64,000 bases of DNA from the NCBI RefSeq assembly GCF_009914755.1, contig NC_060938.1. The stretch is one strand, 5' to 3'. Both the position numbers and the translations under genes were made by a program. Positions 1 to 64,000 of the stretch are shown piece after piece. The stretch comes from the human T2T-CHM13v2.0 reference genome, Homo sapiens. How positions within the stretch are numbered: position 1 is the stretch's first letter; each line of letters starts with the position of its first letter. The notes beneath the pieces were generated by a model. It saw only the letters and a list, made by a program, of their open reading frames with translations, had not been told where the DNA came from and ran no database searches.

Positions 1-1303
1 CAGCAATTCGGTCACATCCTCAGGATGCCCATGGAATTCTAGTTCTCTTGCTATTCCCACATCTGCAATGACTTCCTCCACTGAAGTCCTGAACCCCTCA
101 AAGTCATCTACTAGGGTTGGTATCAACTTCTTTCATACTCCTGTTAGTACTGATATTTTGACCTTCTCCCATGAATCACAAATGTTCTTAATGGCATCTA
201 GAATGGTGAGTCCTTTCCAGAAGGTTTTCAATTTACTTTGCCCAGATCCATCAGAGGAATCACTATATGTGGCAGCAATAGCCTTAGAAAATGTATTTCT
301 TAAATTATAAGACTTGAAAGTCTAAATTATTCCTTGGCCCATGGGCTGCAGAATGAATGTTGGTGTTAGCAGGCATGAAAACAATGTTAATCTCCTTGTA
401 CATCTTCATCAGAGCTCATAGGTGATCAGGTGCATTGTCATTGAGCAGTCATATTTTGAGAAGAATCATTTTTTCTCTGCAGTAGGTCTCAACAGTGGGT
501 TTAAATTTTCAGTAAACCAGATGTGCTCTTTACTGTAAACCAGTAAACAGATGTGCTGTCATTCAAGCCTTGTTATTTCATTTATAGAAATAATGAAATG
601 TTATTTCATTTATAGAAATAGTGAAATGTTATTTCATTTATAGAAATAGTGAAATGTTATTTCATTTATAGGAAGAGTTGATTTAGCATGATTCTTAAGA
701 GCCTGAGGATTTTCAAAATGGTAAATGAGCATTGGCTTCAACTTAAAGTCACCAGTTGCATTAGCCCTTAACAAGAGAGTTCAGCCTGTCCTCTGAAGCT
801 TAGAAACCAGGTATTGACTCCTCCTCTCCAGCTGTGAAAGCCGTAGGTAGCATTTTCTTCCACTAGAAAGCTGTTGTGTCTCCACTGAAAATCTGTTGTT
901 TAGTGTAGCCGCCTTCCTCAGTGATCTTAGCTAGATCTTCTGGATAACTTGCTGCAACTTCTGTATCAGCACGTGCTCCTTCACCTTGTACTTTATTTTT
1001 TATTTTTATTTTTTTAAATACCCCTTGGTGATCTGCACACCTTGTACTTTTATGTTATAGGATGACTTCTTTCCTTAAACCTCATGAACTAACCTCTGCT
1101 AGCATCAAACTTCTCTTCTGCAGCTTCCTCACCTCTCTCAGGCTTCAGAGAATAGAAGAGAGTTAAGACCTTGCTCTGACTAGGCTTTGGCTGAAGGGAC
1201 TGTTATGGCTGGTTTGTTCTTCTATCCAGACCACTCAAACTTTTTCCAACTTAGCAATAAGACTGTTTTTCTTTCTTATCATTTGTGTGTTCCCTGAAGT
1301 AGC
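1..1303 (-). mobile_element. Tigger1 (TcMar-Tigger) DNA transposon, decayed internal transposase fragment
   Basis: The reverse strand resembles Tigger1/TIGD1 transposase coding sequence ([36 protein letters not shown] motifs) with stops and indels. Confidence 0.85.
571..671. repeat. 28-bp minisatellite, ~3.6 copies (tgttatttcatttatagaaatartgaaa) inside Tigger1
   Basis: Units start at 571, 599, 627 and 655. Confidence 0.9.
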
Positions 1304-1865
1304 TTCCACCAGATAAGAAGCTTCCCCAATAATACAGTTTGGGGGCTGCTTGGAAAGCTGTTTGTCTTCTCAGCAACTTAGTACCCTCTCTCTGAGTTTG
1401 CCCACCCCTCACAGCCAAGATGGGTCCATGAGATTACTCCTCCTGAGAAGCGGGAACTGGGACTGTGAGGTGCTGATCAGTTTCAGTATAGCTGCAATAG
1501 AGACATGTACTCTTGGGAGTTGCAGGATGATCTCTCAGTAGAGGAGGGAAAGAGGTCTAGGACCTGCAGAGGGGGGACAATGAGGCAGAATCCCAGAGAG
1601 CCATGCTGAAGAAGGTCTCTATTGTCCCATGGGAGAGATCCCCAGCATGTCTATCTGGGCCCCCTCCCTTCCAGAACTGGGGGAATCCCTGACCACCCAT
1701 GGGGACCACAAGGCACACCTATACCTGTGTCAGATTCACCTTCCTGCCACACAGAATCTCAGAACAGGCAGAGGTAAGAGATCCAGGCAGATGCCAGGCC
1801 AGCCCCTGTGGGGCAACTCGGCTCTCAGAGGTGCTTCTTTAGCCAGTACAATGTTTAGAAATTAG

Positions 1866-2169
1866 GGCCAGGCACAGTGGCGCAGTGGCTCACATCTGTA
1901 ATCCCAGCACTTTGGGAGGCAGAGGCAGGTCGATCACCTGAGGTCAGGAGTTTGAGACCATCCTAGCCAAGATAGTGAAACCCCGTCTCTACTAAAAATA
2001 CAAAAATTAGCTGGGCCTGGTGGCAGGTGCCTGTAATCCTGGCTACTGGGGAGGCTGAGGCAGGAGAATCACTTGAACCTGGGAGGCAGAGGTTCAGTGA
2101 GCCGAGATGGTGCCACTGTACTCCAGCCTGGGCAACAGAGTGAAACTCCGTCTCAAAAAAAAAAAAAAA
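1866..2169 (+). mobile_element. Alu (AluS-type), full length
   Basis: Dimeric Alu, A-tail, flanking gtttagaaat TSD. Confidence 0.95.
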
Positions 2170-3409
2170 GTTTAGAAATCGGAAACTTTCCATTAAAAAT
2201 TCCAGATTTTCAGCATTTTTTAAACTGTAAGGGCTAGGGTGCTCAGGCCCTCATTCCTGTTGGACAGCTGTTGGTGAGAACGGAGAAGAGGCTGTCCCTT
2301 TTGCCTGGTTCCCAGTTGACCCCAACCCTACCCCGTCGGTGCAGTTTTATTTCCATCTGTCCTGAGGACACTGATTGATTTTGCAAAAACAGAGCTTGTC
2401 TCTGTCCGCCTCTCTTTTAAAGATTTCTCCAAATCTTTAAAATGGAGGAAATGGACATGTAAAACCTTGTTGGGGGTCAGAAGAAGATGGAACCCTCGCA
2501 AGATGAGCTGTTTTCTGATGATCTACTTTTGCCAAACAAAATATCCCAAACAGCAACCATTTTATTGGTCAGGAATTCAGAGCATGAGGACTTGGGAATG
2601 AAAAGAGGACCCAGGAAGAGAGCAGAGGGCAAGCTTGGCCAAGGTGCACCATGGGCCACAACCAAAAGGGGCTGCTCAGATTCTTGGAATTGTGACTGTC
2701 TCCTCTATGGTCATTTATCAGCAACAGGGTCATGGCGGGGCTCCATCTGGTGTCCACCTGAGGAATTCTGGCTTCTCAGAGCAGGTGAGCATTGGGGCTA
2801 GGCCCATGGAAGCCAGGCTTTAAGAGACTTGTCCTGTGTTTCTCAGCAGTGATCCAGGGAGCTGAAGGAAACCTTTCAGATCAGCCTGGGAGGGGGCTGA
2901 AGGACTGTTCTAGGTGCAGTAGTTATATAGACCGCTTCCCTGGGGTCCAGGGAGGCCTGAGAGTGGCCTGCAGACTTGTTTTAGAAACAACTAAGGAATA
3001 ATAATGGGGCCCTGGAGGCAGGGGTCTTCTTGTCCATCTCATTTGTACTCACTGTGTTTATAGATGAGCAAGATGAGCCTTTGGGAAGAGACTTGCTCAA
3101 GGCCACCCACCCAGAAGCCGCTGGGGTTGAAGTTGAACATGGGTCTGTCCGCAAAGCCCATGTTTTCAAACAGGGCTTTGAAACCCTTGGAAACATGTTA
3201 CAGCCCTGTTGAGGGAGACGGCGGAGGAGATGACTCATTCCCATCCAGGAGGAAATAATTCAGCCTCTGGAGGAGAGGAAAAGTCAGTGGGGGGTGGTTA
3301 TGACCTAACGAAGGGAACCTGTAGGAATCTGGGCAGAGGGGGAAGGGGTGTGAGCTGGAGTAGTCAGGGTGGCCTCCTGGAGGCTGTACTTTTTCCCCCC
3401 CTTAAAAAA

Positions 3410-4072
3410 AAATAACAGCTTTATTGAGGTATAATTTGTATACTGTACAATTCACCCACTTACAGCATACAATTCAATGGTTTTTACTGTAGCCAGAGTT
3501 GTGCAACCATCACTACAATGAATTTTAGAACATTTTCATCACCCCATAACTCTTAGCAGTCATTCCTCATTTTCTTCTCTTCCCCAGGATTCTGACAATC
3601 ACTAGAGTATTTTCTGTCTCTCTGGACTTGCCTATACTGGACATTTCATATAAATGGAATGTGGTCCTTCGTGACTAGCTTCTTTCACTGAGCATAATGC
3701 TTTTGAGGTTTATGCATGGTGTAGCATGTGCCAGTACTTCATTCCTTTTCATGGCCTAATAATATTCCACTGTATGGATGTATCACATTGTGTTTATCCA
3801 TTTGTCAACTGATGACATTAGATTGTTTCCACCTTTTGGCTAGTATGAACAATACTACTCTTTATAGTAGTATTATATACTATATATATAGTATATACTA
3901 TTATAAACTTATACATGAACACTCATGTATAAGTTTTTGCATGAACATGTTTTCATTTTTCTTGGCTACATAACTAGGAATGCAATTACTGGGCCATATG
4001 CTTAACTTGACGTTTAACTTTTTGAGGAACTGCTAGACTCTTTTCCAAAGTGGCTGCACCATTTTACATCCC
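3410..4072 (-). mobile_element. Old L1 (L1M) 3' end fragment
   Basis: ctttattgaggtataattt...ttccaaagtggctgcaccattttacatccc is the typical antisense L1M 3' region. Confidence 0.75.
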
Positions 4073-4234
4073 AGGGGGAAGGCTGGACTTTTCGTGTATG
4101 CTCAGATGTGAATTCTTTTCTTTCTAACTTCTAGAAGGCAGGCTGATTTGGTGGAAATCCAGGGAAGATGGAGGAGGAGGGTGTGAGGAGAGAGCAGCAG
4201 GGCAGAGAGGCCTGGGGATCCTTTCACCAGAGCC

Positions 4235-4335
4235 CTGGGCTCAGTCCTGTCTGGTCCTCACTTGCCATATGGCCTTGAGCAAGTCACCTCCACTCTCTAG
4301 GCCTCAGTTTCCTTATCTCTAAAATGATGGTATTA
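4235..4335 (+). mobile_element. MIR fragment
   Basis: MIR core ccttgagcaagtcac...gcctcagtttccttatctctaaaatg. Confidence 0.65.
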
Positions 4336-4339
4336 GACC

Positions 4340-4583
4340 TCGACGATTTTGCCCCCGGAGGACACTTGTGATATCTAGAGACATTTCTGGTCGTTACAGA
4401 GAGAGGCTGATGCTATGGGTATTTTATGAATCATGGAGAGGCCATGGATACCGTTAAACCTCCTGCAGTTTTGAAGGAGGTTTAATAACAAAGCATTAGC
4501 TGGCCCCAATAACAAAGCATTAGCCCCAATAACAAAGCATTAGCCGGCCCCAAATGGCAGTAGCGGCCAGGTAAAGAAATCCT
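4340..4583 (+). mobile_element. MER20 (hAT-Charlie) with an internal hairpin and a 17-bp triplication
   Basis: gattttgcccccggaggacac...aacaaagcattagccggccccaaatggcagtag...gaaatcctg resembles MER20. Confidence 0.65.
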
Positions 4584-5436
4584 GCATGAGACTGAGGTGA
4601 CCTAATAGGGTCCAGTCCTGCTCAGTCACTCTGGGAAATGCTCTGGGAAAACACTGGGCTCGGGAGGCATTTTTGAACACCCAGGCACTTAGAAGAGGCC
4701 TCACGGTCCCACCTGGGGTTGCTGTGGGTCTTGCATTTGTGTCAGCTGTCTGGCGTTCTCCATCTGCGGTACCCGGCACAGGTGAATTAGATGCCAGGCT
4801 TGATGGACGAGCAGTCCGCCTTGTTGAGGAGTGAGCTCCTTGTCACGGGAAGCATCCAAGAGGAGGCGGCGTGCACATCTGTCAGGAATGTGGAGGAGGC
4901 GCCCTGGCTCTGGTCTGAGGTTGCCCTTGAACGATTTCGAGGCTCCCTCGGGCAAGGCTGTGGCTCCGAGTGGGACGAACTCCCCGCCAGCTCTGGGCCT
5001 CCCCACCTGCCGGCCCGCGGTCGGCGCCGGCACAGGCGGAGGGCGTCTTCCTTCCCCTGCGGCCCCAAGCCAAGTGGAAGACTTTTCTCTAAGTTTCCCT
5101 CTCCGAAGCCCCGCGGGCCTCCCGCGCCCCAGCCCCAGCCACAGCCTGTGGAGGCGGCACCCCGAGGTTGGGCGCCCGTGCGGCGCCTTGGCCCCAGCAC
5201 CCCCCGCCCCGAGGCCCGGCCCCGGGGGCGCGGCCGCCCGGGCCTCCGTGTGCCCCAGGGGGCTCCGGGCCGCGAGCCGCTGCCGAATGGCTTTTGACAA
5301 AAAAACCCTTGACCACCAAGGCCAGCCTCTTCCTGAAAGCCCCGCTCGCTCCGATACAGGAAGTAGAAGGGAGCGAGAGCCCCAGAGCGCGGCGGCAGCG
5401 GCGGCCTGGCCCTTCCAGAGGGCCAGAGCCAGGGAC

Positions 5437-5481
5437 ATGCGGGCGCCCGGGACTCCGCGTTCCGCGCGGCCCGGCGCCTGA
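5437..5481 (+). other. Upstream ORF (MRAPGTPRSARPGA*) in the probable RIN3 5' UTR
   Basis: gacATGc start; TGA at 5479-5481, 35 nt before the main ATG. Translation is not demonstrated. Confidence 0.55.
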
Positions 5482-5516
5482 GCGCCTCCGTTCCCCGTCC
5501 CGGAGCTGCCGGCGGC

Positions 5517-5560
5517 ATGATCCGACACGCCGGGGCGCCCGCGCGCGGGGACCCCACGGG
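5517..5560 (+). CDS. RIN3: RIN3 coding exon 1 (MIRHAGAPARGDPTG, phase-2 end)
   Basis: ATG in gcggcATGa context inside the CpG island; 44 coding nt end at a consensus donor GG|gtaagt; the translation matches the remembered N-terminus of human RIN3 and splices in frame to 49463. Confidence 0.96.
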
Positions 5561-8500
5561 GTAAGTCCGGGCGGCCGCCCCCTCCTCCCTCGCGATCCCC
5601 ACGGCCCGCGTCCTGGCCGCCCCACTCCACTTCTTGTCCCAGAGAGTCCTTCGGGCGCGTGACCTCGGGGTTGTCGGGCTGATACGGGACCCCCACCGTG
5701 GCCGAGGCCAGAACCTGGTTCTGCGGGGCAGGGGGCGGCCCTGGTGACTCCGCTGGACCCGATGTTGGCTAAACTTTCAAGGCCAGGCATTTAACTGGGA
5801 ACCCAGTGCACACTTTAGGCTGCTGGTGGACGGATTACGAGGGAGTGCGTCGCTACCTGTCAGCGCCGGGGCTGCCCGCGTGGACGCGGCCCCCTCCCTG
5901 GCGTCTGCCCCGCCTGAACTTTGCAAACAAAACTCGCGGTCCCAGCCCCGCCAGCCTGCTGCACCCGCTGCTCTGCGAGTCGCAGCGCGCGCCCTCGGGT
6001 ACTAGAGCCCCGCTGGGCGTGGGGTCGGAGACCCGGACCCCCGCAACTTTGGGTGCCCGCGGCCCAACAGCTGACCGGCCCTCCTGGACCGAGGGTCCAC
6101 TGGGCCCTTTTCCCGCCGCCCCTCTGCCCTGGCCGTAGACGGTGACCTTCGGACCGGCCCTGGTCGAGCCTAGTGCTTGGGTAGGGTCCAGGGCGCACGG
6201 GCTGCGCGCGGGCTGTGGATGCATGACGCCGAATGGTTTGGGAACTGACTTGGAGAGGAGTCCCCGGTGGCTAAGTCCCCGCTCCGCCTCCTTGTCGCCC
6301 CCAGCCCCACCTCGCGAGCTCGGGCATTGCTCGGGGCTGGGCTCTGGGAGAAAGTCCTCTCGCCTTGCCCAGCTCAGAGGGCGTCCTGAGAAGCTTCAGG
6401 TGTTGTAGAGACGCCCGGTCGGAGGCGGATTCCCGGGGAAAGCCTATTTCTGGGTACCCAGGAGCGCGTCTGGGGAGGCCATTCCCAGCTTTTTGGTTTA
6501 AAAGTCCCGGGCCTACTTCTCTGATGGACACCCTGCCGCTCCCTGGCTTGGCAGTGGGACCTCATCTCCCAGGCCCTCAGTTCTCTGCTCTGTGAAACAG
6601 GAGAGTTGGGCCCATCTTGTGCAGTCCTGAACTGGGGGACAGCTGGAGGTGACTGGCTCTCACTCAGCTGGGAGGGACTGGGAGGGGGCCTTAAGCTCAT
6701 CTAGATCTGAACGTCTCCCTTCCCTTCTTCTCCCTCCATCCTGCCAGCCCGGAAATTCTGGATGCTGGTTTCTTTCTCTCGAAAGCGACCTCTGCAAAGA
6801 CAAATACCATCCGGTGGGAAGAACTGGGAATCCGTTGGGGAAGAGCCCCCCAACCCTCACACCCACTTGCAAGTATCTGCCACACCCAAGATGGCAGGGT
6901 GAAGCCGGAGAGGAGTTTCTCAGGGAGGAAGGGGAGGTGAGGGGCCAGGGCGCTGGCCTCACCGGCTTCTCATTTTCCCCAGAGATGACCTAGTGTGATC
7001 CACTTCCTCTTGTCTTTTTTTGTTCATTACTGGGTCGGTTATTTAAACTCTCTGTATCTCAGTTCACTTATCAATAAAATGATAAATAATAGTAACTACC
7101 CCTTAGAGTTGTTTTGAGGACTAAATACACAGAGTTGAATACATTAGACTATATGGTAAACCCTTAATCATAATTATCACCATTATTATCATTTGTTGGG
7201 TATGATCCCTCCATTTGCCAAATGTGTAACCTTAGACAAATGACCCGGCCCCTGCCTCACCTGTAAACTGGGGGTGCTAGCAACACACACCACATAGAAT
7301 TGTTTCGTGGATTGGCTGAGTTCATAGCTAAGTAGCTGCCCCCAGGCAGCTTAGGGGAAACATCCGTTCAGGCCTGCTTAGAACTGTGCTTGGTACATTC
7401 TAGCACTGTATGAATATTGGTTTGTTGCTAAAACATGGCTTTGTTTTGGAGGACCTTTTGGGTTGGAAGGACTTTGAAGGGTAGAGGATTTGCTGATGGA
7501 TTGGAGGGAGAGAGGAGTGGAGGATGACTCTGGTTGGGCTCTGTCTGCCCAGGGTCCAGTGCATCAGGGACAGATGCCGAACTGTGCGGAGTCTGCTGAG
7601 AGTGGGTTCTCAGAGTCCACTCAGGCCAGTAGCTTTCAGGGGGTAGGGAGAGACCTAGCAGGCACCCCCATGCAGCCCCACCATAGCAACTAGACCAGTC
7701 ACCTTTTCACATTTTTGCTATATTAAAGGTCTGCTTAAGATTTCATTTGGAAAAGGATTCCACTGCTGGAAAAAATGTGGCTGTCATTGACCTAATCAAT
7801 CCCCTAATTTAACAATGAGGAACCAGAAACCCAGAAAGGGGAAATGGGTTCCCTGGTATTGGGGGAGGTGGTGGTGGAACTCATGTCTCCTGAGCCTTGG
7901 CCTGATCTAATACAGGGGTCCTGCTGGAGCCCTGAAGAGGAGCCCCTTAACCACTCCAGGCTGAGACAGGGGGCTCTTCTGGGTGGGGCCCACCTACAGC
8001 AGGGCCAGTGATGGATTCAGGGTGTGAGCTCGCAGCTCCAGCTCTGTCCCTTGACCTTGGCTTCCTGGATTCAAGGAGCTAATGTTCCCTGGAGGTCCTG
8101 ACTGGCACTTAGCTAGGAGACCTAGCCCTTTCCAGATCCTAACAGAGGCTCTGATGCACAGGAGCAAAGGGTCACCTCACCATCTCAAGTCTGCTCTCCT
8201 GCCCCCCCACCCCGAGAAGCCCCAGTACATCCTCTGAGAAGCAGCTGGGAGTGCAAGGGGCTGGGGGTGCAGGGTCCCCTTGGGTTGAAGGAGTCGCAGC
8301 ACATTTATCCCTGAGGCCCTCCTCATCTCCCCTACCCCCTTGGTGCCCCTCTATCCGGGCCCTGGGTCCCTGATCTGTGATCTTCACTGAAGCTGCAAGT
8401 GTGAAAAGCTTGAAATGCCACAGGGCACCCGCATTTTAACCCAGGAGATACAGAAATCAAAACTGGAAACCTACCAGGAATTGATCTCAGCTGGAAGCAG

Positions 8501-10371
8501 AGAGAGGCATGATATTTGAAGGAGGACACCCAGACCCTTCACCATCCCCTTAGGCCTCCCTGGAGCTCCATTTTGGAGACAGGAGTCTGAGGTGGTCTGT
8601 GGTGCCTCCCAGTCCCTTGCCAGAGCAGAGACGGAAAGAATGGGTGACAGATGGCCACAAACTCTGTCTCTGTAACCCCCTGGAAGATTCCACCTGTCAT
8701 GGCAAGACATGGCAAGCTGTGTCATCTAGGCAGTGATGAGTGAGCACCATTGGGTGGGCAGCTCGGAGGAGGGGAGTGCCTGAGCAAAGGTTCGGGAGGT
8801 GGGAAAGTGTGGTGGAGGGGCTTGTGGGGCAGGGAGTGCACCCTTCAAAACCCAGAGGTACATGACACACATTGCTTTACAAAGCGACTGTTATCAGATA
8901 ACAGGGGTTGAGGAAACGGAAGACAAATTTTGTCTGGGGAGAGAATTACAGAAGAGGGGCAAAAGTATAAAGGGGGCTGCCCACAGAACCCCATCCTTGG
9001 GGCCTGGGTCACCTAGGGGATTGGGGGCATCTGTGTGTTCAGAAAGAGCCTTAACATGGGGTAAATGACACCCAAGGCCCCTTAACTTCCTGTTGGCCCC
9101 CAGCTATCTGATCCTATTAGGGAGTAACCTTTAGAAGAGAGTGGGGGGCCATGCGTTATCATCTTGTTATTGGGTAATTGATTGGTGCTGCTCTGATGGC
9201 CAACTCCAGAATGTCCTGTTGATACAACTATTGCCCCGAACCAGCATTTATTCTGAGAACCAGGAAGTCGAATTTCTCCTGCCCACCAGGGGTGTCTGAA
9301 ACATGGATGTTTTCCCCCAAGATTGGAGCCAAAGATGAAAATCACAACTTTAATGACTTCCAAACTGGATCTCCCCTCCGTCCTACCCCACAGTGGGCCC
9401 TTCTGGTGGTTTGGTTGTTGCCAATCAAGCTAGAGGGACTCTCAGGCCAGGCAGGGAAAGTGGTGTGTCCCCCAACAGCTCCCTAATTGCCCTCAGGTGA
9501 CATGCTGTCCTATTTAAAAGGTCCCTCAAGAAAGTCCTGCCCTCTGTACCCCAGCCCAGCCCTGCTGGAAGCCAGTGTACAGCTTCACATCTTCTGTCCT
9601 CTCCAACGTGCAGAGCTTGTCTGTGGTCTTGTACCTTTGCCCATGAGGTTCTTTCTGCCCTTTTTACAGGGCTCACCTCTTCCATGTAGCCTTCTATCCA
9701 TGCCAGCTCACAGAGATTCCTCCTTTTTGAATATTCATAGCCTTTTTCACATGAACCGCTTGTTTGCCTAGCAATTTGAAAGAAGCCAAAACCTCTTTAA
9801 TATCATGACTTCCTACTTCAGTTACAAACTTCCAAAGAAAGGGGTCAGGTCTTTTAGTTCCATATCCTTGTGTCCTACATGCACTTGGCACTCCATAAAT
9901 GCTTGAGGCCAATGATACGCTGATTGAAGGCTGCACAGCCTTTTCTTTTGTGTCCCTGGAGCCCCTGAATTTCTGGAGGTGTTTACAAGGTGGCCTAGAT
10001 CACAGGGCGGGGCTAAGTAGGGGGAGACCCAGGGCTTGGGGGGCTAGGAGCCCAACTCCATTCCGCAGCAGCTGGTGACCCCCACCACAAGGCTACCACA
10101 CTCCTCTCCAAGTCTGGAAAGCAGAGGCCACCCAGGCAATTGAGTAGGGACCCTGCTTGGCCCCAACTCCCCTAATTTTATCCTCCCCAGCTGTGCTCCT
10201 GATACTTGTCAGGGAGAAAGGATGGGGGAAGGAGAGGCCAGCCCTGGATACTGTGTCTCAGCCGGAAGAATGGAGAATAGCTTGGTGTACAGACTTGGGG
10301 GAGCCCTGGGGCATCAGTGGGTCCCAAATGCGGGTCTCTGGACCACTGAGAAACTGGGAAAATAAGGGTGG

Positions 10372-10373
<2 letters not shown>

Positions 10374-10420
<47 letters not shown>
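10374..10420. repeat. (TG)23 microsatellite
   Basis: Perfect dinucleotide run. Confidence 0.97.
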
Positions 10421-10421
<1 letters not shown>

Positions 10422-12649
10422 AGCATCAGTGTCAGCCATGGCTGCCAACGTGTCTTTTCTTAGGCAGAACTGTCCTTTGCTGGTTTGGAAGAGGCGTGGG
10501 TGTTTGCATGTTGTAGGTCATCAGTAGGGCTAGAGAATCTGGGGTCCTGTCTCCTCTAGTATTTTAGGATTTTATTCTAGGAAGCTGCTCCCTTCCCTCT
10601 GGACCTCATTTTCCCATCTGAGAAAAGAGCTCCATGTTCTCAAGGTCCCTGCTCGCTCTGACAGTCGGCTCCCTGAGTTACCAGCTAGCAGGCAACGGAA
10701 GCTGGTGTCCTAGAGTAATAGCATTCAGGGGATCAAAGTGCCCATTGGAGCTGAAGTGGCCCATGGAACAGTCTAGAACATGCAGGCACTTTCACAAGAA
10801 ACAAAGACCCATCCAGGAGACTTTTGGCTCATTACCCTGACCAAGCTACCTGGAAGGAAATGGTTTTTCTTTTTCTTTTTGTTATTGCTGTGGTTTTATT
10901 TTGAAAAACCTAGTCTTGAAAAAAGTACATTTGGTTTTGGGAGCCCACTTTGGGGCAGGACCCATGGCTCCTTGCCAAGTGGACAGTGAGCTGGGAAGGT
11001 TTCTCAGGCGGGGAGCCCTGGTGTGGCTGGAGTAGCCTCTCGAGGGTGGCTGGGCTGGTAAGGTGGAGCCTGCCTGGCCATCAGCTGTGGGAGCTGTGGA
11101 GGTGCTGAGGAGATCGCAGACAGCTGGGGATACGGGGCCTGGCTGTTTAGAGACCGTCTGTGAAGCCTGCCCCTGTCAGGGTTGGAGTCTGAGGGGCGGC
11201 CCTACCAACAGAGGATGAGACAGGTGTCCAGGCTGAGGGATGGCGCTCTCTGCCAGGCCTCGGTCTCCCTGCCCAGGGCTGCCCAGAGATAGCCAACGCG
11301 TCCCTGTGCAGGTGGGGGCGGCAGTGACGCTGTGTGCCTCCCTCCCCACGCACAGTGTAGTACAGCGAAGCCAGTCCGTCCCTCCTGCCAGCGTGGCCTT
11401 GATGGAGAAGAGAGGAGTAACGGGTACATGGGAGGCCTTCCCTCAGCCTGGCGTCCACAGGGCAGTGGGAAGGCATTACTATCTGTGTGGTGTCAGCGTT
11501 TATACAAGAGTCTGGAAGCCACCACTGTGTCCTCTCCTCTACTCTCCTGCCAGTAGGGCCTCTGTGCAGCTTTGGCATGTTTCCTCTCCACAGGGGTAGG
11601 GGTTGGAGGGACTGCCCCCAAAGCAGAAACAGTGCTGATAGTCAGAAGCTTTGAACATGGCTGCAGAACCCCCTGCCCCAATTTGACCTCAGTAATACCC
11701 AGGGGTGCCCCCACCTCAACCAGTACATGTTTAATGGAATGAACGAGCCTGCAATGAAATGTCGGTTCTCTTTTTAGCAGAAATGGCCTAGGCCGTGGTT
11801 GTGGTCAAGGCCTGTTGTCTGTAAGTGACGTGACGGCACACACTCAGGCCACATCCTATGGGGTAATGGTGCTTGCATCCCCACCTTCTGGAACTGAGAG
11901 AGCCCCAGAGCCTGGCTCTACACACAGGCCTGGAGCCATGGGGAAGCAAGGATTCCAGTAGAGGGGGGTGGGAGTGGGGCCTTTGAGCCCATCCTCGAGG
12001 GGCTGCCCTAGGGGGGCTCTCCTAGAGGATACTCCCCTGTGAAGGTGGCCTCCATTTTGCTACTGACTCTGGGACGTTTAGCAAAGCTGAGAACTTTTTA
12101 TTCCCTAGTTAAGAGATGCGCCACCCTACCTCCCGACTGACATTTAACACGGGGTGTCAGGCACTGATGCGAAAGCCTGTTCTCTGAAAGATAAGCTGGA
12201 GAGAGGGGTGGACAGAGGGCACCCCAACAGTAGCAGAGAAGCCTTCCCCTCCTCCAAAGTTTCCCAGAGCTAAATTGTTCTGTGAGTCAGTAAGTGTGCT
12301 TCTTCACCCATCTTCACGGACTGAAGAAATAAAGGGCTTTGCATCTGAAATTCACAATCTGATGATCTCTGGCTACAGGGAACAAGCTGTCAAGAAAGAG
12401 TCACCGGGGACCTTTTCCCCTAACCTCCATGTTCCCAGCTTCCTTAATCTCAGTCAATGTCAGAGATTGATAATGTAAATTTCTCTAGGGATGTTGCAGT
12501 TCAAAGCAAGGACTTATCTCTCTACCGATGGCATCTGGTGACAGCATTTATTATCGTTGCTTCTTTCTGTTCTTGACATTTTTGACGGAGCATCCATCTA
12601 AACTATACTCAAGGACTCTTCTCGCAATGGATATCTTCTCATTTATCTT

Positions 12650-12910
12650 CACCCATCCTCCTAATCATCATCCAGACATCCACCTGTCCATTCTATTCAC
12701 CATCCATCCATCTAGCCATCTACTTATCCACCCATCCATCCATACATCCACCCATCAACCCACCCTTCATCCATCCATCCACCTATCCACCCATCGACCT
12801 ATCCACCCTCCCACGCTTCTATCCATCCATTTATCTATCCATCCATGCATCCATCCATCCATCCACTCACCTACCCTTCCATCCTTCCATCTATCAATCC
12901 ATCTATTTAC
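12650..12910. repeat. Degenerate (CCAT)n simple repeat
   Basis: catc/ccat/ctat tetramers over ~260 nt. Confidence 0.85.
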
Positions 12911-12957
12911 TGAGCACCTGAACACCTAGGAGTTTCCAGTTTATCTACTAAGGAAAA

Positions 12958-13371
12958 TGATTTGATTTGGATGTTTGTCCCCTCCAAATCTCATGTTGAA
13001 ATGTGATCCCCAGTGTTGGAGGTAGGGCCTGGTGGGAGGTGTTAGGGTCATGGGGGCAGATCCATCATGAATGACTTGGTGCCATCCTCACAGTAATGAG
13101 TGAGTTCTCAGTTCACATGAGATCTGGTTGTTTACAAGAGCCTGGCACCTCCCTGCTCTCTCCCTCTTGCTGCCTTTCTCGCCATGTGACATACCTGCTC
13201 CCCCTTCCCCTTCCACCATGATTGGAGGCTTCCTGAGCCTCACCAGGAGTAGATGCTGGCACCATACTTCTCATACAGCCTGCAGAACCATGAGCCAAAA
13301 TAAACCTCTTTTCTTTGTAAATTACCCAGCCTCAGGTATTCCTTTATAGTGAGGCAAAATGGACCAACACA
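12958..13371 (+). mobile_element. Solo MaLR LTR (MSTA/MSTB-like)
   Basis: TG...CA ends, 5-bp TSD gaaaa (12953-57 and 13372-76), MST-like body with an aataaacctcttttc poly(A) region. Confidence 0.85.
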
Positions 13372-14369
13372 GAAAATAAGAGAAATATGTGCGTATTTAA
13401 AGCACAGGGTACTGTATAAAAAGCTGCCGAACTTCTGTTACAGTTGGCTGTGCAGAGTGAGTAGGGAGGACTCCTTGACAGAGCTGGCATGTGAATTGGA
13501 TCTTGAAAGATACGTAGGATTTTAACCACTGAAATCAAGCATATGCAGAGAAGCGTATTGCAGATAGGAGAAACGCACCGAGTGGGAAAGGACAAGTTGT
13601 GTGTGGGAGCCCTAAGAATCTGGGGTGGGGGCAGAGAGAAGATTCCATGTGTGATGGGCCTGGAAAGGTGGTTGGGGCCCCCTTGGCTATGGGTGGGCAA
13701 GTTTGACTTTTACCATGGTGGTGAAGACCACAGTTCTGTTCTTCTGGGCAAGACACTGAAACAGAACCTGCCAGAGCACCTTCTTCCCCCTCCTCTGTTA
13801 GGTAAAAGTCAATCTCTATAGCCCACTGTTGTTGCCAGGGTTACCTGAGATGATGATGTTCTTGTCTCTTTGGGTTGTGAGACCGGTGGGGGGCTCTCAC
13901 CTGTATGTATGTGGTGTGTGTGTGTGTGTGTGCATGTGCTATTGATTTTCCAAAAAATGTATTATAGACTTTAAAAGTTCATACACAGACACACCCAAAA
14001 CAGGGAAATTTAAAGCATCAAACATTTTTATCACCCGGTGCAAGTACGTGTTACCTTGTATTCTTTTTTCACTGAGTGTTACCTCTGGTACACATTCCTG
14101 TGTGCTGTGTTGTGGACCTATGTTGCCTACCTGCCATCTTCGATGGTGTCATCATATTATGATCATTTTAATGGTCAGAGTTATTTCATGTGTCTATCTT
14201 GACTTCTTTCCAAGTCCCCTCTGTTTTAAATGAAACTCCTGAAAACTTCTGTGGATCTAGGGTTTAGGGACCATTTCCTTGAGATCTGTCACCATCCTGG
14301 AGCCTTTGAGTCCAAGAGTGAAGCAGAGCCTGCTGATTGGCCCCTGAATTTTTGCTGGGTGTAAGTTTT

Positions 14370-15072
<703 letters not shown>

Positions 15073-15504
15073 AGAGAGCTTTCTATCTCTGTCACATAGC
15101 ACCAGATTATATGCCCGAAGTACTCAGCTGCTTTGCAGGGCGACCTGCAAGTCCCCATTTCCTAGTGGAGGCAAGAAGGAGGAAGAGAGGGGAGAGAGGA
15201 GAGGCAGCTTTGCATCCACTAAGGCTCTTGTTTCAAGGACTAGATTGCAAACATTTTTTTTTCATATTAAGTGTTTATGAGTTTTAGATTTTGCCAGAAG
15301 CTTTGAACTGTTTATTCTGACTCTCAAATCCTTGTGCTTTGACAGGGCTAGGTTTGCTGCTCAAGGCAGCCATGCCTCTTCCCCCAGCCTCAGTTCTGTG
15401 CTTTAGGCTGAGAACTCGCCTAGGTTAACCCTCCCCATGCCAGTGTTCTCCAGCTCCTCCTGAGAGTTGGTGTCCCCGCCACACCAGCACAAGAAAGGCC
15501 TGGA

Positions 15505-15813
15505 GACCGGGTGCAGTGGCTCATGCCTGTAATCCCAGTGCTTTGGGAGGCTGAGGTGGGAGGATCTCTTGAGGCCAGGAATTCAAGACCAGACTGGGCA
15601 ACACAGCAAGACCCCGTCTCTACAAAAAATTTTATAAATGAGCTGGGCATGGTGGTGTGCACTTGTAGTCACAGCTACTCGGGAGGCTGAGGCAGGGGGA
15701 TCTCTCGAGCCCTGGAGTTCAAGGTTACAGTGAGCTGTGATCACACCACTGCACTTCGGCCTGGGTGACAGAGTGAGATCCTGTCTGTATCCAAAAAACT
15801 AAACGAAAATAAA
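15505..15813 (+). mobile_element. Alu (AluJ-like)
   Basis: Diverged dimeric Alu with J-type features. Confidence 0.9.
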
Positions 15814-17727
15814 GACCCGGGGCCCAGTTTCAACAATGCCTGTGTTCTTGTCGGATGCTGCCGTCACTCATTCATTCACTGTCTCTTCGTTGAAACAGTC
15901 TTGGGGTCTCTTGGGCCGTATCTTGGCACTTGCTGAGTGTCAAGCTTGTTTTATGCTGACCACTGGCCACTGGGAGTCTTCAGTGGCCACTTCACCTCTT
16001 TGCCTAGCCTTGGGAAAGGTTTGTCCTGAAACTGCTGGACTTGAATTCCCCTTTCCAGGGACAGCACAGGCCTGTTCTGAGCCTGTAAGAGCCTGCCTGG
16101 AGCTGCTCAACAACAGCCTAAGACCACTCCTGGGGCATAAGAGGCCCCAAGAATGGCCTGGGATTTAGCTGGGTGGGCTGTCTGGAGGAGCTGGGCCAGA
16201 GCCCGTTGAAGTGGCCTGAAGGACAGTGAGGGTCTTGTTTCCACTGGGCAAGGCTTCCCCAGCCCTAGCTCTGCAGTCCTCAGGCGTCAGAGCTTCGTGC
16301 CACTCTGGAAACTCTTCATCCAGCCCCTGCTTGCAGATGAATTGGTGGCTCAGAGAGGGGAAGTGGTTTCCCCAGGGTCTCCGGACCTGTGGGCTGTCTC
16401 CAACCAAGGCTGTCTCCAAGGCTTGTGCGGCACCCAGGCCGCTCCATGGCACGAGGCCCCAGAGATGGAATGTGGGCACATCTGCCTTCACTAGCTGCCT
16501 CCCTCTCTAGCCTCTGGAAGGGGCTGAGCTCTTTCCTGCCTCTGGGCCTAAGTGCAAGTGTCCCACCTCTACCTCTTGCAAGAAGCCTCCCAGGCTGTGT
16601 GAGGCCTGCAGGGCCGCTGTACACCGTTGCGCAGGTTGTTTACTGCTCACGTGTTCCTGGCTGAGGCAAAGCTGGGTAGGGGCTGAACTTTCATTCTCTT
16701 GCCAAGCCTTGTGTCATGGTAGGTGTGTATGGGGGTGGGGTGGGGGTTGGCCTGCACCCATGGGCAGCAAGGAGCACCCTCTTCTAATTTATGCAGAGGC
16801 ACCCTACAGGCTACCAAGGACCCCAGCCACAGAAGAGCCGGCAGCACAATGGGCGCTCGCCCCTGATGCCTGTGGCAGCTCATTCTGTGTGTAGCCCCAC
16901 TAGACTGTAAGCTCCCACCAGCAGGGACAGTGGCTCTTCCTGGCAGGGTGTGGGGGGATGGTATTGCCAGGTCAGCACCATAAAGGGCACAGAATGCTCC
17001 ACCAAGAACACTGGTGCTGAGCGAGAGATTGAGGGGAGGGAAGGAGGATCTAGTGCAGGGCTCGGTAAGTGTTTGCTGAGTTAATATATGGTGTGTTGAT
17101 GCCAAAGAGGGGGGTGAAAGGGAAGTGCCCAGGACAGAGGGCCTCTGGGAGAGGGAATGGGGCCCACTAGGAGGCCTGCCAGGGTGGAGGGGACTGTGAG
17201 CTGTGAACATCTGAGAAACAGGGTGGGCCGCCAAGGGAGAGGGTCCAGCCACAGGAACAGTGCAGGGTCGGCCACAGTGTTGGGGAGGTGCCAAAGCCCC
17301 CAATTCCCCTCAGCCATAGACTCTCAGGCAGCGTCAGGCCCTGGAGCCCCGCTGTGGCCTGCATGGCACTGCACCAGCCAGAATGTGATCACCCATCCTT
17401 GTCCCAGGGACCCTCAGTCTTGTGGGGACGCAGGAGTGATAGGCAGTGCTGTGGCCACAGGGTGCAGGATGGTCCTATGGAGTGCCGGGGGTCCCTGGCT
17501 GGCTGAAGGGCATCCTGCTCAGACTGGGGTGGCATCTGGGGAAACTTTTCCTGCGGCATGAGAGCCACACAAAGCCATGCCTGGGAGTTTCCCAGGTAAA
17601 CTCGTGGTGGGGGTGGAGGGGCTGCTGCAGGCTCCGTGTGCCTGTCATTGACAATCTTCTGGACGGACAGGAGAGGTGACCAGATAGCAGAGGCTCTTGG
17701 GCTGTATCCTGAAGGCAATGGAGACTA

Positions 17728-19115
<1,388 letters not shown>

Positions 19116-19119
19116 AAAC

Positions 19120-19570
19120 TGTAATTTACACGGAGTAAAAGTCACTCTCTTTAGTGTACGTTTCTGCACGTTTTGACAAACAGACAGCCATGCAACTGCC
19201 ACTGCAGTCAAGACAGAAAATTCCATCACCCTCCAAAAGCCCCCTGGGCCCTTTTGTAGTCAGGACCTCTTCCTCCGCAGACCCCCGCGTTTCTGCTTCG
19301 TCCCTACGTTCTGCCGTTTCGAGAACGTCCTGTGAATGGAATCACAGTGTGTCACCATGTGCCTGGCTTTTTCTCAGCCACATGCATTTGAGGTCTGCCT
19401 GGGTTGTCGTGTGACTCGAGAGTCCATTCCTCTTTGTCGCTGAGAATATTTCGTTGTGTGGATCTACCAGTGTGTTTATCCCTTCCCCGCTCAGGCCTGT
19501 TTGGGTGGTTTCCAGTTTGGGGCGATGACAAATACAGGCACTAACAAACGTTTGCATGTAGATTGTTTCA
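19120..19570 (-). mobile_element. Old L1M 3' fragment
   Basis: Degenerate antisense L1M 3' UTR motifs. Confidence 0.5.
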
Positions 19571-20533
19571 TAGTGGAGCCACGCGGGCAGGCTTGCATTT
19601 GGGCTGCTATGTGAAGAAGGATGTGGGGGCAGCTCAGGGAGGGGGGCGTGGAAGGGGGCTGCTGGGGGGTCCTGGCAAGGGCTGGTGCCTGGACTAAGGC
19701 CTCGGCATCAAGGAGGGGAAAGGTGGGCTCAGGGACAGGAGGGCTCACTGGAGTGTATTGAGGAGGCTGAGTGAATGGAGCCTGGCAGGAGATGGGTGTG
19801 CCCCGTGGGGGCGGGGAGGCCGCCTTTATTCCCTCCCACCGCCTCCCTCCTAGGGCGATGGCCATCGTGGCTGAGTGTAGCTGTCTGGACATGTGGACAT
19901 TGAGTGGTAGAACAGTACGGTGTGGTGGTCAGGGCTGTGAGCCCTGGAGTAAACTGCTGGGGTTGACGTTCCACTCTCTGCCTCAGTTTCCTTATCTGTA
20001 AAATGACAGCCTCTAATTCAGAGTTGCTGTGTATTACATGAGTGGACGTATGTAAGGACCTAGAACAGAGTCAAGAACGTAGTAGGCGTTGTTTCCATGG
20101 TCTTCTGAAGGGCCCTGGTTCCACACCCCCTTGTCCACTCCACTCACAGTTTGCACTGCCTCTTGTGACCCCGTGGGGGTGTGGACGGCATGATCATCTG
20201 GGAAATGGGGGGCAGGTCCCCAGCGCCAGGTCTGCCCTTGCTTACTGTGAGACCTCTCCGATCATTGCTTCTTCCATTCATGCAGTGTGGAGATACAGGG
20301 CTGCACTGTGTCCCGGGTGGAGTGTGAGCAGTGTGTAGCACAGCAGCCCCGCACAGTAGGCACTTCGCAGCAGGCATGAAAATGTGCGGCTTCATGATGT
20401 GTGCATGACATGATGGGGAGAGGCCTCAGTGAGCGGTTCGCGGGACACACTCCAGTTCTGGGGCTGGCAGAGGCTCCCCATGCAGCTGCCACAAGTAGCC
20501 CCTTTTCCTCCAAAATTTGTCCTCTGCCTCTGA

Positions 20534-21698
<1,165 letters not shown>

Positions 21699-22697
21699 TA
21701 TCTTCCTCGTGTAGATAAATCTTCCCCTAACCTCTCCCCTGCACTGTGCACACTTCTACCATCAGCAGCTCATGCCTCTGGGTTAAGAAGTGCCCAGTCT
21801 TAGCTATGGTGTTTCCTGAAAATGCACAAATCCTTGGGATATGCACTATCCCTCCAGTCTTGGGGCCTTGGTCCCCTCTCACCTTCAGTGACATTGAAGT
21901 GTTCGAAAGGACAGTTTCCAAGAAAGGTAGTGGTCAATGCTAATATTTTATTTTCTGTGCTTCTAACAGAAAGACTCTTGTAGGGAGTAGTGTATCAATC
22001 AAGGCAAATAAAAAGCAGGGATTTTTCACTTTCACAGATTTGACACTACTAATTGCAGCGATTATGTCTGGAGCATTTACTCAGGGTCGAGTTTTTGTTG
22101 TTTTGTTTTGTTTATCAGTTAATAGTCATAGCCCCCTGAGGCTGAGACTGCATTGCCCAGTTTACAGGCGAGGAAACTGAGGCACAGCAAATCACTTGAT
22201 CAAAGCTCTTAGCAATAGCAGAGCTGTGGCCACTTCTCGGTGGATTCAGCCACCTGAACCCAGGTTTCTCTGAGTCCAGAGCCTCTGCCCTAGCCCCTGA
22301 ACTCCCTGCATCTCCATGCTTTATCCCAAGGTTCTGGGGCCCTACTGCCTTTTCTACATCCACGTGTGCCTGGATCCTGGAAGGGATGCTGCTGGAACCT
22401 CTGCAACCTTCCAAGCCCCACTGAGGGGATGAACTCCCTATCTTCTCCCCAAGTTGGTTCTATGTGGACAACCCAGGTGAAGAACCTGGGAGGCACAGAA
22501 AGGTGCATCCAGCCCCACCCACCAATCTCTGTCTTGTCATCTGCTGGCAAAGTCCCACCCTACAGTCACTGTCTTCGGAGTCTTTGGGGGTCATTGTAAC
22601 CTGGGTGGGATGGGTGTGCCTGTCATGCCTCAGGACTCCTCCTTACAGCATCTTACCTCCTCATTTTCTCCCTATTGTCCCCAAAGTAAATTCACCA

Positions 22698-22929
22698 GTG
22701 TCTTCGTCAGCTTGGGCTACTGTAACAAAATAGCACCGATGGGGTGGCTTACAAACAGTGGCTCTGGAGGCTGGGAAGTCCAAGATGAAGGCAGCAGCAG
22801 ATTCTGTGTCTGGCGGGGTCCAGTCACTAGACACCAAACCCTGTCATAGATGGAATGTCTGTGTCCCCACAAAATGTATGTGTTGAAATCCAATCCTCTC
22901 AGGGCACACAAACATTCAGTCTATGACAG
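22698..22929 (-). mobile_element. Internally rearranged MaLR (MLT1/MST-like) LTR
   Basis: Antisense LTR ends plus sense copies of LTR segments inside. Confidence 0.6.
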
Positions 22930-23486
22930 CCAGTGTCCTCAGCTTCCTCTAACCTCTCACTCTTGAAAACTCACCCACAGCGACTTCATGCCTTAGCACA
23001 AGGGACTTTGCATGCTTTAAAATCTGATGGGGGCAGGTGGACATAAATGTTAACAGGGAACAAAAACCTGGTGGTAGAATTTCTAGCTGGGGGTGCGGAA
23101 TCCACTTGGCTTTGCAAGGGCACCTGGGCCTGGCAGGCGGCCCCTGTCAAGAAGCGTCAGGACTGTAGTCGGCCTGGGGTGGGCACATGATACGCTTATT
23201 CCCCAGCAGAGGAAATGTGGTCACAGCAACTGTTAGGTGGGTTGCAGGGTGACTCAGTGTCACCAGGGGGTGGGAGCAATGTGACGCTGTGTAGTTTCCT
23301 GCAATGGGCGTGTCAGGGCTGCTATCCTTGGCCTGCACCCTCACGACACTGGCAGTGCCCGTGGAAGGGCAGCTATGGAGAACCTGCAGTGCGTTCTGAC
23401 CTCCTCCCTAGCGTAGAAACAGTGGTTCACTCTGCCAAAGCACAACTCTCGCCCCCCTAGTTATTTTAAACCCCTCCCCCCAGTAA

Positions 23487-23806
<320 letters not shown>

Positions 23807-24871
23807 CTCCCTTCTCTTATCTTACTGCTAGGAGAACCTAGGCTTAAAGAGGGAGGGAGACTTGCTTAAGGTCACACAGCAAGCTAACAGCAACAGGCTA
23901 GAATAGACCCCAGATAACTTTCCAGGATACAGGGTTTTCTGCACCACCCAGAGCTGCCCAGGATGAGTAATGTCCACAGCCACTCTTTATTGAGCCATTG
24001 TTAAGCTCTAGATGCCTTAGTCCTTCTGGTCCTCACAACTAATCCCATGGGGTCATCTCATTTTAGACACTGAAAGGCCAGCCTCAGAGTGGAAGGCAGG
24101 GCACCCAGGCTCCTTGTCTCCCCTTCTGGGGGAAGTTATTTACCATGGTGCAACTCCTCCCCTCTCCCTCTCCCTTCTCAGCCTCAGCAGGGGAGGGGGA
24201 GGCTGCCATCTCCTCCCTAATGTCCCCCACTCAACCCCAGATGATGAGGAACTGCTGAGTAAGCAGCAGGCAGGACAGAGGCGGGGGTCACGGGGCCACG
24301 GTGGAATGTATGGGCTGCCACAGGTTGCAGGTACTCTTAGAGGAAGGGTGGTCTCCTCAGAGCCGTCTGAGATTCCTGCCCTCTTGCTCATTTTCCCAGC
24401 CTGGTCCATCCCTGGGTAGGAGAAGGCAGCCAAAGGGAAGTGGGCATGGGAGTTGGGAGGCTCTTGAAAGCCAGGGAGCTTGGAGGGGACGAGACTCAGG
24501 AGGCTCATCTCAGGCAAAGACCTGGTCCAGGAAGTGGCCTTGACATGTACCAGCCTCCCGTGGAAGCTCCCAGGAGGAGGGGCCGGCAAACACTGCAACA
24601 GATGGCACAGGACTGGATTTGCTTTCCAGAAGAACTTTCCAAACAGGGTGGTGGCCAAAGGTACTAACAACACTCAACATGCATATAGTTTTCCTCTTTA
24701 TTTCTTTTTTCCTTCTATTTGAAAACAAATCCCACAAATAACACACGAATTCACATATACACTGAAAAGATGTAAACTTTAGAAAAGTCTAGATCAGCAT
24801 TGTCCAGTGTGATAGCCACTAGTCACATGTAGCTATTTTACAAGTTAAATTAATTAAAATGTGTCAGTAGC

Positions 24872-25475
24872 ACAACCATTATGGAAAACAGTGTGCAGAT
24901 TCCTTAAAGAACTAAAAGTAGAACTACCATTTGATCCAGCAGTTCCACTACTGAGTATCTACCCAGAGGAAGAGAAGTCATTATACAAAAAAGATACTTG
25001 CACACGCATGTTTATGGCAGCAAAATTCACAATTGCAAAAATATGGAACCAGCCCAAATGCCCATCAGTCAATAAGTAGATAAAGAAATTGTGGTCTCTC
25101 TCTATATATATGATGAAATACTACTCAGCAATAAAAAGGAGTGAATTAATGGCATTCGCAGCAACCTGGATGGAACTGGAGACCATTATTCTAAGTGAAG
25201 TAACTCAGGGATGGAAAACCAAACATCATATGTTCTCACTCCTAAGTGGGAACTAAGCTATGAGGATGCAAAGGCATAAGAATAATACAATGGACTCTGG
25301 GGACTTAGGGGAAAGGGTGGGAGGGGAGTGAGGAATAAAAGGCTACAAATTGGGTACAGCGTATACTGCTCAGGTGATGGGTGTACCAAAATCTCAGAAA
25401 TCACCACTAAATAACTTACTCAGGTAACCAAATACCACTTGTTCCCCAAAAACTTACGGAAATAAAAATTTTGTT
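24872..25475 (+). mobile_element. 5'-truncated L1PB-type 3' end, inserted in a hAT-Charlie (MER3/MER33-like) element (~24797-25600)
   Basis: L1 ORF2 C-terminus and 3' UTR (LKELKVELPFDPAVPLLSIYP); TSD ttaaaatgtg(t/g)cagtagc at 24854-71 and 25476-93. Confidence 0.85.
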
Positions 25476-25891
25476 TTAAAATGTGGCAGTAGCCTCATTT
25501 CAAGTGTTTAATAACCACATATGGCTTGTGGTGACCATACTGGATGATACAGGTAAAGAGAATTTCCAGCAATGACAAAATTCTATTGGATAGCACTGGC
25601 TAGACCAGAAGCTAGGAAAACCCCACCAGCCAAAAATACTGTTTGGAATCAGTTTGGTTCTTTGGACTTCTTTTATATATATTTATATATGTGTGGCCAT
25701 CCATAGAGATAGCCTTCTTGAGTTTATAAAACCCCTCCACAAAATGATTATATCTGATCTGCCCAGCATCTCAGCCCTATGGGTATGAGACTGATGTTCC
25801 CCATTAAAAAAAAATATCCTTTGAGTCATGTCATTTTTTTTTTTTTTTTTTTTTACAGATGGGGAAACTTAGGCTCATAGAAAGTAAATGG

Positions 25892-26210
25892 GGCTGGGCG
25901 TGGTGGCTCACGCCTATAATCCTAAAACTTTGGGAGGCTGAGGTGGGCGGATCACTTGAGGTCAGGAGTTCGAAACCAGCCTGGCCATCACGGTGAAACC
26001 CCGTCTCTACTAAAAATACAAAAATTAGCTGGGCATGGTGTCAGGCACCTGTAATCCCGGCTACTCAGGAGGCTGAGGCAGGAGAATCGCTTGAACCTGG
26101 GAGGGAGAGGTTGCAGTGTTGCAGTGAGCCAAGATCGTGCCACTGCACTCCAGCCTGGGTGACAGAGTGAGACTCCATCTCAAAAAAAAAAAAACAAAAA
26201 GAAAGAAAGA
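25892..26210 (+). mobile_element. Alu (AluS)
   Basis: TSD agaaagta(a/t)atgg. Confidence 0.95.
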
Positions 26211-26908
26211 AAGAAAGTATATGGACAAGTGTGGAGAGGTTGGAATGAGTTTGTTCCTTAGGGACAGAGGTCCTTCCCCTGAGTTTGTCCAGGGCAGCTG
26301 AGGGGCAGCCAGGCAGGGGGTCTCTGCTGGTCTTCTCAAATCCCTACACCTTCCACTATCTTGTATGTGAGAGGCTCTGACAAGCACATTGATCTGGGAA
26401 GATTCATGCCTGGGTGTCTATTCTCCCATTTTTATTGTTCCCCCTGAAGTGTTCACCTGTTACTTTTTTTATTGTCATTATAATACACATTTATTGTAAA
26501 ATTTGGAGTGTACAGAAAAGTGCAAAGAAGGAGAAAGAAATCACTTCATCTCAGGATGAATTGCCACAGTTGTTTCAGTTTCCACTCACACCTGCAGAAT
26601 AGGAGAGCTCCGGTTCTTCCTCATCCTCCCCAGGCCTTGGTAGTGTCAGCCTCCATCGTGACACCCATGGGGATGGGCTCTCACTGTTCAATTTACCATT
26701 CCCCGATCCTCACGCTGTTGAGAATCTTTTCACATGCTCACAGCCATGTGGAGATCCACAGTAAGAAGCGCCAGGTCAAGCTTCTTGCTTATTTCCCTAT
26801 TCATTGTCTGGTCTTTTCCTTATCGGTGTGTACACTGTGCTTATGAGCCCTTTGTTGGGTGTGTGTGTAAAAATATCTTCTCCCACTCAGGGCTTGTGCT
26901 TTCATTCT

Positions 26909-27024
26909 TTTTTTTCTTTTCTTTCTTTCTTTTTTTTTTTTTTTTTGAGGCAGGTTCTCGCTCTGTCGCCCAGACTGGAGTGCAGTGGTGTGATCTTGGC
27001 TCACTGCAGCCTCCACCTCCCGGG
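26909..27024 (-). mobile_element. 5'-truncated Alu (partial right arm)
   Basis: TSD gctttcattct at 26898-908 and 27028-38. Confidence 0.9.
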
Positions 27025-27264
27025 CGAGCTTTCATTCTCCTAATGATGTCTTGATGAACAGGAAGTCTTTGTTTTACTGCATTCAATTTTATCAGTCCTT
27101 TCTTTTAAGATTGGCGGGTGTGGGTGTGTGCGTGCACGCACGTGCATACTGTTTAAGAAGTCTCTCTACCATCAGATTACGAAGACATTCTTTACTTTCT
27201 TCTAGAAGCTTTTTTGTTTTACCTTCCACCTTTTAAATTAGGACACAGTCTACCTGGAACAGAC

Positions 27265-27490
27265 TTTTTTTTTTTTTTTTTTTAGACAGAGTCTTGCTCT
27301 GTCGCCTAGGCTGGATTTCAGTGGCGTGACCTTGGCTCACTGCAACCTCCGTCTCCCGGGTTCAAGCGATTCTCCTGCCTCAGCCTCCTGAGTAGCTGGG
27401 ATTATAGGCATGTGCCACCACGCCTGGCTACTTTTTTTTTTTTTTGTATTTTTTAGTAGAGACTGGGTTTCACCATGTTGGTCAGGCTGG
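27265..27490 (-). mobile_element. 5'-truncated Alu
   Basis: TSD ctggaac(a/t)ga. Confidence 0.9.
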
Positions 27491-28053
27491 AACTGATTTT
27501 TTAAGTTGTGAAGAAGGGACCAGGCTTCATTTTTCCCTCAGTTGGATACCCAGTTGTTCAACACCCTTTATTGACAAGACTGTCCTTTCCTCATGTGCTA
27601 CTATTGCGGCTGTGCAGAAATCAGGCGACTGTAAATGTGCGGCTCTATTTCTGGACTTTTCTGTTCCACTGACCTGTGTGTCTGTCCCTGCAGTAATGTC
27701 ACACCATCTTAATCACTTCGGCTTTATCATAAGCCTTGATATCCTGCAGAACAACTAATACCCCCTCTTCAAGTGCAGCCTGGATCTTCTCAGCCCCTTT
27801 CATCTCCCTCTGCCTTTTCACACAACACCTTTGGGATTCTAACTGGGATTGCACTGATGCTGTAGACCGTTTGTGTAGAATTGATAGCTTGACAGTATTG
27901 TCTTCCACGCCATGGACAAGATCTGTCCTTCTATCTCTCCATTCGCCTATTGTGTGTCTGTGATGTGTAATGTTTATATCATAAGCACTCATCAGTAGGA
28001 ATTTGGCAGTGATTAGAAACATAGACTATTGACTCAAAAAACTGCCAGGGTTC

Positions 28054-28404
<351 letters not shown>

Positions 28405-29220
28405 TTACTGACTATGTCTTGGTTTCTTCCTCCCTAAAATGGGAATGATAACCGAGTAACCTTATAGCATTCTTTTAAAGGATTAAATTGGTTCATGTAT
28501 GTTAACCAGCAACAGCAATGCATGGCACACAGTAAATGGTAAACTCTGGAAACATAATTTATTTCCGAGTAGGTAATATGCTCATAGGATTTAAAAATAT
28601 ATATATATATAATGAAAAAGATGTACAGTGAAGAAGTTTTCCCACCTGGTCCCTTCATGTCCCTGTTTATACCCCTTCCTGACACTAGCTTCCTGCGTCT
28701 TCTTCCAGAGTTTCTTTATGCAAATACAAATAATTATTCTTTTTCTTTCCAACAAGGGAGTACAGTATACATACTGGTTTATATGTATGTAAGTGGTTAA
28801 TATCTCCTTAACCACTTAGTGACTGGGTTGTTTCATATGGTACTAATATTTCCTACATTGCTTTTGTCCTTCAGCCACCCACCCACCCTAGGAATCTTTC
28901 CATGTCAGTACACAGAAGGTATTCTCATGATTCTTCTTACAGTTGTATAGTATTCCATTCATTTCCCTGGTCCCTTACTGATGGACATTTAGGTTGTTTC
29001 CAGTCTTTTCTCCATTACAGACAATGCTCCCCTGAATCCAGTGAGCACTTTTGTCTGTGCGTCATTTTGCATACATGCAACTGTACGTATAAGTTCCCAC
29101 GATTGCTGGGTCAAGGGGCCTATGTGTTTATGTGTTTGCAATTGTGATAGAAGTTACTGAATTGCCCTCCATGAAGGCTGTACTAATTTATGCTTCCACC
29201 AGCTATAAGTGAGTGCCTTA

Positions 29221-29225
<5 letters not shown>

Positions 29226-29251
<26 letters not shown>

Positions 29252-29858
29252 GGAGACAGAGTCTTGCTCTGTCGCCCAGGCTGTAGTGCAGTGGCACAAT
29301 CTTGGCTCACTGCAGCCTCTGCCCCCCCGCCACCAGGTTCCAGCGATTCTCCTGCCTCAGCCTCCTGGGTAGCTGGGATTACAGGTGCACACCACCACGC
29401 CTGGCTAATTTTATTTATTTTATTTTATTTTATTTTATTTTTTTTGAGACGGAGTCTTGCTCTGTCACCCAGGCTGGAGCACAGTGGTGCGACCTTGGCC
29501 CACTGCAGCCTCTGACTCCTGGGTTCAAGTGATTCCTCTGCCTCAGCCCCCCAAGTAGCTGGGACTACAGGCGCCCGCCTGGCTTTTTTGTATTTTTAGT
29601 AGAGACGGGGTTTCACCATGTTGGCCAGGATGGTCTCAATCTCTTGACCTTGTGATCCACCTGCCTCGGCCTCCCAAAGTGCTGGGATTACAGGCGTGAG
29701 CCACCACACCCGGCCACACCTGGCTAATTTTTGTATTTTTAGTAGAGACAGGGTTTTGCCAGTTTGGCCAGGCTGGTCTCAAACTCCTGACCTAGGTGAT
29801 CTGCCTGCCTTGACCTCCCAAAGTGCTGGGATTACAGGCGTGAGCCACCATGCCTGGC
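29226..29858 (-). mobile_element. Alu with a second Alu (29413-29715) nested in its central A-rich linker
   Basis: Outer TSD ccttagggac; inner TSD ac(g/a)cctggctaattt. Confidence 0.9.
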
Positions 29859-32800
29859 CCTTAGGGACGATTTTTAATGGCTATATATTATTCCATTGTT
29901 TGTATGAGGCTGAACATCCCAAATTGCTTTCTTTATAGGTAAAAAATGGTTGGATGTTGCCAGTTTCATATGGTACTAATATTTCCTTAACCACTCCATT
30001 GTTGAACACTTTTTCTTGAACCCTTATTCTATGCCGGGCTTGGGCACACTGTGGTAGATGGGCCAGACACTGGAACACAAAGCTTGAGTTTGGGGGAGAC
30101 CAGCATGTTACAGGCAGTATTGTTTGATTGTTTCTAGTTTTCCACAACTGCAAGTCACATGGCAGTGAACATCTTTGTCTGTTAAGCTTCATTTGCATTT
30201 TAAAAGTATCTCTTTGAGATCTATTCTAGAAGGGAAATGGCCTACACTGTGCGGTCTTAGCCAGAACAAGAGTGCAGAGTTCTCTAAATACACCTGCACA
30301 CAGCCCAGCTCAATGCCACATATGAATGCTCTTAAGGGAAACTTTATTTTTCAAAGTTTCAAGTTGTTTTAATTGTTTTCTGAGTAGGCGATATAGTCAC
30401 ACGGTTCAAATTCCAAAGGTACAAAAGGGTTCATATCCCAGCTCTGCCACTTGCTAATTCTGTAGCCCTAGTGACTATGTCTCGGTTTCTTCTTTTCTCC
30501 ATTACAGACAATGCTCCCCTGTACAGGGGAGGACCCCCTTCCCACCCTGTCCCCCAGCCTCCCAGGCCCCCTCCCAGGGGTCTGTCCTTGCAGAGATGGC
30601 CTCAGCTCATCCCAATATATGTGACAGGTGTGCTCAGGGCCTGCCCGTTGCTCTTGGTGACCTGGGTCTTTTGTCCTTGCTGCCTCCAGCTTCAGTCCCT
30701 CCAGCTTGGCCCCTAAATCCTGTCTTCTCCAGTAACTATCTCCATGTTCAGTGAAGTTTCTGGGGATCTTGGGGTGGGGGGGATGTCAGCTGCTCTTTCA
30801 TATGACTGTTGTAATTATTATTACGTTAAGCCCAGAGTGGGGTCTGGGCCCATACTAAGTGCTGAATAAATACTTACTGGGCGAATAAATACTTACTGGG
30901 TGAATAAATGGTGGATACTAACATCACTGAATGCTTGCTGGACTCTGGGCACTATCCTGAACTCTTCATAGCAAACTCATCAGGTAGTCATGCTTATCTT
31001 TCCCATTTTAAATATAGGCAAATTGAGGCAAAGAGAGCCTGAGTCACTTGTGAAGCCACGGACCTGGGATTCTAACCCAGGCTGCCTGGTTCTCAAGCCC
31101 ATGCTTAAACCATGAGGCTGCATAGCTCTGGTTGATGACTGAAGGCCAAATTGCATGCAGTACCGGGGACAGGATTGGTACCGTCACCTGTAAGCTTGGG
31201 CCTGGTGGGAGTGGACAGACCTGCCCAGGACAGGTGGTGGGGTCAGCAGGACAGGCAGGCTGAGTCAGTTTAGTCCTGGATGACCCAGATAGGCAAAGTG
31301 GCTAGGACCTTTGAACCAGAGAAGATTCCAGAGGGAGGGAGGGTGGAGGAACTCAGTCCAGGTTCCTAGGATGCTGGGGGTGTACAGAGTTTGCAAGAGC
31401 AGAGCCCAAGGAGAAGGCAGAGCAGCTGGGACTAGAGGCCCAACAGAGCAAAGCCATGAGCCGTCAACCACAGTGGCTGAGCTGGGGCCTGGGGTGGGTC
31501 TGGCGTGGTGGGAGCCACCACCAGAAGGGCCTGCGGCTGAAGCTGGCTGCCTCTGCCGGCACCACCAGGCCTCCACACGTTGGGGTCAGTGTGGGCAGGT
31601 GGAGCCCAGTAGGGACAGCGGGGCACCTAGCTGGAGTCAGGAAGGCAAGACTGGTAGCTGGAGAGTGCTGGACGCACACTAAGTGACAGAAGGCCTGCAG
31701 CGCACACAGATGTGGAAAGTTTGAAGGCCTTTGACCTGCCAGACCCCTTGATGTGGGCTGTGACGTGTGAGCTGAGGCAGTCTGGCCTGCTGTCAGCGCT
31801 TCCGAGGTCCGGAAGACCTGCCTAAACTGACTTCCCCTGCTAGAGGCTGTGGGCAGGGGCCCATAGAGCCTGTCCCCTGTTCCTGGGACTGACCCACCGA
31901 GGGTCGGGGGTCTTAGGCTGCACTCTATTCCCCACCTCCTAATGGAAGGTCTTTTGGTTTCCCAAGGGAGGAGAAACCCAGGGAACTTTCTCACAAGATT
32001 TTCCAGACACTTCTTGGAGCCACAAGCATCTGTGAGAAACTGCCAGGGCCTTGTACAGTTATTTAGCCCCTGGAAATAGGCTGGAGGCATTTGTTGAGTG
32101 TTTGTGCTTTGTGCATGCGTGAGAGATCCTAGTTCTGAAACTGCTACGTCTCTTCCATCCCCACGGGACCTCCATGGTCAGCCTGGAACTGTGTTTTTGT
32201 TTCTGTATGCACCAAAGCCTGGGCCAGAGGTGGAACTAGGAAGCAGCTGTGGCTCAGCTTCACACACGTCTAGGAAGAAGGATCTGGCAGACACAAAGCC
32301 ATGGAGAAGCCAGCCTGGCCGCCTGCCTTCTCCCAGGCTGTTCACTGGGGCAGGGCCAGCCTGGCTTGGAAGAGAAGCCTTCAGGTGGCAGCTAGCCAAG
32401 GGTCGGTTGAGTCACAGAATTGCAGAATTCATAATGCTGGAAGGAACCTTAGTCCTTGGTCTGATCCATGCTCAGGAAATACCTAGCACAGCTGCTGCTG
32501 CTCTCCCAGGCAGAGCCCCTGGCAGACATCACTAGTAGATTCCTGCATTCTTTCAGTCGAGCCTTCAACATAACAGTCTAGGCAGCTGCTGTCAGTCAAC
32601 TGGGGTTCACATGGGAAGTTCAACCTACTTGCCATCCCAGATCTGATCCAACCTACTATTTGTATTAAGAGGCTGCTGAACCTGGAGAAGGAAAGTGAGT
32701 TGCCCAAAGTCACGTAGTAAACAACAGAACCAGACAGTGTCATTTCCTTTATATCATATCCATTCTTGTAATGGTTACAGCATTTGCCATGTTACTACCC

Positions 32801-33089
32801 ATCTCATAAACCCTTGTTATCTCCATTCATCTCCACAATGTGATTCCACCCTCCAGATCCAAATTAATTTCCCAAAAGCATTGTGGAGCTACAGAAAAAC
32901 TGATGTTAGGTCATGTTAATACAAGTAGAGTATCTAGCTGTAGAGAGGTGATGGTCACACTTCTTTCTGTGCTGCTCAGGGCACACCTGGGTATTGTTTC
33001 TATTTGGGACTCCACATTTCAGAAGTGCAAAGAAAGAAGGATACTCATTATACTCGGATAAAAGCAGTATGATGAGGAGGCTCAGAACC

Positions 33090-34665
<1,576 letters not shown>

Positions 34666-35207
34666 TGCTGTTAAAAAACGAACCACCCTATCTGGAAATT
34701 CTTGGAGACACCCAGCTCAGCGTCAACCGCAGTTGACAAACCTTCCCTCTGGGTTGCTGTGTGGAAGCCTGGGGCTGTTCCAGCCGGAAAACAGAAGACT
34801 CTAGGGCGGTAGATGCACAAGCCATGTTCACATAGTTTAGAGGCTTTATGGGGGGTGGGGGGAGTAGTCCTCATGGCCCTATAAAATGTAGAAAAAGCAA
34901 CAAGAGGAAACACTTCAGGGGAACGGATTTCATCTCAATAGAAATTGAGAATTGCTTCTCAGAATGGGTTGCCTGGTGAGGTAGCTAGCTCATGTGATTA
35001 AAGGTCTTCAAACAGATACAACTGCTGCTTGCTAGGGATGGTAGAGAGGGAACTGAAGTGTTAGGGTTAGGCTCTCAAAAGCCTATTGTTAACTATCCAG
35101 AAATTTTGCTAGCCAGGTGCAAACCTTTAGAGAGCTTGACCTCAGCAATGGTGGGAGCATTTACACCCCACACCCTGGAAACTGGCAATTGCTACACATC
35201 AAGGCTT

Positions 35208-35211
<4 letters not shown>

Positions 35212-35242
<31 letters not shown>

Positions 35243-35391
35243 TTGGCTCACTGCAACCTCCGCTTCTGGGGTTCAAGAGATTTTTCTCCCTCAGCCTCTC
35301 AAGTAGCTGGGATTACAGGTGCCCGCCACCACACCCGGCTAATTTTTTAATTTTTAGTAGAGACGGGATTTCACTATGTTGGCCAGGCTGG
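35212..35391 (-). mobile_element. Partial Alu
   Basis: T-tail and an internally deleted antisense Alu. Confidence 0.85.
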
Positions 35392-36686
35392 AAGGCTTTT
35401 GCTCTTCATTTACTTATTCATTGTCCTAGACGGGTGTTTTATTGGCACATCTCTGATCCAAACCAGATACTCCAACAGGTATCTCTGCATGCTCACCTGC
35501 CTCCTAACAGTCTCAGATCCACCTCCCTGCCCTGTGGGAATTCCTTCTCCACTCTGTCCCATGTCTAATTCAGCCCTAGCTTCCTCCATGAACTGTTCGT
35601 GAAGCCTCCCCACCCCCCCATCTCATTTAGTAGTTACCATTTGCTAAAAGTCAGCTGTGGGCTGGGTTCTTTAGTTACACTGTCCCATTCAACCCTCATG
35701 CAGTCCTTGAGCTGAGTGGCAGAGTCTCCCTGCTTTACACAAGAGGACTCTGAGGCTCAAAGAGGTAGAGGAGCTCAGGAGGATCACAGGCCCTATCTAG
35801 CCTGAAGCCTGTACCTGTTCACCACACTATGGAATGAGGAGTGGGGAGTTCTCCCAGCCCCAAATGCCTGCAGGCCACACCGCACTCTTCCCGCCTACAT
35901 CTACACCTGGAACCAGGAAATTCAGAGTTAGATGTCCTCTGGCATCAGCTGTTCTTTGTCTCCAATGACCTTCTCTGGCTTCTGCTCTGGTGGCTTGTGA
36001 CAGCTGTGGGGGGGGGGGGGTGGGGGCGGGGGTCCCAAAAAGTCCCCTGGGGCTGATTCTTTGGATGGCCAGTTGAATCTATTCCCGGGGCTAGACTCAT
36101 CTTGATGACCTTCCAACATGGGACTCTCTGACTTCTGAACTGACTTTAAAATGCCAAGAAAAAACAGCTGGAGTGGTCATGGGGACAGGGCACTGGCAGA
36201 AGGAACAGGCCAGGGTGCCTGGGCTCTGCTCCACTCCACATTTCCTCGACTTGTGGCATGCTCTGGGACCCGGGGGTATGTGTGTTTATACATGAGAGCT
36301 TTTTTTTTTAAATTAAATATCAAGTTTAGAGAAGTCTAGAGAACAACATTGCAATGCCCTATGCACCCGTAATTCAGCTTTGTTAATTCCTATCACTTTG
36401 CCATGTTTGCTTCAGATCTTTTTGTTTGGTTTAATAAATAAATCATTGCAGAACTGGTTGAAACCTCCTTCGCACCCCTCCCTGATCCTATTTTTCTCCT
36501 CAGTTCAAGGGCAGCCATCTTCCTGAGTTTGGTGTGTGCATGTATCCACAAACAGGTATAGAACTGTGGTGCGTGTTTTTTTATACTTTACATAAATGTT
36601 TTCATTCCTTCCGTAATTTGCTTATTTCACTCATTAGGGTTGATTTTTTTGTTTGTTTGATTGCTTTTTAAAACGTTTTCTTTTAA

Positions 36687-36997
<311 letters not shown>

Positions 36998-37148
36998 TAA
37001 CTTTCTGTTTTGACGTGATTTCAGACTGGCAGAAGAGTTACAGGAATAGTACAGTGAATTCTTGTTGGTACACTCCTTTCGCCAGATTCATCAATTATTA
37101 ACATTTTGTCACATTTGCTCGTTTGCACTCTTTCTTTCTCCCTCTCTA

Positions 37149-37335
37149 TTTTTTTTCTTTTTTCTTTTTCTTTTTTTTTTTTTTTTTGAGATGGGGTCTT
37201 ACTCTGTCACTGAGGCTGGAGTGCAGTGGTGCGATCAGTGCTCACTGCAGCCTCAATCTCCCCGGGCTCAGGTGATCCTCCCACCTCAGCCTCCTGAGTA
37301 GCTGGGACTACAGGCATGCAGCACCACACCTAGCT
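37149..37335 (-). mobile_element. Alu right-arm monomer (FRAM/AluJ fragment)
   Basis: Single arm with T-rich tail. Confidence 0.8.
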
Positions 37336-37340
37336 TCTAA

Positions 37341-38030
<690 letters not shown>

Positions 38031-38556
38031 TTTACTGCATTTCCTGCCTTTTAACAGCTGTGTCATTGTCCAGGGTGGACTGAGTCACAGCTTTATTTAT
38101 CCATTCGCCTGTGGCGCCATTGGCTTTCCCCATTTTCTCCATGTAGTAAATGCTGCAGCAGCAGTGGCCATCTGTAAACATGTAAACGCGGGTGTTCAGG
38201 GAATGGGGCTGCTGGAATCTGGGCTCCAGCATTTCTTCTCTTTTAAATTTTGATAGATTGTTATGATAGTGGGCGTAACTGTTTTCATTCTCTGGGGAGC
38301 TTTGCCCCCCGCCCCCAGCCTCAGACCATTCCTCCTGCTGTAACAAGTGAGAAGCAGTTGGGGTGAGTAGGGCCTGTTTGGGGGAATGAGATGTCCCTGG
38401 TGGACTAGGTTGGCCAGTGTCCCCAAAGCAACAGGTGTCCCTGGGAGAGATAGGGCATGACCACATGTGTGGTTGCTACATCCAGAAAAATGTGACCTAC
38501 TAAAAGTGTTAACATGGGCCAGGTATTACCAGCTCCATTGTACAAATAAGAAACTG

Positions 38557-41126
38557 TTTATTTAAAATTATTTTTATTTTATTATTATTATTTTATTTTA
38601 TTATTAATATAATTATTATTTTATTTTATTTTATTATAATAAAATAAATTATATTTTATTTTATATTATATTATATTATATTATTATAAAATAAATTATC
38701 TTTATTTTATTATTATTATAAAATAAATTATCTTTATTTTATTATTATTATAAAATAAATTATCTTTATTTTATTATTATTATAAAATAAATTATCTTTA
38801 TTTTATTATTATAATAAAATAAATTATCTTTATTTTATTATTATAAAATAAATTATCTTTATTTTATTATTATAAAATAAATTATCTTTATTTTATTATT
38901 ATAAAATAAATTATCTTTATTTTATTATTATAAAATAAATTATCTTTATTTTATTATTATAAAATAAATTATCTTTATTTTATTATTATAAAATAAATTA
39001 TCTTTATTTTATTATTATAAAATAAATTATCTTTATTTTATTATTATAAAATAAATTATCTTTATTTTATTATTATAAAATAAATTATCTTTATTTTATT
39101 ATTATAAAATAAATTATCTTTATTTTATTATTATAAAATAAATTATCTTTATTTTATTATTATAAAATAAATTATCTTTATTTTATTATTATAAAATAAA
39201 TTATCTTTATTTTATTATTATAAAATAAATTATCTTTATTTTATTATAAAATAAATTATCTTTATTTTATTATAAAATAAATTATCTTTATTTTATTATA
39301 AAATAAATTATCTTTATTTTATTATAAAATAAATTATCTTTATTTTATTATAAAATAAATTATCTTTATTTTATTATAAAATAAATTATCTTTATTTTAT
39401 TATAAAATAAATTATCTTTATTTTATTATAAAATAAATTATCTTTATTTTATTATAAAATAAATTATCTTTATTTTATTATAAAATAAATTATCTTTATT
39501 TTATTATAAAATAAATTATCTTTATTTTATTATAAAATAAATTATCTTTATTTTATTATAAAATAAATTATCTTTATTTTATTATAAAATAAATTATCTT
39601 TATATTATTATAAAATAAATTATCTTTATATTATTATAAAATAAATTATCTTTATTTTATTATAAAATAAATTATCTTTATTTTATTATAAAATAAATTA
39701 TCTTTATTTTATTATAAAATAAATTATCTTTATTTTATTATAAAATAAATTATCTTTATTTTATTATAAAATAAATTATCTTTATTTTATTATAAAATAA
39801 ATTATCTTTATTTTATTATAAAATAAATTATCTTTATTTTATTATAAAATAAATTATCTTTATTTTATTATAAAATAAATTATCTTTATTTTATTATAAA
39901 ATAAATTATCTTTATTTTATTATAAAATAAATTATCTTTATTTTATTATAAAATAAATTATCTTTATTTTATTATAAAATAAATTATCTTTATTTTATTA
40001 TAAAATAAATTATCTTTATTTTATTATAAAATAAATTATCTTTATTTTATTATAAAATAAATTATCTTTATTTTATTATAAAATAAATTATCTTTATTTT
40101 ATTATAAAATAAATTATCTTTATTTTATTATAAAATAAATTATCTTTATTTTATTATAAAATAAATTATCTTTATTTTATTATAAAATAAATTATCTTTA
40201 TTTTATTATAAAATAAATTATCTTTATTTTATTATAAAATAAATTATCTTTATTTTATTATAAAATAAATTATCTTTATTTTATTATAAAATAAATTATC
40301 TTTATTTTATTATAAAATAAATTATCTTTATTTTATTATAAAATAAATTATCTTTATTTTATTATAAAATAAATTATCTTTATTTTATTATAAAATAAAT
40401 TATCTTTATTTTATTATAAAATAAATTATCTTTATTTTATTATAAAATAAATTATCTTTATTTTATTATAAAATAAATTATCTTTATTTTATTATAAAAT
40501 AAATTATCTTTATTTTATTATAAAATAAATTATCTTTATTTTATTATAAAATAAATTATCTTTATTTTATTATAAAATAAATTATCTTTATTTTATTATA
40601 AAATAAATTATCTTTATTTTATTATAAAATAAATTATCTTTATTTTATTATAAAATAAATTATCTTTATTTTATTATAAAATAAATTATCTTTATTTTAT
40701 TATAAAATAAATTATCTTTATTTTATTATAAAATAAATTATCTTTATTTTATTATAAAATAAATTATCTTTTTATTATTATAAAATAAATTATCTTTTTA
40801 TTATTATAAAATAAATTATCTTTATTTTATTATAAAATAAATTATCTTTATTTTATTATAAAATAAATTATCTTTATTTTATTATAAAATAAATTATCTT
40901 TATTTTATTATAAAATAAATTATCTTTATTTTATTATAAAATAAATTATCTTTATTTTATTATAAAATAAATTATCTTTATTTTATTATTATAAAATAAA
41001 TTATCTTTATTATTATAAAATAAATTATCTTTATTTTATTATTATAATAAATTATCTTTATTTTATTATAATAAAATAAATTATCTTTATTTTATTATTA
41101 TTTTATTTTATTATTTTATTATTATT
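38557..41126. repeat. AT-rich minisatellite/VNTR: 4x32-bp, 14x29-bp and 67x26-bp units (tttattttattataaaataaattatc) plus degenerate edges
   Basis: Directly counted periodicity: 38701-38828 (32-mers), 38829-39234 (29-mers), 39235-40976 (26-mers); no G on the + strand for 2570 nt. Confidence 0.98.
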
Positions 41127-41721
<595 letters not shown>

Positions 41722-41974
41722 TAAGATGATTTTAAATCATGTTAGCAATGCATAATTATTATAAAAATTTGAAACAAACCCCCTTAACGTCTCTGAAATA
41801 ACTCTAATGACATCTTACATAGCCTTCTGGAAATTATTTCTATGTATATTTCTATGTCACTGTGTGTGTTTGTGTGTATTCCCAAGTGGAATAATGAACA
41901 TTATTGAATACCCTTTCTTTGCCAGGATACGTAAACATGAAATTTTTTTTTTAAACTTTCAAGAGCTGGAAGAG

Positions 41975-42110
41975 TAGAGTGGTTAGAAGCGTAGACTCTG
42001 GAGCCAGATTGCCAGGGTTTGAATCCCAGTTCTGCCACTTATTGGCATGTGACCTTTGGTGAATTATTTAACCTCTCTGTGCCTCTGTGTCTTCACCTTT
42101 ACATGAGACC
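41975..42110 (+). mobile_element. MIR
   Basis: gactctggagccagattgccagggtttgaatcccagttctgccactta...aacctctctgtgcctc. Confidence 0.75.
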
Positions 42111-42127
42111 ACTAGGGGTAGGGTAGG

Positions 42128-42590
42128 TATATTCGGTTCCTAGGGCTGCAGTAGCAGGTTACCACTAACTTTGCAGCTTAAAGCAGCAGAAATTTATTTT
42201 CTTGTGGTTCTCAAGGCCAGAAATCCAAAACCAAGGTTTCAGCTGGGCAGGTTCCATCTGGAGGCTCTAAGGGAGGATCCGTCCCATGCCTCTCCCCGAG
42301 CTCCTGGTAGTGGCTGTCTACCTCTGGCACTCCTTGGCTCGGGGCATCATAACTCCAGTCTCTACCTCTGCCTTCACACGGACCTCATCTGTGTCTCTCT
42401 GTGCCTTTCCTTCTTATAGGGACACCTCTCATTGGAGTTAGGGCCCACTCTAAACTTAGGATGATCTCATCTCAGTAGCCCTAAATTATATCTGCAAAGA
42501 AAAAGATCCTTTTTCCAAATAAGGTCACATGTACAAGTACTGGGGTTAGGATTTGCACATATCTTCTCGGGGGACACAATTCAACCTCTG
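42128..42590 (-). mobile_element. MLT1-type MaLR LTR
   Basis: cagaaatttattttctt...tttccaaataaggtcaca...gggacacaattcaacc. Confidence 0.75.
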
Positions 42591-44099
42591 AGGTTGAATC
42601 AGGCAGGTATGAGGATGACTGAATTAACAGGATTTGGGGGCCCACAGTGGGCACCGTATGGTGTGGACTATGAATACATGAAACAGGCAAGTTGCTGCCC
42701 TGGCTGGCATCACCAGGGCTCCCTCCCTCCCACGCCGGCCCCTGCACTCCCTCTGTGTACTCATGGTGCTTTGTCTGGAGGGACTGTGCCATCCTGTAAC
42801 ATTTATCACCAGAGCCACACTGGCTTCTACTGGCCCAAAAGCCCTCTAAGGCCAGGGACCAGGCCTCTCCATTCCTGTAGACCCCCTTTGTCTTGTTGAA
42901 GCTGGGAGGCCACGCTGCCTTGGGTCAGGTTGGTAGGTGGGGTAGTGACGGCCTTTTCCGGTTCTCTCTTTCCGTCACACACTCCCACCTCCCGCCCCCT
43001 GGCGTGTTCTGGCCAAGTCTATACAGGAAGGCCTCGGTTCCCACCGTGAGGCTGCATTGGAACTCTCTGAGCTGCTTCCTGGGGCTGACATAGGCAGCCC
43101 AAAGCCGGAACCCTGTGAAGCTGGGAAACTTCTGCGCCTTCCCCCTACCCCTAATAGGCAGCATCTAGCCAGGGCCACACACCCCAAGCTGCCATGCTCA
43201 CCACTCTGTCCCCACATTTGGTCAGCTCCTTGGGCTAGCTATCCACCCTGGAGTGGAGCTTCCCTCTTCTACTCCCCAGGCTGAATAGGCCTGAATGTAG
43301 ACAACAGGCACCATGCCCAGGAGCTGGGCACACTCAAGGCCAATTCCCGCCCTCCTTTAGGGAACTGGTGAGAAAATCCCCATAGAAGCTGAGAGGTTGA
43401 GTCCTGCAGCCCAGGGACTGGGTTTTCCTGAGTGTCTGCTGGCACTGCGTCTGGCAGGGCGTTCTGGGTGGGTGTCCGGCGGCAGCCATAGGATCAGAAG
43501 CCTGTGGGCCTGCTGCTCTGAGCTCATTGCTCTATTCCCCATGAGTGGGAGAACAACCCGTTGTGGAGCAATTTCTCTTTCTGGTGGAGCTGCTCCAAAG
43601 CTTCCAAGGCTCTAACAACACCTTTCATTATCCAAGGTCCCCGGTTCTGCCTTTGCAGGGTCCTTAGCGGAGTGGGAGTTCAGCTGGTGAGAGGGAGGGC
43701 GTGGGTGTCAGAGTGGCCGGCTCTGCCAACAGATGGCTGATCTGATGCTGGTTGGGCTTAGCGACGGTTCCTGGCAGTTGGAGCTGCTGTGGCCAGGCCA
43801 GTTGATAAGTGTCATCACAACTGTAAAACAAAGCCTGCGTGTCACCCACTCTGGGCACTTCCATCTTTGCCATCTTGCCACAAGTCACTTCAATCAAATG
43901 TGCCTAGTCCCAAAATCAAGGTTTTAAAGTGAGAGAACTGTAGCAGGAAGAGGAAGAGAAGCGTTATAACTCGGGGGTTGGAGGGTTGGAAAAACTGTAA
44001 CATTTACTGAATAGTGTGTCAGGCACTGTGCTAAGTAGTTGACAGCTCATGAAATTTTCCCAGTAACCCTCTTAAATAAAGACAATTACGTTGTTTTTA

Positions 44100-44435
44100 C
44101 TTATTTTTATTTTTGTTTAGTTTTATTTATTTATTCATTCATTTTGAGACAGGGTCTTGTTCTGTTACCCAGGCTGGAATGCAATGAGGCGATCTCAGCT
44201 CACTGCAGCCTCCACCTCCAGGCTCAAGCAATCCTCCTACCTTAGCCTCCTGAGTATCTGGGACTACATGGGGCACACGCCATCATGCCTGGCTAATTTT
44301 TCGAAAGTTTTTTGTAGAGATGTGGTCTCACTATATTTCCCAGGCTGGTCTCAAACTCCTGGGCTCAAACAACCTTCCTGCCTTAGCCTTAATCCCAAAA
44401 TGTTTGGATTACAGGCGTGAGCCACAGCGCCCAGC
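44100..44435 (-). mobile_element. Alu (AluJ)
   Basis: Diverged antisense Alu inside a MIR. Confidence 0.88.
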
Positions 44436-44859
44436 TTATTATGTTTTCACAGGTGATTAAACTGAAGCCCAGAGAGGTAAAGTATTAATAACTGGCCAGA
44501 GGTCATACAGCCTGCATCCAAACCCAAGACTTCTAATACAGCAGGCAGGCTTCATCTGAAGGGGCCTTAAGGGATGGGGAGAACTGTTATGCCAGTAGTT
44601 CACTATTAAAAATTTAAAAGATACAGAAGACTTGAAAGAACTTTGCAGTAAACACCCATACACCCACAAGTAACCCTCAATGTTTTTCTCTATCTGTTTT
44701 GTTACATATCTTTACATATCCATGAATGCACCTTACTTTTTAATGTATTTCATAGGAATTTGCAGACCACCCCCTGAATGTTATCATGACTAGAGTTAAC
44801 TAGAGTTCAGTGTTTAGTTAGGATTATCTTTTATAGTTTTGGTATAAAATTTGCATGTG

Positions 44860-45660
44860 GTAAAAGTGAATGCACACATCTAAGTGTCCTGTTTGAACTT
44901 CATATAGATGGATTCATGCCATATGTACTTTTTTGCATTTGGCTTCCTTGACTCAGCATAATGCTTCTGAGATTCGTTCATGTGGTTGTGCGTGTGGTTA
45001 ATTCCTTTTTATTGCTGACTACTGACCCGTTGTGTGGACATGCCACCGTTTGTTTATCCATTCTGCCGCTGATGGACACTGGAACCAGGTGGTATTGAGC
45101 TATTAGGAGGAGAGCTGCTTTGACATTCGTATGCAGGTCTTTCTGGACGTATACTGTCATTTCCCTCGGGTGTATACCTAGGAGTGGAATCGCTGGGCCA
45201 TAGGGTAGGTATATGTTTAGGTTTATTAAAAAGTGCCATATCTTTGTCTAAAGTGCTCGTTCCAATGTTCGTTCTCCCCAAGAGTACACTAGCATTCTGA
45301 TTACTTCCCATTCTCACCACTATGTGATGTTGTCAGTCATTTTAATTTTAGCCATTCTAGTGGTTGTGCCGTGGTATCGCATTGTGGTTTTAATTTGCAT
45401 TTCCCTAATGACTAATGACTTTGAGCATTTTTTCACCTGCTTATTGTCCATTTGTATGTCTTCTTCTTTGAAGTATCTGTTCAAATCTCTTGCCCATTTT
45501 AAAAATTGATTTGCTTGGTCTCTGTTGGATATATGTTTTGCAGATATTTTTCCCCCAGCCTGATGGGCAGAAGTTTTAAATTGTGATGCAGTCTAACTTT
45601 ATCTATTTTTTCTTTTATGATCATTGCTTTCTGTGTCTGGTCTAATGCTTTTGCCTGCCA
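44860..45660 (-). mobile_element. L1M fragment
   Basis: gtggttttaatttgcatttccctaatgactaatgac...tttgcccatttt. Confidence 0.8.
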
Positions 45661-47907
45661 GTTGGAAATAATCTTGGGAGGAAGAAATAGACCCTGAAGG
45701 AGGTGCAGGTGGACAGAGCAGCATGAGCGTGGGCTCCAGGTGGAGAAGTGCATGTTCTGTTGGGTGATGGAGTGGAGCCCTTTGTAGGGGGTGTCTGGGG
45801 TTGAGGGGCAGAGGCCCAGAAAGGGAATGCCTTAAACATGAAGGGACTGGACCGGATTCTTTAGGCAGTGGAATCCATTGCAAGTTTTAGAGCAGGAAGG
45901 GATGTGATCACAAGACAGTGAGATGTACAGTCCTCGTGATGTTGGAGCCTGGGGCAGAGTTTCCACTCAGTCAGTCACCCTGAGAGCAGCAGCCTCGTGC
46001 TTCAGGATGCAGGTGGGGCTGCCGGGCTGGGAAGCAGGTTTATCTCTGTGGATTCCTGCAGACCCTCCTGGGCCCTGAGACCACCCAGGTCCCCCCAGAT
46101 CTTCATGGGCCCATTTATTCTTGCCAAGGAAGCCTGAGCACAGGGCTAGGCATGTAGCTAGCTGGAAGCCCAGCCCTGGGGAGTGCTTGTACATGTGGAT
46201 TTAGGGCCAATGCTCCCTGTGGCTCCAGATGCTCATGGGGCCCTCCCCCTACCCCCTCTGCTCTCACCTCCTGCCACTCTCACCCTTCTCTCATTGTCCC
46301 TCCTTGCACTTGCTCCAGGAGCAGGAATTGCAGGCTTGGGAGTTTGCTCTTCCTTCTGCCTGGACATCTCTTCCCCAGATACCTGCAGCCAGGCACTTAT
46401 TCCACAGTCACCTTTTCCGGGTGTCTTCCCTGGCCACCCAGTTTGGAACTGTCCCCCATCCCTGGGACCCTTTCCTCTTCCTCTTTGGCAGTATTACCAT
46501 CTAACATCCTCTAGTCACCTATTTGCCTTGTTTATTGCCCGCCTCTTCCCCTAGAATGTAAATACCGTGAAGGTTTTGGGTTTTTTTTAACTGTTTTGTT
46601 CACTGCTCTAACCTGTGCCTGGAACAGCATTTGACATTGGCAGGTCCACAGAAACTAAGCACAGCCCGAGTGAATGAGAGGCCCACTCCCTCATTACTCC
46701 CAGAACCTCTCTGTTTGATCGCAGCTTTGGTTCTGCAGGTAAAAAAAAAAAAAAAAAAAATGGGGATGAGCCCAGGTCACACCTAGGGCCACCCAGCAAA
46801 TGGAGAAGCTTCCTTCTCCCAGTCCCCATTGCACAGATGAGGAAACAGACCTTGAGGGGGAAAGGACTTGGCCAAGTGCTAAGCCATAGTTCGTGGCAAA
46901 GAAGAAATGAAGCTGATTGCCCTCAATCCCTGCTATTGAAAGTCCTAACTGGCCCGGGGGAGGCTGGGGCCCAAGCAGGGATGTTTAAGGATGATTATAG
47001 CGTCTTTTGGTGCCAGAACATATCTTTGTGTTTCCAAGTGGGGTTAGAGGAGCCTGCAGCCCAGGGGTTTCTTTTCTTTTCTGGGAAATTCAGACCTCCA
47101 TCATTTTAACTTTTCCCAGACGAGATGCTGGGACCACACTCAGGGCCTGGGAAGTGGTTGCATCAGTATCAGCCAGGCCGCCCTGGCCTTGAGCTCCAAA
47201 TGAGATTGTTCGGCCTCAATTCCACAGCCTGTGGACTTCCACAGAGCCATCCTACCCCGCCCCCACCAGCCCCAGGATTCCTGCCATTCCCCGGGACACT
47301 CATATTTTCCTGGTGACCTGGCTCCTTCTTCTAGGTAGGCTGAAGGCTGTGGACCGAAAGGGGAAATCCACAGGCAGCCGGGAGCACACACAACATTCGT
47401 GAGAGTCAGGGCCCCCCGGAGGATGTGGGAGGGAATTTTCTCCCCGGGTACAGACTTCACACTGACCTTGACACACCCCTCCTCATGACAGGCAGTCCCA
47501 GTCAGTTCTCTCGAAAACCACTGCTCAAAATTCACAACACTGCTGCCCCTGTTTAATACAGCGCTGCCTGACCCCTCCACCACCCTGAGAACCCCCAGGA
47601 CCCCTACAGCCCTGCCTTCAGGGGTGGTTCCACTTTCCTGTGCCCTTTTACAGGGCTTACCCTGGCCTCGTCCCCTGCCTTCCCCAAGGGGCTCCTTACA
47701 GCACATGCCCTGGATGCTTCTGGAACCAATGCCAACCTTGATCCCTGGTACCCCTGGGCAACATCACAGAGACACAGGGCAAGATGGAAGGCACCATCCA
47801 CAGCTTCATGGCTTTCTGGGTACCCTTGTCTGTGTGATTAAGGTTTTCACCCCTGCAGGTACCTTGAGAGACTTGGTGCCTTAGGTAGAATGCACACAGA
47901 CCTTCTG

Positions 47908-48118
47908 GCCCACCCAACTCAGGATGCGAGGCTCCGAGATGTTGTTCCTCCTTTTCTGGAATCAAAACCAGCCTGTGTGTGTTGGGATGGGGAAGGCAAA
48001 CATGAGGGTCTTGGGGAGGGTCTGGGATCCCTTAAACCGGACAGAACTGTGAACAGTAGGCAGTGCTCATTTCCCAGCGAAGCCCTCAGTTTGACTTTGC
48101 TGTTTCTTGGGTCTGTGA
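47908..48118 (+). repeat. Left arm of a 211-bp inverted duplication
   Basis: Reverse complement of 49066-49276, 16 mismatches by manual alignment. Confidence 0.93.
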
Positions 48119-48325
48119 TCCTCCTTCCCCCACCGTGCTGTGTTGACTCATCCTCATTCTGGGGGCTCAGGCACTGTTGACTGGGAAGGGGTAAGAAGGA
48201 ACTTTCTAGAACTGTCCTATATCAGCACCATCCAATGGAAATCTAATGCAAGCCACATATGTCATTTTATATATTCTGGCAGCCATATTAAAACAGGCAA
48301 AGTAATTTTAATAATATTTTATTTA

Positions 48326-48648
<323 letters not shown>

Positions 48649-49065
48649 CTAACTTGTAAACAATAAAAATATTAATAAGCTATTTTATATTCTTTTTATC
48701 ACAGTAAGTTTGAAATCCTGTGTATATTTTGTGCTTACAGCACTTGTCAGTTCAGACAAGCCACTTCTGGCTAGTGGCTACGGCAGCACAGATCTCTCTA
48801 TCTTGATTTGGGTGGTAGTTACACAGGTGTAGACATATGTAAAAATGTGGCTAGCTGTACACTCAAGATGTGTGCATTTCACTGTGTGTGTTACTCTTTA
48901 AAAGTTTTTAAAAAGCCTCTTCAAGGCTCTGCTCAAATGCCACTCGTTTTCCTGAACCCATCCCGGGTTGCAGTGAGCTGCTTCTGTTGAACTGTGCTTC
49001 TGTTACATTTATACTTGTACCATAGCTGTGTCTCGCCATTTCCTCACAGACTCAAGTCTTGGGTC

Positions 49066-49276
49066 TCACAGACCCAAGAAACAGTGAGATCAAACTGAGG
49101 GCTCCACTGGGAAATGGGCACTGCCTACTGTTGACAGTTCTGTCCAGTTTAAGAGATCCCAGACCCTCCCCAAGACCCTCACATTTGCCTACCCCATCCC
49201 AACACACACAGGCTGGTTTTGATTCCAGAAAAGGAGGAACAACATCTCGGAGCCTCACATCCTGGGTCGGGTGGGC
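49066..49276 (-). repeat. Right arm of the 211-bp inverted duplication
   Basis: The ORF track shows near-identical peptides at 47890(+) and 49052(-). Confidence 0.93.
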
Positions 49277-49462
49277 TGACGTGTGTTTCCTACAAGCACC
49301 CTAAGATGAAGACCATGGTTTGTTGATTTTTTTTTAATTCCCCAAAGGGCCACTGACTACCTCATGCTGAATAAGTAAGCGTGGCTGAATGGAATCCCCA
49401 GGTGTTATAAACCTTCTCTGGGCTGGCTGCAGGATAGCTGATCATTGAATTCTGTTTTTCAG

Positions 49463-49667
49463 TCCGGTTCCAGTTGTTGGCAAAGGAGAGGAAGAGGAAG
49501 AGGAAGATGGCATGCGGCTTTGTCTGCCAGCCAACCCGAAAAACTGCCTTCCTCACCGCCGGGGCATCAGCATCCTGGAGAAGCTCATCAAAACATGCCC
49601 GGTGTGGCTGCAGCTGAGTCTGGGCCAGGCAGAGGTGGCCAGGATCCTGCACCGGGTGGTGGCTGGG
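49463..49667 (+). CDS. RIN3: RIN3 coding exon 2 (205 nt; PVPVVGKGEEEEEEDGMRLCLPANPKNCLPHRRGISILEKLIKTCPVWLQLSLGQAEVARILHRVVAG, start of the SH2 region)
   Basis: Acceptor tctgtttttcag|T and donor GGG|gtgagt; frame continuous with exon 1 (GG+T=Gly); LEKLIKTCPVWLQL is typical of the RIN-family sequence leading into the SH2 domain. Confidence 0.96.
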
Positions 49668-50244
49668 GTGAGTGGGGGCGTCTCCCACTTGGTAGGCACA
49701 CACACCTGTGAGGAACTCAGGCATGCTCCACACCTGCCCTGGCTCCCACAGGGAAGCAGCTACCATGCAGATGACTGCATGTTTATTTCCCTTTCCTACA
49801 TTTGTCAGCTTTTGACCACAATTTTCTCCCAGAACACAGGCATGGGGGGCTGGTGAGAGGCCTGGTTTCTTCTTTGGGGAGCAGGTGTTTGTGACTGGAG
49901 AGCAGGTAGTGGGTGGCTTGCAGGCTCTCAGGGCATTTGGGCACCTGAGAGGCAGGACTGATGCAGTCAGGAGGACCATGCTGGCCTGCTCTGACTTTGG
50001 GGGCTCAGCCAGGCATCCAGGGTCCAGAGAGTGTCAATCAGAGCCAGGGTAAAAAAAAAAATGGCTTTATGCTCCCTGTTTTACATATGCAAATAAGGGG
50101 CTGTGTGATGGAGTCAAAAGATGTTTTGGAGGTCAGGCTCTGTGAGCTGGGCACACGGCTTAAATTTTCTAAGCCTCACTTTTGTTGCTTTGAAATAGGG
50201 GCATTCACACCACCCCCGAGGCTCTTATTCCTATTGCATGGGAA

Positions 50245-50365
50245 GATAGATGATGGATGGATGAATGGACAGATGGATGGACAGACAGACAGATGGATAG
50301 ATAGATGGATGGACGTATGGACATACAGACAGATAGACAACAGATAAGTGGGTGATAGATGATGA
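50245..50365. repeat. (GATG)/(GACA)/(GATA) compound tetranucleotide repeat
   Basis: Direct inspection. Confidence 0.85.
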
Positions 50366-51740
50366 AATATGAGTCAGAGCTCATCATATGTTCCTTTCAC
50401 CTCCCACACACATTTTCTCCTATACGCTGCTTCCTTTTAAAAACAACTTGAATTTGTTTAATTACCAAAGTGATACACATATGTGTTCATTATTTAACAA
50501 AAACCCAAGCTGGACAGACATGTAAAAAGTAAAGATCTTTTCCACCTACTGTAACCAAACTCACTCCCCAGAAGTGTTTTCTTTTTTTAATTGAGATGAA
50601 ATTCACATAATATAAAATTAGCCATTTAAAAGTATACAGTTCAGTGGCATTTAGTACAGACACAATGTGGTACAACCACCACCTCTATCTATCTAGTTCC
50701 AAAACATCTCATCATTCAAAACAAAGCCCTACACTCCCTCCCCCTTCTCCCCTCCTGCAGCCCCGTAACCACCAATCTGCCTCCGAAGTCACGTTGCATG
50801 CGGTACGTCTGTCTGCACATTTTCCATGCATATTCATGCATATTCACGTAGCGGCAAGCATTCCCTGAGTACTTGCTTTGCTCCAGGCAGTCTTGCAAGT
50901 TCTTCATGTGAATCTGCCCATTTAACCTCACAGCAGCCCTAGGAGGTAGGTGTTGCCACCTTGCCCATTGTATAGATGAGGCAACTGCGATGCAAAGGCA
51001 TTGAGTGCCCTCCCCCAGGGGACACAGTGAGTAAATAGCAGAGTGGGAATCTGGACCCAGGCAGTCTGGGTGCCCTGTGCTATGTTGAGCACACACGTTT
51101 TATTTGGCTTAGCTGGACTTTTGTCCCCCAGCCACCGTGCACTTTTGATGGTCTCTCCCCTGCTGTGGTTGCAGCGCTTGTCTGCCTCCCAGGAAGAGTC
51201 CAGACGTATAAGTACAGGGCTCAGATGGCGAATGGACTCGTTCACCTCGGACGAGGTAAAATGCATCAAGTCGCCAGTTGTACCTGAAAATCGGAATTAC
51301 TAGAACTTATGGGGCCTTCTGCAAAGTCCTGACCTCCTCTTGCTACAGAGGCCCCTGTCACAGGGAGTGGGCACTGTGGTGGCCTGGAAGCACAGCAGTG
51401 TCCTGCCAAGACCAGGGGGACCGCTGGCCTGGCAAGGCCTGGGTAGAAAATAAAACCAGGGTCTCCTGCCAGTGGGTGTTCAGCCAGCACCCTCTGTGGT
51501 CCCCAGTTCCCCTGGTAGGTTCTCAGGAATGAGCTTCCCACCCTTGCTGGGAGGATGCAGCTCGAAACCAGCCCAAGGGGAAAATTTTTGATGCCAGGGG
51601 ATGGCCATGTTCTGGATTTTTCTTGGTCATCAAGAAGGACATGTGCAGGGCAGGTGTGTGGATGGGAATTACCAGACAGTGGGGGATGGTCCCAGGAGAA
51701 GGTGCTGGCTCTCCAGAGCAAGCTGGATGGGACATAGTCA

Positions 51741-52073
<333 letters not shown>

Positions 52074-52244
52074 GATTAAAAAGTTTAAAATAAGCACAAC
52101 TAAAAATAACTGTAGTGGTTCCTTTTGGAGAATGCTTAGTAATTCCAGGCTCTGTGCTTTGCAGATATCATCTTGCAATCATCCTGTGAGGTCAACTCTG
52201 CCATTATACCCATTTCACAGATAATGAAACCGAGGCTAAGAGGA

Positions 52245-53035
<791 letters not shown>

Positions 53036-54366
53036 CTAGAGTGGGCTAACTTTCCCAAAGATCACACAGCTAGTGAGGTACAGGGCTGAGGTTTGAACCC
53101 AGGCCTGGCTAGGCTCAAGCCCATCCCTCCAGAAGTGAGTAGCAGGAGAGACATAAAAGTAATTTTCTGAGATCAACCAGTGCTGGATGGGTTTGGATAT
53201 GAGCCATGTTTATAAAGATGGGTGAGATACAATCTTACCACTGTCCTCTCCGAGGGTCTGGTGGGGACTCCATGCACCAATATGAACCGTAAAGGCACCA
53301 GGTGGGGTTAGCTAAGTGCTCTGTGAAAGGCAGGGCAGCGAGTTACCTGGAGCAGGAAGAGAGCACATCCAGGTGGGGTGATCTGGGCAGACTTCCTGGA
53401 GGAGGCAGACACCAAGCTGGGCCATGAAGGATGGATGGGCAGGTTGGGATGGGGGAGCTGACAGAGTCTGCTGGAGAGTAGCAGGTGACATAACAGCAAG
53501 GGCCAAGGCCCAGAGGTGGATGTGAGCCTTGCTGGGGCCCTTGGGGATGAAAGAGAGTGGAGGGAATAGAGCCTACCGGAACCCTGGAGAGCAGGACCAT
53601 GTTGCATTCATCTACCAGTGACACCATTGACTGATTCGGGTCTGGGAGCACAGAGTGAGCCTGGCTCTGATTGTTCACTGGGACAAATGAATGAGGACAG
53701 CAGGTGTGCAGGTCTGCTTCTTCCAAACTGACAAAGCCAGGCTAGGTTGCTCGGGGCCTGTGGCAAGAGGCAAAGGCCACGGGGCTTAGTTCATTTTCAA
53801 GGTGAGCACAAGTTAAAGCAAGGCCTTAGGCCTTAATCCCAGCTTCAGTGGTGCGAGAAGGCTGGACACTCCTTCAGCCCCAGCAGGGGAGGCACCCAGG
53901 CTGCCGAGGCCCAGAGAACTCTGCTACAATCCAGGTGCTGAGTATAGAAGATGTTGAGACCACAGGTGACTGCATTAAAGGAGTCAACCATTCCCTTCCC
54001 ACTGCCACCCACTCACCACCCCCTTCTGAGGGCGTAGCAGCTGGGCCAGCCCTGAGAACAACAGAGTGGAGGAGCTGTGTCATCTGTTGCCTTCCCTGCT
54101 CTCTGCCTTTACGCCCCACTCCTCCCCGTGCACCTCTATATTTTCAAGCATAAGGAAGGGCCTGAGTGCATGTGCTGTTACGAAGATTGGCAGCTTTTAC
54201 CCAGAGTTGCTATATGCATGATCTTACTTGATCCTCAGCGATTTCTGTCAGGTAGGCATTAGTGTGTTCCCATTTTCAGATGAGGAAACAGAGGCACAGA
54301 GAAGTCAACTCACTTGCCTGAAGTCACACAGCTGGTGAAAGCAGAGTCTGTGTGGTGTGATCTTCA

Positions 54367-54922
<556 letters not shown>

Positions 54923-55244
54923 CCGACACCATGGGTGGTCCCCAGGCTGTGGGAACTCAAAAGGTCTTCAGAGACCACCTGGGTCTACCCCTGCTGGCAC
55001 CGATGAAAGACAGTGCTTCATTGCATCTAGCGCTGGTGCTCAGGCTAGGGATTCAGGCCCTTTGTTCCAAATATCTGTATGACCTTGACCACATCTCACC
55101 CCTTCCCCACTATCCACCTCCCCTCCCTGCAGCCTGCTTCTCTGATAAGGTTTTGGGAACATATTGGCCCATTTGTTCATTTGTGTGTATCCAGAAGCAA
55201 GGCAACCAAATAGCCACCTTTATTTATTCTGCATTCAGGCTGAT

Positions 55245-56630
<1,386 letters not shown>

Positions 56631-56826
56631 AAGGTGGTTTTTAATAAAAGAAACCTCTTTTAAGGTTGCTTTTGGTGATGAAGGAGGTGAAAGGTTGGGT
56701 CAAAAGTTGTAGTAACCTGAGTTGTGATATAGACCAGCCATCTAGATGGTTCAAGGCACCCTCCCTAGGTGTGAGCCCAAGGAGTACCGATTCTGTTCAG
56801 TATTAGTTTGGTAAAAACCTTCAGTG

Positions 56827-57182
<356 letters not shown>

Positions 57183-58552
57183 TCATCAATTATTGCAGGA
57201 TTACTTTGGACTAAGCACCATCTCTCATTTTTCCAACAACCCTGCAAAACAGGGGTGTGATCTCTATTCTATAAGGGAGGAAACTCAGCTCTGAGACGGT
57301 AAGAAACCAGCCTGAGTCATATGGCTACCAAGTTGTGGAACTTGATTTAAACCCACAACTGACTGTCTCCAAAAGCTTTAAAAAAAACAGTGTCTTGGCC
57401 TCACCCTCAGAAGTGCTTCTCTTTTTCTTTTGGAGTGGGCCTCAGCCATCAGCATGTTTTAAAAGCTTCCTGGGTAATTCTGCTATGTAGCCAGAGTTGA
57501 GAATTGCTGCTCTGTGCTATGCTAATGGGAAAGGTGGGCCTCAGTTTCCCCATATGTAAAATAAAGATATTGGGCAATATGTCCCTTTATTCCATTTCCA
57601 GTCCTCAGTGGTTCTGAGGATTTGTGGCTTGACTTTCTTACATCTCTGTACACACACAAACACACACACACATACCCCTAAGCTCTGTCAGAGTCAGGAC
57701 TGAGGATATGAGGACCTTTGTCCAGGATGGGCCCCAGCCACTGGACTGTCAACCTCTGCAGGCACAACCCCTGTGGACATAGCCTCTCAGAAGAGCCAGA
57801 CACTTCTATTTCTGCCCTAATGGGCATGATTGGAAATTTTCCCCAAGCAGCTGGAAAATAATCCTAAAATAACAGAAGTGGAAAAGCAGATAGCTCTGAA
57901 TTGTCCAGGCCAAAAATGAATAGTAAAAACAAAACCCCTTATGGTGCATTTAGCTTTGGATAAAAATCCAAATGTATTTATTTGGAGAGGAAGAGGGGAG
58001 CGTGGTGGCTGCATAATTCTCTCCCTAAGCATATTCTGTCCCAGCTGTTAGTGAAATAAGTTGGTCTTTCCAAAACTCACCTTGGCTGAAGATAGACAGG
58101 AAGAGGGTCTGCAGACTGGCGGTACCATTTCCTGGATTGCGTTAATTTACCATGAAACTCACCCTCTTGCAAGCCTCTTAGGGACTGGGAAAGACCCCCA
58201 GGGCACTGATGCTACAAGAGTATCTTCTAGAAGAAAGGAGTCTTGGAATTGTTCAGCCTACCTCCCTTGCTATAGACTGGAAAAAGCCAGCTCAGAAAGG
58301 GGAAGTGACTTGCTTAAGGACACAGAGCAAACCAATGTCAGAACTAGGAAGGACACAAGTGTCTGACCCTCAGCCCGTTGCTCTTACCATTGCCCGCTGT
58401 TTTTTTGGTGGGGGCTTGCATGGGGGAATCCTAAATCATCAAAGAAAATCGAACTCTCACAGTGGCAAGAGCCCAGCAGTTTGTACAATTGATGGAAGAG
58501 GATTTTTCTGCTTTCTGAGGGTCCCTAATGCAATGCAGTGAGGGATGAAAAA

Positions 58553-58603
58553 TGGAGGAAACGCGCACACACACGCGCGCGCGCAGGAACAGCTGACTCA
58601 GCA
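58553..58603. promoter_or_regulatory. Candidate enhancer core: ETS/PU box, alternating purine-pyrimidine tract, E-box and MARE/AP-1
   Basis: gaggaa, acgcgcacacacacgcgcgcgcgca, caggaa, cagctg, agcTGACTCAGCA (58591-58603). Confidence 0.4.
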
Positions 58604-59078
58604 AGGCCCCAGACCAGGCTTGTTCCCAGAGAGGAGAGAGGTTGAGTAAGGACACTGGGCCTAGGAAGCTTTGTTAGTGGCTAATCAGGGAAGGCTTTCA
58701 GGAGCAGTGGCAGATGGAGGGCCCTACCGTGGGCATGAATGTGAACTGTTCTGTTTGTAGGAAACCCAGGCAGCCCCCTGTGAGTGTCCTGGAGGTGGAC
58801 AAAGGTGGCCCCGGCACTGGCACTTGTCTCCCTGTGTTCCCTCACTGCTCCACCTGGCTCATCTGCTCTGCCTGGCTTATCTTCCCATCGAGGTTGAGCT
58901 CTGAAGTCTGGAGCTGCCCATCAGGATGCCTTTCCCTGTCCAGGGTGCCCCATGTCCTGCCCTATTGCCCTTTTGATTCATGGAGCCATCCATGAACACT
59001 GACATCAGGAATGCTAGGAGCTTTGTGACATTCGTTCTCAGGGCCAGGAGGCAGGTAGAGGGGGTCTGGGGAAGGAAG

Positions 59079-59737
59079 TGTTACCAGAAAGGGGTCCCAA
59101 GCCAGACCCTAGGGAAGGGTTCTTGGACCTCAGGCAAGAAAGAAACAGGGGCAAGTCCACAAAGTAAAGTGAAAGCAAGTTTATTAGGAAAGTAAGGGGA
59201 TAAAGAATAGCTACTCCATGGGCAGAGCAGCAGCATGGGCTGCTCGAATGAATATACTTAGAGTTATTTCTTGATCAAACAAGGGGTGGATTATTCATGA
59301 GTTTTCTGGGAAAGGGGTAGGCATTTCCTGGAGCTAAGGGTTTCCCCGCTTTTTAGACTATATAGGGTAACTTCTTTACTGCCATGGCATTTGTAAACTG
59401 TCTTGGCGCTGGTGGGAGTGTCTTTTAGCTTACTAATGCATTATAATTAGCACATAATGAGCAGTGAGGATGACCAGAGGCCACTTTCATTGCCATCTTG
59501 GTTTTGGTGGGTTTGGGCCGGCTTCTTTACCACATCTTGTTTTATCAGCAGGGTCTTTGTGACCTGTATCTTGTGCTGACCTCCTGTCTTATCCTGTGAC
59601 TAAGAATGCCTAACCTCCTGGGAATGCAGCCCAGCCGGTCTCAGCTGCCCCAGCCCCTATTTAAGATGGAGCTGCTCTTGAGCTGTAAGAAAGTTGCTCT
59701 GGAGCTGTAAGAAAGTCAAGATGGATCACCTCTGACA
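59079..59737 (-). mobile_element. Solo ERV1 LTR MER41B
   Basis: TG...CA ends, 4-bp TSD gaag (59075-78 and 59738-41); the reverse strand reads tgtcagagg...gggctgcattcccag...aataaacttgctttcacttt...gggacccctttctggtaaca as in MER41. Confidence 0.85.
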
Positions 59738-61004
59738 GAAGTATGACATATTGACTGCTTACTATGTAGCAGGCACTCTGCTAATACCACCTGTGCAGCC
59801 TTTTCAATGATCCTTTGAGGCACTGGGTTGGTGGTGAATGCTTTAAACTTCAAGTAACAGCAAGCCCGGCTATGGTAGCTTCAGCCATAAGGATGCTATT
59901 GTTCGTCTAGTGGGAAGTCTGGAAGTTGGGGTCCAGGGCTAGTTTAGCAGCTCTTTGATGCCTTCAGTTCCCACTGTGTTCCCTCACTACTCCACCTGGG
60001 CTTCTCTCTACCCTTCTATTCCTCCATCTTCAAGTGGTTGGCTTTTTGTCCTCAGGTTTCTCACCTCATGGTTGCAAAATGGCAGCTGCAGCTCCAGACA
60101 CCTCACCCATTCGAAGGCAAGAGGTCACAGGCAAATGGCTTTCTCCTCCTAGGCTCTGCATTATTGTTAGGGAACACATATTGTTCCAAATGCTTTATTG
60201 ACCACCCGTGATGTGATGAAGGCTAGGAAAGGGGGTGAATGGCCAAGGAGAGCAGGATGGTCAAGATCGGCTCTGACCAAATGTGATACATCTCCTGAGT
60301 CAGGGCACATTGCCGCCAGAGCCAGAATCAGGGTCTGTTAGCAAGGAGGGGGAGAGGGGACTGGTTCCTGGGGAGCTAACTCAGTAAGTATCATAGGCAG
60401 GGACTATTATGACCCCATTTCACAGAAAAAGAAGCCGCCCAGAAAGCTCAGATAGCTCCAAGTGGCTAACTAAGGACTAAACTTGGAAGGTTTGGCTCCA
60501 GAGCATGCGGGCAGAAGGTCTTACATGAAAGGGTTCAAGGCCCAACACTCTGGACCTGCCGCTTGAATGCCCATCCCCTTTCCCGTCTCCTTACCAACCT
60601 GCACCTCACACTATTTTCTCATCTGCATGGAGGGTGTGATATTCAGAGCCTCAGGGAAGGAGCTGTTGCAGGTATCTAAAATCCCTAGCCTGGTGCCTGC
60701 CATGGAGTATATGCTTATTTAACACCAGTGGGTTGGTTGGGCTAGAGGTTATGTATTGTAGTGGTCACAAACGTGGCCTGGAGGTCACGTGTCTTGCATT
60801 CTTGTTCTGGCTCTGACACTAATAAGTGATGTGACCTCAGGAGGTCATTTTACTTCTCTGGGTTTCTTTGGCTGTAGAGTGAGGGGCTGGACCACATCAC
60901 TAGCTTTGAAACTTTCCCACTGAGCTATGTGTATTCGTCAGCAATGCCTGATGGAAGAGAGTAGGGGGATACCCAAAGGTGGAGGCCACATGTCCGTATA
61001 CCTC

Positions 61005-61500
61005 ATGGCTATACCATTACCTACTTTACATAACAAACCAACATTCAGTGGCTTTCAACAGTCACTATTTTATATTTGCTCACAATTCTATGGCTCAGCA
61101 ATTTGGGCTGGGTTCAGCTGAGTGGTTCTTCTGTTGGTCTTTTCTGGGGTCAGTCATGCAGCTGCAATCATCTAGCAACTTGACTAGAGGGGGATGGTCT
61201 ATGATGGCCTCACTCATGTGTCTTGTGTTGGGTGCTGGCTGTTGGCTGGGCCACACAACTCCAGCTGGCTAGCTCAGGCTTCTTTACATGACAGCATAGT
61301 CCAAAGGGTGACATGGAAGCTGCATGCCTCTTGAAGCCCAAGCTCTGAACTCCACAGTGTCTCTTCTGCTGCATTTTTTTTTTTTTTTTTTGGTCAATGC
61401 CAGTGCCAAGGCCATGCTGTTTTCACCAGGAGGTGAAAATAGACTCCATCTCTTGATAGGGGGAGCAGCAAAGACTTTGTGGCTCTTTTTAATCTACTGT
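61005..61500 (-). mobile_element. Old MLT1-type MaLR LTR
   Basis: ttgctcacaattctatggctcagcaatttgggctgggttcagctg motif. Confidence 0.6.
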
Positions 61501-64000
61501 GGAGGTGAATGCTCTTTGAGTCCTTTGTCCTGTCTCTTTGGTTCAGCTGCAAGCATAGTAATAATCCTATTAATAGTTGTCATTTATTTGTCTAATGATA
61601 TTAGGCACTTAAAATCATAGCATGTGATTTGGATCAGTAAATGAGAGCAATCTATAATAATAATTAATAATTAGGATTATAAGTTATTAAGTACATTTTC
61701 TGTGCCAGGCATTTTATATACATGATCAGCAATTCTCACAGCAACCCTGAATGATGGATATTATTGTCCTCATGTTTAGATGAGGACATTGAGACCCCAA
61801 GAAGTAAAAGTAACTTGCCCACGGCTGGTGAGGGGCAGAGGTAGTATTTGTGTTTCACTGTGTCTCTAAATAGCTGGCTGCAGGGGGGCAGAAAGGGAGA
61901 AGTAAGGTGGGCTTTGAGACTTTTCACATGGAAACCCCAAAGGTGTTGGAGAAAGGGCTCTGGGTGGTCCTTCGGCTCCCCATCCCACCATGTACTCACT
62001 TGTAACAGCCATCATGGGCAACATCCCCTTGGAGTATGACCTGGGGACACTCGATCAGCGAGTGGGCAGGGAGGCAATGTAGATATAAACAACTCATGAA
62101 GATGGCTGCTGCCTGACACTGACTTGGGCCAAAATCTGCCAGATTTAAGCTGAGATAATTCACCATAATCTAAAATGTTCTTCAGGCATCACTGCGGCAC
62201 AGTGATGCTGTTTTTGAGGTGCTGTCTGTGAATACCTTCTAGAAGAGTCTCCATGACTAGCTCAGCAGCTAAACCTCCCCAGAGAGGAACAGAACAGACC
62301 CTCTGATTCCAGTTGGCCAAGGCAGACCACAGACCTGGGCTCTGCCCACAGCACGTACCTGTCAGTGTCACCCTCACCCATGGCCACCTGGGCAGGAAAC
62401 GTCAGAGGACTCCTGGAGCCATGCCAAACTCAGAGTCCGTCCCTGCCCCACTCTCCATCGTGAACTCACAGCCTCCAGCCTCCTCTGCCCCAGGCCAGCG
62501 CCTTATCATGGTTTTTAGTCAGAAGACAAGAGCCACATGAGAGCCCTGTGGCCATGCTGAAAGGGTGGGTGATGGGTTCGGAGCTGGGGAGCTGGCAGAG
62601 TCCAACCTTGGGGACTTTCCAGCCCTGTCGACAAGCTGTGTAGATAACACAGCCCAACAGCGAGAGGGGAGCGAGATGCTTCACCATGTGGTGGGGATGC
62701 CTGGCCCTAGTCCTGCTCTGGCAGTTGCCAGCTGTGTGGCTCTGGGGAGGACTGAGTGATACCAGTCCTGGTGCCTGTAAGGCACCTGGCCCAGTGTGCA
62801 CACGCCAGCTGCCGTTTTAACTTCTGCCTCCGTACTGTGGACTTGAACCACTCTCTCTTTAGTTTATAATCTTGCATTCGCCTCCTCTTGCCCTGGATCT
62901 GTAAGTTTCATCTCTTCTGGGGTCAGGCAATCCCTTCTGATTCTCTTTCACAGTAAACACACATGGTGGACAGACTCCCAGGTCTAGGTGGAGCCTGAGA
63001 CCAGGAGACAGAAGCACAAAACCAGCTGCGGGTGGGGTGAGTGGAGCGTGGTCCTCAGTGAGCGTCCTGTTGGGTGCTTTCCTCTGCAGCTTCTCCATAC
63101 ATCTTACAACCAGAGAGGCAGGGCCTTGGTTTCATTTTTTGTTTCTGCTGGGTGGTGGCAGGTGTTGCCACCCCCATTTATGGACAAGAACACGGAGGCT
63201 CAGAGAAACCATACAATCACCCAGGGTCCCAGGGCTAGTAACTGGCTGCTCAGGGCCGTCTGAGGGCCCAGAAAGAAATACAGTTTGTGAGCCTGTCCCC
63301 AGCTGGAGGATCTCCCTCTGAGAGCTCCTGCCTTTTTTTTTTTTCTTTCTCTCTTGGAATGTGAGGATGGAGAACAGGGTCCATGTCCGAACAAAGTGAG
63401 AAAACCTAGAAATAGCTATGGGCTAGGTGTGAAAGAGCTGATTCAATGCAGAGAAGCATCGAAGGACAGCCTAGTTGAAGCCAGCAACCAGGATGTTTCA
63501 TGCCAGTCACCCTAGGCAGAGATCAGTGGGGGCTAGGGGCATCAAAATAGTAAGGGGAGAAAGTAACTATCAGTAGAGTAAAAATATATATGTTGTACTG
63601 TGGCCCTGACCCGCGTAGACCTGCACCCTCCAACAAGAAGTCTACCCTTACTATAGGCAAGGGTCTTCTATTTTATTTTCTTCTGTTTCATTCTGGAAAA
63701 AGAAATTTTGGGTGGCATTCGCAGTAATGGGTCATGACGTGCAGTCTGAAAAACACTGCCCTTCCTTCCTGTGCCATCCCTGATACCTAAAGATGGGGCA
63801 GCCCTGCCATGTGGCTGTGCTTCTAACCAGTGACCTGGGTGTGTGTCCCCTGCACGTGCAACACAAAGAGAGCACTTTCCCAGTGTGGACAGAAATCTGC
63901 AGTTTGGTTGCAATTTAGGAGGGCTCCAGCCTCAGCTCCCACCCTGGCTCAGGGCCAGGGGTCAAAGTTTGCCTTCCCAGGGGCACCACTGGCTCCTGCT

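What the first reader, a model, noticed from the sequence alone, without database searches (positions are those of the whole stretch)
38557..41126. 2.57-kb palindromic AT-rich minisatellite in RIN3 intron 1, resembling fragile-site repeats
Seen: the 26-bp unit is itself a fold-back, tttattttat-t-ataaaataaa (10-bp perfect inverted repeat) plus ttatc, repeated about 90 times with very few variants. There is no G on the + strand for 2570 nt. Known: the AT-rich minisatellites at the rare fragile sites FRA16B and FRA10B contain inverted repeats, and palindromic AT-rich repeats form cruciforms. The RIN3/SLC24A4 region is a GWAS locus for Alzheimer's disease, Paget's disease of bone and lung function. 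Inference: the homogeneity suggests a recent expansion and a length-polymorphic allele that short reads cannot resolve. It could act as a cruciform or DNA-unwinding element and be a hidden functional variant. My unverified recollection is that GRCh38 intron 1 is about 2 kb shorter than the 43.9 kb seen here.
Basis: partly seen in the sequence, partly recalled or inferred. Interest (0 to 1): 0.85.

Follow-up and report, generated by a model that had tools for sequence, protein, structure and literature searches.

The report
Alu-tail-born AT-rich hairpin minisatellite, RIN3
A 2.5-kb run of about 90 nearly identical, hairpin-forming A/T-only repeat units grew out of the tail of an old Alu element inside the first intron of RIN3; it is a striking example of a known kind of unstable repeat, with no evidence yet that it does anything.

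Summary
Window 38557-41126 (T2T-CHM13 chr14:86,776,557-86,779,126) is a 2,570-nt run with no G on the + strand and 96.5% A+T. It holds 90 C-delimited units, 63 of them one identical 26-mer whose first 21 nt are a 10-nt inverted repeat around one T.

The array lies exactly where the A-tail of a minus-strand Alu (41127-41409) should be, inside that Alu's target-site duplication. The unit occurs nowhere else in the genome, so it arose in place.

It folds far better than shuffles (z = -12.4). Its predicted energy per base is lower than that of the FRA16B repeat taken from the same genome. It shares no sequence with FRA16B beyond composition.

At 2.57 kb it is about half the >5 kb at which FRA10B is reported fragile. 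Its interrupted symmetry favours replication hairpins over duplex cruciforms.

Length polymorphism, a shorter GRCh38 allele, linkage to GWAS signals and any effect on RIN3 could not be tested here.

Verdict: a new member of a known kind, an Alu-tail-derived AT-rich hairpin minisatellite. It is probably neutral and unstable. Interest is moderate to low.

The parts
38559..38572 (-). Distal copy of the target-site duplication (minus-strand reading AATAATTTTAAATA), 12 of 14 identical to the two copies at 41410-41423 and 41718-41731; marks the outer end of the Alu tail
   Evidence: only 5 14-mers within 2 mismatches of the site on both strands of the 64-kb window; 3 of them are the three predicted boundaries, all on the minus strand.
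38573..38700 (-). Degenerate leader: (TTTTA)n/(TTA)n-type simple repeats with proto-units, including a near-copy of the 29-nt variant unit that recurs at the other edge; residue of the original tail microsatellite
   Evidence: segment A.
38701..38828 (-). Four 32-nt units (3 identical + 1 variant); 10-nt arms with a 7-nt (TTA-type) centre
38829..39234 (-). Fourteen identical 29-nt units (4-nt centre)
39235..40976 (-). Core block of 67 units of 26 nt: 63 identical (TTTATTTTATTATAAAATAAATTATC on +) plus two adjacent pairs of variants (39599-39650; 40769-40820) that break the left arm without compensation
   Evidence: 6 mismatched nt of 1,742.
40977..41085 (-). Edge variants: units of 29, 24, 27 and 29 nt
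   Evidence: types D, H, I, J.
41086..41126 (-). 41-nt T-rich (A-rich on the Alu strand) simple-repeat remnant of the tail, directly abutting the Alu 3' end
41127..41409 (-). Alu 1, the element whose A-tail became the array (283 nt, 2 CpG left)
   Evidence: (Metazoa_SRP sub-threshold hit 41125-41272, minus strand, E 3.6e-13).
41410..41423 (-). Middle copy of the 14-nt target site (5' flank of Alu 1 = 3' flank of Alu 2)
   Evidence: exact.
41424..41717 (-). Alu 2 with a short unexpanded tail (41424-41435), inserted at the same target site
   Evidence: 80.2% identical to Alu 1 over 278 aligned pairs.
41718..41731 (-). Proximal copy of the 14-nt target site, preceded by TT|AAAA
   Evidence: exact.

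Best explanation
The array is an AT-rich minisatellite (VNTR) that arose in place from the poly(A) tail of an old minus-strand Alu in RIN3 intron 1. Shown: the array fills the tail position between the Alu 3' end and the distal target-site duplication. Both of its edges keep degenerate (AAAAT)n/(AAT)n-type tail microsatellite. The unit exists nowhere else in the genome. Inferred: the tail decayed into A-rich microsatellites. A local fold-back or template-switch event then created an inverted copy, giving a unit with two 10-nt complementary arms plus the spacer TTATC. The unit was amplified in whole-unit steps by replication slippage at hairpins and/or unequal sister-chromatid exchange. The centre of the hairpin shrank in 3-nt steps (7, 4, 1 nt), which produced ordered blocks of 32-, 29- and 26-nt units. 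The 26-nt unit is the most amplified. Its 21-nt core is itself nearly palindromic, so neighbouring units pair across the TTATC spacer (21-nt arms, one T.T mismatch), and the whole array can fold back at two centres per unit. When single-stranded, at replication or in the pre-mRNA, it should form many alternative hairpins. By analogy with FRA16B these would stall polymerases and keep the array unstable in length. It is most likely a selectively neutral, length-variable intronic repeat, below the size at which such repeats become cytogenetic fragile sites.
For: Position and origin: the array abuts the Alu 3' end at 41127, and both Alus are confirmed on the minus strand by SRP-model hits. There are three copies of one 14-nt target site, at 41718-41731, 41410-41423 (both exact) and 38559-38572 (12 of 14); these are 3 of the only 5 such near-matches in 128 kb of sequence searched. 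In situ growth: the exact 26-mer occurs 63 times forward and 0 times reverse in the whole genome, all in this array. The 25-nt junction word at up to 3 mismatches gives 147 forward and 55 reverse against controls of 60 and 56, so nothing beyond this array exceeds chance. Recent amplification: 63 of 67 26-nt units are identical; the variants occur as adjacent pairs; 0.34% of bases are mismatched, against 80.2% identity between the neighbouring Alus. Structure: 260 nt fold to -58.4 kcal/mol as DNA (z -12.4, 0 of 200 shuffles as good) and to -63.6 as RNA (z -12.3). There are 687 inverted pairs, with arms up to 937 nt at 76% complementarity and spacers of 1 or 5 nt. Two-unit fold-back energy per nt is -0.223 for 26-mers, -0.191 for 29-mers and -0.166 for 32-mers. 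Literature read as passages: Alu poly-A regions seed repeats and expansions (PMC8773600). A 921-bp FRA16B fragment forms structures, stalls polymerase and suffers deletions of 99-378 bp and a one-unit expansion in human cells (PMC2875025 Results). A survey of TE-derived minisatellites set a 40% GC floor to remove repeats derived from poly(dA)/poly(dT) tracts such as the 3' polyA of non-LTR retrotransposons (PMC3389668).
Against: The distal target-site copy has 2 mismatches of 14, and AT-rich sequence makes near-matches easier. No orthologous empty site or ape sequence could be examined. The step that created the inverted arm is inferred, not observed. There is no sign that the hairpin is maintained: the four variant 26-mers break the left arm without compensating changes. 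So the structure may be a by-product rather than the driver. The link between fold-back stability and copy number rests on three unit types only. Instability and polymorphism are inferred from one haplotype. Neutrality is assumed from the lack of annotation, not shown.
Confidence: 0.78

Rival explanations
1. One reading: a fragile-site-type repeat that extrudes cruciforms or acts as a DNA-unwinding element, and is a hidden functional variant behind RIN3/SLC24A4 GWAS signals.
For: AT-rich minisatellite with strong predicted structure, stronger per base than FRA16B from the same genome. Lowest duplex stability in the window (-0.89 against -1.37 kcal/mol per bp). The review PMC9714581 argues that various AT-rich motifs may become fragile when expanded. 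An AD-associated SLC24A4 variant is an mQTL for a CpG in RIN3 intron 1 (PMC11095439 passages), so intron 1 carries regulatory signal.
Against: 2.57 kb is below the >5 kb quoted for FRA10B and far below the 2,000 copies quoted for FRA16B. '14q32' occurs 0 times in that review. Homozygotes for FRA16B and FRA10B are reported as normal (PMC8744678 passages). PATRR work shows that cruciform extrusion at physiological salt needs length and perfect central symmetry, whereas here perfect arms are 10 nt. No RefSeq functional element overlaps the array; the nearest are 11.6 kb and 4.8 kb away. The searches RIN3 + 'tandem repeat' (25 papers, 15 listed), RIN3 + VNTR (11) and RIN3 + 'intron 1' (16, 15 listed) gave nothing about this array by title or abstract. 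The mQTL paper does not mention the repeat.
Confidence: 0.08
2. The array is a base-unpairing region (BUR) or matrix-attachment element: a very long 'ATC sequence context' bound by SATB1-type proteins that anchors chromatin in RIN3 intron 1.
For: BURs are described as about 200-300 bp with clusters of 25-50-bp segments holding only A, T and C on one strand, and at least 65% AT (PMC12490858 passages; PMC2148460 abstract). This array is 2,570 nt of uninterrupted A/T/C at 96.5% AT with minimal duplex stability.
Against: Only sequence-level criteria were tested. The paper stresses that BURs are identified empirically with chemical probes and that not every AT-rich sequence is one. About 240,000 BURs are reported in the genome studied there, so membership alone would not be special. 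The fold-back potential competes with simple unwinding.
Confidence: 0.15
3. The array acts at the RNA level: it puts 94 AAUAAA hexamers and about 2.5 kb of self-complementary A/U RNA into the RIN3 pre-mRNA, causing cryptic intronic polyadenylation or forming long imperfect dsRNA.
For: AATAAA occurs 94 times on the sense strand within 2.57 kb, against 0.46 per kb in the rest of the window. The RNA fold is one long fold-back at -63.6 kcal/mol per 260 nt, z -12.3.
Against: The RefSeq table for the window lists no transcript ending in or near the array. Helices are only 10 bp of A-U between mismatches and 5x5 loops. These motifs follow from base composition alone.
Confidence: 0.05
4. Assembly artefact: the array length or order is a mis-assembly of a shorter repeat.
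For: Long, near-identical tandem repeats are where assemblies err.
Against: The array has an ordered internal architecture (32, 29, 26-nt blocks, paired variants, distinct edge variants) and unique, interpretable flanks. From general knowledge, not tested here: 2.6 kb is far shorter than the long reads behind this assembly.
Confidence: 0.03

Closest known systems
Tandem repeats born in Alu poly(A) tails (for example the pentanucleotide repeats at RFC1, SCA10 and the FAME loci; PMC8773600)
   Same: Sits in the 3' A-tail of an old Alu inside an intron, within the target-site duplication. Edges carry (AAAAT)n/(AAT)n-type tail microsatellite. Large in-place amplification.
   Different: The unit is a 26-32-nt minisatellite with an internal inverted repeat, not a 5-nt microsatellite. 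No disease-type motif and no known phenotype.
FRA16B (33-bp) and FRA10B (~42-bp) AT-rich minisatellites of rare fragile sites
   Same: AT-rich minisatellite with unit length in the tens of bp, several unit-length variants in one array, and hairpin-prone single strands. In CHM13 the FRA16B array also mixes spacings of 26, 28 and 33 nt.
   Different: No sequence similarity beyond composition. FRA16B in CHM13 lies in a >=2.8-kb complex AT/TA-rich region, and no SRP/Alu-type hit was found in the 3-kb locus L011. The FRA16B fold is no better than shuffles (z -1.4) whereas this array gives z -12.4. This allele is 2.57 kb, below reported fragile sizes, and no fragile site is recorded here.
Palindromic AT-rich repeats (PATRR11, PATRR17, PATRR22)
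   Same: AT-rich and self-complementary, with predicted hairpin/cruciform potential.
   Different: PATRRs are single near-perfect palindromes of about 190-600 bp whose central symmetry is critical. This is a direct tandem array of short quasi-palindromes, with long arms only 76% complementary.
Base-unpairing regions / ATC sequence context (SATB1 targets)
   Same: Only A, T and C on one strand, high AT content, low duplex stability.
   Different: About ten times longer than a typical BUR, perfectly periodic and self-complementary. Binding and unwinding were not tested.

Membership tests
Alu poly(A)-tail-derived tandem repeat | Array directly abuts the 3' end of an Alu, in the tail position, A-rich on the Alu's strand | tested here: met
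   the Alu ends at 41127 and the array starts at 41126. On the minus strand the whole 2,570-nt interval has A 1409, T 1071, G 90.
Alu poly(A)-tail-derived tandem repeat | Array enclosed by the Alu's target-site duplication | tested here: met
   14-nt site exact at 41410-41423, and 12 of 14 at 38559-38572, the outer end of the array. Only 2 other near-matches on both strands of the 64-kb window.
Alu poly(A)-tail-derived tandem repeat | Amplified in place, not dispersed by a mobile element | tested here: met
   all 63 exact 26-mers lie in this array; elsewhere near-matches are at control level. Closed regions of the genome are not shown by the tool.
Alu poly(A)-tail-derived tandem repeat | Orthologous site in other primates shows the Alu with a shorter or simple tail | not testable with these tools
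AT-rich minisatellite rare fragile site (FRA16B/FRA10B type) | AT-rich minisatellite repeat | tested here: met
   period 26-32 nt, 96.5% A+T. FRA10B is quoted as 91% AT.
AT-rich minisatellite rare fragile site (FRA16B/FRA10B type) | Expanded allele of several kb to tens of kb (FRA10B >5 kb; FRA16B up to 2,000 copies) | tested here: not met
   2.57 kb and 90 units in this one haplotype. Thresholds are from PMC9714581. Other alleles are unknown.
AT-rich minisatellite rare fragile site (FRA16B/FRA10B type) | Cytogenetic gap or break induced by distamycin A or BrdU, inherited in Mendelian fashion | not testable with these tools
   The review PMC9714581 has 0 occurrences of '14q32'. That is only absence from one review.
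AT-rich minisatellite rare fragile site (FRA16B/FRA10B type) | Single strands form stable secondary structure that stalls replication | tested here: inconclusive
   In silico only: -58.4 kcal/mol per 260 nt, z -12.4, against FRA16B at -44.5. Stalling was shown experimentally for FRA16B only.
Palindromic AT-rich repeat (PATRR) | Single long, nearly perfect palindrome (about 190-600 bp) with central symmetry | tested here: not met
   the longest arms (937 nt) are only 76% complementary. Perfect arms are 10 nt. Definition from PMC1851657.
Base-unpairing region (ATC context) | At least 65% AT, with clustered 25-50-bp stretches of only A, T and C on one strand | tested here: met
   2,570 nt without G, 96.5% AT. 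Definition from PMC12490858.
Base-unpairing region (ATC context) | Unwinding under superhelical stress shown by chemical probes; SATB1 binding | not testable with these tools
   Only a nearest-neighbour stability estimate was made (energy table recalled).

The most novel reading that the evidence does not exclude
The array is a 'proto-fragile' hairpin minisatellite. Its longest human alleles would exceed about 5 kb and create an undescribed distamycin/BrdU-type rare fragile site at 14q32.12. Its length, invisible to short reads, would also modulate RIN3 expression, through replication or transcription blockage, chromatin anchoring or cryptic polyadenylation, and so contribute to the Alzheimer, Paget or lung-function signals at this locus.
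Probability: 0.04. Interest if true: 0.75.

Novelty: new member of a known kind. Interest (0 to 1): 0.3.

Why it matters
If only the well-supported part holds, this is a clean case of how an Alu tail turns into a large structured minisatellite. One array preserves the residual tail microsatellite, the stepwise shrinking of the hairpin centre, and the preferential amplification of the most self-complementary unit. At least one survey of transposon-derived minisatellites set a GC floor that removes such poly(A)-derived arrays (PMC3389668), so the class is under-catalogued.

It also gives an in-genome comparison: this unstudied array has a lower predicted fold energy than the repeat of the classical fragile site FRA16B, and unlike FRA16B it beats its shuffles. 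If long alleles exist, the locus would be a candidate new AT-rich fragile site and a variant that short reads cannot see, in a gene implicated in Alzheimer's disease, Paget's disease and lung function. Nothing found here supports that yet.

Tried and rejected
Coding potential: no ORF of 30 aa or more lies inside the array; the 2 listed only overlap its edges.

Known RNA families: an Rfam scan of 37500-42500 gave 10 hits, all sub-threshold SRP or Alu-derived miRNA-family matches inside Alus, and none in the array.

Dispersed repeat or satellite family: rejected, because the unit is unique to this locus.

Homology with FRA16B: rejected.

One large palindrome (PATRR-like): rejected.

Selection for the hairpin: no compensatory changes. 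The variant units simply break the left arm.

Literature: I used all 10 searches. The three RIN3 searches were RIN3 + 'tandem repeat' (25 papers, 15 listed), RIN3 + VNTR (11) and RIN3 + 'intron 1' (16, 15 listed). They returned nothing on this array, judged from titles and abstract starts only, except PMC11095439, which I read as passages. A search for a 16-nt stretch of the unit found 3 papers (2 listed), both on mouse regulatory T cells. I judged them unrelated from the listing and did not open them.

Comparison with GRCh38, other haplotypes, apes or reads was not possible with the tools on hand.

Alu subfamilies: from recalled diagnostic positions, Alu 1 looks AluJ-like and Alu 2 AluS-like. 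This was not tested, and I built no consensus.

The rough age argument (2-3 mutation events in 1,742 bp implying at most a few million years since the last homogenisation) uses a recalled human mutation rate and is only an order of magnitude.

They are numbers, not sequence.
Full report
What is there. Window 38557-41126 (T2T-CHM13 chr14:86,776,557-86,779,126) is a 2,570-nt stretch with no G on the + strand (T 1409, A 1071, C 90). It is the only run of 150 nt or more in the 64-kb window that lacks any one base. Tandem Repeats Finder reports 38565-41098, period 26, 94.8 copies, 96% matches and score 4146. The next best array in the window scores 428. Each unit contains exactly one C, so cutting after each C dissects the array. 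The pieces are, in order:
- a 144-nt degenerate leader
- four 32-nt units
- fourteen 29-nt units
- a block of 67 units of 26 nt (63 identical, plus two adjacent pairs of variants)
- units of 29, 24, 27 and 29 nt
- a 41-nt T-rich remnant

The 29- and 32-nt units differ only by 3 or 6 extra nt (TTA-type) at the centre of the inverted repeat. One correction applies: about a quarter of the units are not 26 nt, and the length classes lie in ordered blocks.

Where it came from. On the minus strand the sequence right of the array reads as two Alu elements, supported by sub-threshold signal-recognition-particle RNA hits on that strand. The order, in minus-strand reading, is:
- a 14-nt site (41731-41718)
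- Alu 2 with a short tail (41717-41424)
- the same 14-nt site (41423-41410)
- Alu 1 (41409-41127)
- the array (41126-38573)
- the site again with 2 mismatches (38572-38559)
- unique sequence

In the whole window, on both strands, only 5 14-mers come within 2 mismatches of this site, and 3 of them are these boundaries. The array therefore occupies the A-tail of Alu 1, inside its target-site duplication. Its two edges still look like decayed tail microsatellite. The exact 26-mer occurs 63 times in the genome, all here. A 25-nt junction word at up to 3 mismatches finds nothing elsewhere above the control level: 147 forward and 55 reverse, against 60 and 56 for the backwards control. So the array grew in place and is not part of a dispersed family. 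Alu poly-A regions are a recognised birthplace of repeats and of disease expansions (PMC8773600, passages). One survey of transposon-derived minisatellites set a 40% GC floor to remove repeats that derive from poly(dA)/poly(dT) tracts such as retrotransposon 3' polyA tails (PMC3389668, passages).

How recent. Within the 26-nt block, 6 of 1,742 nt differ from the modal unit, as two variant types that each occur as an adjacent pair. The two neighbouring Alus are 80.2% identical to each other (223 of 278 aligned pairs) and keep only 2 and 4 CpGs. The array is thus far more homogeneous than its old host element, which implies recent amplification or continuing homogenisation. I infer, but could not test, that its length varies among people.

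Structure. As single-stranded DNA, 260 nt of the core fold to -58.4 kcal/mol, against -27.1 +/- 2.5 for 200 dinucleotide shuffles (z -12.4, none as good). The preferred local fold is not the one-unit hairpin (-3.9 kcal/mol, z -2.5). It is a two-unit fold-back in which the 21-nt quasi-palindromic cores of neighbouring units pair across the TTATC loop (-11.6 kcal/mol per 52 nt). Because every unit offers two symmetry centres, the repeat finder reports 687 inverted pairs, with arms up to 937 nt at 76% complementarity. As RNA the same 260 nt form one long interrupted fold-back (-63.6 kcal/mol, z -12.3). Two-unit fold-back energy per nt is best for the 26-nt unit (-0.223), then the 29-nt (-0.191) and the 32-nt (-0.166). 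That ranking matches their copy numbers, but it is a correlation over three types only. The four variant 26-mers break the left arm without compensation, so there is no sign that the hairpin is under selection. Estimated duplex stability is the lowest in the window (-0.89 against -1.37 kcal/mol per bp; energy table recalled).

Comparison with fragile-site repeats. I took the FRA16B unit from the Introduction of PMC2875025 and located it in the same genome: 20 exact 30-mers plus 1 with one mismatch at chr16:71,116,536-71,117,176, spaced 26, 28 or 33 nt apart. They sit inside a >=2.8-kb complex AT/TA-rich region, and the RNA-family scan found no SRP/Alu-type hit in that 3-kb locus. A 260-nt FRA16B piece folds to -44.5 kcal/mol, no better than its shuffles (-41.2 +/- 2.4, z -1.4). 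The RIN3 array is therefore predicted to be more stable per base, and its stability comes from its order rather than its composition. The two units share nothing beyond composition (local score 41 against null 40.9 +/- 3.5; 160 of 300 shuffles as good).

Experimentally, a 921-bp FRA16B fragment forms branched structures, stalls polymerase, and suffers 99-378-bp deletions and a one-unit insertion in human cells (PMC2875025 Results). By analogy the RIN3 array should behave at least as badly at replication forks. Cytogenetic fragility, however, is reported for FRA10B repeats above 5 kb and for FRA16B at up to 2,000 copies, against 7-12 copies on normal chromosomes (PMC9714581, passages). This allele is 2.57 kb, and that review never mentions 14q32. 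Carriers homozygous for FRA16B or FRA10B are described as normal (PMC8744678, passages).

For duplex cruciforms, work on palindromic AT-rich repeats shows that extrusion at physiological salt needs long arms and perfect central symmetry. A 9-nt spacer plus four mismatches abolishes it (PMC1851657, passages). Here perfect arms are 10 nt. Hairpins on single strands, or plain unwinding, are therefore more plausible than stable cruciforms.

Other readings. The absence of G over 2.5 kb meets the sequence definition of the 'ATC context' of base-unpairing regions bound by SATB1 (PMC12490858 passages; PMC2148460 abstract). Such regions are defined empirically and are very numerous, so this is a lead and not a finding. 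On the RIN3 sense strand the array carries 94 AATAAA and 87 TATAAAA motifs. No annotated transcript ends there, and no RefSeq functional element overlaps it. The nearest are a reporter-assay silencer at 26726-26926 and an enhancer at 45971-46060. One paper links an Alzheimer-associated SLC24A4 variant to methylation of a CpG in RIN3 intron 1 and weakly to RIN3 expression (PMC11095439, passages). It says nothing of the repeat, and I could not place that CpG relative to the array.

What could not be done. GRCh38, other human haplotypes, apes and reads are out of reach here. The ordered internal architecture and clean flanks argue against an artefact. Supplementary tables of VNTR catalogues, which may list this locus, are closed.

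Verdict. This is a real, well-defined and unusually large and homogeneous Alu-tail-derived AT-rich hairpin minisatellite: a new member of a known kind. The resemblance to fragile-site repeats is structural, not genealogical, and the present allele is sub-threshold. Any function or disease relevance is speculative.

Noticed in passing
window 41410-41423, 41718-41731 and 38559-38572: Two Alus in tandem share one target site. The 14-nt site is present three times, so Alu 2 inserted at the same nick site (TT|AAAA) and with the same duplication length as Alu 1, exactly at Alu 1's 5' edge. Alu 2's tail stayed 12 nt long while Alu 1's became the 2.5-kb array.
   Followed up: partly
L011 (G000 chr16:71,115,036-71,118,065), array about 71,116,536-71,117,176: The FRA16B repeat in CHM13 has 21 hits of the published 30-mer (20 exact, 1 with one mismatch) at spacings of 26, 28 and 33 nt. 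That is more than the 7-12 copies quoted for normal chromosomes. It is embedded in a >=2.8-kb complex AT/TA-rich repeat region.
   Followed up: partly
window 54758-54922: An (AT)n dinucleotide repeat of about 80 copies (76% matches) in RIN3 intron 2, another self-complementary AT tract.
   Followed up: no
window 571-678: A 28-nt unit repeated 3.9 times (96% matches), upstream of RIN3.
   Followed up: no
window 29578-29850: A 143-nt unit repeated 1.9 times (87% matches). Its consensus reads like part of an Alu, so it looks like a partial Alu tandem duplication.
   Followed up: no
window 41147-41274, 41456-41515, 41605-41665, 37628-37679: Sub-threshold Rfam matches to mir-1268, mir-3135 and mir-1285 families lie inside Alu copies. 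All are far below the gathering scores and are best read as Alu-derived look-alikes.
   Followed up: no
window 38557-41126, + strand: The array adds 94 AATAAA and 87 TATAAAA motifs to the sense strand of RIN3 intron 1 (36.6 and 33.9 per kb, against 0.46 and 0.11 per kb in the rest of the window).
   Followed up: partly
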